Shown in pieces: positions 1 through 64,000 of a DNA stretch of 64,000 nucleotides; within the stretch, counting starts at the first letter, position 1, and each line of letters begins with the position of its first letter. Position numbers and translations under genes: made by a program. This DNA comes from a virus (taxonomy: Duplodnaviria; Caudoviricetes), in the IMG/VR virus record IMGVR_UViG_3300028738_000008. One strand, 5' to 3'. The notes beneath the pieces were generated by a model. The model ran no database searches and had not been told where the DNA came from. It saw only the letters and a list, made by a program, of their open reading frames with translations.

Positions 1-285
1 TTAGTATTAAATTCTTATGATGCTGAATCAGTATTAAAGGCTTTAAATATACACGTTAAAAGTCATAATGTAAATGGTATATTTCCTATTTCTTGGGTGT
101 TCCAAAAAAATGACCCTTTATTGACTGAACAAAAAGATAATAATTTTTTAGCTTTAGTTGTTATGAATGAAGAAATAAACTATATGTATATGAAAAAAAT
201 ATCAGAAGTAGATTTTAAGCCACCATTAAAAGAAAGTCTAAGAATGACAAAGGTTTGTGTATACGAAGCTGATTTAAAGGATTAA
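1..285 (+). CDS. hypothetical protein, 5'-truncated by the window edge
   Basis: Frame is open from base 1 to TAA at 283-285, in the same frame as ORF 97..285. Confidence 0.6.
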   Translation, partial: LVLNSYDAESVLKALNIHVKSHNVNGIFPISWVFQKNDPLLTEQKDNNFLALVVMNEEINYMYMKKISEVDFKPPLKESLRMTKVCVYEADLKD

Positions 286-327
286 TTACATGAGCAGTGG
301 CTATATAACAATTAATAATTACAATAA

Positions 328-1482
328 ATGAAAAGTTATCAAAAGGTTTTGAAAAAGATCATCGCTAAGGGCGTTGAAAAAGAAAGTGGCAGAGCCAATA
401 TGCCTAATACAATTGGCATATCGCATGCGGTTATAAAAATGGACTTGCAAAAGGGCTTTCCATTGCTAACGACAAAGAAAATGCATTGGAAAGGCATTAT
501 TCATGAATTGCTATGGTTTCTACGTGGCGAAACAAACATTAAATATCTTATTGATAACAATTGCAATATCTGGAATAGTGATGCATATCGTTGGTATTTA
601 AAGTATGTCGGCACAATGGTTGAGCCTGATTACGACTATTTGATGGACGACCCAATTGAAAATAAGACCAGACCATTCACATCCGAAGAATTCGTTGAGA
701 GAATTAAATTAAATCAGCTTGGTGATGATTTATCATATAAATTAGGCGATCTTGGTAAAGTTTATGGTTATCAATGGAGAAATCAAAATGGTGTTGATCA
801 GGTTGCCGAGGTATTAGACGGCTTGAAAAATAATCCATACTCACGCTATCATATTATTGATGCATGGAACAAAGCCGAGTTCAAAGAAATGGCCCTTCCA
901 CCATGTCATTTGTTATATCAGTTTATCGTCAGACCTATAAGTATTGAGAAAAGGGTGAAAATGTATTATGACAATGGTGAAATGGTTCATGTTATATTGG
1001 GCAATGCTGTTTACGATATTGATAGTACGTATACAAGCGAAAATGATATACATGGCGACAATTGTCCCGATCCGATTGGTATAGAATACTCAAAAGAAAA
1101 TATTGAATATCTTGATAAACAGAACATACCAAAGTTCTATCTTGACCTAAACATGTATCAAAGATCGGCAGATTCTGCGCTTGGAATTCCATTTAATTTA
1201 GCGTCAATGTCTTTATTATTGATGTTGTTTGCAAAAGCAAATAATATGATAGCTGGAATATCAACATGGATTGGTGGAGATACACATCTATATGTTAATC
1301 ATGTTGAAACAGCTAAAGAACAGCTTACTAGAACTCCGTTAGGCTTGCCTGAAATGAAAATTAACAAAGAATTGAATAATCTTGATGATATTTTATCATT
1401 AGATATAAATGATTTTGAGTTGGTTGGATACGAGTCATACCCAAAAATAAACTATGAATTATTTGTGGGACTTGCGAAATAA
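328..1482 (+). CDS. thyA: thymidylate synthase
   Basis: Motifs GFPLLTTKK, ELLWFLRG, DLGKVYGYQWR, ALPPCH (catalytic Cys), YQRSAD..LGIPFN; about 70 aa insertion before LDLNMYQRS. Confidence 0.97.
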   Translation: MKSYQKVLKKIIAKGVEKESGRANMPNTIGISHAVIKMDLQKGFPLLTTKKMHWKGIIHELLWFLRGETNIKYLIDNNCNIWNSDAYRWYLKYVGTMVEPDYDYLMDDPIENKTRPFTSEEFVERIKLNQLGDDLSYKLGDLGKVYGYQWRNQNGVDQVAEVLDGLKNNPYSRYHIIDAWNKAEFKEMALPPCHLLYQFIVRPISIEKRVKMYYDNGEMVHVILGNAVYDIDSTYTSENDIHGDNCPDPIGIEYSKENIEYLDKQNIPKFYLDLNMYQRSADSALGIPFNLASMSLLLMLFAKANNMIAGISTWIGGDTHLYVNHVETAKEQLTRTPLGLPEMKINKELNNLDDILSLDINDFELVGYESYPKINYELFVGLAK

Positions 1483-1538
1483 TTTTCGGTGTGCCTTTTA
1501 AGTTTTGGTTTTCATAGTATTTATAAGAAATAGATACT

Positions 1539-2273
1539 ATGAAAACTGGAATTTATCGAATTCGAAATACCATTACCAATGACAGCTATATTGGCTCTGC
1601 TAAGAATATCATAAGAAGATGGCAAAGACATAAAAGCGGATTGATACATAATAAGCATGAAAATGCTCATTTACAAAGAGCGTGGAATAAATATGGCGGC
1701 GATAACTTTGTTTTTGAAATTGTTAAAGAATGTATGTTCGATGATTTGCTTGAGATTGAGCAAAAATATTTAGACTTGAAGCCTGAATATAATATTGGCA
1801 TAATATCTAGTGGTGGAGATAATTTAACGAACAATCCGAATAGAGACGATATTATTCGACGAATGAAAATTAGCTTGCGTGAGACAATTCTTAATATGAG
1901 CGATGACTGTCGTAAAACAAAATATTCGAGACCGATGGAGTTAAACCCTAATTGGAAGGGTGGTATAAATATTAAGTATTGTAAATGTGGTAACGTTATG
2001 AGTTATTCAGCTAAAACTTGTAGAAAATGTTCGGATAAGTCTGGCGATGGAAATTCATTTTTTGGAAAACATCACAGTAATGTTACAAGAGAGGCTTTAT
2101 CTAATAGCATGACTGGAAAATATAATGGCGAACAAAACATTTCAATTATAGTTAATGATATTGAATATCGATCAGCTGGTGAGGCTTCAAAAGTATTATG
2201 TATTCCAATGGCTACCATAAGGTGGCGAGTTATGAGTAAAAATAATAAATTTAGCAATTATAAATACAAATGA
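1539..2273 (+). CDS. free-standing GIY-YIG homing endonuclease with NUMOD3-like C-terminus
   Basis: GIYRIRN...YIGSAKNIIRRWQRH, NSFFGKHHS (NUMOD3), terminal HTH-like YRSAGEASKVL. Confidence 0.9.
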   Translation: MKTGIYRIRNTITNDSYIGSAKNIIRRWQRHKSGLIHNKHENAHLQRAWNKYGGDNFVFEIVKECMFDDLLEIEQKYLDLKPEYNIGIISSGGDNLTNNPNRDDIIRRMKISLRETILNMSDDCRKTKYSRPMELNPNWKGGINIKYCKCGNVMSYSAKTCRKCSDKSGDGNSFFGKHHSNVTREALSNSMTGKYNGEQNISIIVNDIEYRSAGEASKVLCIPMATIRWRVMSKNNKFSNYKYK

Positions 2274-2524
2274 GAAGACGAAGAAAACTAGAAGTAGGAA
2301 CAGAAGTGATTATTATTAAAATTGGTCTTGAGGTTGCTAAGGATATGATATTCCTAGCAACCAAATATAGCGATGATACTTTAATTCAAGCTATGGATAG
2401 TTTTATTAATGAACTTAAAGGCAAGAATGTTGAGATATTTCTCAGAGAGAAGAACATAATTATAACTGAAAATGGATATTACATATCAGTGTATCCCAAA
2501 GATTTAGTTGAGGTAAAAGAATGA
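2270..2524 (+). CDS. hypothetical protein
   Basis: 84 aa ORF with ATGA overlaps to both neighbours. Confidence 0.6.
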   Translation: MRRRRKLEVGTEVIIIKIGLEVAKDMIFLATKYSDDTLIQAMDSFINELKGKNVEIFLREKNIIITENGYYISVYPKDLVEVKE

Positions 2525-2760
2525 TAAACATTATAATATTAATATTAGCGATAATAATATTATTCCTAGTATTAATATTATTTGTATTATCGAAAAGATT
2601 CTTAATACTATCCAGCAAAGAAAAGGATTTCATTAAATTTGCTTTCGATATATTCATAGACTACGGCGATACGCTGGGAATCCAGTCCGAAGACCAACGA
2701 AAACTGATTACATCCGAACTCGAAAAGATAAAAAGGAAATTAGACAAAAATGTCCAGTGA
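2521..2760 (+). CDS. small membrane protein with one N-terminal transmembrane segment
   Basis: Hydrophobic INIIILILAIIILFLVLILFVL followed by KR. Confidence 0.65.
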   Translation: MINIIILILAIIILFLVLILFVLSKRFLILSSKEKDFIKFAFDIFIDYGDTLGIQSEDQRKLITSELEKIKRKLDKNVQ

Positions 2761-2786
2761 ATACGATTATTTGCTGGACATTTTTT
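2746..2786 (+). terminator. intrinsic terminator between convergent genes
   Basis: AAAAATGTCCAG...CTGGACATTTTTT inverted repeat. Confidence 0.55.
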
Positions 2787-2864
2787 GCTGCTATAGCGGT
2801 AAAGATTAGTATTTTACAGCCATCCACCTATGGCGATCAGTCGATATAGGTGCTATAGCGGTAA

Positions 2865-3398
2865 TTACTCAATGTTTATTACATCACCCTTGACAGGTAC
2901 ACACTTCACAGTTTTGAAGTAGGGTTTGAATCCGCCTATACTTTTCTTGGTTGTGTCAGTTACATTATTTGCGTTTTCAACCTCGTAGAATCGGCTCTTT
3001 TCGCCACTAAAGTTATATTCAATGATGTCGCCTCTAGCTATATCGGCGTTCTTTTCTTCAAGTTCTTGAAGATACACTCCGAAGCTTAAAATACCTGAAT
3101 CATCACGAGCAATTCCGCCTGAACCATCACCATAATTTACCTGTGTTCCATCTTCAACGCCAACCATAACATTTAGTCTGATCGGTGGAAAAAATTTCTT
3201 ATCAATGCTTTTTGCTTGACCGTATAAACTATGGGTTTTTGTTTCAATGATATTAATTTTATGGAATGTTACAAATTGAACGTTATCGGTTTTCAGATAT
3301 TGTCTACCATAAAATATGTCAAGATCAAACGAACTGTCCGTCATGAACAATCCGTATCTCTCGTCTTCCAAATTAATTCTATTTGCTTTCTTTTTCAT
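2865..3398 (-). CDS. putative head-completion/neck protein (T4 gp14-like)
   Basis: Directly follows the gp13-like gene; ..GDIIEY....RFYEV..A pattern; assignment largely from synteny. Confidence 0.45.
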   Translation of the reverse strand: MKKKANRINLEDERYGLFMTDSSFDLDIFYGRQYLKTDNVQFVTFHKINIIETKTHSLYGQAKSIDKKFFPPIRLNVMVGVEDGTQVNYGDGSGGIARDDSGILSFGVYLQELEEKNADIARGDIIEYNFSGEKSRFYEVENANNVTDTTKKSIGGFKPYFKTVKCVPVKGDVINIE

Positions 3399-3399
3399 A

Positions 3400-4527
3400 T
3401 TAAATAGCGATTATTGGGAACATAATAGGTTGAAAACCTCTTTCCTTGTTAATATTCTCTGCAATTGTTGCTCTTTCCAATGTTAAATTAGCCTGAGACA
3501 TTTTTTCCAATGCGTCGATAATGACTTTTTCAGTGTCTTCTTTTAATTTTATGCCTTCATCAAGTAAATGACGATAGTCCATAACAAGTGCCTTTTCAGC
3601 CACGCCTAGTTCACCAGTAAAGAAACCTCTAATACCGCCGACAACCATTTTCACCTTTGCAATTAAGAGATTTCTTATTTGCTGCTTTGCAACATCATTA
3701 AGATTATCCCATTGTAAAACTTCTGTCGGCGCATCTGATGGTAATCTAACGATATCCGAATTCTTTTTTAAGCATTTCTTAACGTCTTTTGAAGACGAGA
3801 ACATTGTATCGTAATACCAATACCAAACCTTTCTACCAGCATAATGTTTACCCCAACCATAGGCAATTTCATGGCGACCCCCAGGAATTGGGTATAAATG
3901 AAGCATCTTTTCGCCTGTCTCTAAGCCAGTTATGCGATAAGTCAAAATCGATTGAAGTACCCTTTGTTTCATACTTCTGTCCTGTGCTGATAATATTGCA
4001 GAATATGTTGGCTGCACATACATAGACGGACGACCAAGATATGACCACCCTGCCATGCCTGGCGTAAACGTGTTAAGTGCCATAGGATCAATGAGTCCAG
4101 CGTCTACTTCTGGAGGAGTTTCCCACAAAACTTCATTAACTTCTCTGCCAGCAGGTATTAAATAATGTTGTGTATTTTCGGTAGTTAGAATGAAGTCACG
4201 TTTAAGTTCCCAGCCTGCTCCAGCTGGTGCATTTGTACCCAACCCAACTTGTTTTGAATAAGCATAGGTGAATGACTTCATGTAGTTGTTAGACTTGGTT
4301 GTAAAAGCCGAAAGAAAGTCACCGCCAGTCTTATCCATGCCCTCTAAGTTAATCCAGTTCTGATGTATCAACCATGCGTTGACAAACGATGAATAGTCCT
4401 CTATAACCATTTCAAGGTATGACATCATCATATCATCTTTGATTTCAAAAGGTCTTAATGGATAACCCATTTCATGCTTAACATGAAGAAATAATTTATT
4501 TTTATTTGTGCTTGTTATTATCGCCAT
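3400..4527 (-). CDS. neck protein (T4 gp13-like)
   Basis: N-terminal EMGYPLRPFEIKDDMMMSYLEMVIEDY resembles gp13 LG.P...VE...D; lies in the head module. Confidence 0.6.
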   Translation of the reverse strand: MAIITSTNKNKLFLHVKHEMGYPLRPFEIKDDMMMSYLEMVIEDYSSFVNAWLIHQNWINLEGMDKTGGDFLSAFTTKSNNYMKSFTYAYSKQVGLGTNAPAGAGWELKRDFILTTENTQHYLIPAGREVNEVLWETPPEVDAGLIDPMALNTFTPGMAGWSYLGRPSMYVQPTYSAILSAQDRSMKQRVLQSILTYRITGLETGEKMLHLYPIPGGRHEIAYGWGKHYAGRKVWYWYYDTMFSSSKDVKKCLKKNSDIVRLPSDAPTEVLQWDNLNDVAKQQIRNLLIAKVKMVVGGIRGFFTGELGVAEKALVMDYRHLLDEGIKLKEDTEKVIIDALEKMSQANLTLERATIAENINKERGFQPIMFPIIAI

Positions 4528-4573
4528 AATTTAGTATTTTTGTACCTAAATATAAATACTAAAAAATTGGAAT

Positions 4574-5050
4574 ATGATAAAGATTGAATACGACATTAAA
4601 TTGAATGATGAAACTGGTATGCCGTACATAGATTTACCTGTAGACTATGTGATGAAGCCAGAGGATAAATTCTTCGCTTTTGAGATTGTGAGGTATATTT
4701 TGAATGGAATGATCGCTAGTAAGAATTATAGTGTAAATCCAGTTTTACAACAGTTGCTTGAAGATAATTATGCATTTATTAGCGATATATCAGCAGAAGT
4801 TGGCGAATTAATACTAGGTCAAATGAAAACAAATGCTGAAATAAGCAGAGCATTTGACTTGTTTTACAATTTCAAGGTTGATACGATTGACGATTTATTA
4901 AACAAGGATAAATTTCAATATGACGATAAGCTTTTTTTACTTGATGATGGTTTGCTCGTATATGTGATCGACGAAAAGGAAGTTTACGAGTATAAAGTAG
5001 ACGAAGTTACAAACCTTTCATCTTGGGTAAGAAAGGACGGGGTTTTTTAA
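4574..5050 (+). CDS. hypothetical protein
   Basis: 158 aa ORF; its TAA overlaps the helicase ATG. Confidence 0.7.
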   Translation: MIKIEYDIKLNDETGMPYIDLPVDYVMKPEDKFFAFEIVRYILNGMIASKNYSVNPVLQQLLEDNYAFISDISAEVGELILGQMKTNAEISRAFDLFYNFKVDTIDDLLNKDKFQYDDKLFLLDDGLLVYVIDEKEVYEYKVDEVTNLSSWVRKDGVF

Positions 5051-6546
5051 TGAAAATGATACCCACAGCAGAACAGAAAACAATTTTTAAATTTGTTAAA
5101 GATAGATCAGAGAATATTCTAATTGAAGCATTTGCTGGCGCAGGTAAAACCACCACAATTGTCGAGGCAGTTAAATTATTACCTTCATCATTAGCTATAA
5201 CATTTTTAGCATTTAATAAACATATTAAAGAAGAACTTTCTTTAAAGCTTCCAGAGCATGTGAAATGCTATACAACCTATGGATTAGGCTATTCAGCAAT
5301 TATGCGCAAATATAAGGGTAAGATCAAATTTGACGAATTGAAAATCGATAAGATAATTCAGAAAAAAGCAAAATCATGGTCTTATTCGGACAACATAAAG
5401 AACGAGTCCGATAAATACGTATATTTCGGACAAATAAAACGCTTAGTGGACGCTTGTCGTTTAACTTTAACGCTAAAGCCTGAATATGTTCCATATATAT
5501 CGGACAGATATGATATCGGTCTGAATAAACCAGAGGACATAAAAAGGGCACTCAAAGTTTTGGATACTGCCACCAATGATCGCACGACATTTGACTATAC
5601 CGACATGGTATACTTACCTGCTGTCGATAACTCAATATGGATGTTTCCACAGGACGTTGTTTTTGTTGACGAGGTTCAAGACGTAAACAGATGCCAGATT
5701 CGCATTATTGAAAAGATTTTGAAAAAAGATAAGGTGACTGGTAAGACAGTTGGAAGGCTTATTGCAGTTGGTGATTATTTTCAAGGCATTTACGGGTTTA
5801 ACTATTCCGATGATAAGTCATTCCAATGGTTTCGGGATTATAAGAATACTGAAACATTAAAACTATCATATTCTTTCAGATGTGCAAAAAATGTCATACT
5901 TAAAGCCAATGAGATTGTTCCAGATATAAAAGCATTGGAGAATGCTCCTGACGGCGTAGTGAGAGAGGGTTCAATTTTAAAAGAAGCTGAAAGCGGTGAC
6001 TTTGTTTTATGTAGAACAACAGCACCTTTGATTAGACTGTTCTTTGAACTACTTGTTCAACATAAGAAAGCTGTTATTAAAGGTACAGATATCGGATTAG
6101 GCTTAATTGAAATGATCAAGGATCATAAGACTATCGATAAAATGATTTACTATTGGGAGACAAAACTATTTATGATGAAGAAGGACTTAGCAGCAACGCA
6201 AATGCTAAACCCTGAAAAACATAGTGGCTATGTTGCTTTGGAAGACAAGGTTTTAACTTTATCATTTCTGGGGAGATTGTCACAAGATGTTCTCGATCTA
6301 AAGGCAAAAATATCTATGATCTTTAGTGATGATAATGGTGACGGCATTATATTGTCTACCATACATAAAGCAAAGGGTAGCGAAGCTAATCGTGTTTTTA
6401 TTGCTCGTCCAGATTTAATGCCGCTGCCTTGTTCGAGAGGCTGGCAGATGGCACAAGAAAAGAATTTGGAATATGTTGCGATTACTAGAGCTAAGCATGA
6501 GTTAATATTTGACCATGAATGGACTGATGAAAAAATGGAGGATTAA
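5050..6546 (+). CDS. UvrD/Rep-like SF1 helicase
   Basis: Walker A AFAGAGKT, VDEVQD, VGDYFQGIYGF, SFRC, LSTIHKAKGSE, YVAITRAK; likely start is ATG 5050 coupled to the upstream stop. Confidence 0.93.
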   Translation: MKMIPTAEQKTIFKFVKDRSENILIEAFAGAGKTTTIVEAVKLLPSSLAITFLAFNKHIKEELSLKLPEHVKCYTTYGLGYSAIMRKYKGKIKFDELKIDKIIQKKAKSWSYSDNIKNESDKYVYFGQIKRLVDACRLTLTLKPEYVPYISDRYDIGLNKPEDIKRALKVLDTATNDRTTFDYTDMVYLPAVDNSIWMFPQDVVFVDEVQDVNRCQIRIIEKILKKDKVTGKTVGRLIAVGDYFQGIYGFNYSDDKSFQWFRDYKNTETLKLSYSFRCAKNVILKANEIVPDIKALENAPDGVVREGSILKEAESGDFVLCRTTAPLIRLFFELLVQHKKAVIKGTDIGLGLIEMIKDHKTIDKMIYYWETKLFMMKKDLAATQMLNPEKHSGYVALEDKVLTLSFLGRLSQDVLDLKAKISMIFSDDNGDGIILSTIHKAKGSEANRVFIARPDLMPLPCSRGWQMAQEKNLEYVAITRAKHELIFDHEWTDEKMED

Positions 6547-6549
6547 AAT

Positions 6550-6858
6550 ATGAAATGGTATGTAAAAATCGAAAACAAGCCTAACTTGCGCATAGCCGTA
6601 ACTTATGATGGGCTTACAAATACTCTTATCTTTACTGGCGAATACAAAGAAAAGAATCTTCTATGGATTCCGATAACCAGAAATGAGGTTAAGTATTCAA
6701 ATGAGACATTTGAGATAATCTCAGAAATTCTGTATAACGTCCATATAAAGATGGCGGCAGTCGTTGACAATATAAATTATATCGCTAATCAGTTCGAAAG
6801 CATAAAACTGATTGAAGTGGTTGACGATGCCGAAAATACTATAGGCGAAATAGATTAG
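6550..6858 (+). CDS. hypothetical protein
   Basis: 102 aa ORF ending TAG-TAA. Confidence 0.65.
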   Translation: MKWYVKIENKPNLRIAVTYDGLTNTLIFTGEYKEKNLLWIPITRNEVKYSNETFEIISEILYNVHIKMAAVVDNINYIANQFESIKLIEVVDDAENTIGEID

Positions 6859-6878
6859 TAAATGGCTTTAAATGGTGA

Positions 6879-8375
6879 TCAATATGACCATTTAAAGCCA
6901 TTCATTGTTTTATTATCTTTACACCATCTTGATATTGTAGACTGATTAACACCCTCAGACTTAGAAGCTATTAATGTGGACTCATATGTATTTATTATGA
7001 TGTTATTTAGATTTCTTTTGTAAACTGTTTTACATAATACTTCCTTCTGTTTATCAGATATACCATTTTTTAATTTAGTTTGACTTATTTTATCCTTTGT
7101 GGTCTGATCTCTTTCTTTACCGAGCCAGAATTTTGGAGAATTTATGCTCAATTCTGTTTTTTCATCATCTGTCTTTGCTTTGCCGTATTTTTTTGCGTTA
7201 TCAGACCCAGCAAGAGATATTCGCTTATTTATCCATTCAGTGCTTTGCTTAATTCCTAAATGTGATCTTGACATTTTCTCAAGAGTTTCTGTAGATGGAA
7301 TTGAATTACATCCGCCAGATTCTATGTTATATCCAAATTTTCGATCATTTGATTTATATTTCGAAATGTAATAGATTTCTTTTTCATTTAGTTCGGTTAT
7401 ATTTGTGGCACTATCAATCATGGTGAATTCAAATGCATCCCAGCCATATTTATTAAATGAGTTTAATAAATATTGATTATAAAATGCACCTTTATTATAT
7501 GCACTTTTATACTCCCATATTCTTTTATTAAGTGTTCGAGTTGTTTGACCTATATAGATTTTACCGTTTAATGCATTAGTTATTTTATATATATAACCAA
7601 AAATAACCATATTATTCTCATTCAATCTGATAACGTATCGTAATTTACCACAGTTCCACACCCTTTTAGAATCATCCCTTATCATACTTTTTTGTATGTC
7701 GCTAATTTCATTGTTTCTAAAAAATTTAGTGCCGTAAGTAAATTTATGATATAAAATATTTGAACTTTTTAATAAAATCTTGTAATCTGGTTGAATAACT
7801 TTATTCAGATAAAAATTATTTGAATCATATATATTTTTATCTTTATTTGTATAATTTAGATCGGCGTATGATGTTATTTTTAATGGCTTATAATCGTTTA
7901 TGAATTGTTTTAAAATCTTAGAAAAAACTCCAACGACAATATGTCCTAAACTTATCGAAAATCTTGACAAATCAAATTCATTATCATTTTGTTTGCCGTT
8001 CATTTTTGATTTATTATCGAAAGTCATGACAGCAATCAGCTCCTCATTTTTATAAGCACCGTAAAAAATTTGAGACTTATCAGTTCCTTGTATGTGATTT
8101 ACATTTAAAAAATCATTTTTTACAGTATTTTCAATGTGTCGTATTTTACATTCTCTAGCATTAATTCTTATTTGATCTCTAAAATTCAACTTATTTATCT
8201 TATCTTTTATGATGTTTTTATGATGTTTTAAATCATGATAATTATAAATTATACAGTTTTCATAAGATGTTAAATAATTTTCTTTAATTTTTTTTAAATC
8301 CCCTCTGTTCATCGTGATCATATCATCGATGCTTAGAAATAGGATTATAGTTTTATTATAAACCAGATTCCTCAT
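6879..8375 (-). CDS. two-domain GIY-YIG homing endonuclease-like protein
   Basis: N-terminal RECKIRHI...FLNVNHIQG...ELIAVMTF domain, then GYIYKITN..NGKIYIGQTT (GIY-YIG), NUMOD3-like repeats and a NUMOD1-like end; true start may be an internal Met. Confidence 0.8.
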   Translation of the reverse strand: MRNLVYNKTIILFLSIDDMITMNRGDLKKIKENYLTSYENCIIYNYHDLKHHKNIIKDKINKLNFRDQIRINARECKIRHIENTVKNDFLNVNHIQGTDKSQIFYGAYKNEELIAVMTFDNKSKMNGKQNDNEFDLSRFSISLGHIVVGVFSKILKQFINDYKPLKITSYADLNYTNKDKNIYDSNNFYLNKVIQPDYKILLKSSNILYHKFTYGTKFFRNNEISDIQKSMIRDDSKRVWNCGKLRYVIRLNENNMVIFGYIYKITNALNGKIYIGQTTRTLNKRIWEYKSAYNKGAFYNQYLLNSFNKYGWDAFEFTMIDSATNITELNEKEIYYISKYKSNDRKFGYNIESGGCNSIPSTETLEKMSRSHLGIKQSTEWINKRISLAGSDNAKKYGKAKTDDEKTELSINSPKFWLGKERDQTTKDKISQTKLKNGISDKQKEVLCKTVYKRNLNNIIINTYESTLIASKSEGVNQSTISRWCKDNKTMNGFKWSY

Positions 8376-8727
8376 ATATTCTATGTATTAGCGTTTGTGA
8401 TCTTTTTGAGGGTGCTTTTGTTAAAAATGCTGAATATCTTGACTCATTATAATTGATATCAAAATCATATTGATTTTTTGTAATATCTATGATTGTGCCA
8501 TCAAGTTTATTTTTTAAAAACCAGTGAGTATCGTTATTTATTTTTAATATTGATGGACAATAAATTTCCTTTTCGTCATCATCTAATAAATGATATAACG
8601 TTTCAGTTGCAACATAACAGTGACCTGTATATTTGTTTCTGAATGGCATTTTTCTGTATTTAGGCTTTAATAAGCTGTCATCCAGATTTTCGATTATTAA
8701 TTTAATTAATTCTTTCATATTTTTCAC
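8356..8727 (-). CDS. hypothetical protein
   Basis: 123 aa, GHCYVATETLYHL motif; preceded by a Bacteroidota-type promoter. Confidence 0.7.
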   Translation of the reverse strand: MKNMKELIKLIIENLDDSLLKPKYRKMPFRNKYTGHCYVATETLYHLLDDDEKEIYCPSILKINNDTHWFLKNKLDGTIIDITKNQYDFDINYNESRYSAFLTKAPSKRSQTLIHRIYEESGL

Positions 8728-8750
8728 GCATCTTATTTACTAATGCGATG

Positions 8751-8790
8751 CAAAGATAAAAAAAAGGACTCACAAATGCAAGTCCTTTTT
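8751..8790 (-). terminator. capsid-operon terminator overlapping a Bacteroidota sigma-type promoter
   Basis: Minus strand AAAAAGGACT-N10-AGTCCTTTTTT hairpin; CTTG (8782-8779) N20 TATCTTTG (8758-8751). Confidence 0.7.
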
Positions 8791-8805
8791 TAAATATATT
8801 TACGA

Positions 8806-10449
8806 CTAGTTTAAATCGCCGATTCCGAATGTCTGTAGACCATCGCAGAAGATTCTACCGAAGTAACGGTTAAGAACCATTTTCTTAGCATAACGAGTGA
8901 TGATACCACGTATTGGTGTGAAATCAAAAGGGTTATACATTACAGGTGTTAACTGCATGGGAACGTAGGGAGCATAAATGTAACCGGTTTCTAGGATACT
9001 TGTTCCTTTGTGACCGATAAGGATCGTGTTTGCTGGTGCATATGGGTCACGATACACAAGGTAACGTGCTGATAATGTACCTACTTTTTCGATACCCATG
9101 TTATATTTATCCTGTTCTGGGTCTGCATTAGACACGTGGAAATACTCTAAGTCATCCATTACGGCACTAACTTCTGGAGAAACAACGATCCAAGATGCGC
9201 CACCACGAAGGGTAGATTTGTGAATCTGAGCACTGATCTGGTTGATCTTGGTTAACAAGGTCTGATTCCAGTCTTTCTGTGTACCCATGTAGGCAGTAGT
9301 CTGACGTCTAAGACCGTTATAGTCCCAACGTGCTGTCCAAGCTGCACCTCTACGTAAGTCACGTAAGATTTCTCTGTCGATTTCAGCTGCCATTTGTTCT
9401 GACAATAAAGCAGTCAATTCAGCTTCTGCATCGATGTTGTGGAATGCGCTAACGTCCTGTGCAAGTTCTGGAGTCCACTGTGATCTCATTTTACGAGTTT
9501 CAACAGAAACAGTTACCTGATCAAGAACGAAAGTTACCTCAGCCATGTGAGAATCTTCTTCAAGATCGCTGTATGTTCTGTAAGTATAGTTGAAAGTTAC
9601 GCCAGAAGTTGCAGCTGATAATGGTTGGTAACCATCTGCGCCTGGGTATGTTAGGTCAACGATCAATTCAATAACGCCAGCTGTATTGACAATTGCTTGT
9701 CCGTATTTCTGAACCTTAACATTGAAAGGAAGAGTTGCTCCAGCAAGAATGCTTTCAGTTGCAAAAGCAGCTGGTGCATTGAAGGCTGTGTTGGAAGTGA
9801 TTTTCAAACCTGCAAGGAATGATTCAGTATCCTGAGCAGCACCCTTAGGCCCGATCAATTTACCTTGTTCTGTTGCAGTGAAACCACTGAATTTTACACT
9901 TACATACTTGTCACCAACAACATATGTTGAAACAGTTGTACCTGTGTTAGTGGTAATTTCCCCTTTAGAGTTGTCGAACAATGAAGTTCCTTCGTCGTTG
10001 TAGCTCTGAGCATAGAATGCATCATACAATGAACGTGATTCGTACTGAGTACCAGCATCTGGTTGATTGTCAGCAGCATTTCCATAAGCACCACGAGGGG
10101 CCGTATGAGGAGCAGTACTAGTTTTAGGGTTGATGTAATACAATTTACCGATAGGTAAATTCAACGCCTGAACACTAACGATATCGTTGGCAAGCAATTT
10201 TGCGAATACCCTACGAATTACAGGGAACGCAACAGTCTCAAACTGACCTGATGATGCTGAATCGGTTGATTCATTGATCATATAAGATAACTGGTTTTCG
10301 AAAAGCTGTGCGCAGTTTTCTTTTACATGTCCGTCAAGACCTTTAAGCAAACCGATTTTTTCCCAACGGTTTGTAGTTATTTCTCTTTGTTCACGAAGTT
10401 GTTTAAGACCAATGTTTCCTACTTCGTTACTTTCTGTTAAAAATCCCAT
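8806..10449 (-). CDS. major capsid protein, T4 gp23 family
   Basis: VSVQALNLPIGKLYY, TRKMRSQWTPELAQDVSAFHNIDAEAELTALLSEQMAAEIDREI, GYIYAPYVP, RGIITRYA. Confidence 0.96.
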   Translation of the reverse strand: MGFLTESNEVGNIGLKQLREQREITTNRWEKIGLLKGLDGHVKENCAQLFENQLSYMINESTDSASSGQFETVAFPVIRRVFAKLLANDIVSVQALNLPIGKLYYINPKTSTAPHTAPRGAYGNAADNQPDAGTQYESRSLYDAFYAQSYNDEGTSLFDNSKGEITTNTGTTVSTYVVGDKYVSVKFSGFTATEQGKLIGPKGAAQDTESFLAGLKITSNTAFNAPAAFATESILAGATLPFNVKVQKYGQAIVNTAGVIELIVDLTYPGADGYQPLSAATSGVTFNYTYRTYSDLEEDSHMAEVTFVLDQVTVSVETRKMRSQWTPELAQDVSAFHNIDAEAELTALLSEQMAAEIDREILRDLRRGAAWTARWDYNGLRRQTTAYMGTQKDWNQTLLTKINQISAQIHKSTLRGGASWIVVSPEVSAVMDDLEYFHVSNADPEQDKYNMGIEKVGTLSARYLVYRDPYAPANTILIGHKGTSILETGYIYAPYVPMQLTPVMYNPFDFTPIRGIITRYAKKMVLNRYFGRIFCDGLQTFGIGDLN

Positions 10450-10492
10450 AGTTTTTTTAATTTTTATTCTTTATTTCTTATGTTTGCCTAAA

Positions 10493-11836
10493 TTATCTTT
10501 TTTCAACGTAGTCAATAACCTTCTGCATTCTTCTCATGTGCTCGTTATTGATGTAAGTAGTTTTTTCGCTCACTTCATCTAATTTTTGTTTTGAAGACGG
10601 CTGTATAGAGGCTGATACTTTCGCTTCAAGACTTTCAGTGATAGGTTTCTTTCCTTTTTTCATTTCTGAAATAACGGATTTGTACTTATTCTGTGATTCG
10701 GTGATATCATTAATGTTTTTGAATTCATTAATAACTTTTAATTTTTCTTGTTGAGTCAATGCTAATTCTTCATTTATCAAGATATTGTTAACATGTGCAA
10801 GGTTGGTATTAAATACAGCCATTTCTTTTAACTGAGTTCTGTATTTTCCCAAGGCAGTTTTGTATTTGTCGATAATTGCCGTAGCTTCTTCGTTCAACTT
10901 AATAGTAGCATTCAATTTCTTGGTTACTGCTTTGTTTTCGTTGATAAGTCCAGCTACTTTCTTTTTAGACTCTTGCATAAAGGCTGGAGACTGATCCTTT
11001 TCGCCTGCGCTAAGATATTCATTGTTTGGGGTATGTCTGCCAGTGTTGTTACGTCTAGCAGTATAAGACAAACCATGAGATTCATCAACTTCGGGTTCAT
11101 TTGAAAATTCTTCTTCCTGTAATGCACTGTCGATTTCGTCGTCAGATGGAAGTTCGATTTCATATACAGAATCAAGACCTTCTTCCGCACCTGCTTCTGT
11201 TGAATCGTCAAATGATGTTTCTGCACCTGCTTCTGTGTCACCTGTGACATCAGTTTCTGGTTCAGTACCTTCAAGACCCATTGCAGCTATAATGCTATCC
11301 AATTTATTTCTTAATTCGATTAATTCGTTTCCAACACTTTCGTCGTCGCCAACTTCTTCGCCTGCGGCTTTTTCACCTGCTTCTTCACCTTCTGGTTCAT
11401 TGCCTTCAATTCCGCCATCTGGAGCTTCTTCGCCTGTGTCGCTCATGTTATCAAATTCTGATAATTCCCTTTCAATGTCTTCCATTGTCAGAGACATGCC
11501 ACCAGCATTTGCGTCACCTTCTGTTTGATCAAATTCTTCTTTGATTACATCCTTTGCTGGGATGTCTTTACCTTTAACTTTTTTCTCGGTCTCTTTGGTT
11601 TTCATAACAGAATCTTTGTTTTTTTTATCGTCCGATTCTTCGGACTCTTTATTTTTGTCAACATCATCCTTGTCGGATTCTTCTGTTGATTTTTTATTTT
11701 TCTTAAATTCTTCCTTGATCAATTCGCTGATCTTAGCAGGGTATTCTTCAGCCAACAAATTTTTAGCTCTTGCCGTAGCAGCTTCTTTCAATTGGTTGTA
11801 CTCTATTAAGGCTTCTTTTAATTTATTCTTTTCCAT
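10493..11836 (-). CDS. prohead core/scaffolding protein (gp22-like)
   Basis: Acidic N-terminal half and coiled-coil C-terminal half; located between protease and capsid genes. Confidence 0.75.
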   Translation of the reverse strand: MEKNKLKEALIEYNQLKEAATARAKNLLAEEYPAKISELIKEEFKKNKKSTEESDKDDVDKNKESEESDDKKNKDSVMKTKETEKKVKGKDIPAKDVIKEEFDQTEGDANAGGMSLTMEDIERELSEFDNMSDTGEEAPDGGIEGNEPEGEEAGEKAAGEEVGDDESVGNELIELRNKLDSIIAAMGLEGTEPETDVTGDTEAGAETSFDDSTEAGAEEGLDSVYEIELPSDDEIDSALQEEEFSNEPEVDESHGLSYTARRNNTGRHTPNNEYLSAGEKDQSPAFMQESKKKVAGLINENKAVTKKLNATIKLNEEATAIIDKYKTALGKYRTQLKEMAVFNTNLAHVNNILINEELALTQQEKLKVINEFKNINDITESQNKYKSVISEMKKGKKPITESLEAKVSASIQPSSKQKLDEVSEKTTYINNEHMRRMQKVIDYVEKR

Positions 11837-11921
11837 ATTAATAATCGTAATTAATTTAATATTTTACTAATAAATACATTTCATTTGTAAAAAAGTATAT
11901 ATTTTTAATAAAATAATTTAT

Positions 11922-12602
11922 TTATAGTAAAAATTTATCGAGTGCATTTAACATCTTATCCTCGCTCTCACTCAGCTTTTTAGTTGCAACAATTGGTTTT
12001 TCACCGTTATCTGGAAACAAAAAGGCCCCAGGCGTACTAGGTGAACTAACTAAGTCAAAGCTAATTAGCTCGAAATCGTCTTGCACATAATTCTCGCCTC
12101 TGATCTCTTTTAATGTTCCAACGCCTCTAGAAGAAATCCCTAATTTGATCTTATTCATAATGTATAAAAGTATCTTATCGCCTATAACAGATACAACGCC
12201 ACTTCTTATGAAACCTGGGCTGACGATCAATTTTAGCTTACCATATAAAGTATTTTCGTTATCATCAGTGCCCCACCACATCTTTGTGATCATATGTGAT
12301 ATGTTTTGTAATGATATAACAGAACTATCTGGATGGTCTGTTTCGCCCATAGCCTGATTGTTATCTACCAGCTTTTGGTATTCCAAAATTTGCGGCAATA
12401 ACACTTCCTTGGAATATATTCTACCGTTCTTATTTTTTACACCCCATTTCTGCAAAATACACGTAATCATCACTGGTTCATTTTCTTTAAACTGAAAACT
12501 TTCCGTAATGAGTTCTTGATTTAGTTCTGCTGATATGTAGCCTGAATCAGATTCAATCAATATCCCGAATCCACACTCGCCTTTTTTTAATATATTGCTC
12601 AT
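11922..12602 (-). CDS. prohead protease, T4 gp21 family
   Basis: NKNGRIYSKEVL, MGETDHP, SHMITKMW, LGISSRGVG, FDLVSSPSTPGA. Confidence 0.93.
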   Translation of the reverse strand: MSNILKKGECGFGILIESDSGYISAELNQELITESFQFKENEPVMITCILQKWGVKNKNGRIYSKEVLLPQILEYQKLVDNNQAMGETDHPDSSVISLQNISHMITKMWWGTDDNENTLYGKLKLIVSPGFIRSGVVSVIGDKILLYIMNKIKLGISSRGVGTLKEIRGENYVQDDFELISFDLVSSPSTPGAFLFPDNGEKPIVATKKLSESEDKMLNALDKFLL

Positions 12603-12688
12603 CTAATGTGTTATTTTCTATATAAATAGTTGAGATTAAATATAAAGTAGTATTTTTGTTTATTAACTATTTATTTTAAACTTATACA

Positions 12689-15600
12689 ATGGCTGTCAAT
12701 TTAATCGATCCTAATGAAATAAATAATGAGAATGTTATTAATGGTGCTCCACAGTATCAAGACATGCATATTTTCGCCAAATTAACAGCCACTGCAAAGG
12801 ATAGAACTGTTATAACTATTAATGGCAACTCTGCCAAAGTGAAGACAGAAAGTGGATCAGATTTTGAAACCAATTTTCTAGGTGGAAATAAGAACCTTGA
12901 CTTTACCACAAATTGGTATGACGGAAGTACACCGAATACTCAGGAAGCATTTGGTATTACGTCTATAAAAACTGTTATTAATTCGTCCTTCATACCGCAG
13001 GTGAATATCAAATTTGCTGACATTCGAGGATTATCATTCTTTAATAATGCCGAATCACCATATAGAATATTATTTGACTTTCCGCCTCCAACATTTGAGC
13101 TGACCATAAAAGGATTTTATGGAAAGGCTCTTACATATAAATTACATTTAGTTAAATATACTAGTGAGTTTCAGTCAGAAACTGGCAACTTTGTTATTGA
13201 TGCAGACTTTGTAGCTATGACTTATGCACCATTAAGCGATGTCTTGCTTCAATATTCGGCTCATACAGCATTTATAGGTAAAGGCGAAACGCTTAGCACC
13301 AATGTTGGTGTTAGACCTACTAATACGCTTGATCTTATCGAAAAGATTAAGAATTTGTATTCGGTTTTACCAAACAAAATAAAAAATGATGTTAACAGTG
13401 GCGTATTAACAAAGTCAATTACAGGTATTGAAAATAATTCAGAAGCCTTTACATTCCTTTCGTCATTCAAAGAAGACGAATACTTAAGAGTAGGTAGTCC
13501 TGAGATATATACACTGACAACCGATGCCGCTAAGACAGATAATGAGCAATTGGTACTAATTCCATCCTTTAACAGCTATAGAAGCAAATATAAGGACTAT
13601 AATTATGTCACTAAGAATTCACCAAAGCCAGCCTTATTAATAGGATTTGAAACAGGTGTTTTGGCTGGAACTACAACTATTACCCCAACGCAAGTTTTTA
13701 CAACTGTAACTGACAGCACTACCAATATGTTGATAAATGCTTTGAAGAATTATACTACAGAAGTTATTAAAAGGTTTGATCTTTTATTCTCTGGCGATGC
13801 TCTATCTTTTACAGGTACTATAAAATCGCCTAAAATAATTAACAATATGAGCAGAAACGGCAATAGAATCGTTGAATATGTTTGTATTGATATTACTGAT
13901 ATGTATAACTTATTGCGTAGCCAAAGTGCTAAGTCCACAAATTCAAAAAATAAAGCTAGCGATGACTTAACTACGAATATAAATAAAATGGTATATGACA
14001 TTCTGGGTATGAACCCTACCATATATAATATATTCGAAATATTGTTAGATGATGTTGACACATTTTTCGATGCTCTAAGATATACCGCAAATAAGGCACA
14101 GAATGAACATACTATTGATAAGGGTTTATTTGTAGCTGATAAGGCGTATACTAATGGAGAGCAGCAGAATACAGATGTAATCTATTCGTTTCCATTGATT
14201 ATCGAAAACAATAAAAGAGAGTCGCCTATAGACCTGCGTGAGAGAATGGGTATTAAATTTCCAGAATTAGACTTTATTGACGATTATATTGCAACTTACT
14301 TAAAATATAAGAAAGAGCTAAAAAAATTACACAGTAAAGATAATGCAAATACAAACGGCGACAATGTTTGGATTCCATTCACGCCAGCCGATTCAGTGTT
14401 TGCCACCAGTCATTCAACTGGCAGTATGACACCATATGATAATCCTAGGGATGCTGGCTATACATATGGTAAACTAATTGAAAGATATAACGTATTGACT
14501 AATACTGTACGCAATGCTGTTCTTAACAACGAATTATATACGCAAATGTATAGTAATTCTGAGGCTATTAATTTAGCAAATTCAATTCAGGATTCTGTTG
14601 TTGTTGATATGATGATCACTCAATCAGATAAATACGCTTCGGATATCAGTTCTTTTCTAACATATGCAAAAAATGAATTATCATCACTATATAATTTCGA
14701 GGACGCATCAGCCAATTTAAATGGCGTTGATTTTTATACGTCACGCGAAAATGATAACTACGTCGGGTTTGAGATTAATAATAAGCTAGACATAACGCCA
14801 AAATCTGACGTAACAGACGAAAGCGATCCATTAAATGCTGCCATAAAGAAAATGAGACCGCCAGTATGGGCATTCATTGATACAGACTATTATGGAAAGA
14901 AATACTTTTACTCAAAGGAAAATGTTTTAGTTATTAAAGACACTAATAATACGCCTGACATGCCTTTCACCGCTACAAAATTCTTGTGTGGACATGGTGA
15001 CGCAACATCGCACACAATTGATCAATTGTTTAACAGTGGAAATATTCTATACGACTCATTGGTAGACAAGGTTACTGCCTTTGAGTTGAAAAATGCAGGC
15101 GACTTTATAGACATATGGTCAACATTTTTGGGCGCACATGCTAAAACGTTATTTGACACTTATGGCATGACAACATTGAATGATCCAGAAATGTTATCTT
15201 TATTTTATTTGTCCAGCTTTGGAAATACATGCTCAATGTTTAACAAAGCACCAAATTATCTTAATGAGTCAACATTTTCATTTGCATCTATTGTGGAAAT
15301 GCCAGAATTTATGCCAGCATACATTGGAGCAATATTGAGGGTATCATCATCGTCATTTAAAGTTGATGCAATGAAAGAATTATTTAGTAATATAGCTAAT
15401 GTGCATTTATTTGCTGATATGCATGACTGTAACAAATATTTGAGCAAGAATGATAAAGCCGCATTTATTGCGCAATATAACGATTTTATGGCTAGCCGTT
15501 TTCCACAGCTAAGACTTGCGATGGCTAATATGTATACAGTTGCTTTAAATAGAGACGTACTTAATCGTACTAAATATTACGAAGAAGCTATTACTAGCGC

Positions 15601-17764
15601 AGGTATTGATAAATTGATGATGAATAGGATTTATCTGATAAATTATAACGAGATTACATTTAAAATGACTCCAGATAATGACAAGTATACATCATTAGCT
15701 ACTATTGTAACATCACCAGCCTCAAACAAAGCTGTCGGCGACTTCTTCACAACCTTCTTTAAAAAACTTGGCAGTGAATTGAGATTTAGAAAGAAAGCAA
15801 TTGTTGACGATGATAATGCCTTTAAAAGCATGTCACAGGATAAGGATGTTATAAATCAAATGTATTATTCATTTAAAAATATAAATGATAAATGGATTTC
15901 AGGAACAAGCCCAACAATTATAGGTTATCCATTTAATTTAAGTGGAAATAGGCTTATTGATATGTTTGCGTTTGTTGATCGTAGCATGAATCCTATTGGC
16001 GACACAATGATAAATCCTGAAATGCTTGTTAATTTGTTTGAGAGTGATGAAACAAGTATATTCACAGTTCTAAGTACACTATTATCTGTCAACGGATTCG
16101 AATTCTTTCCAATTCAGAATTTTATGACCGTAAAAGGCTCTGAGAATTGGAAAGACTGTTTTAGAATTAACACAGGTACAATTATAAATACCAGTCCAAT
16201 GTATGTCTGCATGTATGTCGGCGGTTCGTCAAATTATCTGTCAAATAGTAACAACAATTACTTTAATGACGGTATTGAAAACTTGGACAAGGAATCACAG
16301 GTCTTTAACGACAAAGCATTTATTTTTGAGAGTGCTGGCGAAAACCTGAATCAAATGAACAATAAAAATGTAGACTGGAGCAATGTGAATGCGTTCAAGA
16401 TTAAATTCGGTGCGCAGAATCAAAGCATGTTTAAAGACATTAAAATTGATAGCAAAGAATTCCCTGAAACAAATGAATCATTGCAAATTTTATCAAGATT
16501 AGCTGGAGACAATTCTAAACAAGCACCGACGCCAAAAGGTCAGAATCTTTTCAATCTTTATGAGAATAGAGCATATAAGGCTACAGTAACAGGACTTGGA
16601 AATGCAATGATTCAACCGACACAGTATTTTCAATTGGAAAACGTTCCCATGTATAATGGCGTGTATTTGATATTGGGCGTTGAGCATAACATCAGTGAAA
16701 ACCATATGACAACCTCTTTCAATGGTACAAAGATATTGAAATATCCTATACCAAGAGTAATCGAGTCATCAGTAGCATTCGGATACGGCGGAAGTAGTTC
16801 GCATGTGTCAAATAATGACGATAACACAGTGGCAGAGATAAAGACTCCAATCGGAGATATGGGTAGGGTTAAATCAATGTATGAACATAAGATCGGTGGG
16901 GCATTTGTTAAATTGACAAGCAAAGGTGAAGACTTTATTAAATCAGTGTGTGCAAGTTATCATCACAATGAATTATTCTCAAAAACCGCTTATTATAATG
17001 GTATACAGAGAACATGGGTAGCAACGCCGTCATACACACACCGAACAATGGACGCAAATGGTAATGTACTTTCAGAAACTCCTAATGTTGTAATGACAAA
17101 TAGCAATTATGCTGAGGCAATTATCTCGATGATTAATTACTATTCAGCTAAATATAATTTGAATGCAAACATTATAGCGGCTGAGGAATATAAAGAATCT
17201 GGATATAGAACTGCAAACTATTCGTATAATAAAGACAGAACGGTTGCAGCTATGGGCATGTCACAATTTATAACTGAAACAGCTATACGTGCTATATTAA
17301 AATCATCTGAATTTACATCAACCGAAAAGAATAGCTTACTTAAAGGCATGAGTACTAATGATACAGCTATGCTTTTAAGTCCATTTAAGAGTAATTCTGA
17401 AATTAAGTACGAAAGAAATATCATGAAATCCGACACCAATTTGCCTATATTCATGCAAAACGTATTTGATAATCCAGAAATAATGATAAAAGCTCACTGT
17501 TCACTAATTGAATCGATTGAGAGACAGTGTAATGGACTTGCATCTAGTAGTATCTTCTGTTATTATCATGGATCACATTATGCAAAAAACTATGCCGCCA
17601 CAATCGAAAGAGCTAGGATGAATGGCATAAGTGAGGCGGATATATCTACAGGTGTAAAATATGTATATGGTATTTTTGATACGTTGAATAAGTCGTTCTA
17701 TGCAGCAAACATTCTGAAAATGGACGAGCTAGCCTTGGACGATCATAGTACACATTTAGCATAA
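12689..17764 (+). CDS. large baseplate-hub-like protein with C-terminal lytic transglycosylase domain
   Basis: YKATVTGLGNAMIQPTQYFQLENVP..NGVYLILGVEHNI (hub fold-like); NIIAAEEYKESGY...AMGMSQFI (SLT catalytic motif). Confidence 0.65.
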   Translation: MAVNLIDPNEINNENVINGAPQYQDMHIFAKLTATAKDRTVITINGNSAKVKTESGSDFETNFLGGNKNLDFTTNWYDGSTPNTQEAFGITSIKTVINSSFIPQVNIKFADIRGLSFFNNAESPYRILFDFPPPTFELTIKGFYGKALTYKLHLVKYTSEFQSETGNFVIDADFVAMTYAPLSDVLLQYSAHTAFIGKGETLSTNVGVRPTNTLDLIEKIKNLYSVLPNKIKNDVNSGVLTKSITGIENNSEAFTFLSSFKEDEYLRVGSPEIYTLTTDAAKTDNEQLVLIPSFNSYRSKYKDYNYVTKNSPKPALLIGFETGVLAGTTTITPTQVFTTVTDSTTNMLINALKNYTTEVIKRFDLLFSGDALSFTGTIKSPKIINNMSRNGNRIVEYVCIDITDMYNLLRSQSAKSTNSKNKASDDLTTNINKMVYDILGMNPTIYNIFEILLDDVDTFFDALRYTANKAQNEHTIDKGLFVADKAYTNGEQQNTDVIYSFPLIIENNKRESPIDLRERMGIKFPELDFIDDYIATYLKYKKELKKLHSKDNANTNGDNVWIPFTPADSVFATSHSTGSMTPYDNPRDAGYTYGKLIERYNVLTNTVRNAVLNNELYTQMYSNSEAINLANSIQDSVVVDMMITQSDKYASDISSFLTYAKNELSSLYNFEDASANLNGVDFYTSRENDNYVGFEINNKLDITPKSDVTDESDPLNAAIKKMRPPVWAFIDTDYYGKKYFYSKENVLVIKDTNNTPDMPFTATKFLCGHGDATSHTIDQLFNSGNILYDSLVDKVTAFELKNAGDFIDIWSTFLGAHAKTLFDTYGMTTLNDPEMLSLFYLSSFGNTCSMFNKAPNYLNESTFSFASIVEMPEFMPAYIGAILRVSSSSFKVDAMKELFSNIANVHLFADMHDCNKYLSKNDKAAFIAQYNDFMASRFPQLRLAMANMYTVALNRDVLNRTKYYEEAITSAGIDKLMMNRIYLINYNEITFKMTPDNDKYTSLATIVTSPASNKAVGDFFTTFFKKLGSELRFRKKAIVDDDNAFKSMSQDKDVINQMYYSFKNINDKWISGTSPTIIGYPFNLSGNRLIDMFAFVDRSMNPIGDTMINPEMLVNLFESDETSIFTVLSTLLSVNGFEFFPIQNFMTVKGSENWKDCFRINTGTIINTSPMYVCMYVGGSSNYLSNSNNNYFNDGIENLDKESQVFNDKAFIFESAGENLNQMNNKNVDWSNVNAFKIKFGAQNQSMFKDIKIDSKEFPETNESLQILSRLAGDNSKQAPTPKGQNLFNLYENRAYKATVTGLGNAMIQPTQYFQLENVPMYNGVYLILGVEHNISENHMTTSFNGTKILKYPIPRVIESSVAFGYGGSSSHVSNNDDNTVAEIKTPIGDMGRVKSMYEHKIGGAFVKLTSKGEDFIKSVCASYHHNELFSKTAYYNGIQRTWVATPSYTHRTMDANGNVLSETPNVVMTNSNYAEAIISMINYYSAKYNLNANIIAAEEYKESGYRTANYSYNKDRTVAAMGMSQFITETAIRAILKSSEFTSTEKNSLLKGMSTNDTAMLLSPFKSNSEIKYERNIMKSDTNLPIFMQNVFDNPEIMIKAHCSLIESIERQCNGLASSSIFCYYHGSHYAKNYAATIERARMNGISEADISTGVKYVYGIFDTLNKSFYAANILKMDELALDDHSTHLA

Positions 17765-17796
17765 AAAAAGCCTCTGAAATTCAGAGGCTTTTTTTT
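17763..17796. terminator. bidirectional intrinsic terminator
   Basis: AAAAAAGCCTCTGA-AAT-TCAGAGGCTTTTTTT between convergent genes. Confidence 0.85.
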
Positions 17797-18553
17797 AAAG
17801 TATTCCCATTTTTAAATCGTATAGCTTTAGAATATCGTCGTCGAACGTTTGTTCCGAGTATTTCATTTCATTTATGCGATCAATGGTTTTAGTTATTTTG
17901 CCTTCAATTTTTCCGTCATTGATGTTTTTCAATAGTAAGATATTTTCAGATATTAATTCATTAAACATTTCTTCTTTGTCTGTACAGTTGATAACTTTTC
18001 TTAAAAATTCGGTTTCAGATTCGTTTAGCTCGGAATATGTTTCATTAAATCTATTCATAGCTATTTCAATAACTTCGTCGTCATACAATTCTTCCACAGC
18101 TTTGCTTTCGCTGATCTTACCTTTCTTTATATGATCAATAACGAAATCCAAAGATTCGTGAATTATGTTTACGTCCACATCAGTACTAATTTTCAATGAT
18201 TCTTGAACTAGGTTTCCAATTGATTCGTATAATTTCAATCTATATTTATCAATTTTTTTAACATCTTCTTTTTTTATGAATCTTTTCAGTTTAGCATGTT
18301 CCGCATCCAACTCTCGCATCGTATAGGTTTCAAACAATTTAACATTGTTGTCAACATATCTCATTGCCTTAATATCTTCTGATATTGTCTTATTTTCAAT
18401 ATTGTCAAATACATTAAATTCAAGCTGTAACAGTTCCGAGCCGTTTAATATTTCAAAAATCTCGGAGACCATGCCAACGCCCTCATTCAAGCTGTTTTCG
18501 ATAATCTTATTTGATATTACTAAATTAGCAATTCCGATATTGATATTGTTCAT
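17795..18553 (-). CDS. head-module hypothetical protein
   Basis: 252 aa helical acidic protein downstream of the portal gene. Confidence 0.7.
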   Translation of the reverse strand: MNNINIGIANLVISNKIIENSLNEGVGMVSEIFEILNGSELLQLEFNVFDNIENKTISEDIKAMRYVDNNVKLFETYTMRELDAEHAKLKRFIKKEDVKKIDKYRLKLYESIGNLVQESLKISTDVDVNIIHESLDFVIDHIKKGKISESKAVEELYDDEVIEIAMNRFNETYSELNESETEFLRKVINCTDKEEMFNELISENILLLKNINDGKIEGKITKTIDRINEMKYSEQTFDDDILKLYDLKMGIL

Positions 18554-18632
18554 AATTGGATATTTAATTTGTATATAAATACTATCACTAAATCATTTGT
18601 TGTATTTATTTATCATTTATTATAACACTTAG

Positions 18633-20570
18633 TTATTTACCATCTGGCAACTTTATATTTTTGGCGAATTCGCCAACATCATTAAGATCACCGTTAATCA
18701 GTTCGTCAATTTCGTTAATCATTTCAATTGCATTATTGTTAGACTCATTCAATTCGTTTTCATAAAGAACCTGTGGATTTGATTCGCTTTTTAGCTTATG
18801 TCCATATACAAGCTTCTCAACTCTTTCATCAAATTCTGTTTCAGACATTAATTTCCTTTTACCAACACTTTCAGCTTCAATCGGTGGAAGTTCTGCAGGT
18901 GTTTGATTCGGTAAACCTGCTGCTGGTGGCGGCATTTCGCCTTCACCGCCGCCCATATCATTCATATTGATTGGTGGCATACCACCGCCGCCAGCTGGTG
19001 CTCCACCTTGCTCGGTGTTGCCGCTAGCGACTGATGCTATTGCAGTTGGGTCACCATATCGTTTATCAATGTCTGCAAATAAACCTGATTTCTTAATCGT
19101 AACAGGAGCATCAGCAAATTCTTGCATGATAACCTTCTCCATTTTCTGTTGTTTCAAATCTTCAACGATTTCTCTGTCAGTCATATTGAACAACATTCTC
19201 TTTGCGCCTGTATGTGACATTGCTGCGATACCACCTTCTGACCTTGTAAGTTCAGTATATGTTTGAGACTTTTCTCTTAGTAATTCAGATTTCTGAATAT
19301 CTAATTGAGTTGATGGATTTGTTAGCGTTAATGTGAAATCATTAAAATCTTCGGTGCTATAACCTAAAAGATATAAATGAATCATACCCATTTTGGTTAA
19401 CTCTTGAACCATTGCCTGCTGAATTCTATTTACCTTTTTAGCAAATCTAATATCAAACTGTGATACGTTTTTACCGCCGCCACTAGCATCCTGAAATGAT
19501 AGAAATGGTTTTGGAACGCCAAGTCCCATGAATAAATTATCTCTCAGATATTCGATATCATGAATATCATTAAGGTTTGTGGCCCCTGGTAATGTGTCAA
19601 TTCCAGTCTGAGTGTTAGCGTTTCTAACAGGTAAAAAGTAATCTTCATCGTTACCTAGAATGTTGAATCTATAGTCAATTTGACCATCATTGGGAGAAAC
19701 CTGCTGTACCTTTTTAAATTTGGTAGCAACTTTATACATATATTCTTCAATATCGTCGTCATCAATGTTTCCGACGTCGATTTTAAATACCTTTTTTTCA
19801 CCTGCACGAATGATTCTATATGTAAGCATGGCATCCTCTGCCATTATAAGCTGTCTAAAAACTCTTCTAACTTTGTTTAGTAGTGATGAACCATACGGAA
19901 TATATTTGTCGTCTCCAAGCAGTCTAAAGTGCGCTATTTCAAATGCATTGAATTCATCGCCAGTCATTCTTTCTTTGAAAAGAATACTAGATTTGCCATT
20001 GATAATTCTTTCAGTTCTTTCTATTTCAAAATTTACCATTTGCTTGATCGCTGTGATACCCTTTTTTCTTTCGCCCAGCATTAATACGAAATTGTCGCCA
20101 TATTTACAAGTATTTCTTGTCCAGAATGGAAGATTCGTGTTAACGTTTAGAATATTGTAGTAGAAATCCTCTAAAAGGTATTTAATACGATCCTTATTCG
20201 AATAAATGTTTAGCATTTTACCATCCAAGCCTATTGTGGTTGCTTCTTCCATAAATAAATCAAGTGCACTTGAAATAATTGGGTAATATTCCATACCCTC
20301 ATAGTCCATATATGCTGGCAACCTAGCTGATTCATATTGTAAAGCTTTCTGATAGTTTCTATCAGTCGTTTTTGTGAATTTATTTATAAGACTTCTCTTC
20401 TGTTCAAGCTCAAGTCCCTTTCTTTGAACCTCTTCTGGCGAATTACCCTTTATAATTACTTTATTGTTCTTTACATCACGCTCAACACCTGTGGTAATAC
20501 CAAAACCGTCAAAATTGAAGATACCATTTAGCTTTTGATATACTGTTCCTTTGTCCTTATCTTTTTCCAT
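18633..20570 (-). CDS. portal protein, T4 gp20 family
   Basis: LIMAEDAMLTYRIIRAGEKKVFKIDVGN, EDYFLPVR, TGIDTLPG, DIEYLRDNLFMGLGVP. Confidence 0.94.
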   Translation of the reverse strand: MEKDKDKGTVYQKLNGIFNFDGFGITTGVERDVKNNKVIIKGNSPEEVQRKGLELEQKRSLINKFTKTTDRNYQKALQYESARLPAYMDYEGMEYYPIISSALDLFMEEATTIGLDGKMLNIYSNKDRIKYLLEDFYYNILNVNTNLPFWTRNTCKYGDNFVLMLGERKKGITAIKQMVNFEIERTERIINGKSSILFKERMTGDEFNAFEIAHFRLLGDDKYIPYGSSLLNKVRRVFRQLIMAEDAMLTYRIIRAGEKKVFKIDVGNIDDDDIEEYMYKVATKFKKVQQVSPNDGQIDYRFNILGNDEDYFLPVRNANTQTGIDTLPGATNLNDIHDIEYLRDNLFMGLGVPKPFLSFQDASGGGKNVSQFDIRFAKKVNRIQQAMVQELTKMGMIHLYLLGYSTEDFNDFTLTLTNPSTQLDIQKSELLREKSQTYTELTRSEGGIAAMSHTGAKRMLFNMTDREIVEDLKQQKMEKVIMQEFADAPVTIKKSGLFADIDKRYGDPTAIASVASGNTEQGGAPAGGGGMPPINMNDMGGGEGEMPPPAAGLPNQTPAELPPIEAESVGKRKLMSETEFDERVEKLVYGHKLKSESNPQVLYENELNESNNNAIEMINEIDELINGDLNDVGEFAKNIKLPDGK

Positions 20571-20646
20571 TTTTATAAAATATTATAATTTTCTATAAAT
20601 ACTTGAATTTATCGTAAAGTATCAATATATAAATAGTATTTCTTTT

Positions 20647-23142
20647 TTATTTTTGTTTTATGCCGCTAAATAGCCATGCATTTACAATATAAGGATTTAA
20701 GGGCGATGAACTATTCGGAGATATCTTTGGCACAGGCTTCTCACCTCTTTGTTCGCTAATAACCTTTATATCATTGGCAGACAAAATAGATTTTAACATT
20801 TGCTCAGTCGTGCTATTACTTTGTTTAAATCTAGCCATATCAAAGTTGATAACATATAGTCCAATTGACAGTCCCATAATTGAGTCATCGTGAAATGATC
20901 TCTTATGGTCTGCAACACGATTTCCAGCAACAGTAACAAATGTCTTCAATTCCATTAATAATCTTGTTGATCTGATTATAATATCCTCTAAGTGAATCGA
21001 TCTTTGAAGCTCTAATAGCACTGATGCTCTGTTATTTCCTATGAAAAAACCTGGAATTAAGTCAACATAAATAACAGCACCATCTGTCATAGATTTCTGA
21101 CCTTTCTTAATGTATCCCTGTAAACGATCTCTCGACGGTTTATGAGATACTTCGGCATAGTGTACATTGTCATAGCCAATCTCCAATAATTTTTCAACAG
21201 CTTGCACACCATAGCCACCAGTTATATCCACGACAACATAAGCATTATTATAAGCCTTTCCATATTGGTATACGATTTCTGCAAGACCTTGCGGCACTAT
21301 TTTACCATAATATTCGGCAACCTGTTCTATTTTAAATTTCTTTAACTTGACTTCCTTTGTCTTACCATTTTTTGTGATCATTTTCTTTTCAATATATTCA
21401 TTACGTTTAAGTATATTGATTGTTGAATTATCCTCTCCATGGCCTGGCGATGCATCGACAGCTAGAACATATTGTTCCTCTGGAATAGGATCTTCAAATA
21501 TCCACATATTCTTATCGGTATATTCCTGACGTATTGGAACTCTAACCTCATGATCCTGTATTCTTTTTAGATATTCTTCGTCAATAAAGTTATCGCCAGA
21601 ACCTAAGAATGAACAATTATGATTTGAAATATTGTTGGCAAAATATTCACATCCCTCTGAATCAATAATATCATAAAACTCTGTTTCATCGCACGGCTCA
21701 ATCGATTTTACGAATGAATCTTCATAAATAGTAGTAAGATATGACACATCTGGTATTAATGAATTTAATGGCATATTCTTACCATTAGCTAGAAATATAT
21801 GATCCTCACTCACTACAATCTGATCATCGGTCGCCAATGAAACTTTAAATCCGTTGTTTTTATATTTTTTATCAACGCCATAAAATTTCGAATATCCATT
21901 TGTGGTGAAAATTTCAAGTCTGCTGTTTATATTTATACTTGACGTTAAATGAGGCAAATTGTTATATAACTCGGAAATGCTTAAATTAATCACATCCAAG
22001 GTTGCAACATCTCTTATGGTTACAATTGAATCTTTCCCAACACATAAAATTTCCTGAGCAATTTTTTTCATGTCACCGTTGGCGTCTCTTACCTGTTCCT
22101 CAAACCAAGGTGATGAAGCTTCCCAGCCGTCATCCATTAATTTGATTCGATAGTCGTCAGCCCAATTATCGTCAACTAGCTTAATCTCAGTATCCTTGTT
22201 CTTGTTTTTCAGCCAAACAAGGTCTTTATTATATCGTGGATCATTATACCACCATAATTCAATTGCATTAAAGTTATTTTTTTCTTCCTTTTTTCTAGCA
22301 CCCTCAAATGTTTTATAGAAAACGGGGTCTAAGCCAGATGGCGTGCTTACCATAATAGTACTACCCCCTGTACTCATAGTAGGTCTGGCAGCAGTCCAAA
22401 ATTTATCAGATTTTTCAGTCCAAGCAGTTTCATCCCAAAACAATAGTGTTGGAGTTGTACCACGAAGTCCACTCTTAGCTGAAAATGCACCCAATGCGGA
22501 GTTATTATCATAACGTTTTAACTTCTGAGTATCTTTGTAGTTCTTTTCAGCACCAGCCATTTTACCTGTTTTCGGTCTAAGCCAGTCAGGACAGCCGTCA
22601 ATGAATTCAACAACGTCATTCATTAACTCGTCACGAGCAGTTTCAAGTTTATCGGCAACAATCGCTGCCGTTCTATTACTATTAAACATCACATACCAAG
22701 CAATGAATGCACATGTTGCTGTAGAAATACCTGCCTGTCTATATTTATTAGCAATATTATATCGGAATGATAAATATGCTTTAATTAATTTACGCTGAAA
22801 AGGAAATAATTTAAAAGGAACAATTCGACCAGCAAGCCCTTGCGTCTGGTCAAAAATTGTTAAATAGGTCTCAATAAAATAGGCTGGGTCAGAAGTACAT
22901 CTTACGATTTCGCATTTCTTTTCAGCCATATTAAGTTCACTGGCTTTTTTTATTGTTCCGTTTGTTGTTATGATAACTGGTTCAACCTTACCGCCAGATT
23001 TTCTTAGCTCCTTGGCTAATTTTCTTAATTCGTCTTTTTTTATCTGTTCGCTAGCACTTGATAAAGCGACAGCTGGTATATGGTCTGGGAACTGATTATT
23101 ATCAATTTCCGAATTATCATCATTATTTCTTTTTGTAGCCAT
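20647..23142 (-). CDS. terminase large subunit containing an intein
   Basis: KYRQAGIST (Walker A), LLFWDETAW (Walker B), VSTPSG, nuclease motifs VDASPGHGED and FHDDSIM. Confidence 0.95.
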   Translation of the reverse strand: MATKRNNDDNSEIDNNQFPDHIPAVALSSASEQIKKDELRKLAKELRKSGGKVEPVIITTNGTIKKASELNMAEKKCEIVRCTSDPAYFIETYLTIFDQTQGLAGRIVPFKLFPFQRKLIKAYLSFRYNIANKYRQAGISTATCAFIAWYVMFNSNRTAAIVADKLETARDELMNDVVEFIDGCPDWLRPKTGKMAGAEKNYKDTQKLKRYDNNSALGAFSAKSGLRGTTPTLLFWDETAWTEKSDKFWTAARPTMSTGGSTIMVSTPSGLDPVFYKTFEGARKKEEKNNFNAIELWWYNDPRYNKDLVWLKNKNKDTEIKLVDDNWADDYRIKLMDDGWEASSPWFEEQVRDANGDMKKIAQEILCVGKDSIVTIRDVATLDVINLSISELYNNLPHLTSSININSRLEIFTTNGYSKFYGVDKKYKNNGFKVSLATDDQIVVSEDHIFLANGKNMPLNSLIPDVSYLTTIYEDSFVKSIEPCDETEFYDIIDSEGCEYFANNISNHNCSFLGSGDNFIDEEYLKRIQDHEVRVPIRQEYTDKNMWIFEDPIPEEQYVLAVDASPGHGEDNSTINILKRNEYIEKKMITKNGKTKEVKLKKFKIEQVAEYYGKIVPQGLAEIVYQYGKAYNNAYVVVDITGGYGVQAVEKLLEIGYDNVHYAEVSHKPSRDRLQGYIKKGQKSMTDGAVIYVDLIPGFFIGNNRASVLLELQRSIHLEDIIIRSTRLLMELKTFVTVAGNRVADHKRSFHDDSIMGLSIGLYVINFDMARFKQSNSTTEQMLKSILSANDIKVISEQRGEKPVPKISPNSSSPLNPYIVNAWLFSGIKQK
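21616..22044 (-). mobile_element. 143-aa mini-intein without endonuclease domain in terminase
   Basis: Starts CVGKDS, has block-B-like SEDHIF and block-F FYDIID, ends ISNHN followed by Cys; splicing restores QEILCSFLGSG. Confidence 0.88.
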
Positions 23143-23151
23143 GCCGATTGT

Positions 23152-23634
23152 TTAAAATTTGATTGATGACACCTCAACAAAATTATCGTTCCGTAAGATT
23201 ATTTTTCTGGCACTGAATATTTCTTTTACTCTGGCTAAAGTCATTCCATAATGAAATACCAACAATGGCTGATCTTCGTCATCTTCCATCAATTTTTCAA
23301 ATTGGGTATAACCATTATCACTTGTTCGTTCGGTTTCATATGCTAATGCGTGAATTGTATGAACACCATGCATATATTCTCTGGTAACGTCTTCATGTAA
23401 ACAGAATAAGTCAAACGTTGACGTTTTTAAGCCTATTACAGCCCCGATATAGTCTTCGGTAGGTGGTATTGCATTATCGTAGGCTGGAATCAAATCCCAA
23501 CACCATTCCTTAATATTAATATTCGTAGGATCATTGGAGAAAATAAACTCGAACATTCCTTCGTCTTTCGAATTATATCCGATTTTCAATACATAGATTA
23601 ATTTAAGACCTTCTTCGTCATATACAGTTGCCAT
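23152..23634 (-). CDS. hypothetical protein
   Basis: 160 aa ORF whose stop abuts the terminase start. Confidence 0.7.
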   Translation of the reverse strand: MATVYDEEGLKLIYVLKIGYNSKDEGMFEFIFSNDPTNINIKEWCWDLIPAYDNAIPPTEDYIGAVIGLKTSTFDLFCLHEDVTREYMHGVHTIHALAYETERTSDNGYTQFEKLMEDDEDQPLLVFHYGMTLARVKEIFSARKIILRNDNFVEVSSIKF

Positions 23635-23689
23635 AAGATTACTTTTATATTAAATAGTATTAAATTCATTTTATTACAATTTTTTATAA

Positions 23690-23724
23690 AAAACAAATGC
23701 CTCTATATAAGAGGCATTTGTTTA
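23690..23724. terminator. intrinsic terminator
   Basis: AAACAAATGCCTCT-ATATA-AGAGGCATTTGTTT. Confidence 0.75.
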
Positions 23725-23740
23725 AAACATATACGATTTG

Positions 23741-26092
23741 TTATTTTATACTAAGCTTTTTAAAATCCGCATACTGACTTTCGATCAGTTTGTCTAATTG
23801 TTTCAATTTTGGAGATTTAGCACTTTCGTTTAGAGTAGCTTTTTTCAAACCAGCAATTTCGAGTAAATGATTTTTAACATATTTTCTCAATTTTGTTTCT
23901 GATTCGCTCATAGATACTTTACCTTTAGCTAAAGCTGCCGCTACAATTGATGCGGAGTTTCCTTTTTCGCCGCCATTTGGTGTTTTAGCTACGCTTGTAA
24001 CTGCCCCAGCTTTCTTAGCAGTTCCTTTTGCTAATGAGGATGCTACAACAGATGCTGAATTTCCCTTTTCACCGCCAGCTGGTGTTTTAGCCACGCTTGT
24101 TACAGGAGTTGTTTTCTTAGCAGTTCCTTTAGCCAATGCTGCTTTAACATCCGATGCGTCTTCGGAAATTTCTTCTTTTTCGCCATCCTTTTTACCGAAA
24201 TCTGGTTTCTGACCTTTAACAAATGTAGGTTTCGCACCCTTTTTTTCATCTTTAGGTTTATCATCCTTTTTACCAAAGTCTGGTTTTTGACCTTTAATGA
24301 ATGTAGGCTTTTTACCTTCATTCATTTTTACATTAACAGTTTTTGACTGAGCATTAACATCAACAACAACGCCAGTTTCAGCACCCATTGAAATAGGTTC
24401 TGTTGTAGCCATTGGTGATGGATTAACTGCTCCCAATGATTGAGAATCAGTTGCGAACATACTATCCTCAGCAGGAGTTTCAATAGGTGCGCCACTTGTA
24501 ACAGCAGTAACATCATCAACATCGTCTACGTTTGCATCGGTATCGCCTTCTGCACCCAAATCAAGATCGCCAAGCGCACTAAGATCATCAATGTTATCAT
24601 TATCATTTTCAACTTCGTCGTCTTCGGTTTCATTGATTTTTTTTGGTTCGGCTACAACCACGTAACCAGCATCATTTCCAAATACATGGTTTACGCCAGC
24701 ATTCATCTTTTTAGCATAGGCATCGGCTTCATCCTTTGTAAGGAAAGATTTCTTCAATGTACCTTTATCTTCTGTCTTAAATTTGTCTTTTTTGAAATAT
24801 ACTTTAAATTTCTGATCGTTTTCTTCTTTGATTAAAGTATTTCCAGTGCTAACGGCGGCTTTCTTACCAATTTTTGCAACTTTCCAACTTTCAGCAATCT
24901 TTAATTGTTTGTCTTCGTCAGTGGCTTCGCTTAGTTTCATGATTTCTGGTTTCAGAACCTCATTAACATAATCCTCATGACCATATTCTTCGACTAATGA
25001 TTCATTAACCTTTGGATTGGTATATAAAGACACTGTTTCAGCATCACCGTTATTTTTACCTTCTTTATGTGCATTAGCATAACCAGAAATAAGACTTCCC
25101 ATTTCGTCGTCGCCGCATTCCATAATGCTTTCCTGTGTATAACCACGAGATTCAGCGTACTGTGTAAATCCACCGCATTCTGAGCAAGTTTCTTCGCCAA
25201 CTTCGGCAGTTTCGTCAACCTCAGTTTCGTCTGGCATACTATCTTCAAGGTCTTTTTCACCTGAGTCATTAATTTTCATTAACTTGTTGGCAAGTTCTTT
25301 TCTATCTTCAACCTCAATTTCGGGTAGTTTTTCTTTAAACGATGAAATCAATGAAGCTAAAAATGATTTGCTTTCTTCTGGAGTCATATCGGCTTTTCTA
25401 ATAGTATTGGTTAATTTGCCAATTGCTTTTTCAATTGCTTTGTTACCATCAACGCCAACTTCATCACCTTCTGCACCAGCAGGTTCATCACCTATTTCGC
25501 TTCCGTCACCCATGTCATCGCCCATTTCGCCGCCAGCACCCATATCACCAGTACCAGTGTTCATATCGTCGCCCATACCAGCTTCGCTTCCGTCACCCAT
25601 ATCGCCAGCACCCATGTTGCCGCCATCATTTGCTGTGATCTCTGGTGAGCTTTTTTCAGCAGCCGTAGCAGCTTCTAAAGTGTCCAAAGAAGCTTCGGCA
25701 TTCTTAATATGTTCGCCAGCAACATCTTCGCTTATAATCATTTTACTTACAGATGCGTTGACGCGAATACCAGCTGACTGATTCATTTCAGCGATCATAT
25801 AGTTTCTTTGTTTTTCAGATTCAGCAAGAGTATGAAACTGATATGATGTGATATTCTCAAGACCACCGATATAGCAAAAGTCTGATGCGTCAAGGTTTTG
25901 TTTAGTTCCGCCTCTTTTAATATAATAATTGTGGTTTTCCTTTACAATACCAAAAGCGACGCCGTCGCTGTTTCTCTCAATGTCAATTAGTGTACCGATA
26001 TTTCTGTCGTTAGATTTTGATTTAAAATCCTTAATATCAGATAATTCTTGGAGTCTGTTGCAAAACGCCTCTTTAGATGTATTTTTTTTCAT
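23741..26092 (-). CDS. acidic low-complexity putative internal head protein
   Basis: 783 aa; G/D/M-rich tract; duplicated LAKGTAKK....VAKTP.GGEKGNSAS segment; several xxE sites such as TLNES. Confidence 0.6.
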   Translation of the reverse strand: MKKNTSKEAFCNRLQELSDIKDFKSKSNDRNIGTLIDIERNSDGVAFGIVKENHNYYIKRGGTKQNLDASDFCYIGGLENITSYQFHTLAESEKQRNYMIAEMNQSAGIRVNASVSKMIISEDVAGEHIKNAEASLDTLEAATAAEKSSPEITANDGGNMGAGDMGDGSEAGMGDDMNTGTGDMGAGGEMGDDMGDGSEIGDEPAGAEGDEVGVDGNKAIEKAIGKLTNTIRKADMTPEESKSFLASLISSFKEKLPEIEVEDRKELANKLMKINDSGEKDLEDSMPDETEVDETAEVGEETCSECGGFTQYAESRGYTQESIMECGDDEMGSLISGYANAHKEGKNNGDAETVSLYTNPKVNESLVEEYGHEDYVNEVLKPEIMKLSEATDEDKQLKIAESWKVAKIGKKAAVSTGNTLIKEENDQKFKVYFKKDKFKTEDKGTLKKSFLTKDEADAYAKKMNAGVNHVFGNDAGYVVVAEPKKINETEDDEVENDNDNIDDLSALGDLDLGAEGDTDANVDDVDDVTAVTSGAPIETPAEDSMFATDSQSLGAVNPSPMATTEPISMGAETGVVVDVNAQSKTVNVKMNEGKKPTFIKGQKPDFGKKDDKPKDEKKGAKPTFVKGQKPDFGKKDGEKEEISEDASDVKAALAKGTAKKTTPVTSVAKTPAGGEKGNSASVVASSLAKGTAKKAGAVTSVAKTPNGGEKGNSASIVAAALAKGKVSMSESETKLRKYVKNHLLEIAGLKKATLNESAKSPKLKQLDKLIESQYADFKKLSIK

Positions 26093-26187
26093 TATAAAAT
26101 TTTTATCGTTTTTATTTCTTATTTACTAAGTTTCTTATAAATAGTTTATTTTTTAGTAAAATAAACATTATTTTTATATTATTTATT

Positions 26188-26955
26188 TTACTGATCTAAA
26201 GTGAGTTCGTAATCAATACGTTTATTTTTTTCATCGATTAGTTTTTTCAGATAACCATTATTTCTCAAAATCTTGAAGACCAGATTTTCCACAGAGTACT
26301 CGCCATTAGTATCTAAGCCTGCCTGTCTATAGTTTTTTAGCTTATGCAAGAACTTAGTATAGGTTTTATAGAATAGTTCATTATCCTTTATATTGCCAAG
26401 TTCGTCAATTGCTTGCATTATATCGTTGGCTTTAGTCATAACTGTTTTAGTATCAATATTCACAATTTTCTTCAACGGTTTAGCAATCCATTCGTTTTTG
26501 ATCAGAGAATACATTCCAGTTGATTTGTGAGGTTCATCAGTATCTTGAACATAAATCTCAACGTCGTATCCTTTAATAGTAATGTCATGTTTATTAGCCC
26601 ACAAGTCTTTTTTTAATTTAAAATAGTCTCTGACGAATTCCTCATTATCAGAGATTTGATCAAAATCTAGTACGATATGAATATCAATATCCGAAGTAGC
26701 ATTATAATTAAAATTTGCCATACTACCTGTGAGAATAATATCATTATATTTCATTGACTCAATATCACAGAACTCAATAAATCGTCTGGCATTCAATAAT
26801 AACTGTTTTCTAATCTCTGGTCGTAAAGCACCTCTCTCATCCCATATCACAGGATTTAGAGTTGTTTGCATTTTTAAGGAGTTGATATTTACCTCTTCTG
26901 GCTCTAATACTTCCTTAATTAATTCTGTAACATTATCCTTATTAATACGATTCAT
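26188..26955 (-). CDS. Pol-beta superfamily nucleotidyltransferase
   Basis: DIILTGSMANFNY..TSDIDIHIV (GS...DxD) plus third Asp in YDVEIYVQD. Confidence 0.85.
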   Translation of the reverse strand: MNRINKDNVTELIKEVLEPEEVNINSLKMQTTLNPVIWDERGALRPEIRKQLLLNARRFIEFCDIESMKYNDIILTGSMANFNYNATSDIDIHIVLDFDQISDNEEFVRDYFKLKKDLWANKHDITIKGYDVEIYVQDTDEPHKSTGMYSLIKNEWIAKPLKKIVNIDTKTVMTKANDIMQAIDELGNIKDNELFYKTYTKFLHKLKNYRQAGLDTNGEYSVENLVFKILRNNGYLKKLIDEKNKRIDYELTLDQ

Positions 26956-27061
26956 ATCAAAATATTTATTGTTTGGTTTCTCAACGTAATTTTTTATTAT
27001 AAATACTGTCCCACAATATAATAAATTAGTATTTATATATTAAATACATTTAAGCAATAAA

Positions 27062-28762
27062 ATGGATATAAATAGAGAGTTGGTAAACAGTTTAGCTGTG
27101 AATATAGATATCTGCGATAGCGGATCATGGAACTTCGGTAATGAATACATTATTAAGAGTATTAATGGCTTAAGTAATGTAACTGTAAATGCATTAACTT
27201 TACCTGATTTTGGCTTAACTGCAATCGACAATGGTAGAGTTTCACATATTGGCGATGGTTTCTACATTGATCCGTCAGACAATAAAATGATTATGGATCG
27301 TGTTGGGTATTATTCAGTATCTGGCGATAGTATTAACTATGACGGTTACGAGTTAAATGCCGTAACAGGAACATCTGTTGGTAACTACATGAGCTTGGTA
27401 AACGGCTATTTTCAAGGCTTTTTCAAGCTGGACGGCTATGACTACGAATTACTTCCATCGAGATATAATGATGGCATCACAATTGAAACGCTAATCGAAA
27501 TACTTCCCCAAAGTGCTGGCATATTTTACCTAATGGGCTTAAGAGCAGAGGATAAATATTCACAGGCATATTTCGGAGAAACTATAACCGTTAGTGGCAC
27601 GACAATACTATACAACGCAAAAGAAACTGGCTATACCTATACTTTATCTGGTATAACTACATCCAAATTACATTATCTTGCTGGATATGATAAGCTTGAC
27701 GCAACATACACATCATTTAGACAGCCAGAAGAATACGCTGTCGTTGTTGATATTGACACAATGCAAATTGATAACATCAAGAATAATATAATTGCTTTCG
27801 AAATTACTTCTGATAAACGAATCGGAATACGATATGTCAATGCACAGGGCAATGTGATGTATGTTGTATCACCGAATATTATTAGCAGAATCGGATGGTC
27901 TTTAATAGATATCGTCTTCACTCCTGATAGCATAATTCAGAATTATGATCCGAATAAAGCACAATGCTATGCTCAAAGAAAGGGAACGTTAAGCATTTAT
28001 ATCAATGGTGGCTTATTCTGGGGAATATCTGATTTCGATGAATTCTATTTTAGAGGATTGAAAAATGACGATGAAAAACAATTGGGTGTACCATATAATA
28101 TAAGCTGGGGTGGCGGATCATTCGGATTGAAACATTCGTTACATTATACTGACTTTGATAAGACTTCTTTAACTCTTGACCCATCGAAATACGATCAACT
28201 TATCGAACACAATTTCAATAGTTCTTATATCGGTAATATTCAGAAGCTTAGAATTTATAATAAGGCATTAGCAAATAATGAGGTTAGACAAAATGCCATT
28301 ATTTTAGCGTTATCCAATTCGGCTTATGATCTCTCTGTAATAAATGGCGGTAGATTAATCAGACGATTAAATCAGCCAGTAACATTTACACAGATAAATG
28401 CAGGCTCAGATATTAGAAAGTCTATAAAATACAGGAATATTGACGGTACATATAAAAATTTATCGGATATGCTTGATATAAAGGTCGTAATTAAGAGTAG
28501 AAATAACCCAAGCGTTGAGTTGGCTAAATATAAGAAAGCTTCTGAGGCTGGATGGAGACCATTAATATATGTTAATGATTTCATCTATGACTTTATTGTT
28601 CCGAATGAGATCACGTCGCCGCATAGCAATGAGATATTGTTCGCAGAGATAAAATTTCAATGGACAGATATTAGCGATATTGATGATGGTATATTTGATA
28701 GAATATTTGTTATTAATATTACAAATATAGAATTAAACGATAACAGTGTTAAAAATTATTAA
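27062..28762 (+). CDS. structural protein with LamG/concanavalin-like domain
   Basis: WSLIDIVF...GTLSIYING and YIGNIQKLRIYNKAL...EV. Confidence 0.55.
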   Translation: MDINRELVNSLAVNIDICDSGSWNFGNEYIIKSINGLSNVTVNALTLPDFGLTAIDNGRVSHIGDGFYIDPSDNKMIMDRVGYYSVSGDSINYDGYELNAVTGTSVGNYMSLVNGYFQGFFKLDGYDYELLPSRYNDGITIETLIEILPQSAGIFYLMGLRAEDKYSQAYFGETITVSGTTILYNAKETGYTYTLSGITTSKLHYLAGYDKLDATYTSFRQPEEYAVVVDIDTMQIDNIKNNIIAFEITSDKRIGIRYVNAQGNVMYVVSPNIISRIGWSLIDIVFTPDSIIQNYDPNKAQCYAQRKGTLSIYINGGLFWGISDFDEFYFRGLKNDDEKQLGVPYNISWGGGSFGLKHSLHYTDFDKTSLTLDPSKYDQLIEHNFNSSYIGNIQKLRIYNKALANNEVRQNAIILALSNSAYDLSVINGGRLIRRLNQPVTFTQINAGSDIRKSIKYRNIDGTYKNLSDMLDIKVVIKSRNNPSVELAKYKKASEAGWRPLIYVNDFIYDFIVPNEITSPHSNEILFAEIKFQWTDISDIDDGIFDRIFVINITNIELNDNSVKNY

Positions 28763-28765
28763 ATT

Positions 28766-29116
28766 ATGGGAACTATGTCTGGAGATTTAATATTGAGTGA
28801 TAGTCATGAGAATGTATTAGAGTTTGTTGATATTATGCCAGTATCTTCTGGTATGCGTGACGGAAATTCAGGTATTATTATTATTAGTAATAGCCCAAAT
28901 ACAGAAATGCAAATAAGTCCAGTGCATTATTTCAGATTTGAACAAAGTATTCCCTCAGATATCTGGCACATATTGCATACTATGAATAAAAAGCCATCGG
29001 TAACAATCACAGATAGTGCTGGATCAGTTGTTGAGGGAGCTATACAATATATTGATAATTATAATATTATCGTAACATTTTCAGCTGGTTTCAGTGGATT
29101 TGCTGAACTAAATTAA
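28766..29116 (+). CDS. small tail/fibre-associated protein
   Basis: WHILHTMNKKPSVTITDSAG...Y...N.I.V.F pattern. Confidence 0.55.
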   Translation: MGTMSGDLILSDSHENVLEFVDIMPVSSGMRDGNSGIIIISNSPNTEMQISPVHYFRFEQSIPSDIWHILHTMNKKPSVTITDSAGSVVEGAIQYIDNYNIIVTFSAGFSGFAELN

Positions 29117-29151
29117 AAATAATACATGAAAAAATAAAACAAGAAATACTT

Positions 29152-30435
29152 ATGGCAAAAAGAGATTATCTATTTGATATTGATTTAAATAAAAATCAAT
29201 TATTGAATCTCAAATTACAAAATTTAGCTACGCACCCAACATTAACTATTAATGATGCTGGCTTTACCTACTGGAATACAGCTGATAAATTGGCATATAA
29301 TTGGACTGGCACTGCATGGATCGCTGGTGGTACAGGCACAAATCTTACAAATACGCCGACGCCAACAGGTATCACTATTAATAGTAGTACTGGCTCTGGC
29401 ACTGTGTTGCCTGTTGCTGATACCATAAATGCTGGATTATTATCTAAAGCATTGTATGATAGATTAATGGGCACAGTTCTATCTAATGATTATGGTGCAT
29501 ACTCAGTTTTGGCGAAACAGGCTGCGAGTATGAGTGCTATCACATTACCTGTAAATAGCATATTGGGTAGAATTGCTGGAGATATTCAAGCCATTTTAAT
29601 TGATTCGGATTTAACAACTGTTAGTGCTAGTGATGACACTTTAGCAACAGCTAAAGCAATTAAAACTTATATAGATAGTGTTGTGACTGGTGCGTTAGTC
29701 TATCAGTCAGGATACGATGCTGCCGCCAACTCCCCAATGCTCGACTCAACTCCAATAACAGGGATAACTAAAGGCTGGACATATACTGTTACAACCAATG
29801 GCACATTTTTTACTGAGCCTGTTCAGGTCGGCGATATGATCATTGCTGAAGTGAATTCTCCCACAACATTATCCGATTGGACATTGGTAAATAAAAATAT
29901 ACCTGACATTGTATCAGCAAGTGAAGGTGCTCAAGGTATTATTGCGATTGCTACGGCTTTAGAGGTCGCTGCTGCTGTTGATACATCAAAAGCAATAGTT
30001 CCATCAAAACTTAGCAGCGTTTCAACTCTAGGTACTATAACAACAGGTACGTGGCATGGTACTATTATTGATCCTACCTATGGCGGCACAGGTATTAATA
30101 ATGGTGCAAAAACTATAACTGTTAAAGGAAATCTAACTTTAAGTGGATCGTCAGACACTATTATTAATACCACAGATACTACAAATATAACATTACCGAC
30201 AGCAGGTATATTAACAGCAAAATATGCAACAACCATTTCTGGCAATAATGTGACAACAACATTTACCATAACGCATGGCTTAAAAACCTTAGATATTGTT
30301 GCATCCGTTTTAAATGCATCCACATTGGCTAAAGTTGAGGTGAGTGAAACAATTACAGATTTAAACACATTGACGCTTAATTTTAATAATGCACCTTTGA
30401 ATGGGGTTGCTTATAGGGTTATCGTTGTTGGATAA
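29152..30435 (+). CDS. tail fibre-like virion protein
   Basis: Thr/Gly-rich; G..Y.V...GT....V..GD; LGTITTGTWHGT..GGTG; C-terminal FTITHGLKT module. Confidence 0.6.
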   Translation: MAKRDYLFDIDLNKNQLLNLKLQNLATHPTLTINDAGFTYWNTADKLAYNWTGTAWIAGGTGTNLTNTPTPTGITINSSTGSGTVLPVADTINAGLLSKALYDRLMGTVLSNDYGAYSVLAKQAASMSAITLPVNSILGRIAGDIQAILIDSDLTTVSASDDTLATAKAIKTYIDSVVTGALVYQSGYDAAANSPMLDSTPITGITKGWTYTVTTNGTFFTEPVQVGDMIIAEVNSPTTLSDWTLVNKNIPDIVSASEGAQGIIAIATALEVAAAVDTSKAIVPSKLSSVSTLGTITTGTWHGTIIDPTYGGTGINNGAKTITVKGNLTLSGSSDTIINTTDTTNITLPTAGILTAKYATTISGNNVTTTFTITHGLKTLDIVASVLNASTLAKVEVSETITDLNTLTLNFNNAPLNGVAYRVIVVG

Positions 30436-30458
30436 TATCAGTATTTATTTTTAAAACT

Positions 30459-30656
30459 ATGAGCGAGAAACAAATATTTGAAGACCTGAATATTGACGGA
30501 GACGTTAAGAGTGATAATTTCATTCGAAAAAATGGAACGGCTTCACAGTTTTTAAAGGCTGACGGTAGTATAGATGATAACACATATCTTACAGCTGGCA
30601 GCGGATCGGGAATTAGCGAAACATTAGCAATTGCTTACAGCATTGCATTGGGATAA
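30459..30656 (+). CDS. small fibre-associated protein
   Basis: GTASQFLKADGSID motif; C-terminal hydrophobic AIAYSIALG. Confidence 0.55.
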   Translation: MSEKQIFEDLNIDGDVKSDNFIRKNGTASQFLKADGSIDDNTYLTAGSGSGISETLAIAYSIALG

Positions 30657-30668
30657 AACACATTATAA

Positions 30669-31235
30669 ATGAAACTACGTATAGATAATTATTTATTTGA
30701 TAAAAATGCAAAAACAATAACATTTACAGACTATGCATCTGTGGATATAAGCGGAATATTATTGATAACAAATGTTGTTGATAACATTATTATTTATAAC
30801 TTTGCCAATAACTTGCTTGGAGGCACTGTTGTAAATAATGTTTTAACATTAACATATAACACATCTGGAATGTCTAACACCGATAGTTTGCAGATTTTTT
30901 ATGATGATGGGAATTCAGCTGCATTGGCGGCATTGCAATTAACATTGAATACAATGCTGGATAATGATAATGCTCTTGCAAGACAAATACTTCAGCTACT
31001 CAGACCATTAGGCGTTACAGTTGGGGGTACTGGACGATTGAGTTTAGATGTGTTCAGTATAGGAACATTGCCAACATTAACAAATGTTACGACAGTCGGA
31101 ACTGTAACCAATTTAGGCGCAAGTGCAACATTAGCAACATTAACAAATCAAACCAATATTGGTGGATTAAATGCTTTAGACCAACAATTTAACATAGCAC
31201 ATATAGCATTTAATACATTGAGAAATTTAGTATAA
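30669..31235 (+). CDS. virion structural protein
   Basis: 188 aa; Y.FD..AKTITF...LLITNV.DN.IIYNF pattern. Confidence 0.55.
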   Translation: MKLRIDNYLFDKNAKTITFTDYASVDISGILLITNVVDNIIIYNFANNLLGGTVVNNVLTLTYNTSGMSNTDSLQIFYDDGNSAALAALQLTLNTMLDNDNALARQILQLLRPLGVTVGGTGRLSLDVFSIGTLPTLTNVTTVGTVTNLGASATLATLTNQTNIGGLNALDQQFNIAHIAFNTLRNLV

Positions 31236-31250
31236 ATAAAAAATATAATT

Positions 31251-34082
31251 ATGACAATAAAAAAAGTTTGGGATACTCCATTATGGCTTCCGACTGCTCA
31301 ATTTAGAACAGCAACAAGTGCAACATCTTCGATGACGGTATCTAAAGATACGCTTGGAAGATATATATATTATCTTGCTGGCACATTATTTTATAAATAT
31401 GACACATGGAAAGATACTCATATTAAATTGGCTTCGCCACCTATCGCAGCTGTAACCGCATCATGTATTAAATTTACAGCCGATGATGGTTATAGAGGTA
31501 ATTGCTTATCTGGCGGTACAAATGTTATGAAAATTGCTGGATTAAATGGCGATATATTGGTGGGCGAAACTATAAAAATAATGCAAGGCAAAGGTGTTGG
31601 TCAGGAGAGAACTATAACTAATTCCACAGGTGTTAAGGTTGAAAAATCTGGCATTGTGACATCAGCTTCCGCAACATCTATAGGAGACACAACAAAAAAA
31701 TGGGAAATAAATCAATGGATCGGATATCAAGTACGAATCGTTGCAAATACTGGTTTGAGTCAGATTAGAAAGGTTTTATATAATGACGCAAGCACGTTGT
31801 ATTTTCAAGACCCGAATTATCAGCAGCTTGAAGTTTGGAATAATACAGCATTTTCAGCAACAGCACCTTACGCTTTACCTGCTTCAACGGCTGGTTCGCA
31901 ATCAAACTATTATATAGAATCATCTATTATCACAGTTGATTCTGACTGGACAGTTGTACCTGATGCGTCGTCATCTTATGTAGTAAAGGGTGGCGGAGTT
32001 TATATGTTATCAGCAGTAGCTGGTGCACCATTTAGTTCATTACAGTTTTACGATGTATTATCGGATACTTGGACAACAAAAACAGCTATAGGTGGATTGT
32101 TATTGGCAGCATTAGGTACAGACTTTTCAATGGAAATAATAACAAGAGCAACGCCATATGAATCTGGCACATCAACTTCAACAACCACTAGAACATTAAC
32201 AGATACATCGAAAACACTTGAGATTGATCGATATTGTAATTATGAGCTAAGAATAACAAGTGGCACTGGTATGGGTATGAAAAATCGTATAGTATCTAAC
32301 GGAGTGAATTATTATGAAGTTGAACATCCGTTTCTAGTGCAGCCAGATGCGACATCGACATATGAAATACGTGGAGAAACTAAAAAAATATATGTTGTGG
32401 GCAATAATGCTTCATCTATTTACCAGTATTGTATTGATTTTGATCAATGGATAACGGGGCCGTCAATAGATTTGGGACAAACTAGAAACGCATCTATCTC
32501 ATATCCAGGTCAGGAGGCTCAGGCTATATTCTCTGGCGTTATAAATCCTAATGGAATTAAAGTGTTAAACCCAACGCCAACAGTGAAAGGCTCAGGATAT
32601 GCCGTTGGTGATTTATTTAACATTACGACTGTCGGTACTGTTGGAAAGGGACGTGTTGAATCTATAAGTACTGGTGGGGCAGTTGAATCGGTATCATTAT
32701 ATTCAGCTGGATTGAATTATACCACAGGGTCAGGTAAAGCTACCACAATTATTTCAGGTGGTGGTAATAATGCTTTAACGGTAAATATAACCACTGTTGG
32801 AACTGTTGCAAGAATGACAACTGTCAGCAATGTAAATTTTTATAAGGGAGACACTGTTACTGTTGCAGGTTGTAATGAGTCTGCATGGAACGCACCGTAT
32901 TCTATACTTGCGATTGATTCATTAACCACTTTTGATCTTGTGACAACAGCTACACTTACAATTGTACCATCATTTGTGAATAGTGTTGTATTGATTGTAG
33001 ATTCAACAAAGAATTGGGTTGTCAATGAACATGTTGGCAAAATTGTTAAACTTGACGTCGCAGGTACGTCACCAACCACACAATTAAGAAGAATTACATC
33101 AAATACAGCAACAACATTAACAGTTGCGACCATTGTGGCAGGTGTCAACGGTACATCAAGATATGCTATTCATGGGCCTGAAGGATTTGGCAGGGATAGA
33201 ATGTATGATCTAATTTCTGAAAATGGCGAAGGGCATGCAGCAAGTGGAACATCTGTTACTTTAACTGACACGAGTAAGAATTGGCAGGTTAATCAGTTCC
33301 TTGGTTATAAGGTTAGAATTATTGCAGGCACTGGCGTAGGTAGTGAAATAGCTATTTCAGCCAATGATGCCTCAACTCTAACTCTCACTACGCCAGGATT
33401 TACGCCAGATTCTACGACAAAATATGCTGTTATGGGAGCACATGGGACTGCTAACGGCACATTTGCGCTTACAACATTGGGAGACACTACAAAGAATTGG
33501 ACTGTGAATAAATGGGCTGGCAAAAGAGTTGTTTTTACATCGGGTACTGGACAAAGACAGGAAAGTACAATAGCGTCTAATACTGCAACTGTTTTGACAT
33601 TTGGTGCTGTTGGCGTTGCTCCAGATGCGACAACAACATATACAATATTAGGCGAATCTACACGTGCCACAGCCACATCATTAAGATGGTTGTATGGCAC
33701 AACCCATGATAAGGGTAGATGGCTAATATCTCCACGTGGAGGAAATACAAATACAATTGATAGATATGATATAGTGAACGATATATGGGATATATCAATG
33801 ATCTTTTCGCCGCAATCTGAAATATTTTCGGCTGGAACTTCATACTGTTATGACGGCTTAGATACTTATTACGCTTCAATTGCAGTTGCAGGTGATTTCG
33901 TATATATATTGTCTATAAATTTATTAACGATGGAACTGAATGGCGCATTTCAGACAACAGTATTACAAGGCACAGCACATATAGGCAATCTAATGGAAGT
34001 TGTGACATCTCCCGATGGTGGCAAATTTTTATTCTTGGGCGTTGATACCTCAAGGTTAATGTATAAGACCGCAATATTTTAA
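31251..34082 (+). CDS. large fibre/adhesin protein with repeated G.G.GQ.R.I.SN..T.LT modules and Kelch-like blades
   Basis: About six repeats of the YRVRIIAGTG.G..(R)..I..N..T.L type; YD..SD.W blades. Confidence 0.6.
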   Translation: MTIKKVWDTPLWLPTAQFRTATSATSSMTVSKDTLGRYIYYLAGTLFYKYDTWKDTHIKLASPPIAAVTASCIKFTADDGYRGNCLSGGTNVMKIAGLNGDILVGETIKIMQGKGVGQERTITNSTGVKVEKSGIVTSASATSIGDTTKKWEINQWIGYQVRIVANTGLSQIRKVLYNDASTLYFQDPNYQQLEVWNNTAFSATAPYALPASTAGSQSNYYIESSIITVDSDWTVVPDASSSYVVKGGGVYMLSAVAGAPFSSLQFYDVLSDTWTTKTAIGGLLLAALGTDFSMEIITRATPYESGTSTSTTTRTLTDTSKTLEIDRYCNYELRITSGTGMGMKNRIVSNGVNYYEVEHPFLVQPDATSTYEIRGETKKIYVVGNNASSIYQYCIDFDQWITGPSIDLGQTRNASISYPGQEAQAIFSGVINPNGIKVLNPTPTVKGSGYAVGDLFNITTVGTVGKGRVESISTGGAVESVSLYSAGLNYTTGSGKATTIISGGGNNALTVNITTVGTVARMTTVSNVNFYKGDTVTVAGCNESAWNAPYSILAIDSLTTFDLVTTATLTIVPSFVNSVVLIVDSTKNWVVNEHVGKIVKLDVAGTSPTTQLRRITSNTATTLTVATIVAGVNGTSRYAIHGPEGFGRDRMYDLISENGEGHAASGTSVTLTDTSKNWQVNQFLGYKVRIIAGTGVGSEIAISANDASTLTLTTPGFTPDSTTKYAVMGAHGTANGTFALTTLGDTTKNWTVNKWAGKRVVFTSGTGQRQESTIASNTATVLTFGAVGVAPDATTTYTILGESTRATATSLRWLYGTTHDKGRWLISPRGGNTNTIDRYDIVNDIWDISMIFSPQSEIFSAGTSYCYDGLDTYYASIAVAGDFVYILSINLLTMELNGAFQTTVLQGTAHIGNLMEVVTSPDGGKFLFLGVDTSRLMYKTAIF

Positions 34083-34094
34083 TATAAAACGTTA

Positions 34095-34131
34095 ATAATG
34101 CCATTATTATATGATAATAATGGCATTATTA
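34095..34131. terminator. inverted repeat, probable terminator
   Basis: AATAATGCCATTATTAT-ATG-ATAATAATGGCATTATT. Confidence 0.6.
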
Positions 34132-34176
34132 TGTGACATTATCATATAATTAGTATTTATATAAAACAAATTATTA

Positions 34177-35184
34177 ATGAAAACCATACATATAATCGAT
34201 GGGGTTACAACTGGTAGAGTATTTGCCAAAGATATTAACGATAATTTTGCCGAACTGAACTCAATCGCTTCTGGCATTACTGAGCTACATCAAGCTGATA
34301 TTGACCTACATCAAGCTGATATTGACCTACATCAAGCTGATATTGACCTCGGTATTCGTATTAATCATATAGTTGTTGGCAGTGGTAGTACATCAACCAC
34401 AGTGTATACAAATCAAACTCCAACACCGTCGGCTTTAGGTGGATGGAATGCTGGCAGCACATTTTCTGGCGCAACCATGCAACAAATGTTTGATGGCTTA
34501 CTATATCCTTATCAAACGCCTACATTGGCAAGTTTTGCAATTACTGGTCAAGCTGGATTGGTTGAGGTTGGTACTAATTTATCAGGATTGAAAACATTTA
34601 CATGGTCTAAAACTAACAGCTCAAATATTAAATCTAATATAGGCTTAATTAGAGATACTGGAGATAATTCTATAATTGAATCTGGAATTAATGTTTTTGG
34701 TCTTACGAGCAAGGTTAGCACATTAACGATAAATAATTCAACGCCAATTACAAAAACATATAGACTTGAGTCTGAAAATACTAATAGTCAGACAATTTTA
34801 AGTAATTCATTTACATTCAGGTCAATTTATCCTGTATTTTCTGGATTCATTGCACAGGCTGATAGACCTTCGTCGTCATCGCTTGATATCGTTAATTCTA
34901 ATAAGAGAATTGTGCTTAGCAATGGTGATACAGTGTTTGCAATTAATTCAGCTGCTACTGACTATAGCTGGATTGCAATTCCTCAAACAGGAAATACACA
35001 ATACACAAATTGGTTTATAACAGCTCTTAATAGTGGTAGTATTGGTGGATCGAGCAACTTATTTGATACAGGTGAAAGTGTATTATTAACGTCGGCAACT
35101 GGACTATGGACAAATGTTCCATATTGGATATATATAACAAATTATCGCACACCAATATTATCAATAACTTTAAAAAGATCATAA
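34177..35184 (+). CDS. virion structural protein
   Basis: 335 aa; LHQADID x3 heptads then a beta-rich domain. Confidence 0.6.
   Translation: MKTIHIIDGVTTGRVFAKDINDNFAELNSIASGITELHQADIDLHQADIDLHQADIDLGIRINHIVVGSGSTSTTVYTNQTPTPSALGGWNAGSTFSGATMQQMFDGLLYPYQTPTLASFAITGQAGLVEVGTNLSGLKTFTWSKTNSSNIKSNIGLIRDTGDNSIIESGINVFGLTSKVSTLTINNSTPITKTYRLESENTNSQTILSNSFTFRSIYPVFSGFIAQADRPSSSSLDIVNSNKRIVLSNGDTVFAINSAATDYSWIAIPQTGNTQYTNWFITALNSGSIGGSSNLFDTGESVLLTSATGLWTNVPYWIYITNYRTPILSITLKRS
34285..34347 (+). repeat. 3 x 21-bp perfect tandem repeat (in frame, LHQADID)
   Basis: CTACATCAAGCTGATATTGAC three times. Confidence 0.95.
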
Positions 35185-35185
35185 A

Positions 35186-37246
35186 ATGGCAATACAATTA
35201 AGTGATAACATAAACATAAACGCAGCCAAACCAGATGGTGCGAGATATTTTAATAGAGCTAATAGACCTTACGAAAATGTTCAACAGGTTTTAAGTGAGC
35301 TTGCTCAATCTGTCTTACATGAAGGACTTACAGTCAATGTAATGGGAGTAGAGTATTGGTTTCCAGATGGAATTAACTTAGTGGTTAAAGCAGTTGGAAG
35401 TGTAGGCGTTATAGACGTCACCTATTATGAGTTAGCTAATATGATTGATGGCGGCGAATTAACAGCAGGTGCTCAATATCGTATTACTGATTATGCCACA
35501 GTGCATAATATGCTTGATTATGCTAATATGAACGTATTACTTGATTATGATAAGCCAGTGCCAGCACCGACGAATATTGTTGTTCTTCCAGATGCTGTAG
35601 GCTCTAATCCTATAACATATTATTGCGTTGCTTTTGGCTTATTTGATGAAGGTACTAAAATAGGGGGCGAAACATACGTATCCTTATTTTCAGAGGAATT
35701 CACATATACTGAGGGAGGCGAAACAACGTCAACTATGATTAGTTATGATTTTAGCAGTATTGATAATGTGGATTTCTCAAATATAGTGATATTAAGAGGT
35801 TTAGAATCTGGTGTATATACTGCCGAATTGAATGGCATAAGTGCTCAAGATTCGCTTCCTTATGATATGTTCAATCAATTCTTCACTACCGATATATCAT
35901 ATTACTATGAGTATCACGGCTATCCAGAAGACTTTATCAATATAGGTACTACTGAGGAACTTATCGTAACAGCTAATGATAATTATAATTTAGATAAATT
36001 TGCACGATCAGCAGAATATCCACAGGATATTATTTATTATGATTGGAATCCAAATAACTGGCTTTATGATCCTGCATTTTCAAATTACAGTGACTATAGA
36101 AATGGGTATGCTAAGAACCAAAACGTTGTTAGTGGATTTAAAGGTGTGATCAATTTTAGACACGATACGCTTAACGATAATTATATGGGTTATGATTTTA
36201 GAAATGTTAAATATCGTAGATGGTCTACAAACACTGATAGTTGGGTTAATAATATTCCATATGGCGTAGGTAAATATGTTATATATAATAATATACTTTA
36301 TAAGTCAAAAGCTGACAATAATTTAAATTTTAATCCATCATCTAATGTTGAGACTAAATGGCTGATTGTTATGCCTATGAATACACATGGATTTTTTGTT
36401 GCTGAATTTGATTATATTAATGGTAACGGTGAATTTTCAGCTGGTGATAAATATATTGACGTTAAAACATTTGATGTTGACCCCACATCAGGATTTAATA
36501 ATACATACGAGGAATCATGTCTGTCGAATCATTTTCAATCATATAAGGATGATTCTGATAATTGGTATGCATCAGGAAGTTTACTTACAAATAATGTATT
36601 TTTTCTAAATAGCTCAACACAAATCATTATGAATACTTTTGGCTTTGGCTTTTACAGTAATACAGTATACTCTAATTTTTCAAATAATAATTTTGATGAT
36701 TTTTGTTCATATAACATATTCGCATATGAATTTATGTCATCAAAGGCTTCATCAAATTTTTATGGAAATATATTCAAGCTGTCAAACTATAATACATTCG
36801 GCGGAGATTTTGGAAATAATTTTATTGATGAAATCTTATATAATAATACTTTTGGTAGTGGTAATAATAACAACATAATTGGTTATGGCTTTACGAATAA
36901 TACCACTGATAGTGGCTTTCAGAACAACATTATTGGTAGAGATTTTGGCTATAATTCTATAGGCGTAGGTTTTCATGGTAATAACATTAATAATAATTTT
37001 TATAGTAATACTATAAAAAATAATGTTGCTAACTGCGTTATAGGCGAGAGCATGTTAAATTGCGAATTTGATAATAATGTCTCTGAAATTGATTTAACTA
37101 CACAGCCTGAATTAGCCTCTGAAATATATGATTCGAATTATAATCATAGAATATTTGTCGGAGTTAATAGTACTATTTTTGTTGAATGGATTGACGAATT
37201 CTATGATAAAAATATATCAACGATTTCAAATATATCAATGAATTGA
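35186..37246 (+). CDS. fibre/adhesin protein with Asn-rich parallel beta-helix C-terminus
   Basis: YRITDY.T, YDFRNVKYRRW, and N.FG..F..N repeats. Confidence 0.65.
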   Translation: MAIQLSDNININAAKPDGARYFNRANRPYENVQQVLSELAQSVLHEGLTVNVMGVEYWFPDGINLVVKAVGSVGVIDVTYYELANMIDGGELTAGAQYRITDYATVHNMLDYANMNVLLDYDKPVPAPTNIVVLPDAVGSNPITYYCVAFGLFDEGTKIGGETYVSLFSEEFTYTEGGETTSTMISYDFSSIDNVDFSNIVILRGLESGVYTAELNGISAQDSLPYDMFNQFFTTDISYYYEYHGYPEDFINIGTTEELIVTANDNYNLDKFARSAEYPQDIIYYDWNPNNWLYDPAFSNYSDYRNGYAKNQNVVSGFKGVINFRHDTLNDNYMGYDFRNVKYRRWSTNTDSWVNNIPYGVGKYVIYNNILYKSKADNNLNFNPSSNVETKWLIVMPMNTHGFFVAEFDYINGNGEFSAGDKYIDVKTFDVDPTSGFNNTYEESCLSNHFQSYKDDSDNWYASGSLLTNNVFFLNSSTQIIMNTFGFGFYSNTVYSNFSNNNFDDFCSYNIFAYEFMSSKASSNFYGNIFKLSNYNTFGGDFGNNFIDEILYNNTFGSGNNNNIIGYGFTNNTTDSGFQNNIIGRDFGYNSIGVGFHGNNINNNFYSNTIKNNVANCVIGESMLNCEFDNNVSEIDLTTQPELASEIYDSNYNHRIFVGVNSTIFVEWIDEFYDKNISTISNISMN

Positions 37247-37301
37247 CGAATTCTATGATATTAGAATTACAAAATAATAATAAATAAAAAAAATATATAT
37301 A

Positions 37302-40300
37302 ATGGCATCATTTAGTTTAGTTTTTGATAATATAAGTAATGCTGACGCCTTAATAGGTGGATCATCGTCAGATATTAATGTTTGGAATACATTCCTTGAC
37401 TTGCCTAATAATGGCACGCCTATTAATAACGTATCTGTCGATGTGAATACAGTAATATTAGCTGGCGGCGCAAATATTCATTTAAAGGATTCGCTATTTG
37501 CAAACAGATTAGCTCTGCTTTCTATTAGCGATACTAATTGTATTGTGAGTGCTGGAGACCAATGCTTTTATGGTTGTACGTCAGTTAATACTTTAAATCT
37601 ACCCACATTAGCAACTGCTGGGGATCAATGTTTTTATGGCTGTAATTCCATAAATACGTTTGAATTGCCATTACTATTAACTGCTGGAAATAGTTGTTTT
37701 GGCGGATGCACAGCAGCTAATTCATTTAATCTATCCTCTTGTACTAATTTAGGAACTGATTTAGGTAATAATAATGTTTTTTATAATATTAGCGGTGGAA
37801 ATATAAGCCTAACAATACCAGCAGCATTAATGACTATTAACGGCGGAAATCCTGATGGTGATATAAGTGATTTATATTCAAGAAATTATATAAACTATAA
37901 TTTAGTTTATTATCCTTTAGAGTTGACATTTAATGATATAGCTAATGCCGATACCTTGATAGGCGGGTCGTCAACTGATGTGAGTTTTTGGAATGCATTT
38001 TTTGACTTACCTAATAATGGTACAGCGTTTACATCTGTAGAGGTTCTTGATAGTACCGTTAAATTATTCGGTGGAGCAAACATTCATTTAAAGGACGATA
38101 TATTTAATTCGAATTTGACATTAATTTCTGTTAATGATATCTTAGGATGCATTGTATCAGCTGGATTTGGCTGTTTTAATGCCTGTACATCTGCAACGTC
38201 TTTTAATTTACCGTCTTTAGCCAATTCTGGCGCATATTTATTTTATAGCTGTACATCTGCAACGTCTTTTAATTTACCATCTTTGATATCTGTCGTTGAT
38301 AGCTGTTTTAATAACTGTATAGCGGCAACATTTTTTAATTTATCATCATGTGTTAATTTAGGATCAACAGCAGATAGTAATTTTGTTTTTGCTAATAATA
38401 TTGGCAATACAATTAGCTTGACAATCCCAATTGAATTGATGACTGTGAATGGCGGAAATCCTGATGGAGATATTCAATATTTACAAGCTAATAACACCGT
38501 TAATATAACTGAGGTTGTAACCACAACCACAACAACCACGACAACAACCACGTTGCCTCCGACAACCACAACTACGACAACCACCGTTAGTCCATTTCCT
38601 CATATAGTTAACTCAAGTACCGAATATGATAGAATAATCATACACTTTAATACGAACGTATATGAGTATATGACATTGGGTAGTATGATCATATTCATTA
38701 ATGGTCAGCAATCAGTAAAGCGCATTCCACATGTATACGGGACTACAACTATCACAATAGACACCGATATAATATCATATGACGATAGCGTTTCTGTATA
38801 TATTCCTCAATATGCTCTTGCTGATAGTAGCAATAACTCTGTTGCAGAGGGAAATTATGCTATAAACAATACAGTCCCGATGTCTACAACCTCGACAACA
38901 ACCACGACAACAACCACGTTGCCACCTGTGCCGCCAAAGAGAAAGGTTCAGCCTAAATTGTTTGCTGATAGAGACCCTTTGAATACTGATAATGCTTTAA
39001 CTTTTATATCTGTTGGACAAATGTGGCATAATAATATTACTGGTGATGAGTTCTACCATAAATTTGATGGGGAATGGGTTGCACTTGGTAGCGGAAGCGG
39101 CGGTGGTATTATTGAAATACTTTATGATGATCTTTATACTTTATACGATAATGGTGAATTTGTAGCTGGACAGCAATATTTATTAACTGATTATATGACG
39201 ACATATACAAGACCTGTTACTAATGAAAATATTGAGTCAGGATTTGTAGAGCCATTATTGCTTACAGCAATCTCAAGTAGGGCTATAAATCCTATATGTT
39301 CAAGTATAATAAGGACTGATGATATTATATATTATCAAATACCCAATAACAGTATTGGATCAACAAAAGGGATTATATACAGGAGAATCGATACTGTGTA
39401 TAATAATGACGTATATACTGATTGGAGAAATATCAAATACCGTAGATGGGCTGTTACCGTTCCTAATGCATGGAATGTAAATGATATACATAATTCAGGA
39501 GATTTGGTTTATAACAGTGCTGATAATAGTATTTATATATGTGCAAAAGATGGTGTTACAGGCGGAGATCCTAATAATGATTATGATAATTGGTTTAATA
39601 CAGGCATTAAAAATGGCTCATATATTTCATCATCATCAACAAATTTCCCTATACAATATAATGGCAATATGTATAATTTGGCTGTTAACGCAGGTATATA
39701 TCTTGATTTTTTGATGATGAATACCGAATCGAGTGTTGATATTCAGAATAATGTTATTATTTCTGGGTATGACGTATTGCCTAATATTGTTATTGATAGC
39801 GTATATGCTAAAGATATTAAAATTGTTAATAGTAGCGATATTACCATCGGCTATGAAAATTCAATGATATCTATTGACTCTAATAATGAACATATTGTAA
39901 TCGGCTCTGGTAACCATAATATATCAATAGGTGCAGGCAATAACAATATTACTATAGGTTCTAATAATCATTCAGTCGCTATTACTAATTACAATAATGA
40001 TATTACAATTGGAAATGACAATTGTACATTATTTATGGATGAATATAATAACAGTGTCACAATTGGCTCAAATTGTGACACTGTTATTATAAGCGTTGAT
40101 AATAATAGTGTGCTTGTAAGCGGTGGCGTAATTGAAGTAAACATTGGATCATATAATAACGGCGTTCGCATGAGTAGTAATTGTTTCAGTGTATATATTC
40201 AAGGTGAAAATTCAAATATATTTATTGGCTCAAATACTGGTAATATATTTATGAGTACAGATAACAGCAACATTATATTTGGTACTAATTGTGCGTATAT

Positions 40301-40517
40301 AACTTTTGATAGCAGTAACCGTAACATTACGTTCGGTGACAATGTTTTAAAATATAACGTTAATAATGCGTTCTTTAATAATTCTACATATTTTGTACCT
40401 GCACAGGTGATGACTAATAAGAGATATAAATTATATGGTAGTGTTAACGGTAACAATGCTTATATGTCATATATCGATAACTTTGACGACATTAATATTA
40501 TAGACATTACAATTTAA
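37302..40517 (+). CDS. modular adhesin: two BspA-LRR units, Thr linkers, QPK module, beta-helix
   Basis: L.FDNI.NAD.LIGGSS modules, L.TAG..CF.GC LRRs, poly-Thr tracts, KRKVQPKLFADRDP, DWRNIKYRRW, I.IG..N..I.IG repeats. Confidence 0.75.
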   Translation: MASFSLVFDNISNADALIGGSSSDINVWNTFLDLPNNGTPINNVSVDVNTVILAGGANIHLKDSLFANRLALLSISDTNCIVSAGDQCFYGCTSVNTLNLPTLATAGDQCFYGCNSINTFELPLLLTAGNSCFGGCTAANSFNLSSCTNLGTDLGNNNVFYNISGGNISLTIPAALMTINGGNPDGDISDLYSRNYINYNLVYYPLELTFNDIANADTLIGGSSTDVSFWNAFFDLPNNGTAFTSVEVLDSTVKLFGGANIHLKDDIFNSNLTLISVNDILGCIVSAGFGCFNACTSATSFNLPSLANSGAYLFYSCTSATSFNLPSLISVVDSCFNNCIAATFFNLSSCVNLGSTADSNFVFANNIGNTISLTIPIELMTVNGGNPDGDIQYLQANNTVNITEVVTTTTTTTTTTTLPPTTTTTTTTVSPFPHIVNSSTEYDRIIIHFNTNVYEYMTLGSMIIFINGQQSVKRIPHVYGTTTITIDTDIISYDDSVSVYIPQYALADSSNNSVAEGNYAINNTVPMSTTSTTTTTTTTLPPVPPKRKVQPKLFADRDPLNTDNALTFISVGQMWHNNITGDEFYHKFDGEWVALGSGSGGGIIEILYDDLYTLYDNGEFVAGQQYLLTDYMTTYTRPVTNENIESGFVEPLLLTAISSRAINPICSSIIRTDDIIYYQIPNNSIGSTKGIIYRRIDTVYNNDVYTDWRNIKYRRWAVTVPNAWNVNDIHNSGDLVYNSADNSIYICAKDGVTGGDPNNDYDNWFNTGIKNGSYISSSSTNFPIQYNGNMYNLAVNAGIYLDFLMMNTESSVDIQNNVIISGYDVLPNIVIDSVYAKDIKIVNSSDITIGYENSMISIDSNNEHIVIGSGNHNISIGAGNNNITIGSNNHSVAITNYNNDITIGNDNCTLFMDEYNNSVTIGSNCDTVIISVDNNSVLVSGGVIEVNIGSYNNGVRMSSNCFSVYIQGENSNIFIGSNTGNIFMSTDNSNIIFGTNCAYITFDSSNRNITFGDNVLKYNVNNAFFNNSTYFVPAQVMTNKRYKLYGSVNGNNAYMSYIDNFDDINIIDITI

Positions 40518-40541
40518 TTTGCAGATTAATTATAAAAAATT

Positions 40542-43500
40542 ATGACAATACCATTTATAGCGACTTGGGACACTACTAAGGTTAGTGGCGGCGGAAGCGA
40601 ATATAATCAAATAAAGCTGCCCTTAGTTAGCGGCGGAACTTATAATTTTGATATTAATTGGGGTGACGGCAATTCGGAAACTATTACTGCATGGGATCAA
40701 TCTGGTACTATGCATAGTTACGAGACTCCTAATATTTACGAAATTAATATAGACGGCGTTATTAACGGCTGGTCGTTTGCAGATAATAATGATCGTCAGA
40801 AATTGCTTGATGTTATACAGTGGGGTGATTTATTAGTTAGCGATGGCGGAAATCAGTTTAACGGCTGTGGATACTTTACATGCAGTGCAACTGATACGTT
40901 AAATATATCTGGAATTACAAACATGTCGTACATGTTTGCCAATTGTTTTGAATTTACACATAATATCAGTAATTGGGATGTATCTAATGTTACAGATATG
41001 TCATACATGCTTCAATACTGTTGGCAATTTAACCACGATCTCAGTAATTGGGATGTTTCAAAGGTTACCAACATGTCAGGATTATTTAACGGCTGTGAAA
41101 GTTTTAATTCAAATATCAGTAATTGGACTGTATCTGGAGTCACCGATATGTCATATATGTTTGATGCGGCTAAAGCATTTAATCAGGATCTTAGCTCTTG
41201 GGATGTTTCGAATGTGACTACAATGTCATATATGTTTTTTAATGCTCAAATATTCAATCAGGATATTAGTTCTTGGAATATATCTGGTGTTACAAACATG
41301 GATAATTTAATATATCTTAATACAGTATTTTCAACTACTAATTATGATAAACTTTTAAATTCATGGTCATTACAAAGTGTTCAGCCAAACGTGCTTCTTG
41401 GCGTATATCAAACAACTTACACAGCGGTAGCAGCAAAAGAAATATTAACGTCTGCACCGAATAACTGGATAATAACTGACGGCGGATTATACTCTGCCGC
41501 AACTACAACCACTACGACAACTGTTATGCCTGCTGGGGAATTTATATCCACTTGGGTGACATCACGTGGCGATAATGCATCATCCAATAGTATTAAATTA
41601 CCGTTAGTTAGCGGCGGTACTTATAGTTTCACTGTAATTTGGGGCGATGGCTCAAGCGATTATATTTCTGCTTGGGATCAAGCAGAAATTAATCATATAT
41701 ATGCATCAGGAGGCACTTATATAGTTGAAATAAATGGATTGATTAATGGGTGGAAATTTATTGGAGGCCATACAGATGAAGAAAAAATAGACAATATAAA
41801 TCAGTGGGGTTGCTTACAGTTTGGAAATGGCGGCGGAATGGGCGGATGTGTAAATTTAAATTGTAGTGCCACAGATATCCCCAATTTAAGCGGTATCACA
41901 GATATGTCGAGTATGTTTTTTAATTGTTATTATTTGGTATTGGATGCGAGTAGCTGGGACGTTTCGAATGCTACTAATATGGCTGGTATGTTTTCTGGCT
42001 GCTATAATTTCAAATCGGATTTAAGCCAATGGCGTACTGGTAATGTCGTTGATATGAGAAGCATGTTTAGTGATTGTAGTAATTTTACTTCAGATTTAAG
42101 TCAATGGGACACTGCTAATGTTACCGATATGTCTGGGATGTTTTATCAGTGTACATCATTCACATCAAATCTAAGCCAATGGATTACTAGTGCTGTTATC
42201 GACATGAATAATATGTTTAATATGTGTACTTTATTTTCATCTGATTTGAGTCAATGGGACGTGTCTAATGTAACTCAAATGTATTTGATGTTTTACAGAT
42301 GTACCAATTTCAACTCAAATCTCAGTGGATGGAATGTATCGAAGGTTATAGACATGGGCGAAATGTATAATTATGCAAAGTTAAGCATAGTAAATTATAG
42401 TAATATGCTTATTAGCTGGTCTATGAAATCTGTGCAATCTGATGTATCATTGGGAGCAAATGATACTCAATATCTACCATCGGCAGAATCAGCCAGAACA
42501 TTTTTAATGAGTGCCCCTAATAATTGGATGATTTCAGATGCTGGGTTATTTTCAGGAACAATAACAAGTTTAGATTTAACATTTGATAATATAAGTAATG
42601 CTGATACGTTGATAGGCGGATCATCATCGGACGTTAGTCTTTGGAATACTTTATTTGATCTGCCTAATAATGGTACATCATTTACATCTGTTGCTGTTGA
42701 TGGAAACACAGTTAGTTTAGATGGCGGTGTTAATATTCATTTAAGGGATTATTTATTCATAAATAACGTATCATTATTATCTATTGTTGCCGTTAATTGC
42801 GTTACAACAGCTGGAGATAGTTGTTTTCAGAATTGCACAGCAGCAACAAGCTTTAGTTTACCAGCCTTAACAACAGCTGGAGATAGTTGTTTTTATAATT
42901 GCACAGCAGCAACAAGCTTTAGTTTACCAGCCTTAACAACAGCTGGAAACGGTTGTTTTTATTTTTGTACAGCAGCAACAAGCTTTAGTTTACCAGCCTT
43001 AACAACTGTTGGAGATAGTTGTTTTCAGAATTGCACAGCAGCAACAAGCTTTAGTTTACCAGCCTTAATAACTGTTGGAGATTATTGTTTTTATTTATGC
43101 ACAGCAGCAACAACATTTGATCTTAGTTCTTGTACTAATTTAGGTGGTACAACTGGGGACAATAATGTGTTTTATGGTATATCTACGAATTCAATTGATT
43201 TAACAATACCATCAGCCTTGTTGACTGTTAATAACGGTAATCCTGATGGTGATATTCAATACCTTCAAGCAAATAACACTGTTACAATAGTTCGAATGGT
43301 ATTACAGAAGAAGATTCAGCCTAAAATATTTACTGAATATGACCCAACAGATGTAAATAATATGGCTTCTGGATTTTCTTTGGGTCAGGTTTGGCATAAT
43401 ACATTAACAAATAAAGAATTCATTCATGATAGTGATGGCGTATGGATATCGAATAATATAATTGTTGAGGATTCATTCAATGGTATTTATGTTTTATACC

Positions 43501-43574
43501 AAAATGAGTATGATGCATTAAATTTTCCTGTTGATGGTATCTTATATTTCGTCAGAGAAGTGCAATTAACATAA
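40542..43574 (+). CDS. modular adhesin: two DUF285-type repeat domains, BspA-LRR, QPK module
   Basis: INWGDG (PKD-like), WDVSNVTDMSYMF repeats, TTAGDSCF.NCTAATSFSLPAL repeats, MVLQKKIQPK. Confidence 0.8.
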   Translation: MTIPFIATWDTTKVSGGGSEYNQIKLPLVSGGTYNFDINWGDGNSETITAWDQSGTMHSYETPNIYEINIDGVINGWSFADNNDRQKLLDVIQWGDLLVSDGGNQFNGCGYFTCSATDTLNISGITNMSYMFANCFEFTHNISNWDVSNVTDMSYMLQYCWQFNHDLSNWDVSKVTNMSGLFNGCESFNSNISNWTVSGVTDMSYMFDAAKAFNQDLSSWDVSNVTTMSYMFFNAQIFNQDISSWNISGVTNMDNLIYLNTVFSTTNYDKLLNSWSLQSVQPNVLLGVYQTTYTAVAAKEILTSAPNNWIITDGGLYSAATTTTTTTVMPAGEFISTWVTSRGDNASSNSIKLPLVSGGTYSFTVIWGDGSSDYISAWDQAEINHIYASGGTYIVEINGLINGWKFIGGHTDEEKIDNINQWGCLQFGNGGGMGGCVNLNCSATDIPNLSGITDMSSMFFNCYYLVLDASSWDVSNATNMAGMFSGCYNFKSDLSQWRTGNVVDMRSMFSDCSNFTSDLSQWDTANVTDMSGMFYQCTSFTSNLSQWITSAVIDMNNMFNMCTLFSSDLSQWDVSNVTQMYLMFYRCTNFNSNLSGWNVSKVIDMGEMYNYAKLSIVNYSNMLISWSMKSVQSDVSLGANDTQYLPSAESARTFLMSAPNNWMISDAGLFSGTITSLDLTFDNISNADTLIGGSSSDVSLWNTLFDLPNNGTSFTSVAVDGNTVSLDGGVNIHLRDYLFINNVSLLSIVAVNCVTTAGDSCFQNCTAATSFSLPALTTAGDSCFYNCTAATSFSLPALTTAGNGCFYFCTAATSFSLPALTTVGDSCFQNCTAATSFSLPALITVGDYCFYLCTAATTFDLSSCTNLGGTTGDNNVFYGISTNSIDLTIPSALLTVNNGNPDGDIQYLQANNTVTIVRMVLQKKIQPKIFTEYDPTDVNNMASGFSLGQVWHNTLTNKEFIHDSDGVWISNNIIVEDSFNGIYVLYQNEYDALNFPVDGILYFVREVQLT
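42804..43112 (+). repeat. about 4.7 x 66-bp tandem repeat encoding 22-aa LRR units
   Basis: Units start at 42804, 42870, 42936, 43002 and 43068 and are near-identical at DNA level. Confidence 0.92.
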
Positions 43575-43587
43575 TAAATAAAATACT

Positions 43588-43851
43588 ATGACATTACAGA
43601 AGAAAATACAGCCTAAGTTATTCTCGGATAGAAATCCCACTGAAAATGATAATATAAGTACAGGATTTTCTTTGGGTCAGATTTGGCGCAACGTATTAAC
43701 CAATGACGAATATATTCATTTTTCGGATGGTATTTGGTATTTAGCTAATTTGAAAACTAATAATACTTTCACAGGTGTTTACGTACTAACACTGGCAGAT
43801 TATAACTTAATAACGCCTGATGCAAATATCTTATACATTTTAAAACAATAA
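43588..43851 (+). CDS. stand-alone QPK-module protein
   Basis: MTLQKKIQPKLFSDRNP...GFSLGQIW.N; homologous to internal modules of neighbouring genes. Confidence 0.75.
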   Translation: MTLQKKIQPKLFSDRNPTENDNISTGFSLGQIWRNVLTNDEYIHFSDGIWYLANLKTNNTFTGVYVLTLADYNLITPDANILYILKQ

Positions 43852-43853
43852 AT

Positions 43854-44957
43854 ATGGCAAGTTTAGATTTAACATTTGATAATATAAGTAATGCTGATAC
43901 ATTAATAGGAGGATCATCATCAAGCATTACAATTTGGAACAGATTTTTCGACATATCTAATAATGGGTCGCCATTTACATCAGTTATTGTGAGTGGAAAT
44001 ACTGTTGGCTTATCAGGTGCTACAAATATTAATTTAAGAGACGGTTTATTCCAAGGTATTGCGTCAATATTGTCTGTGGAAGATAATGCACATTGCGTAA
44101 CAACAGCTGGTAATAATTGTTTTGCTAATTGCGAATTCGTAGCATCCCTTAATTTTCCAGTATTAATATCTGCTGGCGATAGTTGTTTTATTAGCTGCAT
44201 CGCATTAACGTCTATAAATTTTCCACTATTAGCAACAGCTGGTAATTATTGCTTCGGATTGTGTTCGCCAACCACTATTTACTTACCGTCTCTAATAATC
44301 GCAAGCCCTAATTGTTTCAATAGTTGTAGATTCACAACGAATTTTAATTTGCCTTTAACGACAACAGTTGGTTTCAACTGTTTTGAAGGTTGCGTATCTG
44401 TTGCATTATTAAATTTGTCGTCATGTTTAAATTTAGGCGAATCTGTTGATGATAACAGCGTATTTGCAAGCATAATCGGCAAGACATTCACATTATTGAT
44501 ACCAGTAGCATTGTCAACATGTAATGCAGGCTCGCCAGACGGCGATATCCAATATTTATTATCTAATGATAATGTGACTATTAATTACATATTACCACCA
44601 ATGGTATTACAGAAGAAGATTCAGCCTAAAATATTCGCTGAATATAATCCAACAGATGTAAATAATATGGCTTCTGGATTTTCTTTGGGTCAGGTTTGGC
44701 GTAACACATTAACCAATAAAGAGTTTTTACATAGAACAGATGACGAATGGATTCCTTTGAGTTTTATTATTGATAATTCATTCGACGGAATTCAAGCAGC
44801 TTCAGATAGTATAACCATTCTCCCAACAAGTGAAAACCCTATCGGGGCATTCCTTGGTAATGAAAAGATAATAGCAGTATATTTTAACGGTGTAAAGATA
44901 TATGATTGGAGCAGTATTATTGGTACAACTACAACAACCACGCTGCCGCCTGTTTAA
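43854..44957 (+). CDS. BspA-LRR protein with QPK module
   Basis: MASLDLTFDNISNAD, LRRs, PDGDIQYL cap, MVLQKKIQPK. Confidence 0.78.
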   Translation: MASLDLTFDNISNADTLIGGSSSSITIWNRFFDISNNGSPFTSVIVSGNTVGLSGATNINLRDGLFQGIASILSVEDNAHCVTTAGNNCFANCEFVASLNFPVLISAGDSCFISCIALTSINFPLLATAGNYCFGLCSPTTIYLPSLIIASPNCFNSCRFTTNFNLPLTTTVGFNCFEGCVSVALLNLSSCLNLGESVDDNSVFASIIGKTFTLLIPVALSTCNAGSPDGDIQYLLSNDNVTINYILPPMVLQKKIQPKIFAEYNPTDVNNMASGFSLGQVWRNTLTNKEFLHRTDDEWIPLSFIIDNSFDGIQAASDSITILPTSENPIGAFLGNEKIIAVYFNGVKIYDWSSIIGTTTTTTLPPV

Positions 44958-45036
44958 TATTTTAGAAACTAAAAGCTTACTATTTATACTTGATTACAAT
45001 AACATTAAAGGGAATGATAGTATACAGTTAAATATA

Positions 45037-45822
45037 ATGAATTTAAAACAGATTATAAAGGAAGTCATTAACGAAATTTATTACGAAGATGACTACGAAG
45101 CCATATCCGATGTATACGAGAAACTTGGCGAAATGATTTATAAACTTTTTTCAGACTTTTTGTATGAAAACAATCAGGATATGACAAAGAACGTATCGTG
45201 GCAGTTAATTCCATTCAATAGGCTGAAAAAAATCCTCGAAGACTTTATTCGTACTAAATTGGTCAGGGATGAAAAGGGAATTGACTATATTGAAGCGATT
45301 ATGTATCGTAATATCCTAAAAATAATGGCATTCACTATGCTGCTCGGTCATCAGCAAGACGATCCAGAGGAACATTACGAGCAACATCTTGGTCAATTCG
45401 TCGATGAGTTTCTTGAATCTGATAAAAATAAGCCAGAGTACGCTTTTCTAAATAAGTTATATGAAGAAGACTATCTCGAAGATGATGAAAATAGACGAAC
45501 AATATTGTATGAGGCTTTAAAAGATAGATTCATGGACTATTACGCCGAAGACCCTAAATCAGGTCAAGCATATATTAGCGATTTTGGCTTAAGACCATTG
45601 GAAGTTTTATTGAAAACATTATTAATGGAAAGAGAACCTGAGAAGAAGATCGTCACAATAGACAAAATGTTGAACGTAATACACCAACGATCAGATATAG
45701 CAGCATGGTTTATTGAAGGTGGTACAAAGGCTCTTTCAGATATTAGCGGCTACTATGGGGCTGAAAATGATAAAGACGACAGCGTTGTTTCTGGACAATA
45801 TCGCATGCATGACTATCGTTAA
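45037..45822 (+). CDS. hypothetical acidic protein
   Basis: Likely start MNLKQIIKEVINE at 45037, inside ORF 44902..45822. Confidence 0.7.
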   Translation: MNLKQIIKEVINEIYYEDDYEAISDVYEKLGEMIYKLFSDFLYENNQDMTKNVSWQLIPFNRLKKILEDFIRTKLVRDEKGIDYIEAIMYRNILKIMAFTMLLGHQQDDPEEHYEQHLGQFVDEFLESDKNKPEYAFLNKLYEEDYLEDDENRRTILYEALKDRFMDYYAEDPKSGQAYISDFGLRPLEVLLKTLLMEREPEKKIVTIDKMLNVIHQRSDIAAWFIEGGTKALSDISGYYGAENDKDDSVVSGQYRMHDYR

Positions 45823-45857
45823 ATAATAATTATCGTATTTATAAAAAAATATTGATC

Positions 45858-46073
45858 ATGAGCGTATTATTAGAAATTATAGATGGATGGAAAAACTTCA
45901 TCTTTGAAAACAAGGAAGTCGAAATAGAGGCAAAACGTCGAATAACAATATGCGTTGATTGTGAATTTTTTACGAGTAGAAATACATGCGAAAAATGCGG
46001 ATGTTATATGCCTTTTAAAACAAGAAGTCTTAAATCGAAATGTGCTCTGCCAGAGCCTTTAAAAAAATGGTAA
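45858..46073 (+). CDS. small Cys-rich putative zinc-binding protein
   Basis: C..C......C..CGC.M..K......C....KW. Confidence 0.7.
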   Translation: MSVLLEIIDGWKNFIFENKEVEIEAKRRITICVDCEFFTSRNTCEKCGCYMPFKTRSLKSKCALPEPLKKW

Positions 46074-46144
46074 TGATAAATTCAAAGTCATGTAAAGGCT
46101 GAATCCAGAATTTATAAACGAACAGGATACGCCAGTTTCTGGCG

Positions 46145-46185
46145 AAACAATATTGCTCAGTTACTTAAACTGAGCAATATTGTTT
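46145..46185. terminator. 18-bp perfect inverted repeat at the end of convergent genes
   Basis: AAACAATATTGCTCAGTT-ACTTA-AACTGAGCAATATTGTTT. Confidence 0.6.
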
Positions 46186-46709
46186 GCAACCATATCGTAA
46201 AGATATTGTTTAATAAAAATACCCTTAATCTTTGGACTAGCTTTTTCAAATGTTGTAAATGGAACTTCCTCGCCGCCATCGGTGTAAAGAGAAACGGCAA
46301 TGTCACTCCATTCAACATGACTTATCAATGACGACGTTTCGTCTGGCATATCGTAGTCACTGCTTCTATTGCTTTGATTGTCCATAAGACATTTGACATT
46401 TACGCCATTCATATATATCTGAAATGAAACAGGCTCTTTGGTAGGGTCAAATGTATAATTAATATCGCTAATGTATTCAAGATCAAAATTACAACTATCG
46501 TTATCATTTTTTTCTTTGATGTTCGAATCTATAACGTTTTCCTTAATCTTATTTCTATTTGATATAGAGTCGATTACGAATTGTTTTTGGAAATCTTCGC
46601 TTGCAAGCAATTGCGCTTTTTCGTCTTCGCTAACTTGCTTATCGTTATTAAGATAGTCGAAGTTTGATATTTCTTCGTTTATGGTTCTAATAATGTCTTT
46701 ACTTATCAT
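46161..46709 (-). CDS. hypothetical protein
   Basis: 182 aa, begins MISKDIIRTINEEI. Confidence 0.7.
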   Translation of the reverse strand: MISKDIIRTINEEISNFDYLNNDKQVSEDEKAQLLASEDFQKQFVIDSISNRNKIKENVIDSNIKEKNDNDSCNFDLEYISDINYTFDPTKEPVSFQIYMNGVNVKCLMDNQSNRSSDYDMPDETSSLISHVEWSDIAVSLYTDGGEEVPFTTFEKASPKIKGIFIKQYLYDMVANNIAQFK

Positions 46710-46735
46710 GATTATAATATTTTATATAAATACGC

Positions 46736-47224
46736 TTAAATTTTATTAATGATCTTATTTTCGAAATCTTCAATAGCATTATCAACATTTTCCATTGTAT
46801 TGCTAACGTCTTCAATAGCATTATCAACATCATGTCCTATTTCATCTGTTTTACGCTCAATCTTTTCAGATAATTCTTCGATGATTTTATCAACGTCGTC
46901 AATAACATCGTCAACATCAACGCCAATTTCCTCTGTTTGGCGTTCAATCTTTTCAGATAATTCTTCGATCTTTTTTATAATACTATCAGTTCTAGCACCG
47001 CCTAATTTAGATGTATAGCCTAATACTGGTAAGGCGACTCCTTGAAAGAACACGGATACAATATATTGCATCCATCCGACCAGTCCGACTGGCTGCACGA
47101 AAAATAGTGGCACAATTACCAATAAAGATATAATCCAAAACATTGTCATAGAAGACAGTGAATCAGATAGTACCATTGCAAAGCTTTCCATCAAATTTTT
47201 ATATTTTTCTATGAACTTAGACAT
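46736..47224 (-). CDS. membrane protein with two transmembrane segments and an acidic coiled coil (DUF1003-like)
   Basis: MFWIISLLVIVPLFFV, WMQYIVSVFFQGVALPVL; duplicated KIIEELSEKIER. Confidence 0.6.
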   Translation of the reverse strand: MSKFIEKYKNLMESFAMVLSDSLSSMTMFWIISLLVIVPLFFVQPVGLVGWMQYIVSVFFQGVALPVLGYTSKLGGARTDSIIKKIEELSEKIERQTEEIGVDVDDVIDDVDKIIEELSEKIERKTDEIGHDVDNAIEDVSNTMENVDNAIEDFENKIINKI

Positions 47225-47295
47225 AATGATTGGGTTTTATATAAATACTTAACACAATAATTAAGGTATAAGTATTTATATGAAAAGTAATTCAA

Positions 47296-47670
47296 ATGAT
47301 GTATGATATAATAATAATGGCGGCTATCAAGGATTTTGAGAAAATTGAATTCGTTTATAACAGTATTCTAAAAAACCTTCCGAAGGAGTATAATAAAATT
47401 TATTGCTTCACGCCTGTAGAATCATTCGGAAAAATAGAAGGCATTACATATATGCTTGATAGTGATGTTTTAAAGGTTGATATGTCTAGCGTCAACTTCA
47501 ATCCTAGTTGGCCTTCGGTACTTGATAATTACGTATTTGCTTACATTGGTACTCGTAGAAATATCTCGTTAACAATACCGACAGCACTGATGACAGTAAA
47601 CGGCGGACAACGTGATGGCGATATTGCAAGCTTATCAGTTTCACATAATTTAAATGTTATTTTAGTATAA
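47296..47670 (+). CDS. chimeric protein: glycosyltransferase-like N-terminus fused to an LRR C-terminal cap
   Basis: YDIIIMAAIKDFEKI... then ISLTIPTALMTVNGGQRDGDI, which matches the cap of the LRR proteins. Confidence 0.5.
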   Translation: MMYDIIIMAAIKDFEKIEFVYNSILKNLPKEYNKIYCFTPVESFGKIEGITYMLDSDVLKVDMSSVNFNPSWPSVLDNYVFAYIGTRRNISLTIPTALMTVNGGQRDGDIASLSVSHNLNVILV

Positions 47671-47681
47671 AATATTTATAA

Positions 47682-50597
47682 ATGGCAAAACTAACTACTA
47701 ATCTCATAACAGGCATTGAGATGCTTCTAACGGGTTTCGATGTTAGCGGAAATACGGTCACCGAAACAGACCCCACAGTTCCAACATATGTTAAAGCCAT
47801 AACGACTGGCGATATATCTAGCTGGAACTCAAAACAACAAGCTGGTAATTATTTAGTTCAAGGTGATGTTATTGCTACCGATGCTTTGGGTCGTAATAAA
47901 TTGAAAATGTACATAACTGTTAATCCGTCAAACGTTGACATGAATGCATGTAACATTACTATACCAGCTCTAAAATACAATAAGAAGGTAGCATTTTCGC
48001 ATTCAAGTGACGATAGTGACATCCTTGTTCATTCTTTATGGCAAGAATATTGCAACGGACATTGGATAGATGATATACTGTGGATTAATAGTCAACCATT
48101 TCATGAATTGACTCCAAGAACTACTGGTAGTTATGCTCCACGAATTTTACGAAGTACTGACGGATGCGGAAATGACATTAGATTTAGAATGACTTTAGCT
48201 TATCTGTCATATAATGGTGCTGGAACTAATTTATTAACATCAACGAATCTTGCTTCACCATACTCACAGAAAACAGACATTCAAAAAATGCTTGATTTTT
48301 TTGGCGACATATCTAATCATGGTCAAGGTATTCCCAATGGCGGTAAACTTGGCGTTGATGGCGACTGGTATGACTCATTAACTGGAACAGAAAATAACTT
48401 TAATACAAATATGGGATTCAAGCCCGCCACAGTCTGTCAGGCTGACGGCGATATAAATTATTTGTATGCTGCGCAGATTATGGACGAGATTTATATGATG
48501 ACAGATAATCTGGTAAAATATGACCCATTTAATGCCGCTGATAACGCTGCGGACATAGATAAATTATGTATCAACAGACGATCCATAGTAAGCATGATAT
48601 CATTTACAGGTAATACAACAGACGTTCAAACAAGCTTAATTGCTGCTCATAATGCATGCGTAGCAGACCCTTCAAAAAGATATTGGTTAATTAGCGGCGG
48701 ACATAATTGGTCAGCATCGGCAAATATGCATAATGACGCCGTAGGCTTTCTTAATTATATTCATGATCATTATGGCGCAGGCGGCGACGATTCCATTTGG
48801 TTTGCAGGTATGTCAGAAATCTACGAATATTTGTTTTTAAGAAAACTTATAAAGAATAATATTGTGAAAACAATTTCAGGCAATACAATAATGTTTGAGT
48901 TTGAAATCCCAGATCCTTATAATGTGTCGTGGAAGGAATTATCATTCCTTATATCTGGAATCGCAAATATGAATGACGTTATCACATTCAGCGTTGATGG
49001 GCCAGCATATGGCGTATCCAAGGCTATTAATGACTCGTCATTATTGGTGAATATTGATTACAATAAAAACAGTAAAGCATTAGCTGAAAAGTATTTGGCT
49101 TTAGCTATTGCATCCCCAACAAGTGAGAGAGTTGCTGATGCATATTATTTTATAAATAGACTCAACCCAAATATCAACTCGGTGTTAAGAAGTAAATTAT
49201 CAACATATGCAATAGCACCAACATTAAACTCAATCGTTATCAATAATAATGACACCTCAACCGCAAATAGATTGGTAACAATATCTTTAAGTTATACTGG
49301 CTACATGTCCGAATATATGGTATCTGAAACATCAACATTTTCAGGTGCTACTTGGAATGTGTTAACAACAACATCATTTCCATATACTTTCGCAACAAGT
49401 ATCATTGAGACAAAAACGATATATGTGAAAATTAGAAATGCTTATGGCGTGTCAGCAACTATGGTCGATTCAATTAGTTATCTTGGCTTAGTGTTATCAT
49501 TTAATTCAGTTATTATTAATTCTGGCGCAGGTACTACACAAACTGCTGAGGTGGTTGTGTCTACGACATATAGTAATAGTACGCCGACATACTATAGAAT
49601 TGGCGAAACACCCGATCTATCAACAAATCTTTGGATTACATGGACTGGATCGCAAATATCCTATAACTTAACAGCATTGGGAACACGAACCGTATACGTT
49701 CAATTACAGGATAATATCACAACAACAAATACCCTTAGTGACTCGATTCTATATTCGCCAATTGATCTTAAATCGGTTATAATTAATAGTGGCTCAACAT
49801 CAACCCCCGATCAAATAGTACACATTGCATTTAATTACTTAGGATATCCTACTGATTATATGCTATCGGAAAATGCTGACTTTTCGGGTGCTACATGGAC
49901 TCAGTGGATAGGAGGCTCAGGATCAACCGTCACGTTTACTCTTAGTTTGAATAACGGTGTAAAAACGGTATATGGAAAAATGCGAGACATTAATAGTTAT
50001 GAGAGTGTTGTTGTTAATGATACAATATCATTAGCGATTGCATCTGCAAAAAGAATGAAAGCAAGTTTAACAACGTATAGTGGAACATCGCCATTTGTCA
50101 GTTTAGTATCAAATGGCGAAACTTGGAATCAAGGAAAACCATCAGTTACTTCAAAAGCATTGAAGGATACAAATGGTAATGCATACTGTAGTGTTATAGC
50201 ATCATACACTGGCATAATATCAGCATCTTTACCAATTCCTATGACTGGCACAGTTTATGACGCCGTGTTGTCAGGTGGGCTTGTATGGTACACAGGATCG
50301 CCAGTGGTTTACACTATACCGTTTATTATTACATTCACAGGTTTGGTTGTTGGTAAAATAATAAGAGTTAAAGTATTTGGCACTGATAACAGATCAACCG
50401 AGCAACATGGTGCAGTGACTATATCTGGCATTGGTTCTGAAACGCAGGCAATAAATCCTAAATATAATGTATCGAATATAAACATATTTGAAAACGTTGT
50501 AGTGCCAAGCAACGGTAGTATTACACTTAGTTTAGTTGGCGTTACGCCTGATACTAAAACTTGCATTCAGATTGTTGAATTTGAAGAAGTGGGTTAA
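47682..50597 (+). CDS. polysaccharide deacetylase-like domain plus Ig-like repeats
   Basis: LKYNKKVAFSHSSDD, ISNHG, ISGGH; four SV.IN.G..ST repeats with Y..SE...FSGATW. Confidence 0.55.
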   Translation: MAKLTTNLITGIEMLLTGFDVSGNTVTETDPTVPTYVKAITTGDISSWNSKQQAGNYLVQGDVIATDALGRNKLKMYITVNPSNVDMNACNITIPALKYNKKVAFSHSSDDSDILVHSLWQEYCNGHWIDDILWINSQPFHELTPRTTGSYAPRILRSTDGCGNDIRFRMTLAYLSYNGAGTNLLTSTNLASPYSQKTDIQKMLDFFGDISNHGQGIPNGGKLGVDGDWYDSLTGTENNFNTNMGFKPATVCQADGDINYLYAAQIMDEIYMMTDNLVKYDPFNAADNAADIDKLCINRRSIVSMISFTGNTTDVQTSLIAAHNACVADPSKRYWLISGGHNWSASANMHNDAVGFLNYIHDHYGAGGDDSIWFAGMSEIYEYLFLRKLIKNNIVKTISGNTIMFEFEIPDPYNVSWKELSFLISGIANMNDVITFSVDGPAYGVSKAINDSSLLVNIDYNKNSKALAEKYLALAIASPTSERVADAYYFINRLNPNINSVLRSKLSTYAIAPTLNSIVINNNDTSTANRLVTISLSYTGYMSEYMVSETSTFSGATWNVLTTTSFPYTFATSIIETKTIYVKIRNAYGVSATMVDSISYLGLVLSFNSVIINSGAGTTQTAEVVVSTTYSNSTPTYYRIGETPDLSTNLWITWTGSQISYNLTALGTRTVYVQLQDNITTTNTLSDSILYSPIDLKSVIINSGSTSTPDQIVHIAFNYLGYPTDYMLSENADFSGATWTQWIGGSGSTVTFTLSLNNGVKTVYGKMRDINSYESVVVNDTISLAIASAKRMKASLTTYSGTSPFVSLVSNGETWNQGKPSVTSKALKDTNGNAYCSVIASYTGIISASLPIPMTGTVYDAVLSGGLVWYTGSPVVYTIPFIITFTGLVVGKIIRVKVFGTDNRSTEQHGAVTISGIGSETQAINPKYNVSNINIFENVVVPSNGSITLSLVGVTPDTKTCIQIVEFEEVG

Positions 50598-50601
50598 AAC
50601 A

Positions 50602-50636
50602 CTTGCAAGATACTGATATTAATAGTATCTTGCAAG
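50602..50636 (+). promoter_or_regulatory. palindromic Bacteroidota-type promoter
   Basis: CTTGCAAGATACT-N9-AGTATCTTGCAAG; CTTG N20 TATCTTGC. Confidence 0.55.
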
Positions 50637-50653
50637 CCTAAAAAATATATGAT

Positions 50654-50827
50654 ATGAATGAACAATTAAAAATTGGCGACGTGGTTGATTTAAAATCAGG
50701 AGGCCCACGAATGACATTAGGTACTTTCCAGAGCAATGGAAAATGGCTTGCGCAGTGGTTTACTGGTGAAGAACTGAGACATGGCGAATTCCGTACTGAG
50801 CAAATCGAATTGTCAAAAGACGAATAA
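50654..50827 (+). CDS. YodC/DUF2158-like small protein (57 aa, absent from the ORF track)
   Basis: LKIGDVVDLKSGGPRMTL...WF. Confidence 0.85.
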   Translation: MNEQLKIGDVVDLKSGGPRMTLGTFQSNGKWLAQWFTGEELRHGEFRTEQIELSKDE

Positions 50828-50838
50828 TCAATGATTTC

Positions 50839-50890
50839 GTTTCACAATTCATGAAATAATTTACAGAATTTCATGAATTGTGAAACTTTT
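50839..50890 (+). terminator. 19-bp perfect stem followed by a T run
   Basis: GTTTCACAATTCATGAAAT-N10-ATTTCATGAATTGTGAAAC-TTTT. Confidence 0.7.
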
Positions 50891-50903
50891 TCAAAATATT
50901 TTG

Positions 50904-50942
50904 TATTTATATTTGCAAGTTACAAATTAATGATTACCTTTG
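50904..50942 (+). promoter_or_regulatory. composite promoter of tRNA operon 1
   Basis: TATTTATA (50904-11), TTTG (50912-15), N19, TACCTTTG (50935-42). Confidence 0.8.
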
Positions 50943-50971
50943 TACCGAAATAAAATTTTAAGAAATATACA

Positions 50972-51043
50972 ATGAGAACAATTTTTAACATAGTACCGCA
51001 GCATCAACCACAACCCTTGAAGTATCTTCAATCGAATGGCTGA
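50972..51043 (+). CDS. leader peptide 1, MRTIFNIVPQHQPQPLKYLQSNG
   Basis: 23-aa ORF between promoter and terminator; core codons CCG CAG CAT CAA CCA CAA CCC. Confidence 0.8.
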   Translation: MRTIFNIVPQHQPQPLKYLQSNG

Positions 51044-51071
51044 ACTATGTAAAAAATAAACATACATAATG

Positions 51072-51108
51072 ATCCCCTTTAATTGAAAGATTAAAGGGGA
51101 TTTTTTTT
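51072..51108 (+). terminator. attenuator terminator 1
   Basis: ATCCCCTTTAAT-TGAAAG-ATTAAAGGGGAT followed by a T run, ending 3 nt before the first tRNA. Confidence 0.88.
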
Positions 51109-51110
51109 AT

Positions 51111-51195
51111 CTAGGCGTAGCCCTGTAGTTGGTAGCAGTCCTGATTTGGGATCAGGCGTGGTAACACCTCGTGAGTTCGACCCTCACCGCTTAGA
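51111..51195 (+). tRNA. tRNA-Pro(TGG) with long variable arm
   Basis: CCTGA-TT TGG GA-TCAGG; acceptor CTAGGCG/CGCTTAG. Confidence 0.8.
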
Positions 51196-51205
51196 CAAAA
51201 TTTAT

Positions 51206-51282
51206 CTGGGAGTTATGCAGAGGCAATACAACGGTATTTTGGAAATATCGGCTCGTGAGTTCGATTCTCACCTCTCAGACCA
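51206..51282 (+). tRNA. tRNA-Pro(TGG)
   Basis: TT TGG AA loop; GTGAG TTCGATT CTCAC; encoded CCA. Confidence 0.8.
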
Positions 51283-51310
51283 CTGATTATCAGTTCTTTG
51301 AATAATTTAT

Positions 51311-51383
51311 AGAGTAGTATATCAATTGGCAGATTACCGCATTCGGGATGCGGAGGCTCTGGATTCGAGTTCCAGTTACTCTA
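51311..51383 (+). tRNA. tRNA-Pro(CGG)
   Basis: CCGCA-TT CGG GA-TGCGG. Confidence 0.82.
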
Positions 51384-51393
51384 CTGATTAGAT

Positions 51394-51467
51394 GGTGTCT
51401 ATAGTGCAATTGGTAGCATGACAGATTGTGGTTCTGTTGATGACAGGTTCGAACCCTGCTAGACACA
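51394..51467 (+). tRNA. tRNA-His(GTG)
   Basis: ACAGA-TT GTG GT-TCTGT; G-1 present. Confidence 0.85.
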
Positions 51468-51495
51468 CTAAATGCGAATTGCATTTTATTAAAAT

Positions 51496-51570
51496 GGTGA
51501 TTGTAGCTTAAACGGATAAAGCGCATGCCTGTGAAGCATGTATATGCGAGATCGTACCTCGTCTTTCACC
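51496..51570 (+). tRNA. tRNA-His(GTG), divergent
   Basis: CATGC-CT GTG AA-GCATG; G-1/C73; two T-T acceptor mismatches; atypical T-loop. Confidence 0.7.
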
Positions 51571-51590
51571 CTAATTTTAAATTAAAGATC

Positions 51591-52355
51591 ATGTATTACG
51601 TTGTACAGAAGAATGTTTTTAGGGAAGAAAATTACGATAATTTGATTATCGCTTTGAATCGGTTGGAGTTGCCATATGAGATCGTTGATGTATTACCTTT
51701 TGTAGACACCTTCGAATTCAAGACAACCAGAAAGGATGTTTTTCCTTTCGGAGCTGTTAAAATGTCAAGAATTGCCAAAGAATTGGACTGGAATCCAGGC
51801 TCTCAATTATGTGACAATCATGACTATAACGTATATAGTAAGTATTATAAAGAAAACTTGCTGAACTACGATTCAAGGATTATCAGGTTTGGCGATGATT
51901 TCTTTCAAACAGAAAGGTTCTTTGCACGTCCGACATTGGATACTAAAGTGTTTACTGGTCATGTGTTTGACATGGGCGAATGGATTAAGTTCAGAGACGA
52001 ATCCATTGTCAATGGACATAGCACTTTACTGAACACAGATACTGAAATTCAGATTTCTTCTGTAAAAAATATACAGAAAGAAATAAGGTTTTGGATTGTG
52101 AAAGGCGAAATCGCCACAGCAAGTCAGTATTCTCTGGGTGGAAGATTCTGTGTGAATGAAAACGTCGATCAGTCGGCATATGACTTCGTAAACAGAATGA
52201 TTAAGATATTCGAATTGAATGATACCTTTATTATAGATGCATGCCTTGTTAAAGGCGAATACAAAATAGTTGAATGCGGTTGCACAAACAGTGCTGGCTT
52301 CTATCGAGCAGATATGCAAAAGCTGCTTATGAAATTGGAAGACGCTTTCAATTAA
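51591..52355 (+). CDS. ATP-grasp protein (DUF4343/R2K-like) embedded in tRNA operon 1
   Basis: FFARP..DTKVFTG, IQKEIRFWIVKGEI, FIIDAC...YKIVECGC.NSAGFY; start corrected to ATG 51591 because the listed start lies inside tRNA-His. Confidence 0.8.
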   Translation: MYYVVQKNVFREENYDNLIIALNRLELPYEIVDVLPFVDTFEFKTTRKDVFPFGAVKMSRIAKELDWNPGSQLCDNHDYNVYSKYYKENLLNYDSRIIRFGDDFFQTERFFARPTLDTKVFTGHVFDMGEWIKFRDESIVNGHSTLLNTDTEIQISSVKNIQKEIRFWIVKGEIATASQYSLGGRFCVNENVDQSAYDFVNRMIKIFELNDTFIIDACLVKGEYKIVECGCTNSAGFYRADMQKLLMKLEDAFN

Positions 52356-52362
52356 TATAAAT

Positions 52363-52438
52363 TGCCTTATGGTGTAATTGGCAACACACCTGATTCTGAT
52401 TCAGTTGAGTGAAGGTTCGAGTCCTTCTAAGGCATCCA
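52363..52438 (+). tRNA. tRNA-Gln(CTG)
   Basis: TT CTG AT loop; U1-A72; encoded CCA. Confidence 0.85.
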
Positions 52439-52445
52439 ACTATAT

Positions 52446-52517
52446 TGCCCTGTTATGTAATGGCTAGCATACGACACTTTGACTGTCGGAGTTACGGTTC
52501 GAATCCGTACAGGGCAA
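52446..52517 (+). tRNA. tRNA-Gln(TTG)
   Basis: CGACA-CT TTG AC-TGTCG. Confidence 0.87.
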
Positions 52518-52603
52518 CAAAATTTAACGATATATTAGCGTTATTTAGAATCATTTTTTTTACATAATGTGCATATTTTTACTATTTATAGGTAAAATAT
52601 ACC

Positions 52604-53617
52604 ATGAAAATATTATTTATATTAAAAGAAAGATTTTATAATAATTCGTTAATCAAGTCATATGGACTAATGAATTCATCAACGCATGTTTCGAAGTATT
52701 TAGACTCTATTGGACTTTGCACAAAAGTAGTGAGAGTTGTTGATGGAAATTCAATTGATAAAGAGGTTCATGAATACAAACCAGATGTCGTCATTATTGA
52801 GGCTTTATGGGTAAGCGGCGAAAAACTAAAAGAACTTATTGAGATAAAGAGATATTCCCATATCAGATGGATTGTAAGAGTTCACAGCGATATTGGCTTC
52901 TTGGCTGCTGAGACTTTGGCATTGAAATATATTAATGATTACATTAGCCTCAATAAGCATAATTTGGTCATAGCACCAAACAATAAGGAATTTAATGAGT
53001 ATCTTACGAATGCTATGAATTTTAAATTCAAATATCTTCCCAATATTATTAATGTTAAATCATCAGATCATTCTTTAGTAAAGCATCCGCACTCAATAGA
53101 TATTGGATGTTTTGGTGCATTAAGAATACTGAAAAATCATGTATTTCAAGCTATGTGTGCAATGAGCGCAGCGGATATATTAAATAAGACATTGCGCTTT
53201 CACATTACTGTAGATGCGAACGCCGATAAAGCAAATCTAAATCCAGTATTAAAGAATTTGGAGGAATTATTTAAACGTAGTTCTCATGAATTGATCTGTC
53301 ATCCTTGGATGGAGAATGACGAGTTTCAGGGTCTGGTTAGAAAAATGGACATAGGCTTACAGCTTTCATATACCGAAAGCTTCAACATTGTCGCAGCAGA
53401 TTTTGTTAATAATGATATTCCAATTATCGTATCAGATGCCATTGATTGGATGCCAGATATATTTAAAACATCTACAATTGATTACGAAGAAGCGACTAAT
53501 AAAATAGTTTCAATCTATAAATCCAGAACTTTGGGTCATAAAAAGAATGTTGCTTTTGATAGTTTGGTAAAATATAATCGTAAGGCTCAACAAGAATGGC
53601 TAGATTTCATTATCTAA
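52604..53617 (+). CDS. glycosyltransferase (GT-B, GT4-like)
   Basis: IGCFGALRILKNH, LQLSYTESFNIVAADFV...PII. Confidence 0.8.
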   Translation: MKILFILKERFYNNSLIKSYGLMNSSTHVSKYLDSIGLCTKVVRVVDGNSIDKEVHEYKPDVVIIEALWVSGEKLKELIEIKRYSHIRWIVRVHSDIGFLAAETLALKYINDYISLNKHNLVIAPNNKEFNEYLTNAMNFKFKYLPNIINVKSSDHSLVKHPHSIDIGCFGALRILKNHVFQAMCAMSAADILNKTLRFHITVDANADKANLNPVLKNLEELFKRSSHELICHPWMENDEFQGLVRKMDIGLQLSYTESFNIVAADFVNNDIPIIVSDAIDWMPDIFKTSTIDYEEATNKIVSIYKSRTLGHKKNVAFDSLVKYNRKAQQEWLDFII

Positions 53618-53666
53618 AGTCAAGTGCTTATTATGAAATTAAAAGTATTTATTTTAAAATAATATC

Positions 53667-54437
53667 ATGACAGTAACGAATAGTAAACAGAGACTTTTTG
53701 AAATGATGTCCAGATTGGATGGCAATTTCAATTCAAGTCTAAACGAAAATGACGATAAGCTTGTTGATAGAGAGTTAATAGAAAACAAACGAACCGAAAA
53801 GAAGAAGGTTATCAATGAAAACAAGCTTTTCGAAATGAATAATAAGTTGAATGAGTTGGGTCAAAACGATCCTTGGGATGCTGAGGTTGATGCAGCATCA
53901 CGTAGAGCTGAAATTAAAGCTTATTATGGTGGTAATCATACTCAGGGTGATGACGATGATGATTACGATGTAAAACCTCGTAGAGCTAGATTTTATTCTG
54001 ATGATGAAGATGAAATGGACGAAAATAAGCTGACTGAATATCCTTCCGAGAAACCCACACATGGTCAAGACCCTAATTGGAGTATTGACCCAAAAAATCC
54101 TTCGGGATGTCTACCTAATCTTCCTATGGATGAGGGCGATATGAATGAGGCTATTAACGTTGGTGACGTTTTACAATATTTAGATGACGGCACATTTTGG
54201 AAAATAATTGATATAACCAACGGAATAGCAACAGCTTTTGACGGATTTAAAACAAAAGGAAAAATTGAGGCGAACAAATTAGTTGCCAATAATAATCTAA
54301 AAATATCTAAAGATGTTGACGGTAGGTTATTTAAAAGCTTAGTAGCGAAAGCAAAAGAGCATATTAAGAATAATGGCACAGATGAGGATGATTATATTAA
54401 TAGCGGCTACCCAATGGACGAAAATGAGCTGAACTAA
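53667..54437 (+). CDS. acidic hypothetical protein, putative internal head protein
   Basis: N-terminus SKQRLFEMMSRLDGNF is shared with 57226..58299. Confidence 0.65.
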   Translation: MTVTNSKQRLFEMMSRLDGNFNSSLNENDDKLVDRELIENKRTEKKKVINENKLFEMNNKLNELGQNDPWDAEVDAASRRAEIKAYYGGNHTQGDDDDDYDVKPRRARFYSDDEDEMDENKLTEYPSEKPTHGQDPNWSIDPKNPSGCLPNLPMDEGDMNEAINVGDVLQYLDDGTFWKIIDITNGIATAFDGFKTKGKIEANKLVANNNLKISKDVDGRLFKSLVAKAKEHIKNNGTDEDDYINSGYPMDENELN

Positions 54438-54477
54438 TAAAATAGTGAATTATTTTAAACTTTTTTGATTTTTTTAC

Positions 54478-54516
54478 TATTTATATTTGCAGGTATCAAA
54501 AATTGTATTACCTTTG
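54478..54516 (+). promoter_or_regulatory. composite promoter of tRNA operon 2
   Basis: TATTTATA, TTTG, N19, TACCTTTG. Confidence 0.8.
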
Positions 54517-54546
54517 TACCGAAATTAATATTTAAGAATAGAAACA

Positions 54547-54639
54547 ATGAGAAATTTACTTAACATAGAATTATTGGCAGTGGATCAGGTCAACCTCCTA
54601 TTATGGGCGGATGAAGATAGATTATGCCATGCTGGTTAA
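54547..54639 (+). CDS. leader peptide 2, MRNLLNIELLAVDQVNLLLWADEDRLCHAG
   Basis: 30-aa ORF between promoter and terminator; 19 of 30 residues are L/D/E/V/A/W. Confidence 0.78.
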   Translation: MRNLLNIELLAVDQVNLLLWADEDRLCHAG

Positions 54640-54664
54640 GTAGAGTTTAAGAATATTTTAAACT

Positions 54665-54695
54665 AAACCCCCAGCATACGTGTTGGGGGTTTTTT
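54665..54695 (+). terminator. attenuator terminator 2 with competing antiterminator
   Basis: AAACCCCCAGCA-TACG-TGTTGGGGGTTTTTT; ATGCTGG (54629-35) can pair with CCAGCAT (54671-77). Confidence 0.88.
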
Positions 54696-54739
54696 GTTTA
54701 TGTACGTTATTTGACATGTTGGGTTATAAAATTAAAATT

Positions 54740-54811
54740 GGTCTATTGGGGTATGGGTTATCCTTTGTGGTTGTCAGCCATGAGAAGCGAGTTCAAGTCT
54801 CGCATAGACCG
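54740..54811 (+). tRNA. tRNA-Asp(GTC)
   Basis: TT GTC AG loop; G73. Confidence 0.8.
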
Positions 54812-54870
54812 CACTAAGCATTATGAGAGTACTTGCCACTAGGGTAAGCCAACCTAAATTGCTTTTTCAT

Positions 54871-54944
54871 ACCTTCGTAGGGGAGTGGTCGTCCCTGTCG
54901 CACTGTCTATGCGAAGATCGCCAGTTCAAATCTGGTCGGGGGTG
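54871..54944 (+). tRNA. tRNA-Asp(GTC)
   Basis: TCGCA-CT GTC TA-TGCGA; G73. Confidence 0.82.
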
Positions 54945-54973
54945 CTGGTTTCATAATAAATGAAACATTTAAT

Positions 54974-55046
54974 GCTCGGTTCATCTAACTGGTTAGGATA
55001 GGTGACCTTCAATCATCCAATACGGATTCAAGTTCCGTACCGAGTA
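54974..55046 (+). tRNA. tRNA-Glu(TTC)
   Basis: CC TTC AA loop (C33). Confidence 0.78.
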
Positions 55047-55056
55047 CTTTTTTCAT

Positions 55057-55131
55057 GCTCCTATCGTCTAGTTGGTTCAAGGCGTCTGTTTTACAAGCAG
55101 AATATCGGTGGTTCGAATCCATCTGGGAGCA
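55057..55131 (+). tRNA. tRNA-Val(TAC)
   Basis: TCTGT-TT TAC AA-GCAGA. Confidence 0.85.
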
Positions 55132-55140
55132 CAAATTTAT

Positions 55141-55213
55141 GGCTTAGTAGACCAACGGCAGAGTCATCAGACTTAAACCCTGTACAGTGTGGGTTCGAAT
55201 CCCACCTAAGCTA
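55141..55213 (+). tRNA. tRNA-Leu(TAA), short variable arm
   Basis: CT TAA AC loop with weak anticodon stem; canonical T arm. Confidence 0.72.
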
Positions 55214-55220
55214 CAAATAT

Positions 55221-55294
55221 GGCTCAGTATCCCAATTGGCAGAGGAAGTTGACTCAAAAACAACTAGTTGTCGGTTCGAATCCGACTTGAGCTA
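55221..55294 (+). tRNA. tRNA-Leu(CAA), short variable arm
   Basis: GTTGA-CT CAA AA-ACAAC. Confidence 0.8.
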
Positions 55295-55305
55295 CAATAT
55301 AATAT

Positions 55306-55378
55306 GGATCGGTAGACCAACGGCAGAGTCACTTGTTTTAGAAGCAAGCCAGTGAGGGTTCGAATCCCTCTCGATCTA
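55306..55378 (+). tRNA. tRNA-Leu(TAG), short variable arm
   Basis: CTTGT-TT TAG AA-GCAAG. Confidence 0.82.
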
Positions 55379-55388
55379 CAATATTTAT

Positions 55389-55475
55389 GGGGAATTGATG
55401 GAATGGTAGACATCCTAGTTTTAGAAACTAGTGCGAAATAATAGTAGCGTGTGAGTTCGAGTCTCACATTCCTCA
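55389..55475 (+). tRNA. tRNA-Leu(TAG), long variable arm
   Basis: CTAGT-TT TAG AA-ACTAG. Confidence 0.87.
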
Positions 55476-55595
55476 CGCAATATTCAATGGGAACGCATGT
55501 GTTAACATCGTGGCGTCCGTCACGTAGATGGGAAACAGAACAGGGAGCATGCCTAGAATCTCGTTTAGGGTTGGAGATTTACTTTAATAATTATG

Positions 55596-55668
55596 GGGCA
55601 GTAGCTCAATTGGCTAGAGCACTACACTTGCAATGTAGAGGTTGTGGAATCGTCCTCCATCTGCTCCA
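55596..55668 (+). tRNA. tRNA-Ala(TGC)
   Basis: CTACA-CT TGC AA-TGTAG; G3-U70; atypical T-loop. Confidence 0.85.
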
Positions 55669-55696
55669 CTGATAATCAGGAGATTATCTATTTTAC

Positions 55697-55786
55697 ACGT
55701 CTATGTCCGAGTGGCTTAAGGAACTGGTCTCCAAAACCAGCGTGGGTGACACCATATCCAAGGTTCGAATCCTTGTTGGCGTGCCA
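55697..55786 (+). tRNA. tRNA with Trp anticodon (CCA) and long variable arm
   Basis: CTGGT-CT CCA AA-ACCAG; G73; encoded CCA; 90 nt. Confidence 0.8.
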
Positions 55787-55853
55787 GAGAATAAATGTTG
55801 CGAATCTTGTAACATTTATTCTTTTTTTTCGTATAATTTGTAAAAATAACAAT

Positions 55854-56042
55854 ATGAGAGTTAAGATTGGCGATAAAATTGTGGATACAGAAGACGAGCC
55901 TATCATGCTTATTTTCGAAGACGATGCTGAAAGAAAAATGGTTGCGAATACAATTGGCGACATGATTTCAGGCTGTAAACGTTATTGCATGTATCCAAAA
56001 GATACCGATATTGATACTATTAATTTTTTCATGATATGTTAA
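55854..56042 (+). CDS. hypothetical protein
   Basis: Start corrected to MRVKIGDK; the listed upstream extension overlaps tRNAs. Confidence 0.65.
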   Translation: MRVKIGDKIVDTEDEPIMLIFEDDAERKMVANTIGDMISGCKRYCMYPKDTDIDTINFFMIC

Positions 56043-56716
56043 TTATTTCAAAGAAAAAGGACTATTACGATGGCGTTGTTCAAACAACAGGCATTGATAA
56101 GACAATTGTTTATAATAGAAAGCAAAATGATATCAGAGATTCATTCGATGATTATAAAAAGCTTCCAGCGGACTTAATTAAGTTGGTTGAAAATCTCACA
56201 GCCTTTCATTTGGATACTAAGAAGACTAATTTGGAATTAAAGGGGATTTACATAATCGCTTTTTGCGGACAAATGTATGTCGCATGGGAAATGATTGACA
56301 GAAAACCATTCAATGATTATGATCCGAAATCAATTATAACGTATGATTTAAAAGGCATGCAAGAAATTGTTATCGATAAAACATGGCGTGATGCTGTTGG
56401 CATTGTAGACGCTTATAGAAACCTTGTTAATTACGACCCTATGAAGCTTCACAGATTATATAATAGTCCTGTTTTCGCCATCGATACGGCATTTGTAAGG
56501 TATGGCGCACGTGACTCCAACTTCATACTCAACCCAACGTTGAAAACGTATAAATTCTTCAAGCTTTTTGATTCATTTCAGGCTTTGCAAGAAATTCAAA
56601 TGTTTATTTCTGGTGTGTTGGGAACTGGCGAGAATAAGATGATAGAAGTAGCTGATAAATATAAAATAGAAAGTCATGGATTCGACAAAACATCCTTCCG
56701 AAAAGAAAAAAAGTGA
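56036..56716 (+). CDS. hypothetical phage protein
   Basis: MLIISKKKDYYD...QEIQMFISGVL...GFDKTSFRK. Confidence 0.75.
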   Translation: MLIISKKKDYYDGVVQTTGIDKTIVYNRKQNDIRDSFDDYKKLPADLIKLVENLTAFHLDTKKTNLELKGIYIIAFCGQMYVAWEMIDRKPFNDYDPKSIITYDLKGMQEIVIDKTWRDAVGIVDAYRNLVNYDPMKLHRLYNSPVFAIDTAFVRYGARDSNFILNPTLKTYKFFKLFDSFQALQEIQMFISGVLGTGENKMIEVADKYKIESHGFDKTSFRKEKK

Positions 56717-56785
56717 GCCTGAAAACTGCTGCGGCAAAACTGCCAATGTCATTGAGCAGAGAAAGAAAAGTAAAGTAAAAAAGAA

Positions 56786-57190
56786 ATGAGATTATTAATA
56801 TTACTTTTTTACTTACCAATATTATCCTTTTCGCAGACCACTGTGATCGGTCATGTTTCAGCAACTGTAATTGAGTCTGTGTTTGTCAAGAATGTGTATA
56901 ATTCTGGGTATACGGCAATAGATAAGAGTATCGACTCAACAACCGTTACATCTGCAATCATAACTACAACGCAGTTCAATCCGAATATTTTTACGATTAC
57001 AATTCCAACAACAAGTAAAATTGTTAAGAATACTAATGGCAAGGATTCAATGAGTGTTTTCAATTTTAAAACCGTTGGGTTTAAAATTGACACAATTACA
57101 ATAAATGGGATAGTAGCACCAATGCCAAAGCAATCTTCTGGCAATTATATATCGACTACGCCCATACCAATCATAGTAAATTATAATTGA
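56786..57190 (+). CDS. secreted beta-rich protein (DUF4402-like)
   Basis: Signal peptide MRLLILLFYLPILSFS-Q; C-terminal GNY.....IIVNYN. Confidence 0.6.
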   Translation: MRLLILLFYLPILSFSQTTVIGHVSATVIESVFVKNVYNSGYTAIDKSIDSTTVTSAIITTTQFNPNIFTITIPTTSKIVKNTNGKDSMSVFNFKTVGFKIDTITINGIVAPMPKQSSGNYISTTPIPIIVNYN

Positions 57191-57223
57191 AAAAGGGAAG
57201 CTTTATTAGCCTCCCTTTTTCTT
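57190..57223. terminator. bidirectional terminator
   Basis: AAAAAGGGAAGCT-TTATT-AGCCTCCCTTTTT. Confidence 0.75.
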
Positions 57224-57225
57224 GT

Positions 57226-58299
57226 TTAGTATTTGGTTGAGTATGTGGCATACATTTTGAAGTCATTTTTCGTTAAAGCAGAGTCTCCGCCATCACGACC
57301 AGACATCTTGTCAGCCAATTTTTTTGCCAATTTAGCATTGTATATCAAAACATTTACCATTTGCGGATTAAACTCATATTTATCAATGTTATTTAAATAT
57401 TCGTCGTCAGCTGGGTTATACATTAAGGTAATACTGGCATTTTTTTCTTGTGAGAAGAATGTAAATGCAAATATGTCCCCATTATTAGCACCTCTTAACT
57501 CGACTTTAGCAAATCTAAATGGAACTGGAGCACTTTGACCAGATGATCTATCCATAATCATAAGCTGAACATCAATGTTATTAAGATACTTCTTAAATAA
57601 GCTATCGAGAACATCTTGTCTTATCTTTCTAGTTCGTGAATCGGTTCTATCCGCCTTAAATGCTTTAGCTCCCATTTCGGGCCCGATTTCATCAATAGCC
57701 AAATCCGCTTTAAATGACTTATTATCAGCATTTTTATCATAAACATCGCCATCATTGAACGATTTAATGCCGTCACGTGGACGAACGTCTTGATCTTCAT
57801 CCATATCATTTTCGTCATCAACAGTATATTTTCCAATATCCTCAACTCCAACTCCTTCAATTGAATCGTCAGTAGTTCCGTCATTAAGATCGGCTTCATC
57901 CATTTCGCCTTCATCTGACATTCCATCATCGCCAAAGAAATTTTCTCTACTCTCAACAAAGTCACCCCAAGAGGTCGCTAGAAATTGTTTGTTCTTTGTA
58001 TCGTAAACAATTGTTTTTGTATATGTATCACCCATATTAACATATATGCCAATTGCATCCCTGAAATAATTGTCAACGAATTCATTTTCATCTGTAATAG
58101 ATTCCACACCATATCCTTCAAGATATTTATTAGCCGCATCCATAGCATTTTCAGCGGCTGCGTGTGATAAATGTTGTGTATTAAGTTTCTCAGCATATTT
58201 TTCGATCATATCGCCATTTTCATCGGCTTCATTTGCGTTGAAGTTTTGATCCATTCTACCCATGACTTCAAATAGTCTGTTTTTACTAGTTTTTTTCAT
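57226..58299 (-). CDS. acidic hypothetical protein, putative internal head protein
   Basis: N-terminus SKNRLFEVMGRMDQNF is shared with 53667..54437. Confidence 0.7.
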   Translation of the reverse strand: MKKTSKNRLFEVMGRMDQNFNANEADENGDMIEKYAEKLNTQHLSHAAAENAMDAANKYLEGYGVESITDENEFVDNYFRDAIGIYVNMGDTYTKTIVYDTKNKQFLATSWGDFVESRENFFGDDGMSDEGEMDEADLNDGTTDDSIEGVGVEDIGKYTVDDENDMDEDQDVRPRDGIKSFNDGDVYDKNADNKSFKADLAIDEIGPEMGAKAFKADRTDSRTRKIRQDVLDSLFKKYLNNIDVQLMIMDRSSGQSAPVPFRFAKVELRGANNGDIFAFTFFSQEKNASITLMYNPADDEYLNNIDKYEFNPQMVNVLIYNAKLAKKLADKMSGRDGGDSALTKNDFKMYATYSTKY

Positions 58300-58305
58300 A
58301 TTGTT

Positions 58306-58737
58306 TTAATTAAATCCTACTATGCAGGTATTATTTTTAAAATCGAATTGTAAGTCAGCAGCATATAATGTTCCGCCATTTTGTAATGTCGCTCCGCCGA
58401 TAACATACTTCCATTTATATTCGTTAATGTTTTTCTTTGTGCTTGAAATAAGCTCGTCACTATTCTTATCACGTAATTCGAGATCAAAAGTACCTGTCAA
58501 GCCATTTATAACAATTTTCATAAGTCCAATACCCTCTTCGTCAGGATTAAAGCCAACACCCCAGCTAAGTACAATACTACTATCATTAATATCTGACTCA
58601 TACTCGGATGATATGTTATCATAATTAAAAAAATGTGACTGAGCAATTGGTTGTGTGAAGGCGAATTGTCCGTTTGTGAATGAGTAATTCTCATTGATTG
58701 ACTTTATTTCGTCGTCGATTATTTTGTTAATATTCAT
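58306..58737 (-). CDS. hypothetical protein
   Basis: 143 aa, begins MNINKIIDDEIKSINE. Confidence 0.7.
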   Translation of the reverse strand: MNINKIIDDEIKSINENYSFTNGQFAFTQPIAQSHFFNYDNISSEYESDINDSSIVLSWGVGFNPDEEGIGLMKIVINGLTGTFDLELRDKNSDELISSTKKNINEYKWKYVIGGATLQNGGTLYAADLQFDFKNNTCIVGFN

Positions 58738-58840
58738 AATGTCAATATTTTTATAATAAATACTTACACAAACTCTTTTCGTTTGTATTTATGTTAAAAC
58801 AATTTAAAGCATATTTTTTTATTAAAAATACCTGATTTAT

Positions 58841-60463
58841 ATGAAAACATTACACGAATCGCCATTTGTATATTTATATGAAAACTCTGGCCATAAGGAA
58901 AAAACTGTTCGTAGCATTAATATAAATGCAAGTAAGGCACAAGCAATATACGTTCCAGTGCCACCACCAACAGTTAACGCCTTATTAATGACTTTTAATG
59001 ATATATCAGGTACTTTTGTTACAGACCCATCATCTGTTGAAGAATGGAACATATTTTTTGATTTACCAGTAAATGGTAATCCGTTTACATCTGTCTCAAT
59101 ATCTTCAAATACCGTTAGTTTATTTGGCGGTAGTGACATAACTCTAAAAAATTACTTATTCGGCGATACTGATTTTGGAAACAATCTGTTGGAGTTCATT
59201 GATGATAGCGGAATCATTATTAATAGTGGTAATGGAGCATTTAGCGATACAGGCGAAATTGGTAATGGATGCCACAATATAACAAAAATATCAATGTCAG
59301 CATGCGTATCATTAGGTGATGAAACATTTGCTGATTGCTATTCATTAACAGATTTATCATTACCATTCGATAGTTATGTTACCTTGGGTTCAAATATTTT
59401 TCGTTCTTGTGGTATGGCATCATTAAGCTTTTCATCATTAACAATGGCTGGAGATAGCTGCTTCAATAGCTTGTCACTTTTAACTGAATTTAGTGCACCA
59501 ATATTAATCGTTGCGGATATGAATTGTTTTTCTGGATGCGTTGCAATATCAGCAATATCATTGCCGTCATTAACAACGGCTGGAGACGGCTGTTTCAGTA
59601 ATTGCGTATCGTTATCAATTCCTGATCTACCAATTGCAACAACTGCTGGAGTTAACTGCTTTTACAATTGTTCGACATTATCATCATTATCATTACCAGA
59701 TTTAGTTACTGCTGGAGAAAGCTGTTTCAGTAATTGCGTATCGTTATCAACTGTCGATCTGCCATTATTAACAACTGCTGGAAATGGTTGCTTTTACGGT
59801 TGTCCATTATCATCATTATCATTACCAGATTTAGTTACTGCTGGAGAAAGCTGCTTTATGGGAATAAGATCATTTACTACCATGAATTTACCATCCTTAT
59901 CATCGATAGGTACTACTTGTTTTCAAGATTGCGCATCTTTGTTAGCAGTTAATTTACCAGCATTAATCACAATGGGCGAAGGCTGTTTTAATGGATGCAC
60001 ATCTTTACTAACAGTAGACATGCCACAGTGTCAAACAGCTGGCGGCGGTTGCTTTAGTTATTGTACGTCGTTAACATCAGTAGACATGGCATCACTGATT
60101 TCAATGGGAAATTCATTTTTTTTAAACTGCATATCTTTAGTGACATTAAATCTTCCTTTATTATCGTCTGCCACGCAATCTTGTTTTGCGACCTGTACAT
60201 CATTGGTAGACATCAGTTTACCATCATTAATATCAACTGGTAATTATTTCTTTAACGGCTGTACGTTATTAACAAACATCAGTTTACCGTCATGCGTTAG
60301 TTTAGGACTTACTTTATATAATGATTCAGTTTTCAATAATATTACAGGCAAAAAAATAACTTTAACAGTGCCAACAGCTTTAATGACTTGTAATAGTGGA
60401 TCGCCTGATGGTGATATAGCTTATTTACAGGCTAATAACATAGTAACACTGATAACAGTTTAA
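58841..60463 (+). CDS. BspA-type leucine-rich repeat protein
   Basis: LLMTFNDI module, about 14 L.TAG..CF..C..L repeats, TVPTALMTCNSGSPDGDIAYL cap. Confidence 0.82.
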   Translation: MKTLHESPFVYLYENSGHKEKTVRSININASKAQAIYVPVPPPTVNALLMTFNDISGTFVTDPSSVEEWNIFFDLPVNGNPFTSVSISSNTVSLFGGSDITLKNYLFGDTDFGNNLLEFIDDSGIIINSGNGAFSDTGEIGNGCHNITKISMSACVSLGDETFADCYSLTDLSLPFDSYVTLGSNIFRSCGMASLSFSSLTMAGDSCFNSLSLLTEFSAPILIVADMNCFSGCVAISAISLPSLTTAGDGCFSNCVSLSIPDLPIATTAGVNCFYNCSTLSSLSLPDLVTAGESCFSNCVSLSTVDLPLLTTAGNGCFYGCPLSSLSLPDLVTAGESCFMGIRSFTTMNLPSLSSIGTTCFQDCASLLAVNLPALITMGEGCFNGCTSLLTVDMPQCQTAGGGCFSYCTSLTSVDMASLISMGNSFFLNCISLVTLNLPLLSSATQSCFATCTSLVDISLPSLISTGNYFFNGCTLLTNISLPSCVSLGLTLYNDSVFNNITGKKITLTVPTALMTCNSGSPDGDIAYLQANNIVTLITV

Positions 60464-60502
60464 ATTAATTTGAAGAATTTAAACTTTTTTATAAAAAATC
60501 AC

Positions 60503-60542
60503 TATTTATACTTGCAGATGTAATTTATTTGAATTACTTTTG
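60503..60542 (+). promoter_or_regulatory. composite promoter of tRNA operon 3
   Basis: TATTTATA, CTTG, N20, TACTTTTG. Confidence 0.8.
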
Positions 60543-60571
60543 CACCAGTTAAAAACAATTAAAAAATAGAA

Positions 60572-60649
60572 ATGATGAATGCAACACTTAAATACGGAAA
60601 GACTACTAAATCTTATAAAAAATATAAGATGAAGAAGGACTGTGTGTAA
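60572..60649 (+). CDS. leader peptide 3, MMNATLKYGKTTKSYKKYKMKKDCV
   Basis: 25-aa ORF with 8 Lys and 3 Tyr between promoter and terminator. Confidence 0.8.
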   Translation: MMNATLKYGKTTKSYKKYKMKKDCV

Positions 60650-60671
60650 GTGAACTATATATAATATATTC

Positions 60672-60706
60672 AAAAACCCAGTCTTAATTTAAGTCTGGGT
60701 TTTTTT
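60672..60706 (+). terminator. attenuator terminator 3 with competing antiterminator
   Basis: AAAAACCCAGTCTTAA-T-TTAAGTCTGGGTTTTTTT; AGGACTG (60636-42) can pair with CAGTCTT (60679-85). Confidence 0.85.
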
Positions 60707-60720
60707 ATGTTAAAAAATTC

Positions 60721-60792
60721 GCTCCTATAGCTTAATGGTAAAGCCTTCGACCTTTAATCGAATGACCCCTGAATCAGTATCAGGTGGGAGCA
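60721..60792 (+). tRNA. tRNA-Lys(TTT), divergent
   Basis: TTCGA-CC TTT AA-TCGAA (C33); T-loop ATCAGTA. Confidence 0.75.
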
Positions 60793-60808
60793 CAGAGTAT
60801 AGTAAGTC

Positions 60809-60879
60809 GCTTCTATAGCTCAATGGTAGAGCTTGTAACTTTTAATTATAAGACCTCGGTTCGATTCCGAGTAGGAGCA
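60809..60879 (+). tRNA. tRNA-Lys(TTT)
   Basis: CT TTT AA loop; canonical T arm. Confidence 0.85.
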
Positions 60880-60889
60880 CAAAATTATT

Positions 60890-60962
60890 GCCTTCGTAGC
60901 TTAATCGGGAAAGCTGTACACTCTTAATGTAAGGAGCGTGAGTTCGATCCTCACCGAGGGCA
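60890..60962 (+). tRNA. tRNA-Lys(CTT)
   Basis: CT CTT AA loop. Confidence 0.85.
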
Positions 60963-60969
60963 CAAATAT

Positions 60970-61051
60970 GGGATGGATGGTAAGCAGGCGAAATCAGCGG
61001 ATTGTAAACCCGTCGCTACCAGCTATTTAGGTTCGAATCCTAACCGTCCCA
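60970..61051 (+). tRNA. tRNA-Tyr(GTA)
   Basis: TT GTA AA loop; long variable arm. Confidence 0.82.
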
Positions 61052-61110
61052 CGTGAGAGACCGTTATAATTTCAAAGTCCACTTGGTATCGGAAGCGTAG
61101 AAATTAATTT

Positions 61111-61194
61111 GGGGATGTATGCAAATGGTTGAAGCAAGCGGTCTGTAAAACCGTGACGTAAGAGACGATGCTGGTTCGAATCCAGCCAGCCCCA
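61111..61194 (+). tRNA. tRNA-Tyr(GTA)
   Basis: GCGGT-CT GTA AA-ACCGT; long variable arm. Confidence 0.87.
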
Positions 61195-61256
61195 CTTGGT
61201 AGACTGTTATAATTTCATAGAACCCATTAAGTGTGGTATGCGTGGAAATTAAAAAT

Positions 61257-61337
61257 GGCGGCAGACGGGTAATGGAAATCCTAGGGGCATGCAATCCTGA
61301 GTCACAGACTATGTTGGTTCGAATCCAACCGTCGCCA
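61257..61337 (+). tRNA. atypical tRNA-like gene of unresolved identity
   Basis: Acceptor GGCGGCA/CGTCGCC and T arm GTTGG TTCGAAT CCAAC; anticodon region GGGGCATGCAATCCT is non-canonical. Confidence 0.5.
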
Positions 61338-61361
61338 CAATGAATTAAAAATTAATTAGAT

Positions 61362-61601
61362 ATGGAAACATTAGTAGAAATCATCAAAGGAAATCGTGCC
61401 GTTATGTCGCACGTATGCAATGCTAAAGCTTATTTTATCATTGAAACAATGAATAACAAGTATCAACTTGAAATGGACAGCACTGATGGTGATTGGAAGA
61501 CAACACACATGCAGACTGAATACGCTGCTATCACATTAATGCGATGGATACGCCGAGGTATTGACGAAAAGGACGGAACATTTATATCACTATATGAATA
61601 A
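61362..61601 (+). CDS. hypothetical protein at the end of tRNA operon 3
   Basis: 79 aa ORF followed by a terminator. Confidence 0.7.
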   Translation: METLVEIIKGNRAVMSHVCNAKAYFIIETMNNKYQLEMDSTDGDWKTTHMQTEYAAITLMRWIRRGIDEKDGTFISLYE

Positions 61602-61623
61602 GTTACAATCAGCTTGGAAATAA

Positions 61624-61658
61624 GAATGGCGATTGAAGAAATTTAGTCGCCATTTTTT
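61624..61658 (+). terminator. intrinsic terminator
   Basis: AATGGCGATT...AGTCGCCATT followed by a T run. Confidence 0.75.
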
Positions 61659-61697
61659 GTAACCTTTTTGGTTTCTTAACGTATAAGTATTAAAATT

Positions 61698-61769
61698 GGC
61701 TCGTTAGTTCAGCGGTTAGGGCGTCTGACTCTAAATCAGAAGGCATGGTTTCGAATACCATACGAGCCG
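61698..61769 (+). tRNA. amber suppressor tRNA (anticodon CTA)
   Basis: TCTGA-CT CTA AA-TCAGA; perfect acceptor stem GGCTCGT/ACGAGCC; G73. Confidence 0.88.
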
Positions 61770-61783
61770 CAAATAATTATAAT

Positions 61784-62080
61784 ATGAGAAAAATAACTGT
61801 TGAAAATGTGATGGCTGATGATCCTATGAAGGTACTCCAGCAATGGCGTAGCGTTAATGATAAGATCACCAGATTCATAAACGTGGCAAATCCAAGGGTT
61901 TATATGTTCATATTTGGCGAATCAGAAGGCATGCGACTATGGGAACATTTCGTAAACAATTGCGACAGACATGATTTCCAGAAATTTATGACATATTTAA
62001 CATCAGAGCAATACAATGACCTGATGATCAATTTATATTATAATGACGGCATGTATTCATTGGTGCATTATAACGATTAA
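61784..62080 (+). CDS. hypothetical protein
   Basis: Start corrected to MRKITVENV; the listed start lies inside the suppressor tRNA. Confidence 0.7.
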   Translation: MRKITVENVMADDPMKVLQQWRSVNDKITRFINVANPRVYMFIFGESEGMRLWEHFVNNCDRHDFQKFMTYLTSEQYNDLMINLYYNDGMYSLVHYND

Positions 62081-62090
62081 TAAAAAAAGA

Positions 62091-62122
62091 CTTGCATAAT
62101 TGAATTATTTAGTTTATTTTTG
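62091..62122 (+). promoter_or_regulatory. Bacteroidota sigma-type promoter for the Pth2-like gene
   Basis: CTTG N20 TATTTTTG, 35 nt before ATG 62158. Confidence 0.7.
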
Positions 62123-62157
62123 CAGTCTATTAGTATTTAATATTAAAAAGTAAGATT

Positions 62158-62487
62158 ATGACGTAGGTTAAATTAGTAACAGTAACAAGGAAAGACCTCA
62201 AAGCAGGTTATCAATTAGTACAGTCAGCACACGGCTTAGCTGAGTTTGCACATGTATATCCAACACATTTCAATGATTGGATGCGAGATTCAAAGTATCT
62301 CGTTTCATTGTCAGTCGATAATGAAGAAAACCTCAAAGAATTATTTAGTGAATTAACCAGTAATGGCGCAATCATTGTGGCATTTAACGAACCTGATATA
62401 AATGATCAGCTGACATCGATATGCTTTTATGGTACGCCAGAGATTAGGAAATTGACTGAACATTTAGATTTAGCATTAAAAAATTAA
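62158..62487 (+). CDS. peptidyl-tRNA hydrolase type 2-like protein with in-frame TAG at codon 3
   Basis: ATG ACG TAG GTT AAA...; MT*VKLVTVTRKDLKAGYQLVQSAHGLAEF...YLVSLSVDNEE...FNEPDINDQLTSICF resembles Pth2 K...V.R.DL....AQ.AHA; frame continuous with ORF 62281..62487. Confidence 0.82.
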
Positions 62488-62491
62488 CGTT

Positions 62492-62521
62492 ATGAGAAAG
62501 ATATAGATACGTCCTCCATAA
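62492..62521 (+). other. micro-ORF MRKI*IRPP* with an internal TAG
   Basis: ATG AGA AAG ATA TAG ATA CGT CCT CCA TAA, 4 nt after the Pth2-like stop. Confidence 0.5.
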
Positions 62522-62635
62522 CGTCATAGGAAACTATGAATTTGCAATTCGCAAATTGCAAATCACATGCATGAATCATTTAGAATGACGACTGTATTAA
62601 TTATAAATGAATAAATTTAAATAAAAAAACACATC

Positions 62636-63091
62636 ATGGAAGCAGTAGCAAATAGTTCAAAAATAGTATCAAAGGATACACAGGCATTAGTAAACGGTAT
62701 TTCAGAAGTTATCGCCGTAATCAATAGCAAAATCAAAACAACTGACTGGAAGCAGTCATCGTCATTAAGTGTTTACAACAATCCAAAGTTGTTCTCATTG
62801 GTAGCTGATTTAGGCACATGCGACAGAAAAAGATTGAAGAGAATTCTAAACAGATGCATGACTAACACAAGTCTTAGGAACATCAATTCAGTTATACATT
62901 TCTTATCAAAAACAGTATATAACGATCTAATTCCTACGGCTTATGTTCGTTTATCAGCCACAGAAACAGCTATACAGTTAGCTAGAAAAAAATACGTGGA
63001 ATCTCGTAAGGCAACAGAAGCTTTACAGGCTAAATACAAGGTAGTTAAAGGGGATTACTACAAAATGAAAACAGCATTAGACTTAAAATAA
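62636..63091 (+). CDS. hypothetical basic protein
   Basis: 151 aa ORF with an A-rich start context. Confidence 0.72.
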   Translation: MEAVANSSKIVSKDTQALVNGISEVIAVINSKIKTTDWKQSSSLSVYNNPKLFSLVADLGTCDRKRLKRILNRCMTNTSLRNINSVIHFLSKTVYNDLIPTAYVRLSATETAIQLARKKYVESRKATEALQAKYKVVKGDYYKMKTALDLK

Positions 63092-63244
63092 TATCGAAAT
63101 TATTTTAAAAAATCGTTGCCGAATCGAAAAAGAACTGGTATATTTGCAGAATGTATCGGTTCTTTTTTTATGTTTGAAATTATGATAATTTAACATCAAA
63201 AAAACGTATTCGGTTCTATTTATAAAAGCAAAAATTAATTATAT

Positions 63245-64000
63245 ATGACACAAGAAAATGATTTAAGTCCTATTTCGCCAGACCTCATAAAGAAGGCGTC
63301 ACTAGAATATTTCGGCGGAGATTCATTAGCAGCCGAAGTTTGGATGAACAAGTATTGTTTGAAAGACGACAATAGCTTTTACGAACTAACTCCAGACGAT
63401 ATGCATCGGAGAATCTCAGGAGAGATCGCAAGAATTGAAAACAACTATCCAAATCCAGTATCCGAGGAAGAAATCTTCCAATCCCTATCACATTTTAAAA
63501 GAATTGTTCCGCAAGGAGGCCCAATGAGTGGCATTGGCAATAACCTTCAAATCGTATCATTAAGTAATTGCTTTGTGATTGGCGATAAAGGTGTTTCAGA
63601 TTCATATGGTGGTATCTTGAAAATTGATCAGGAGCAAATTCAATTAATGAAACGACGTGGTGGAGTTGGTCACGATCTATCACACATTAGACCATCAGGA
63701 TCACCAGTAAAAAACAGCGCATTAACCTCAACAGGTATTGTGCCATTCATGAAACGTTATAGCAACTCAACAAAAGAGGTTGCACAAGATGGTAGACGTG
63801 GTGCTTTAATGCTTTCAATAGCCGTAAAACATCCAGACTCGGAAGCTTTCATCGACGCAAAATTGGAGAAAGGCGAAATATCTGGCGCAAACATTTCTGT
63901 TAAACTTGACGACGAGTTTATGAACAGCCGTTATCTTCCCAACGGAGAATTCGTTCAACAATATCCTATTAACAGTGAAAACCCATCAGTAACCAAAACT
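63245..64000 (+). CDS. nrdJ: class II (adenosylcobalamin-dependent) ribonucleotide reductase, 3'-truncated
   Basis: YFGGDSLAAEVWMNKY, LSNCFV, MKRRGGVGHDLSHIRP, VAQDGRRGALM, HPD..FI..K. Confidence 0.9.
   Translation, partial: MTQENDLSPISPDLIKKASLEYFGGDSLAAEVWMNKYCLKDDNSFYELTPDDMHRRISGEIARIENNYPNPVSEEEIFQSLSHFKRIVPQGGPMSGIGNNLQIVSLSNCFVIGDKGVSDSYGGILKIDQEQIQLMKRRGGVGHDLSHIRPSGSPVKNSALTSTGIVPFMKRYSNSTKEVAQDGRRGALMLSIAVKHPDSEAFIDAKLEKGEISGANISVKLDDEFMNSRYLPNGEFVQQYPINSENPSVTKT

What the first reader, a model, noticed from the sequence alone, without database searches (positions are those of the whole stretch)
61698..62487. Amber suppressor tRNA coupled to a Pth2-like gene interrupted by TAG at codon 3
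Seen: a well-formed tRNA with anticodon CTA, and about 390 nt downstream a promoter, a good start context and ATG ACG TAG continuing in frame into a complete Pth2-like N-terminus. The ORF track misses the first 41 codons. All long genes read through with code 11, so this is local rather than genome-wide recoding. Established: two-codon minigenes such as lambda bar cause peptidyl-tRNA drop-off that Pth must clear. Inference: the hydrolase is made only when suppression outcompetes RF1; otherwise the same start gives a Met-Thr minigene. This could be a switch reporting suppressor level, RF1 activity or infection stage, and it would complement the tRNA-supply operons by recycling sequestered tRNA.
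Basis: partly seen in the sequence, partly recalled or inferred. Interest (0 to 1): 0.9.

Follow-up and report, generated by a model that had tools for sequence, protein, structure and literature searches.

The report
Stop-codon-gated tRNA-hydrolase gene with suppressor tRNA
A giant phage from peat that otherwise uses the normal genetic code carries one tRNA that reads the stop codon UAG, and beside it a small peptidyl-tRNA-hydrolase-like gene that opens ATG-ACG-TAG. Dozens of related phages keep the same pairing, so the early stop looks like a deliberate switch rather than damage.

Summary
A tRNA(CUA) lies at 61698-61770. 387 nt downstream, a Pth2-fold gene starts ATG-ACG-TAG (62158-62487).

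The TAG is not an error. Contigs from two sequencing runs match the window there without a difference, and a separately assembled relative (97% identical protein) has the same ATG-ACG-TAG.

The TAG is conserved. Of 39 related IMG/VR loci, 36 have an in-frame TAG just before the first beta-strand, 2 have TAA and 1 has no stop. A matching suppressor tRNA lies within 3 kb on the same strand in 34 of the 38 loci with a stop. Both TAA loci carry tRNA(UUA) instead of tRNA(CUA).

Recoding is local, not genome-wide. The capsid, portal and terminase genes in the window have no in-frame TAG. Three complete relatives (328-363 kb) gain almost no coding density when TAG is read as sense. Each has a single suppressor tRNA, placed next to this gene.

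The "Q" at this position in database homologues is TAG translated with code 15, so the inserted amino acid is unknown.

Best reading: the hydrolase-like protein is made only when the phage suppressor reads through the stop. Why the two are coupled is inferred.

I found no published description. This scan has noted the same module before on other DNA, in at least 46 genomes.

The parts
61626..61659 (+). Terminator-like hairpin (7-bp stem ATGGCGA/TCGCCAT, 14-nt loop, T-run) after the upstream 79-aa ORF
   Evidence: Read directly from the sequence. The terminator scan did not report it because its loop limit is 8 nt.
61652..61694 (+). 43-nt element directly upstream of the suppressor tRNA. Further copies lie elsewhere on contigs of the same phage population. 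Possible promoter or processing signal.
   Evidence: tables 5 and 8: the same 43 nt occur three times on one 19.6-kb contig and on other contigs. It is unique within the window.
61698..61770 (+). Suppressor tRNA, anticodon CUA (61731-61733), elongator type, anticodon loop CUCUAAA, short variable loop
   Evidence: ARAGORN. Rfam tRNA 63.6 bits. G1-C72 is paired and the anticodon stem lacks three G-C pairs, so it is not initiator-like (read). The same anticodon loop occurs in most relatives.
61784..62080 (+). 98-aa ORF of unknown function between the tRNA and the hydrolase-like gene. It holds this position in some relatives only.
   Evidence: tblastn hits at the same position in L001, L002/L005, L011, L013 and L027/L028. 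No Pfam, PHROG or NCBIfam family.
62088..62127 (+). Conserved upstream stretch (TTGCAT ... TATTTTTG), a candidate promoter of the hydrolase-like gene
   Evidence: Nearly identical in L001 and L002 although the L002 protein is only about 80% identical. Not a significant sigma-70 match. Not repeated in the window or in three relatives.
62158..62487 (+). Pth2-fold (peptidyl-tRNA-hydrolase-like) gene of 109 codons plus the TAA stop, readable in full only if TAG codon 3 is decoded
   Evidence: AF2 pLDDT 95.4. Foldseek top hits 2zv3, 3erj, 1wn2, 1q7s and 1xty. Many codon differences in codons 4-41 against relatives are synonymous.
62164..62166 (+). In-frame TAG (codon 3), the gate
   Evidence: Present in contigs from two runs and in L001. 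A stop sits at the equivalent position in 38 of 39 related IMG/VR loci.
62636..63091 (+). 151-aa all-helical protein of unknown function, a recurrent but not obligatory downstream neighbour of the hydrolase-like gene
   Evidence: Adjacent in 10 of 54 loci, including LR756500.1 and LR756504.1. 91 representative clusters in the protein library. AF2 pLDDT 95.7, no PDB match, one uncharacterised AFDB cluster.

Best explanation
The window comes from a T4-like jumbo phage of about 330-360 kb, found in peat metagenomes, that uses the standard genetic code. It carries a two-part cassette: one amber-suppressor tRNA(CUA), and 387 nt downstream on the same strand a Pth2-fold hydrolase-like gene that opens ATG-ACG-TAG.

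How it most likely works: a ribosome that starts at the ATG meets UAG after two codons. If release factor 1 wins, only a dipeptide is made. If the phage tRNA decodes the UAG, the complete 109-residue protein is made. The stop lies in the unstructured N-terminal tag just before the first beta-strand, so the identity of the inserted residue should not matter. The amount of hydrolase-like protein then follows the activity of the phage's own suppressor tRNA.

Shown here:
- the anatomy of the cassette;
- the Pth2 fold;
- conservation of the stop;
- the tRNA linkage, with stop codon and anticodon changing together;
- the absence of genome-wide recoding.

Inferred:
- that the tRNA is expressed, charged and actually decodes this codon;
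- that the protein hydrolyses peptidyl- or N-blocked aminoacyl-tRNA;
- the reason for the coupling. My favoured reason is that the enzyme is useful or tolerable only while read-through is going on. It could clear peptidyl-tRNA and stalled-ribosome by-products that a suppressor causes in a standard-code cell, or it could act on the suppressor tRNA itself as a feedback.
For: 1. The stop is under selection. Of 39 IMG/VR loci with 43-78% protein identity, 36 have TAG and 2 have TAA directly before the (V/I)KLVT strand. The codons on both sides vary: 14 different codons before the stop, 6 after it. The stop is also present in published genomes LR756500.1 and LR756504.1 and in cultured Mycobacterium phage I3, which reads ATG-TAG-GTG.
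2. The tRNA is linked. A suppressor tRNA lies on the same strand within 3 kb in 34 of 38 loci with a stop. Each of three complete genomes has exactly one suppressor tRNA, 264-969 nt upstream of this gene.
3. Codon and anticodon match. The only two loci with TAA (L019, L032) are the only two with tRNA(UUA). A CUA tRNA cannot read UAA.
4. The codons after the stop are translated. Codons 4-41 show 5-14 synonymous-only against 8-18 nonsynonymous codon differences versus relatives. The Pth2 profile and fold begin right after the stop.
5. There is no plausible restart. The codon after the stop is GTA or GTT in 16 of 32 loci and ATT, ATA or ATC in 15. An in-frame ATG lies 1-4 codons upstream in 30 of 32.
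6. Recoding is local. Coverage by ORFs of 150 aa or more under code 11 versus TAG-as-sense is 0.711/0.725, 0.750/0.758 and 0.784/0.796 in three complete relatives, and 0.851/0.861 in the window. Reading TGA as sense, as a control, gains more. Capsid, portal and terminase genes have no in-frame stop. A comparative screen found no other conserved in-frame TAG.
7. The TAG base is confirmed in contigs of two runs and in a separate assembly.
Against: - Nothing is experimental. Expression, processing, charging and decoding by the tRNA are unknown, and no RNA run holds the locus.
- The tRNA backbones and discriminator bases differ widely among relatives, so no amino-acid identity can be assigned. Some of these tRNAs may be poor substrates for host synthetases.
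- TAG still ends about 5% of phage genes (51 of 963), including the capsid gene in this window. There is no enrichment of backup stops after TAG (p = 0.24). A strong suppressor would therefore have side effects that the genome does not visibly buffer.
- One distant locus (L043) keeps the adjacent tRNA(CUA) although its gene has a normal start and no TAG. Another (L040) has neither. The gate is therefore not obligatory.
- In Mycobacterium phage I3 a GTG follows the TAG at good distance from a GAAGG, so there a conventional start cannot be excluded.
- Catalytic competence is uncertain. The protein scores 21 bits against a cut-off of 126 on the Pth2 equivalog model, and the Lys of the Pth2 GK motif is replaced.
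Confidence: 0.68

Rival explanations
1. The phage uses genetic code 15 (TAG = Gln) throughout, like Lak megaphages and some crAss-like phages. This TAG is then just one of many recoded codons, and the tRNA is the general decoder.
For: The nearest GenBank relatives by RNR and Pth2 are huge uncultured phages (LR756500.1, LR745206.1, LR756504.1). Database homologues read 'MKQVKL', as if Gln were conserved. The genome is AT-rich and poor in TAG, the state that Borges et al. link to recoding.
Against: The 'Q' is an artefact: those proteins were called with TAG = Q ('with_TAG=Q'). Reading TAG as sense adds only about 1% coding coverage in three complete relatives and in the window, less than the TGA control. 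The late genes (gp23-like capsid, portal, terminase) have no in-frame TAG. TAG ends 51 of 963 genes. No other conserved in-frame TAG was found.
Confidence: 0.03
2. The ATG-ACG-TAG is a tiny upstream ORF (a start-stop element). The hydrolase-like protein is made by re-initiation or non-canonical initiation at the next codon. The nearby suppressor tRNA is there only because the gene sits inside tRNA arrays.
For: In Mycobacterium phage I3 the TAG is followed by GTG, 7 nt after a GAAGG. In 15 of 32 loci the next codon is ATT, ATA or ATC, which are rare but known bacterial start codons. The gene always lies in tRNA-rich regions.
Against: In 16 of 32 loci, including this window, the next codon is GTT or GTA, which are not known start codons. 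The stop type matches the neighbouring anticodon, TAA with UUA, which this model does not predict. Each complete genome has only one suppressor tRNA among 33-55 tRNAs, and it is the one nearest this gene.
Confidence: 0.1
3. One reading: the start works as a lambda-bar-like two-codon minigene whenever suppression fails. It releases Met-Thr-tRNA that needs Pth, so the locus is a bistable sensor of suppressor versus RF1 activity.
For: The peptide before the stop is very short in most relatives, 1-4 codons in 30 of 32. From memory, not tested here: very short peptidyl-tRNAs drop off readily and are poor RF substrates in E. coli minigene studies. This would also favour suppression at an early stop.
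Against: The length (1-9 codons) and the last sense codon (14 different codons) are not conserved. Bar toxicity depends on particular scarce tRNAs. One weakly expressed small gene is unlikely to sequester a tRNA pool in a phage that brings many tRNA genes of its own: 21 in this window, 33-55 in complete relatives. There is no direct evidence.
Confidence: 0.1
4. The gene is broken (nonsense mutation or sequencing error), or it is expressed only from the downstream ATG at 62281 as a 68-aa fragment.
For: Under code 11 only the 68-aa ORF is called.
Against: The same base is seen in contigs of two runs and in a separate assembly. The stop is conserved across 38 of 39 diverged loci. Codons 4-41 show many synonymous changes. 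They encode strand 1 and helix 1 with the invariant Q19, Q22 and H25, which a 68-aa fragment would lack.
Confidence: 0.01

Closest known systems
Stop-codon-recoded phages with phage-encoded suppressor tRNAs (code 15, TAG to Gln; Lak megaphages, some crAss-like phages; Borges et al., bioRxiv 10.1101/2021.08.26.457843; Peters et al., PMC9523058)
   Same: A phage-encoded tRNA(CUA) decodes an in-frame TAG in a phage gene while the host uses the standard code. The stop is proposed to make translation depend on the phage tRNA.
   Different: There, hundreds of in-frame TAGs are concentrated in late and lysis genes, and coding density collapses under code 11. Here the genome is standard-code, the late genes are TAG-free, and a single small gene next to the tRNA carries the one conserved TAG. 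The Borges preprint does not mention a hydrolase or peptidyl-tRNA.
prfB (release factor 2) autoregulation through an early in-frame UGA (from established knowledge, not tested here)
   Same: A translation-factor gene carries an early in-frame stop, so its output depends on how that stop is handled by the translation machinery it belongs to.
   Different: prfB is rescued by a +1 frameshift when RF2 is scarce, and its sensor and product are the same protein. Here rescue is by a dedicated suppressor tRNA, and no frameshift is needed. Whether the product feeds back on suppression is unknown.
Archaeal/eukaryotic peptidyl-tRNA hydrolase 2 (Pfam PF01981; PDB 2zv3, 3erj, 1wn2, 1q7s, 1xty)
   Same: The same four-strand, four-helix fold at TM 0.75-0.80. 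The R-x-D-L, Q-x-x-H and acidic-residue motifs align.
   Different: Only marginal sequence membership: 23.9 versus 23 bits on Pfam, and 21 versus 126 bits on the NCBIfam equivalog. The Lys of the GK motif is Tyr or Gln, and the DAG Asp is Glu. Activity has not been tested.
Orphan suppressor tRNAs of standard-code jumbo phages (for example Agrobacterium phage Atu_ph07, tRNA(UCA), PMC6102473)
   Same: A jumbo phage with a large tRNA set, one suppressor tRNA and a standard code.
   Different: In that paper the targets of the suppressor are left open and are not linked to its Pth gene. Here a specific, conserved target is identified.
Lambda bar and other two-codon minigenes (from memory, not tested here)
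   Same: A start codon, one sense codon and a stop could release a very short peptidyl-tRNA that needs Pth.
   Different: Bar minigenes are stand-alone and toxic only when Pth is limiting. Here the short ORF continues in frame into a conserved protein, and its length and codons vary among relatives.

Membership tests
Peptidyl-tRNA hydrolase 2 (Pth2, PF01981) | Sequence match above the curated family threshold | tested here: inconclusive
   Pfam PTH2 23.9 bits against a cut-off of 23, covering residues 4-78 only. NCBIfam Pth2 equivalogs score 21.3 against 126 bits and 18.8 against 82 bits, both failed. PHROG 1866 (unknown function) scores 52.5 bits.
Peptidyl-tRNA hydrolase 2 (Pth2, PF01981) | Pth2 alpha/beta fold (four-stranded sheet, four helices) | tested here: met
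   AF2 pLDDT 95.4, pTM 0.88. Foldseek: 2zv3, 3erj, 1wn2, 1q7s and 1xty, E 8e-8 to 2.5e-5, TM 0.75-0.80.
Peptidyl-tRNA hydrolase 2 (Pth2, PF01981) | Conserved catalytic residues. From memory: a Lys in the N-terminal GK motif and an Asp in the DAG motif of S. solfataricus Pth2. I could not confirm the source in the paper library. | tested here: inconclusive
   HMM alignment to PDB 24bt and 2zv3: the GK Lys aligns with Tyr18 (Gln in some relatives), and the DAG Asp aligns with the invariant Glu78. Q22 and H25 are kept.
Peptidyl-tRNA hydrolase 2 (Pth2, PF01981) | Hydrolysis of peptidyl- or N-acyl-aminoacyl-tRNA | not testable with these tools
   Needs an enzyme assay.
Amber suppressor tRNA | Canonical cloverleaf with anticodon CUA | tested here: met
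   ARAGORN. Rfam tRNA 63.6 bits against 29. The loop CUCUAAA has U33 and A37.
Amber suppressor tRNA | Expressed, aminoacylated and able to decode UAG | not testable with these tools
   No RNA run holds the locus. Indirect support only: conserved cognate stop and TAA/UUA covariation.
Genome-wide stop-codon-recoded phage (code 15) | Coding density rises markedly when TAG is read as sense, with many genes carrying in-frame TAG | tested here: not met
   The gain is about 0.01 in the window and in three complete relatives. The late genes are TAG-free. There is one conserved in-frame TAG per genome.
Bacterial initiator-type tRNA (considered in case TAG were the start codon) | C1xA72 mismatch and three G-C pairs at the bottom of the anticodon stem | tested here: not met
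   G1-C72 is paired, and the anticodon stem is UCUGA/UCAGA.

The most novel reading that the evidence does not exclude
The cassette is a self-contained homeostat for stop-codon read-through. The Pth2-like enzyme acts on the suppressor tRNA's own charged or peptidyl form, or on the products of the read-through it causes. Its synthesis needs that same tRNA. Infected cells would then be held at a set level of UAG read-through, in a loop comparable to prfB but built from a tRNA and a hydrolase. This would give 'orphan' suppressor tRNAs of standard-code phages a defined function and a first natural target.
Probability: 0.18. Interest if true: 0.9.

Novelty: new variant of a known kind. Interest (0 to 1): 0.74.

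Why it matters
Suppressor tRNAs turn up in many standard-code jumbo phages, and their targets are usually unknown (for example PMC6102473). Here the tRNA has a specific, conserved, neighbouring target whose stop codon changes together with the anticodon.

If the gate works as read, it is a minimal natural circuit in which a tRNA acts as a translational regulator of one gene. It would also be a possible intermediate on the route to whole-genome stop-codon recoding.

It has a practical effect on annotation. Gene callers either truncate this gene under code 11 or read it with code 15 and print a spurious Gln.

It can be tested in a cultured system, because Bixzunavirus mycobacteriophages of M. 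smegmatis (I3, Bxz1) carry the same arrangement.

Tried and rejected
- Gln identity of the inserted residue. The apparent conserved Q in 40+ database homologues is TAG read with code 15 by the gene caller. Comparing the suppressor with all other tRNAs of the window and of three complete genomes gave no clear parent isoacceptor; the best matches were Val, Arg, Met and Ala at 0.67-0.73 identity.
- Other in-frame TAG targets. A cross-genome blastp screen of non-overlapping ORFs left two candidates. Both fell on inspection. One TAG lies out of frame inside the end of the preceding gene. For the other, the conserved 14-codon 'tail' stays conserved beyond the next stop, so it is not evidence of read-through.
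- Backup stops after TAG-terminated genes: no enrichment (p = 0.24).
- Theta or HDV-like ribozymes, or any other Rfam family, next to the tRNA: none.
- A conserved RNA structure around the stop: RNAalifold on 32 loci gives no structure.
- Amber-initiator tRNA: rejected on acceptor and anticodon-stem features.
- Two independent origins of the TAA/UUA state: the protein tree hints at this. However, the two UUA tRNAs share a backbone with each other and with some CUA tRNAs, and L032 sits on a long branch. I claim at least one coordinated change, not two.
- Functions for the 98-aa ORF and the 151-aa ORF: no family or solved-fold match.
- Literature: six full-text searches found no description of a suppressor tRNA paired with a stop-interrupted Pth gene.
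- Whole genome of the window: not held. Genome-wide statements rest on the 64-kb window and on three complete relatives.

Full report
WHAT IS THERE

ARAGORN finds 21 tRNA genes in the window. The last is a 73-nt tRNA with anticodon CTA at 61698-61770 on the + strand. Rfam's tRNA model scores it 63.6 bits against a threshold of 29. It is an elongator-type tRNA: G1-C72 is paired, and the anticodon stem has no run of three G-C pairs. The anticodon loop is CUCUAAA.

387 nt downstream on the same strand, an ATG at 62158 is followed by ACG and then TAG (62164-62166). The frame then runs open to TAA at 62485-62487, which gives 109 residues if the TAG is decoded. Under code 11 only a 68-aa ORF from 62281 is called, so 41 codons are lost.

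THE PROTEIN

- Pfam PTH2 matches marginally at 23.9 bits (cut-off 23). The match starts at residue 4, directly after the TAG.
- NCBIfam's Pth2 equivalog models are far from met, at 21 against 126 bits.
- An AlphaFold model built on 44 homologues has pLDDT 95.4. Its best PDB matches are all Pth2 structures (2zv3, 3erj, 1wn2, 1q7s, 1xty) at TM 0.75-0.80.
- In the HMM alignment to solved Pth2 chains, the R-x-D-L and Q-x-x-H motifs are kept. The Lys of the Pth2 GK motif is Tyr18 here, and the Asp of DAG aligns with an invariant Glu78.

It is therefore a Pth2-fold protein of a divergent, phage-borne subfamily. Hydrolase activity is plausible but not shown.

THE TAG IS REAL AND CONSERVED

- Contigs from two sequencing runs of peat metagenomes match the window across the TAG without a single difference.
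- A contig from another assembly, whose protein is 97% identical, also reads ATG-ACG-TAG.
- A pattern-plus-tblastn scan of IMG/VR returned 45 loci, many on contigs of 300-365 kb. Of the 39 loci with 43-78% identity, 36 have an in-frame TAG and 2 have TAA directly before the (V/I)KLVT strand. One (L040) has no stop.
- The codons on both sides of the stop vary freely. There are 14 different codons before it and 6 after it. The nearest in-frame ATG lies 1-4 codons upstream in 30 of 32 non-redundant loci, and 8-9 codons upstream in two.
- Codons 4-41 show 5-14 synonymous-only against 8-18 nonsynonymous codon differences versus nine relatives. That stretch is therefore translated in this frame.
- Published genomes carry the same feature: LR756500.1 (ATG-AAG-TAG), LR756504.1 (ATG-ACA-TAG), and cultured Mycobacterium phage I3 (ATG-TAG-GTG) with an annotated tRNA(cta) about 300 nt downstream.

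A CAUTION ABOUT THE DATABASE HOMOLOGUES

The protein database lists these homologues as 'MKQVKL...', which looks like a conserved Gln at the TAG position. For the one homologue whose DNA could be fetched, the tool reports that it translates 'with_TAG=Q'. The Q is therefore the gene caller's code 15, not evidence about the inserted residue.

The suppressor tRNAs of relatives have very different acceptor stems and discriminator bases. None resembles a particular isoacceptor of its own genome. The amino acid is unknown. Because the stop lies in the unstructured N-terminal tag, its identity probably does not matter.

LINKAGE TO THE tRNA

- A suppressor tRNA on the same strand lies within the fetched 3 kb in 34 of the 38 loci with a stop. 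Two of the four exceptions have less than 340 nt of upstream sequence.
- Three complete relatives (CheckV 100%) have 55, 33 and 39 tRNA genes. Each has exactly one suppressor tRNA, 264-969 nt upstream of this gene.
- The only two loci in which the stop is TAA are the only two in which the tRNA has anticodon UUA. A CUA tRNA cannot read UAA, so this is the pattern expected if the tRNA decodes this codon.
- I cannot show that the TAA/UUA state arose twice.
- One distant locus (L043) keeps an adjacent tRNA(CUA) although its gene has an ordinary start and no TAG. The tRNA-hydrolase association may therefore be more basic than the gate.

LOCAL OR GENOME-WIDE RECODING

The nearest GenBank relatives are huge uncultured phages, so I first suspected code 15. 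The evidence is against it.

| Genome | Coverage by ORFs of 150 aa or more, code 11 | Same, TAG read as sense |
|---|---|---|
| Window | 0.851 | 0.861 |
| G001 | 0.711 | 0.725 |
| G002 | 0.750 | 0.758 |
| G003 | 0.784 | 0.796 |

- These gains are smaller than those of a TGA-as-sense control.
- No ORF of 300 aa or more in the window contains a TAG. The window holds a gp23-like major capsid gene, a T4-like portal gene and a large terminase gene. These have no in-frame stop in any of the four genomes.
- A comparative screen for in-frame TAGs flanked by conserved protein sequence found only this gene consistently. Two further candidates failed on inspection.
- TAG is still used as a stop in 51 of 963 genes, including this window's capsid gene. 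TAG stops are not followed by backup stops more closely than TAA or TGA stops are (p = 0.24).

HOW IT MOST LIKELY WORKS

Translation starts at the ATG and meets UAG after two codons. Release factor 1 then ends a dipeptide, or the phage tRNA inserts a residue and the whole Pth2-fold protein is made. The amount of protein thus follows suppressor activity.

Re-initiation at the next codon is unlikely as a general mechanism. That codon is GTT or GTA in half of the loci, and re-initiation would not explain the codon-anticodon match. No conserved RNA structure surrounds the stop, and no ribozyme or other Rfam family flanks the tRNA.

Why the two parts are coupled is inference. The enzyme may be needed only when read-through produces stalled ribosomes and dropped peptidyl-tRNA. 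It may act on the suppressor itself as a feedback. Or the tRNA may simply time its expression.

The lambda-bar-style minigene idea is not excluded, but what is conserved does not support it. The short leader varies in both length and codons.

COMPARISON WITH WHAT IS KNOWN

Phage suppressor tRNAs and regulatory use of recoded stops are known from code-15 and code-4 phages. There the recoding spans many late genes. The Borges et al. preprint mentions no hydrolase. Papers on standard-code jumbo phages with a suppressor tRNA leave its targets open. Six full-text searches found no description of this pairing.

The scan's own notebook shows that the same module has been reported before on other DNA, in at least 46 genomes, with similar conclusions. 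A later check there priced the bold 'self-contained switch' reading at 20 in 100. My independent tests agree with those notes on the observation. They add three points for this lineage: the Gln artefact, whole-genome evidence against recoding in three complete relatives, and negative results on backup stops and on other targets.

VERDICT

I class it as a new variant of a known kind, namely suppressor-tRNA-dependent translation in phages. It is well conserved and can be tested in cultured mycobacteriophages.

Noticed in passing
window 60721-60792 (+) and 61257-61336 (+): Rfam finds a further tRNA (53.5 bits) at 60721-60792 that ARAGORN did not report. It also finds a weak tRNA-like match (21 bits, below threshold) at 61257-61336.
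   Followed up: no
window 61652-61694 (+): A 43-nt element just upstream of the suppressor tRNA recurs three times on one 19.6-kb contig and on other contigs of the same metagenomes. It is unique in this window and absent from three relatives. It may be a strain-specific promoter or processing signal of tRNA genes.
   Followed up: partly
window 8800-10470 (-): The gp23-like major capsid gene ends in TAG, followed by one Ser codon and then TAA. Its orthologues in three relatives end in TAA. If the suppressor is active, this abundant protein would gain two residues.
   Followed up: partly
window 62636-63091 (+); also L106 and L107: A 151-aa all-helical protein family (91 representative clusters, confident AF2 model, no solved-fold match) recurs directly downstream of the Pth2-like gene in 10 of 54 loci across distant lineages.
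   Followed up: partly
L003 9890-10210 and L004 630-950: In two assemblies of one relative, the Pth2-like gene starts ATG-AAG-TAG but shows an apparent 1-nt frameshift in an A/G run after '..IVRK'. This could be an assembly error in a homopolymer or a real frameshift.
   Followed up: no
L107 (LR756500.1), about 3330-3380 of the locus: Directly after the Pth2-like gene lies a 15-codon ORF that again opens ATG-AAG-TAG-ATT (MK#IKITIRGPTYLF). It looks like a duplicated 5' end or a TAG-containing leader peptide.
   Followed up: no
L043 (IMG/VR 3300005529_000886): A distant Pth2-like gene has a normal ATG start and no in-frame TAG, yet still has a tRNA(CUA) about 170 nt downstream.
   Followed up: partly
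G002 225221-228845 (-): The large-terminase orthologue is split into two tblastn pieces about 1.2 kb apart, whereas the window gene is continuous. This may be an intein, an intron or an inserted gene.
   Followed up: no
window 37284-44957 and 58826-60463 (+): Several large ORFs carry BspA-type leucine-rich repeats (LRR_5) and DUF285 repeats. They may be host-recognition or surface proteins of this jumbo phage.
   Followed up: no
window 51111-51196, 55697-55786: tRNA-Pro(tgg) of 86 nt and tRNA-Trp(cca) of 90 nt are unusually long for class I tRNAs. They may contain insertions or introns.
   Followed up: no
window 328-1482 (+): The thymidylate synthase ORF is 384 aa, and its Pfam match is split into two stretches, which suggests an insertion in the enzyme.
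   Followed up: no

What the first reader, a model, noticed from the sequence alone, without database searches (positions are those of the whole stretch)
62492..62595. Second amber-containing micro-ORF ending in R-P-P-stop, followed by a structured RNA
ATG AGA AAG ATA TAG ATA CGT CCT CCA TAA starts 4 nt after the Pth2-like stop. Read-through gives MRKIxIRPP. Pro-Pro-stop and R-x-P-P motifs are established ribosome stalling or drop-off contexts, which would generate the substrate of the adjacent hydrolase. Immediately after lie TCATAG-GAAA-CTATGA (GNRA hairpin), a perfect 10-bp hairpin ATTTGCAATT-CGCA-AATTGCAAAT, and an alternative CGTCAT/ATGACG pairing. Two early TAGs within 350 nt next to the suppressor suggests design. 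It may be a translation-coupled switch for gene 62636.
Basis: partly seen in the sequence, partly recalled or inferred. Interest (0 to 1): 0.75.

Follow-up and report, generated by a model that had tools for sequence, protein, structure and literature searches.

The report
Stop-codon-gated leader peptide switch
The ten-codon mini-gene is real and belongs to a widespread, apparently undescribed class of phage leader peptides that can be read to a ribosome-pausing Arg-Pro-Pro-stop end only if the phage's own suppressor tRNA reads through an early UAG. This gives these puzzling tRNAs a concrete regulatory job.

Summary
The micro-ORF (62492-62521, MRKI-UAG-IRPP-UAA) and the three hairpins after it are present as described.

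The micro-ORF is not a chance product. In 29 of 37 independently sampled upstream regions of homologues of gene 62636, an ATG, 1-5 codons, TAG, 1-8 codons, [R/K]-x-P(-P) and a stop lie 48-155 nt before the gene. With five more loci found by eye the count is 34 of 43. Shuffled controls give 0.013 loci. Arg, Lys and Pro codons vary freely, so selection acts on the peptide.

The gate codon matches the phage's suppressor tRNA. TAG goes with a CUA tRNA, which lies next door in most loci. The two TAA-gated leaders sit in phages with a UUA tRNA and a TAA-gated Pth2.

In 31 of 40 relatives the leader's last codon, its stop and the next ~12 nt pair with the downstream start codon. A ribosome paused at the terminal stop would free that start; one at the gate would not.

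This window's lineage differs. That helix is reduced to 5 bp and is replaced by three local hairpins that are 94% conserved. The input half of the switch is therefore clear here, but the output is unresolved.

The scan has noted this class before on other DNA. I found no paper describing it. The "substrate generator for Pth2" idea is not supported.

The parts
61698..61770 (+). Phage tRNA with anticodon CUA (amber suppressor), the presumed reader of the gate codon
   Evidence: ARAGORN; Rfam tRNA 63.6 bits. A CUA tRNA lies within 1.5 kb of the module in about 33 of 45 related loci.
62158..62487 (+). Pth2-like gene with in-frame TAG at codon 3 (62164-62166). Its stop lies 4 nt before the leader ATG.
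   Evidence: Pfam PTH2, E 5e-5. The early TAG is kept in relatives. It is TAA in the two phages whose leaders are TAA-gated.
62492..62521 (+). Stop-gated leader micro-ORF M-R-K-I-UAG-I-R-P-P-UAA. Gate TAG 62504-06; Arg-Pro-Pro 62510-18; terminal TAA 62519-21.
   Evidence: It is 29/30 nt identical in a relative whose flanking genes are 73-77% identical, and the one change is CGT to CGC. The same architecture occurs in 34 of 43 upstream regions against 0.013 in shuffles.
62487..62524 (+). Hairpin 1. It pairs the leader's start region with its Pro-Pro-stop end and is specific to this lineage.
   Evidence: -9.2 kcal/mol. Leader-start accessibility of 0.29-0.44 is among the lowest of 34 loci.
62524..62539 (+). 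Hairpin 2, 6 bp with GAAA loop. The 5' arm plus loop resembles the start region of gene 62636. The 3' arm can pair with that start (CUAUGA with UCAUGG).
   Evidence: one compensatory A-U to G-C change in the relative; alternative pairing when a ribosome sits on the terminal stop.
62540..62563 (+). Hairpin 3, a perfect 10-bp stem with a 4-nt loop
   Evidence: Kept in five sequences with one U-A to C-G compensatory change and one G-U. The loop is inverted in one relative.
62636..63091 (+). Downstream gene (151 aa, begins ATG GAA GCA). It belongs to a phage protein family of unknown function and is the presumed target of the leader.
   Evidence: 91 clusters at 50% identity. No Pfam or PHROG hit. 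AlphaFold model pLDDT 95, all-helical, with no fold match.

Best explanation
The micro-ORF at 62492-62521 is a translated regulatory leader that reports whether UAG is being read through.

Proposed sequence of events:
1. A ribosome starts at the ATG. In this lineage it most likely arrives by reinitiation from the Pth2-like gene, whose stop is 4 nt upstream, because hairpin 1 hides the leader's start.
2. Without the phage CUA tRNA the ribosome terminates at codon 5 (UAG) and leaves.
3. With the tRNA it reads on through Ile-Arg-Pro-Pro and pauses at the UAA, because Pro-Pro (with Arg/Lys two residues before the last Pro) is a poor termination context.
4. In most relatives the paused ribosome sits on a helix formed by the leader's end and the start codon of the next gene. 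It melts that helix and turns the gene on.

In this window's lineage that helix has shrunk to UCCAU:AUGGA, and three conserved local hairpins take its place. How the pause changes expression of gene 62636 is therefore not settled. It may turn the gene on by another route, turn it off through the freed 3' arm of hairpin 2, or mainly control the leader itself.

Shown in silico: conservation of the peptide design, the match between gate codon and tRNA, and the anti-start helix in relatives. Inferred: translation, pausing and the regulatory output.
For: 1. The leader architecture recurs. Directly after or near Pth2-like genes in 12 of 34 loci. Upstream of family genes that lie away from Pth2. In 34 of 43 non-identical upstream regions, or 29 of 37 if the six loci whose gene start I located by eye are left out. 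That is 29 of 37 clusters at 80% identity, against a mean of 0.013 (max 1) in 300 dinucleotide shuffles, 0 on the reverse strand and 0 with TGA as gate.
2. Selection is on the peptide. Arg/Lys are written with 8 different codons and Pro with all 4. A purine follows the gate in 39 of 40 leaders, and the terminal stop differs from the gate in 39 of 40.
3. The gate matches the tRNA. 38 TAG gates go with CUA tRNAs nearby. The two TAA-gated leaders (L051, L058) sit in phages whose Pth2 gene is also TAA-gated and which carry a UUA-anticodon tRNA.
4. An anti-start helix exists. The duplex between leader end and gene start has a median of -12.5 kcal/mol against -4.0 for shuffles, with 34 of 40 at p<=0.05. 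It spans from about -3 to +15 around the terminal stop and includes the whole AUG in 26 of 31 strong cases.
5. Modelled start accessibility rises from 0.43 to 0.64 with a ribosome on the terminal stop and stays at 0.43 with one at the gate (Wilcoxon p about 2e-6).
6. In this lineage the leader and hairpin block is 94-97% identical to a relative whose neighbouring genes are 73-77% identical, with third codon positions at 56-60%.
7. Literature. PP-stop and DP-stop give the strongest termination stalling in E. coli (PMC7246954, citing Hayes 2002). R-A/G-P-P motifs arrest ribosomes (PMC10951233, PMC12992588).
Against: - No expression or ribosome data exist for this phage.
- The window's motif is R-P-P-stop, not the tested RAPP/RGPP register, and pausing strength in the unknown host is a guess.
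- In the window lineage the leader-end to start duplex is only -5.6 kcal/mol (p 0.1-0.28).
- The start of gene 62636 is predicted to be mostly open without any ribosome (0.68), and slightly less open with a stalled one (0.49). The canonical ON mechanism therefore does not transfer.
- The leader's ATG and TAA lie in the arms of an inverted repeat, so within this lineage alone nucleotide conservation cannot separate peptide from structure.
- One related lineage (L011/L024/L088) has the gene directly after Pth2 with no leader, and L059 also lacks one.
- The ribosome footprint (-14 to +13) and long-range folding energies are model assumptions.
Confidence: 0.72

Rival explanations
1. In this lineage the switch is inverted or rewired. 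Hairpin 1 keeps the former anti-start sequence busy, so gene 62636 is open by default. A ribosome paused at Arg-Pro-Pro-stop covers the 5' arm of hairpin 2, which frees CUAUGA to pair with UCAUGG at the start of gene 62636 and lowers its translation.
For: The constrained minimum-energy fold shows exactly this pairing. Accessibility falls from 0.68 to 0.49 in the window and from 0.69 to 0.54 in the relative. The compensatory change in hairpin 2 keeps both pairings possible. Hairpins 1-3 are under strong constraint.
Against: The alternative helices are only 5-6 bp and close a loop of about 100 nt, so they are energetically marginal. In the third lineage member no change is predicted (0.61 to 0.61). 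The opposite logic holds in 31 of 40 relatives.
Confidence: 0.2
2. The micro-ORF is incidental. The conserved block is a structured RNA or DNA element, such as a processing or stability signal, a terminator, or palindromic protein-binding sites. The ATG...TAA frame is a by-product of the inverted repeat.
For: ATG and TAA lie in the two arms of hairpin 1. The fold z-score is -3.3. There is covariation in hairpins 2 and 3. Loop inversion of hairpin 3 is a DNA-palindrome signature.
Against: Relatives with no hairpin 1 and unrelated nucleotide sequence keep the same gated [R/K]-x-P-stop peptide. No T-run follows any hairpin and no terminator was called in 62488-62635. There is no Rfam match. The distant relative L014 has the micro-ORF but no significant structure (z +0.8).
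Confidence: 0.06
3. The mini-gene is a lambda bar-like minigene, or a drop-off site, that produces peptidyl-tRNA as substrate for, or as a test of, the adjacent Pth2-like hydrolase.
For: It lies 4 nt after the Pth2-like gene here and in L018 and L057. Only four sense codons precede the gate, and the last is ATA as in bar minigenes.
Against: The leader follows the downstream gene, not Pth2. It is separated from Pth2 by other genes in L013, L036, L040, L044 and L051. The codon before the gate is not conserved (ACA, TTA, TCA, ACC, CAC, AAG, AAA). The anti-start helix points to control of the next gene.
Confidence: 0.05

Closest known systems
RAPP/RGPP-type ribosome arrest peptides (ApdA, ApdP, ApcA; SecM with RAG-P) that control a downstream gene
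   Same: A short upstream ORF ending in Arg-x-Pro(-Pro). In most relatives the pause site lies on a helix that hides the next gene's initiation region, so pausing activates that gene. Some relatives carry true RAP/RGP cores (IIRAPT, IIRGPT, IREPP).
   Different: The known peptides sense protein export or insertion and need longer nascent chains. [quoted passage not shown] The window's motif R-P-P-stop is not the tested RAPP register (PMC10951233, PMC7897499, PMC12992588).
Termination stalling at C-terminal Pro-Pro (Hayes, Bose and Sauer 2002) and TnaC (release-factor inhibition at a Pro-stop end)
   Same: The nascent chain ends in Pro before a stop. Slow release holds the ribosome on the leader's stop codon and changes expression downstream.
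   Different: TnaC needs free tryptophan and acts on Rho-dependent transcription termination. Here no ligand is apparent, and the condition is set earlier by the gate codon (PMC7246954, PMC8450073).
Synthetic unnatural-amino-acid switches with a UAG placed in a leader peptide (Liu et al. 2011, reviewed in PMC6412442)
   Same: Downstream expression requires translation of a leader beyond an inserted UAG by a suppressor tRNA.
   Different: Those are engineered from the trp and tna leaders and act on transcription. This is a natural phage element with its own tRNA, and in relatives it acts on a start-codon helix.
Stop-codon recoding in phages with suppressor tRNAs (code 15; Borges et al., bioRxiv 10.1101/2021.08.26.457843; PMC9523058)
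   Same: A phage-encoded CUA tRNA and TAG read as sense in phage genes.
   Different: This 64-kb window uses the standard code. No long gene has an internal TAG and some end in TAG. Only two very early TAGs, in Pth2 and in the leader, need the tRNA.
Amber- or ochre-gated arrest leaders noted earlier in this scan on other genomes (e1-5379223, e1-5319433, e1-5319524, e1-5378946, e1-5318541 and others)
   Same: The same design: early gate stop, R-x-P-P type end, helix over the next gene's initiation site, and a suppressor tRNA in the module.
   Different: Those are unverified notes on other DNA. This copy lacks the strong masking helix, has no Shine-Dalgarno logic, and adds three lineage-specific hairpins.

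Membership tests
Stop-gated [R/K]-x-P-stop leaders of phage suppressor-tRNA modules (class defined here from 40 loci) | In-frame stop within the first 2-6 codons that matches the anticodon of a phage suppressor tRNA | tested here: met
   TAG at codon 5 (62504-06); CUA tRNA at 61698-61770. Across relatives, TAG goes with CUA and TAA with UUA.
Stop-gated [R/K]-x-P-stop leaders of phage suppressor-tRNA modules (class defined here from 40 loci) | Peptide ends [R/K]-x-P or [R/K]-P-P, followed by a stop of another kind than the gate | tested here: met
   I-R-P-P then TAA. 37 of 38 TAG-gated leaders end in TAA.
Stop-gated [R/K]-x-P-stop leaders of phage suppressor-tRNA modules (class defined here from 40 loci) | Lies 48-155 nt upstream of, and on the same strand as, a small gene beginning ATG GAA | tested here: met
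   114 nt before ATG GAA GCA at 62636. The gene belongs to the 151-aa family.
Stop-gated [R/K]-x-P-stop leaders of phage suppressor-tRNA modules (class defined here from 40 loci) | Leader end plus about 12 nt pairs with the downstream start codon (anti-start helix) | tested here: not met
   Only UCCAU:AUGGA, -5.6 kcal/mol, p 0.28, against a median of -12.5 in relatives.
RAPP-like ribosome arrest peptides | Core R-A/G-P in the P site with Pro (or Gly) tRNA in the A site | tested here: not met
   The window has I-R-P-P-stop. Arg is two residues before the last Pro only if the stop codon is in the A site. Relatives L068, L084 and L062 have RAP, RGP and REPP cores.
RAPP-like ribosome arrest peptides | Demonstrated elongation or termination arrest on ribosomes | not testable with these tools
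   Needs toeprinting or peptidyl-tRNA detection.
Lambda bar-type minigenes | Two- to three-codon ORF whose last sense codon (AUA) drives peptidyl-tRNA drop-off | tested here: not met
   Four sense codons precede the gate. ATA is present here, but the position is not conserved in relatives.
Intrinsic (Rho-independent) terminator | G+C-rich stem-loop followed by a T run | tested here: not met
   No terminator-like site between 62488 and 62635. Hairpin 3 is followed by CACATGCATG.
Any Rfam family | Covariance-model match | tested here: not met
   No match in 62488-62635 even at E<=10.

The most novel reading that the evidence does not exclude
The CUA tRNA, the amber-gated Pth2-like gene, the amber-gated leader and the unknown 151-aa protein form one circuit. 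In it a standard-code giant phage measures its own stop-codon suppression and adjusts a new translation factor accordingly; the 151-aa family would act on termination, on the suppressor tRNA or on its charging. The leader would then be a natural, minimal (9-residue) read-through sensor, and in this lineage it has been rewired into a multi-hairpin switch with possibly inverted output.
Probability: 0.25. Interest if true: 0.9.

Novelty: new variant of a known kind. Interest (0 to 1): 0.8.

Why it matters
Many large phages that use the standard code carry amber-suppressor tRNAs with no known client. The XacN1 authors, for example, read through all amber stops and found no target (PMC5852040).

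A conserved leader that can be completed only by read-through, placed before a conserved gene next to that tRNA, gives the tRNA a defined regulatory target. It turns "what are these tRNAs for" into a testable question.

It would also be the natural counterpart of engineered UAG-in-leader switches (PMC6412442). At 7-14 residues it would be among the shortest pausing peptides known. It also points to an uncharacterised protein family (91 clusters, confident new helical model) as part of the suppression module.

Tried and rejected
- Rfam scan of 60500-64000 at E<=10: only tRNAs, nothing in the spacer.
- Promoter and terminator scan: no terminator-like site in the spacer.
- DNA search of cultured and deposited phages: no match.
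- The 151-aa family in that collection: only uncultured huge-phage records, so there is no cultured model.
- Whole genome: not held.
- RNA evidence: no RNA holder listed. Contigs of four peat DNA runs were identical to the window over the parts they cover, and several end inside the hairpin region, so they gave no variants.
- Function of the 151-aa protein: no Pfam, PHROG, PDB, AlphaFold-cluster or Atlas lead. The best structural rows are generic long helices.
- Alternative micro-ORF 62536-62574 (MNLQFANCKSHA), behind an AGGA in the loop of hairpin 2: its length and end are not kept in the relative, so I rejected it as the conserved unit.
- CGTCAT/ATGACG pairing: not kept in the relative.
- In one search I mis-registered hairpin 2 by one column, so only the hairpin 3 rows of that call are valid.
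- The second family behind the same leader (about 105 aa, L018/L053/L029/L031/L033) is not detected by the 151-aa family profile.
- I ran no complex prediction.

Full report
**What is there**

The window is AT-rich phage DNA (34% G+C) from peat metagenomes, with 21 tRNA genes. None of its long genes has an internal TAG and several end in TAG, so it uses the standard code.

It nevertheless carries one CUA-anticodon tRNA (61698-61770). Downstream lies a Pth2-like gene (62158-62487; Pfam PTH2, E 5e-5) whose third codon is TAG.

Four nucleotides after its TAA stop begins the micro-ORF: ATG AGA AAG ATA TAG ATA CGT CCT CCA TAA (62492-62521). Three hairpins follow:
- Hairpin 1 (62487-62524) pairs the micro-ORF's start region with its Pro-Pro-stop end.
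- Hairpin 2 (62524-62539) has a GAAA loop.
- Hairpin 3 (62540-62563) is a perfect 10-bp stem.

Their energies are -9.2, -5.4 and -7.5 kcal/mol, and the region's fold z-score is -3.3. There is no Rfam match and no terminator-like site. Gene 62636-63091 (151 aa) starts 114 nt after the micro-ORF's stop.

**Close relatives**

Two diverged relatives keep the order tRNA-CUA, small ORF, Pth2 with early TAG, micro-ORF, hairpins, 151-aa gene, ribonucleotide reductase. They are a 148-kb IMG/VR contig (the same phage as a 328-kb contig) and two short JGI contigs plus one short Logan contig.

Against the first relative, identities are as follows:

| Region | Identity |
|---|---|
| Leader | 29/30 nt |
| Hairpin block | 77/82 nt |
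| Pth2 gene | 77% |
| 151-aa gene | 73% |
| Rest of the spacer | 70% |
| Third codon positions | 56-60% |

The few changes are informative:
- CGT to CGC, which is synonymous.
- A compensatory A-U to G-C in hairpin 2.
- A-U to G-U in hairpin 3, which is allowed only on the + strand RNA.
- In the second relative, an inversion of the loop of hairpin 3.

Within this lineage alone, peptide and structure cannot be told apart, because the ATG and TAA are part of the inverted repeat.

**The micro-ORF is a conserved peptide design**

I tested the idea independently.

A 462-kb uncultured phage whose Pth2 is only 39% identical has, after Pth2, a micro-ORF MK-TAG-IKITIRGPTYLF and then a homologue of the 151-aa gene. 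It has no significant RNA structure.

Thirty-eight Pth2 loci from IMG/VR showed micro-ORFs such as MKNT-x-VDIRPP, MKHL-x-MTTRPP, MTH-x-IRPP, MKET-x-IHIRPP, MK-x-IIGNIREPP, MTH-x-IRSP and MK-x-TCKPP.

Where the 151-aa family gene lies away from Pth2, the micro-ORF lies in front of that gene and not after Pth2 (MS-x-SRPP, MS-x-IRSP, MS-x-VKPP, MT-x-NKPP).

The 151-aa protein has 91 clusters of relatives. A profile-based scan gave 38 more loci, nearly all with such a leader 87-150 nt upstream.

Counts:

| Set | Result |
|---|---|
| Non-identical 200-nt upstream regions with a TAG-gated ORF ending [R/K]-x-P or [R/K](x)PP | 34 of 43 |
| Same, without the six loci whose gene start I located by eye | 29 of 37 |
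| Clusters at 80% identity with such a leader | 29 of 37 |
| 300 dinucleotide shuffles | mean 0.013, max 1 |
| Reverse strand | 0 |
| TGA as gate | 0 |

Most of the remaining regions have variants (IIRAPT, IIRGPT, INGP, a TAA-gated RGSPSP). Two loci have none.

Arg/Lys are encoded by eight codons and Pro by four. A purine follows the gate in 39 of 40 leaders.

**The gate matches the tRNA**

A CUA tRNA lies within 1.5 kb in about 33 of 45 loci, usually directly after the regulated gene.

The two leaders gated by TAA (L051, L058; terminal stop TAG) belong to phages whose Pth2 gene also opens with an early TAA. Both phages carry a tRNA with anticodon UUA.

**Output in relatives**

Right after the leader's stop many loci have GTTTCCATAA or a similar string. 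This is the reverse complement of the downstream start TTATGGAAAC, which explains why the family proteins begin Met-Glu-Thr.

Measured features of this helix:
- The duplex between the leader end (two codons, the stop and 14 nt) and the gene start (-16 to +10) has a median of -12.5 kcal/mol against -4.0 for shuffles. 34 of 40 loci reach p<=0.05.
- The helix runs from about -3 to +15 around the terminal stop and contains the whole AUG in 26 of 31 strong cases.
- With a ribosome footprint placed on the terminal stop, mean start accessibility rises from 0.43 to 0.64. With the footprint on the gate codon it stays at 0.43.

This is the architecture of arrest-peptide switches such as SecM and ApdA (PMC7897499, PMC10951233), with stop-codon read-through as the new input.

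Pro-Pro before a stop is among the strongest termination-stalling contexts in E. coli and is depleted at bacterial C-termini (PMC7246954). RAPP, RGPP and RSPP-like motifs impede translation (PMC12992588).

In phages with Shine-Dalgarno sites the leader has a strong AAAGGAGG, whereas the regulated gene has none.

**What differs in this window**

The window lineage is the clear outlier.
- The leader end can pair with the start of gene 62636 only through UCCAU:AUGGA (-5.6 kcal/mol, p 0.28). That sequence instead pairs with the leader's own start in hairpin 1.
- The leader start is among the least accessible of all loci (0.29-0.44) and lies 4 nt after the Pth2 stop. Leader translation therefore probably depends on ribosomes arriving from Pth2. 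This is an inference.
- The start of gene 62636 is predicted to be mostly open without ribosomes (0.68) and somewhat less open with a ribosome on the terminal stop (0.49). The freed 3' arm of hairpin 2 (CUAUGA) can then pair with UCAUGG at the start.
- These helices are short, so I treat the output in this copy as unresolved.
- Hairpin 3 is older than the lineage. It is also present in L053 and L056, with a U-A to C-G compensatory change, and lies inside their anti-start loop.

**What the leader controls**

The 151-aa family has no Pfam or PHROG match. It has a confident all-helical model (pLDDT 95) and no convincing fold neighbour.

In five loci the same kind of leader, and the same ATGGAAAC start, precede a different family of about 105 aa. 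L053 and L056 share a leader and spacer more than 80% identical, yet have different downstream genes. The leader therefore behaves as a portable cassette.

**Literature and earlier notes**

Five full-text searches found no description of a natural stop-gated leader in phages. The nearest items are engineered UAG-in-leader switches (PMC6412442) and the unexplained suppressor tRNAs of standard-code jumbo phages (PMC5852040).

This scan has noted the same class on other genomes. Those notes served as leads only.

**Verdict**

The micro-ORF is very likely a functional, read-through-gated pausing leader. The substrate-generator idea is not supported. The mechanism by which this lineage's hairpins pass on the signal remains open.

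Noticed in passing
window 62090-62125: A 36-nt block upstream of the Pth2-like gene is invariant in all three lineage members. It reads like a Bacteroidota-type promoter (TTGC ... TAnnTTTG followed by CAG). A similar TATATTTGCAG lies before the ribonucleotide reductase gene near 63138-63148.
   Followed up: partly
L007:792-795 compared with window 62550-62553: The 4-nt loop of hairpin 3 is exactly inverted (CGCA to TGCG) in one relative while both arms are unchanged. This is a small palindrome-mediated inversion.
   Followed up: partly
window 62536-62626: The spacer holds five ATGs and a chain of tiny ORFs joined by ATGA overlaps (62536-74, 62571-88, 62585-614, 62609-26), ending 9 nt before gene 62636. 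ATGAAT occurs three times. A different but similar chain exists in the relative. This could be chance in AT-rich DNA or a reinitiation relay.
   Followed up: no
L018:1943-2266, L053:2023-2355, L029, L031, L033: A second small family (about 105 aa, METIEK...NQRKT...GER...YAAYG) sits behind the same kind of gated leader and the same ATGGAAAC start. It is often followed directly by the CUA tRNA or by a strong terminator. The 151-aa family profile does not detect it.
   Followed up: partly
window 62636-63091: The 151-aa protein family (91 clusters at 50% identity) gives a very confident all-helical AlphaFold model with no match in PDB or AlphaFold clusters apart from one uncharacterised family member. 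It may be a new fold linked to suppressor-tRNA modules.
   Followed up: partly
window 61698-61770 compared with L002:2501-2575: The CUA tRNA keeps its position but is only 66% identical between the two relatives, which is less conserved than the leader block beside it.
   Followed up: no
L011 / L024 / L088 (LR756504-like phage) and L059: These loci have the 151-aa family gene without any gated leader. In the first it follows the amber-gated Pth2 gene directly. They are natural controls for what the leader adds.
   Followed up: no
L013:2090-2100 (LR756501.1): This 735-kb phage's Pth2-like gene has a second in-frame TAG well inside the gene, in addition to the one at codon 3. This suggests wider TAG read-through in that phage.
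   Followed up: no
window 62517-62526 and 62609-62624: Contigs from three independent peat runs end at these places, on either side of the hairpin block. This is probably assembly breakage at palindromes, but it could hide population variation.
   Followed up: no
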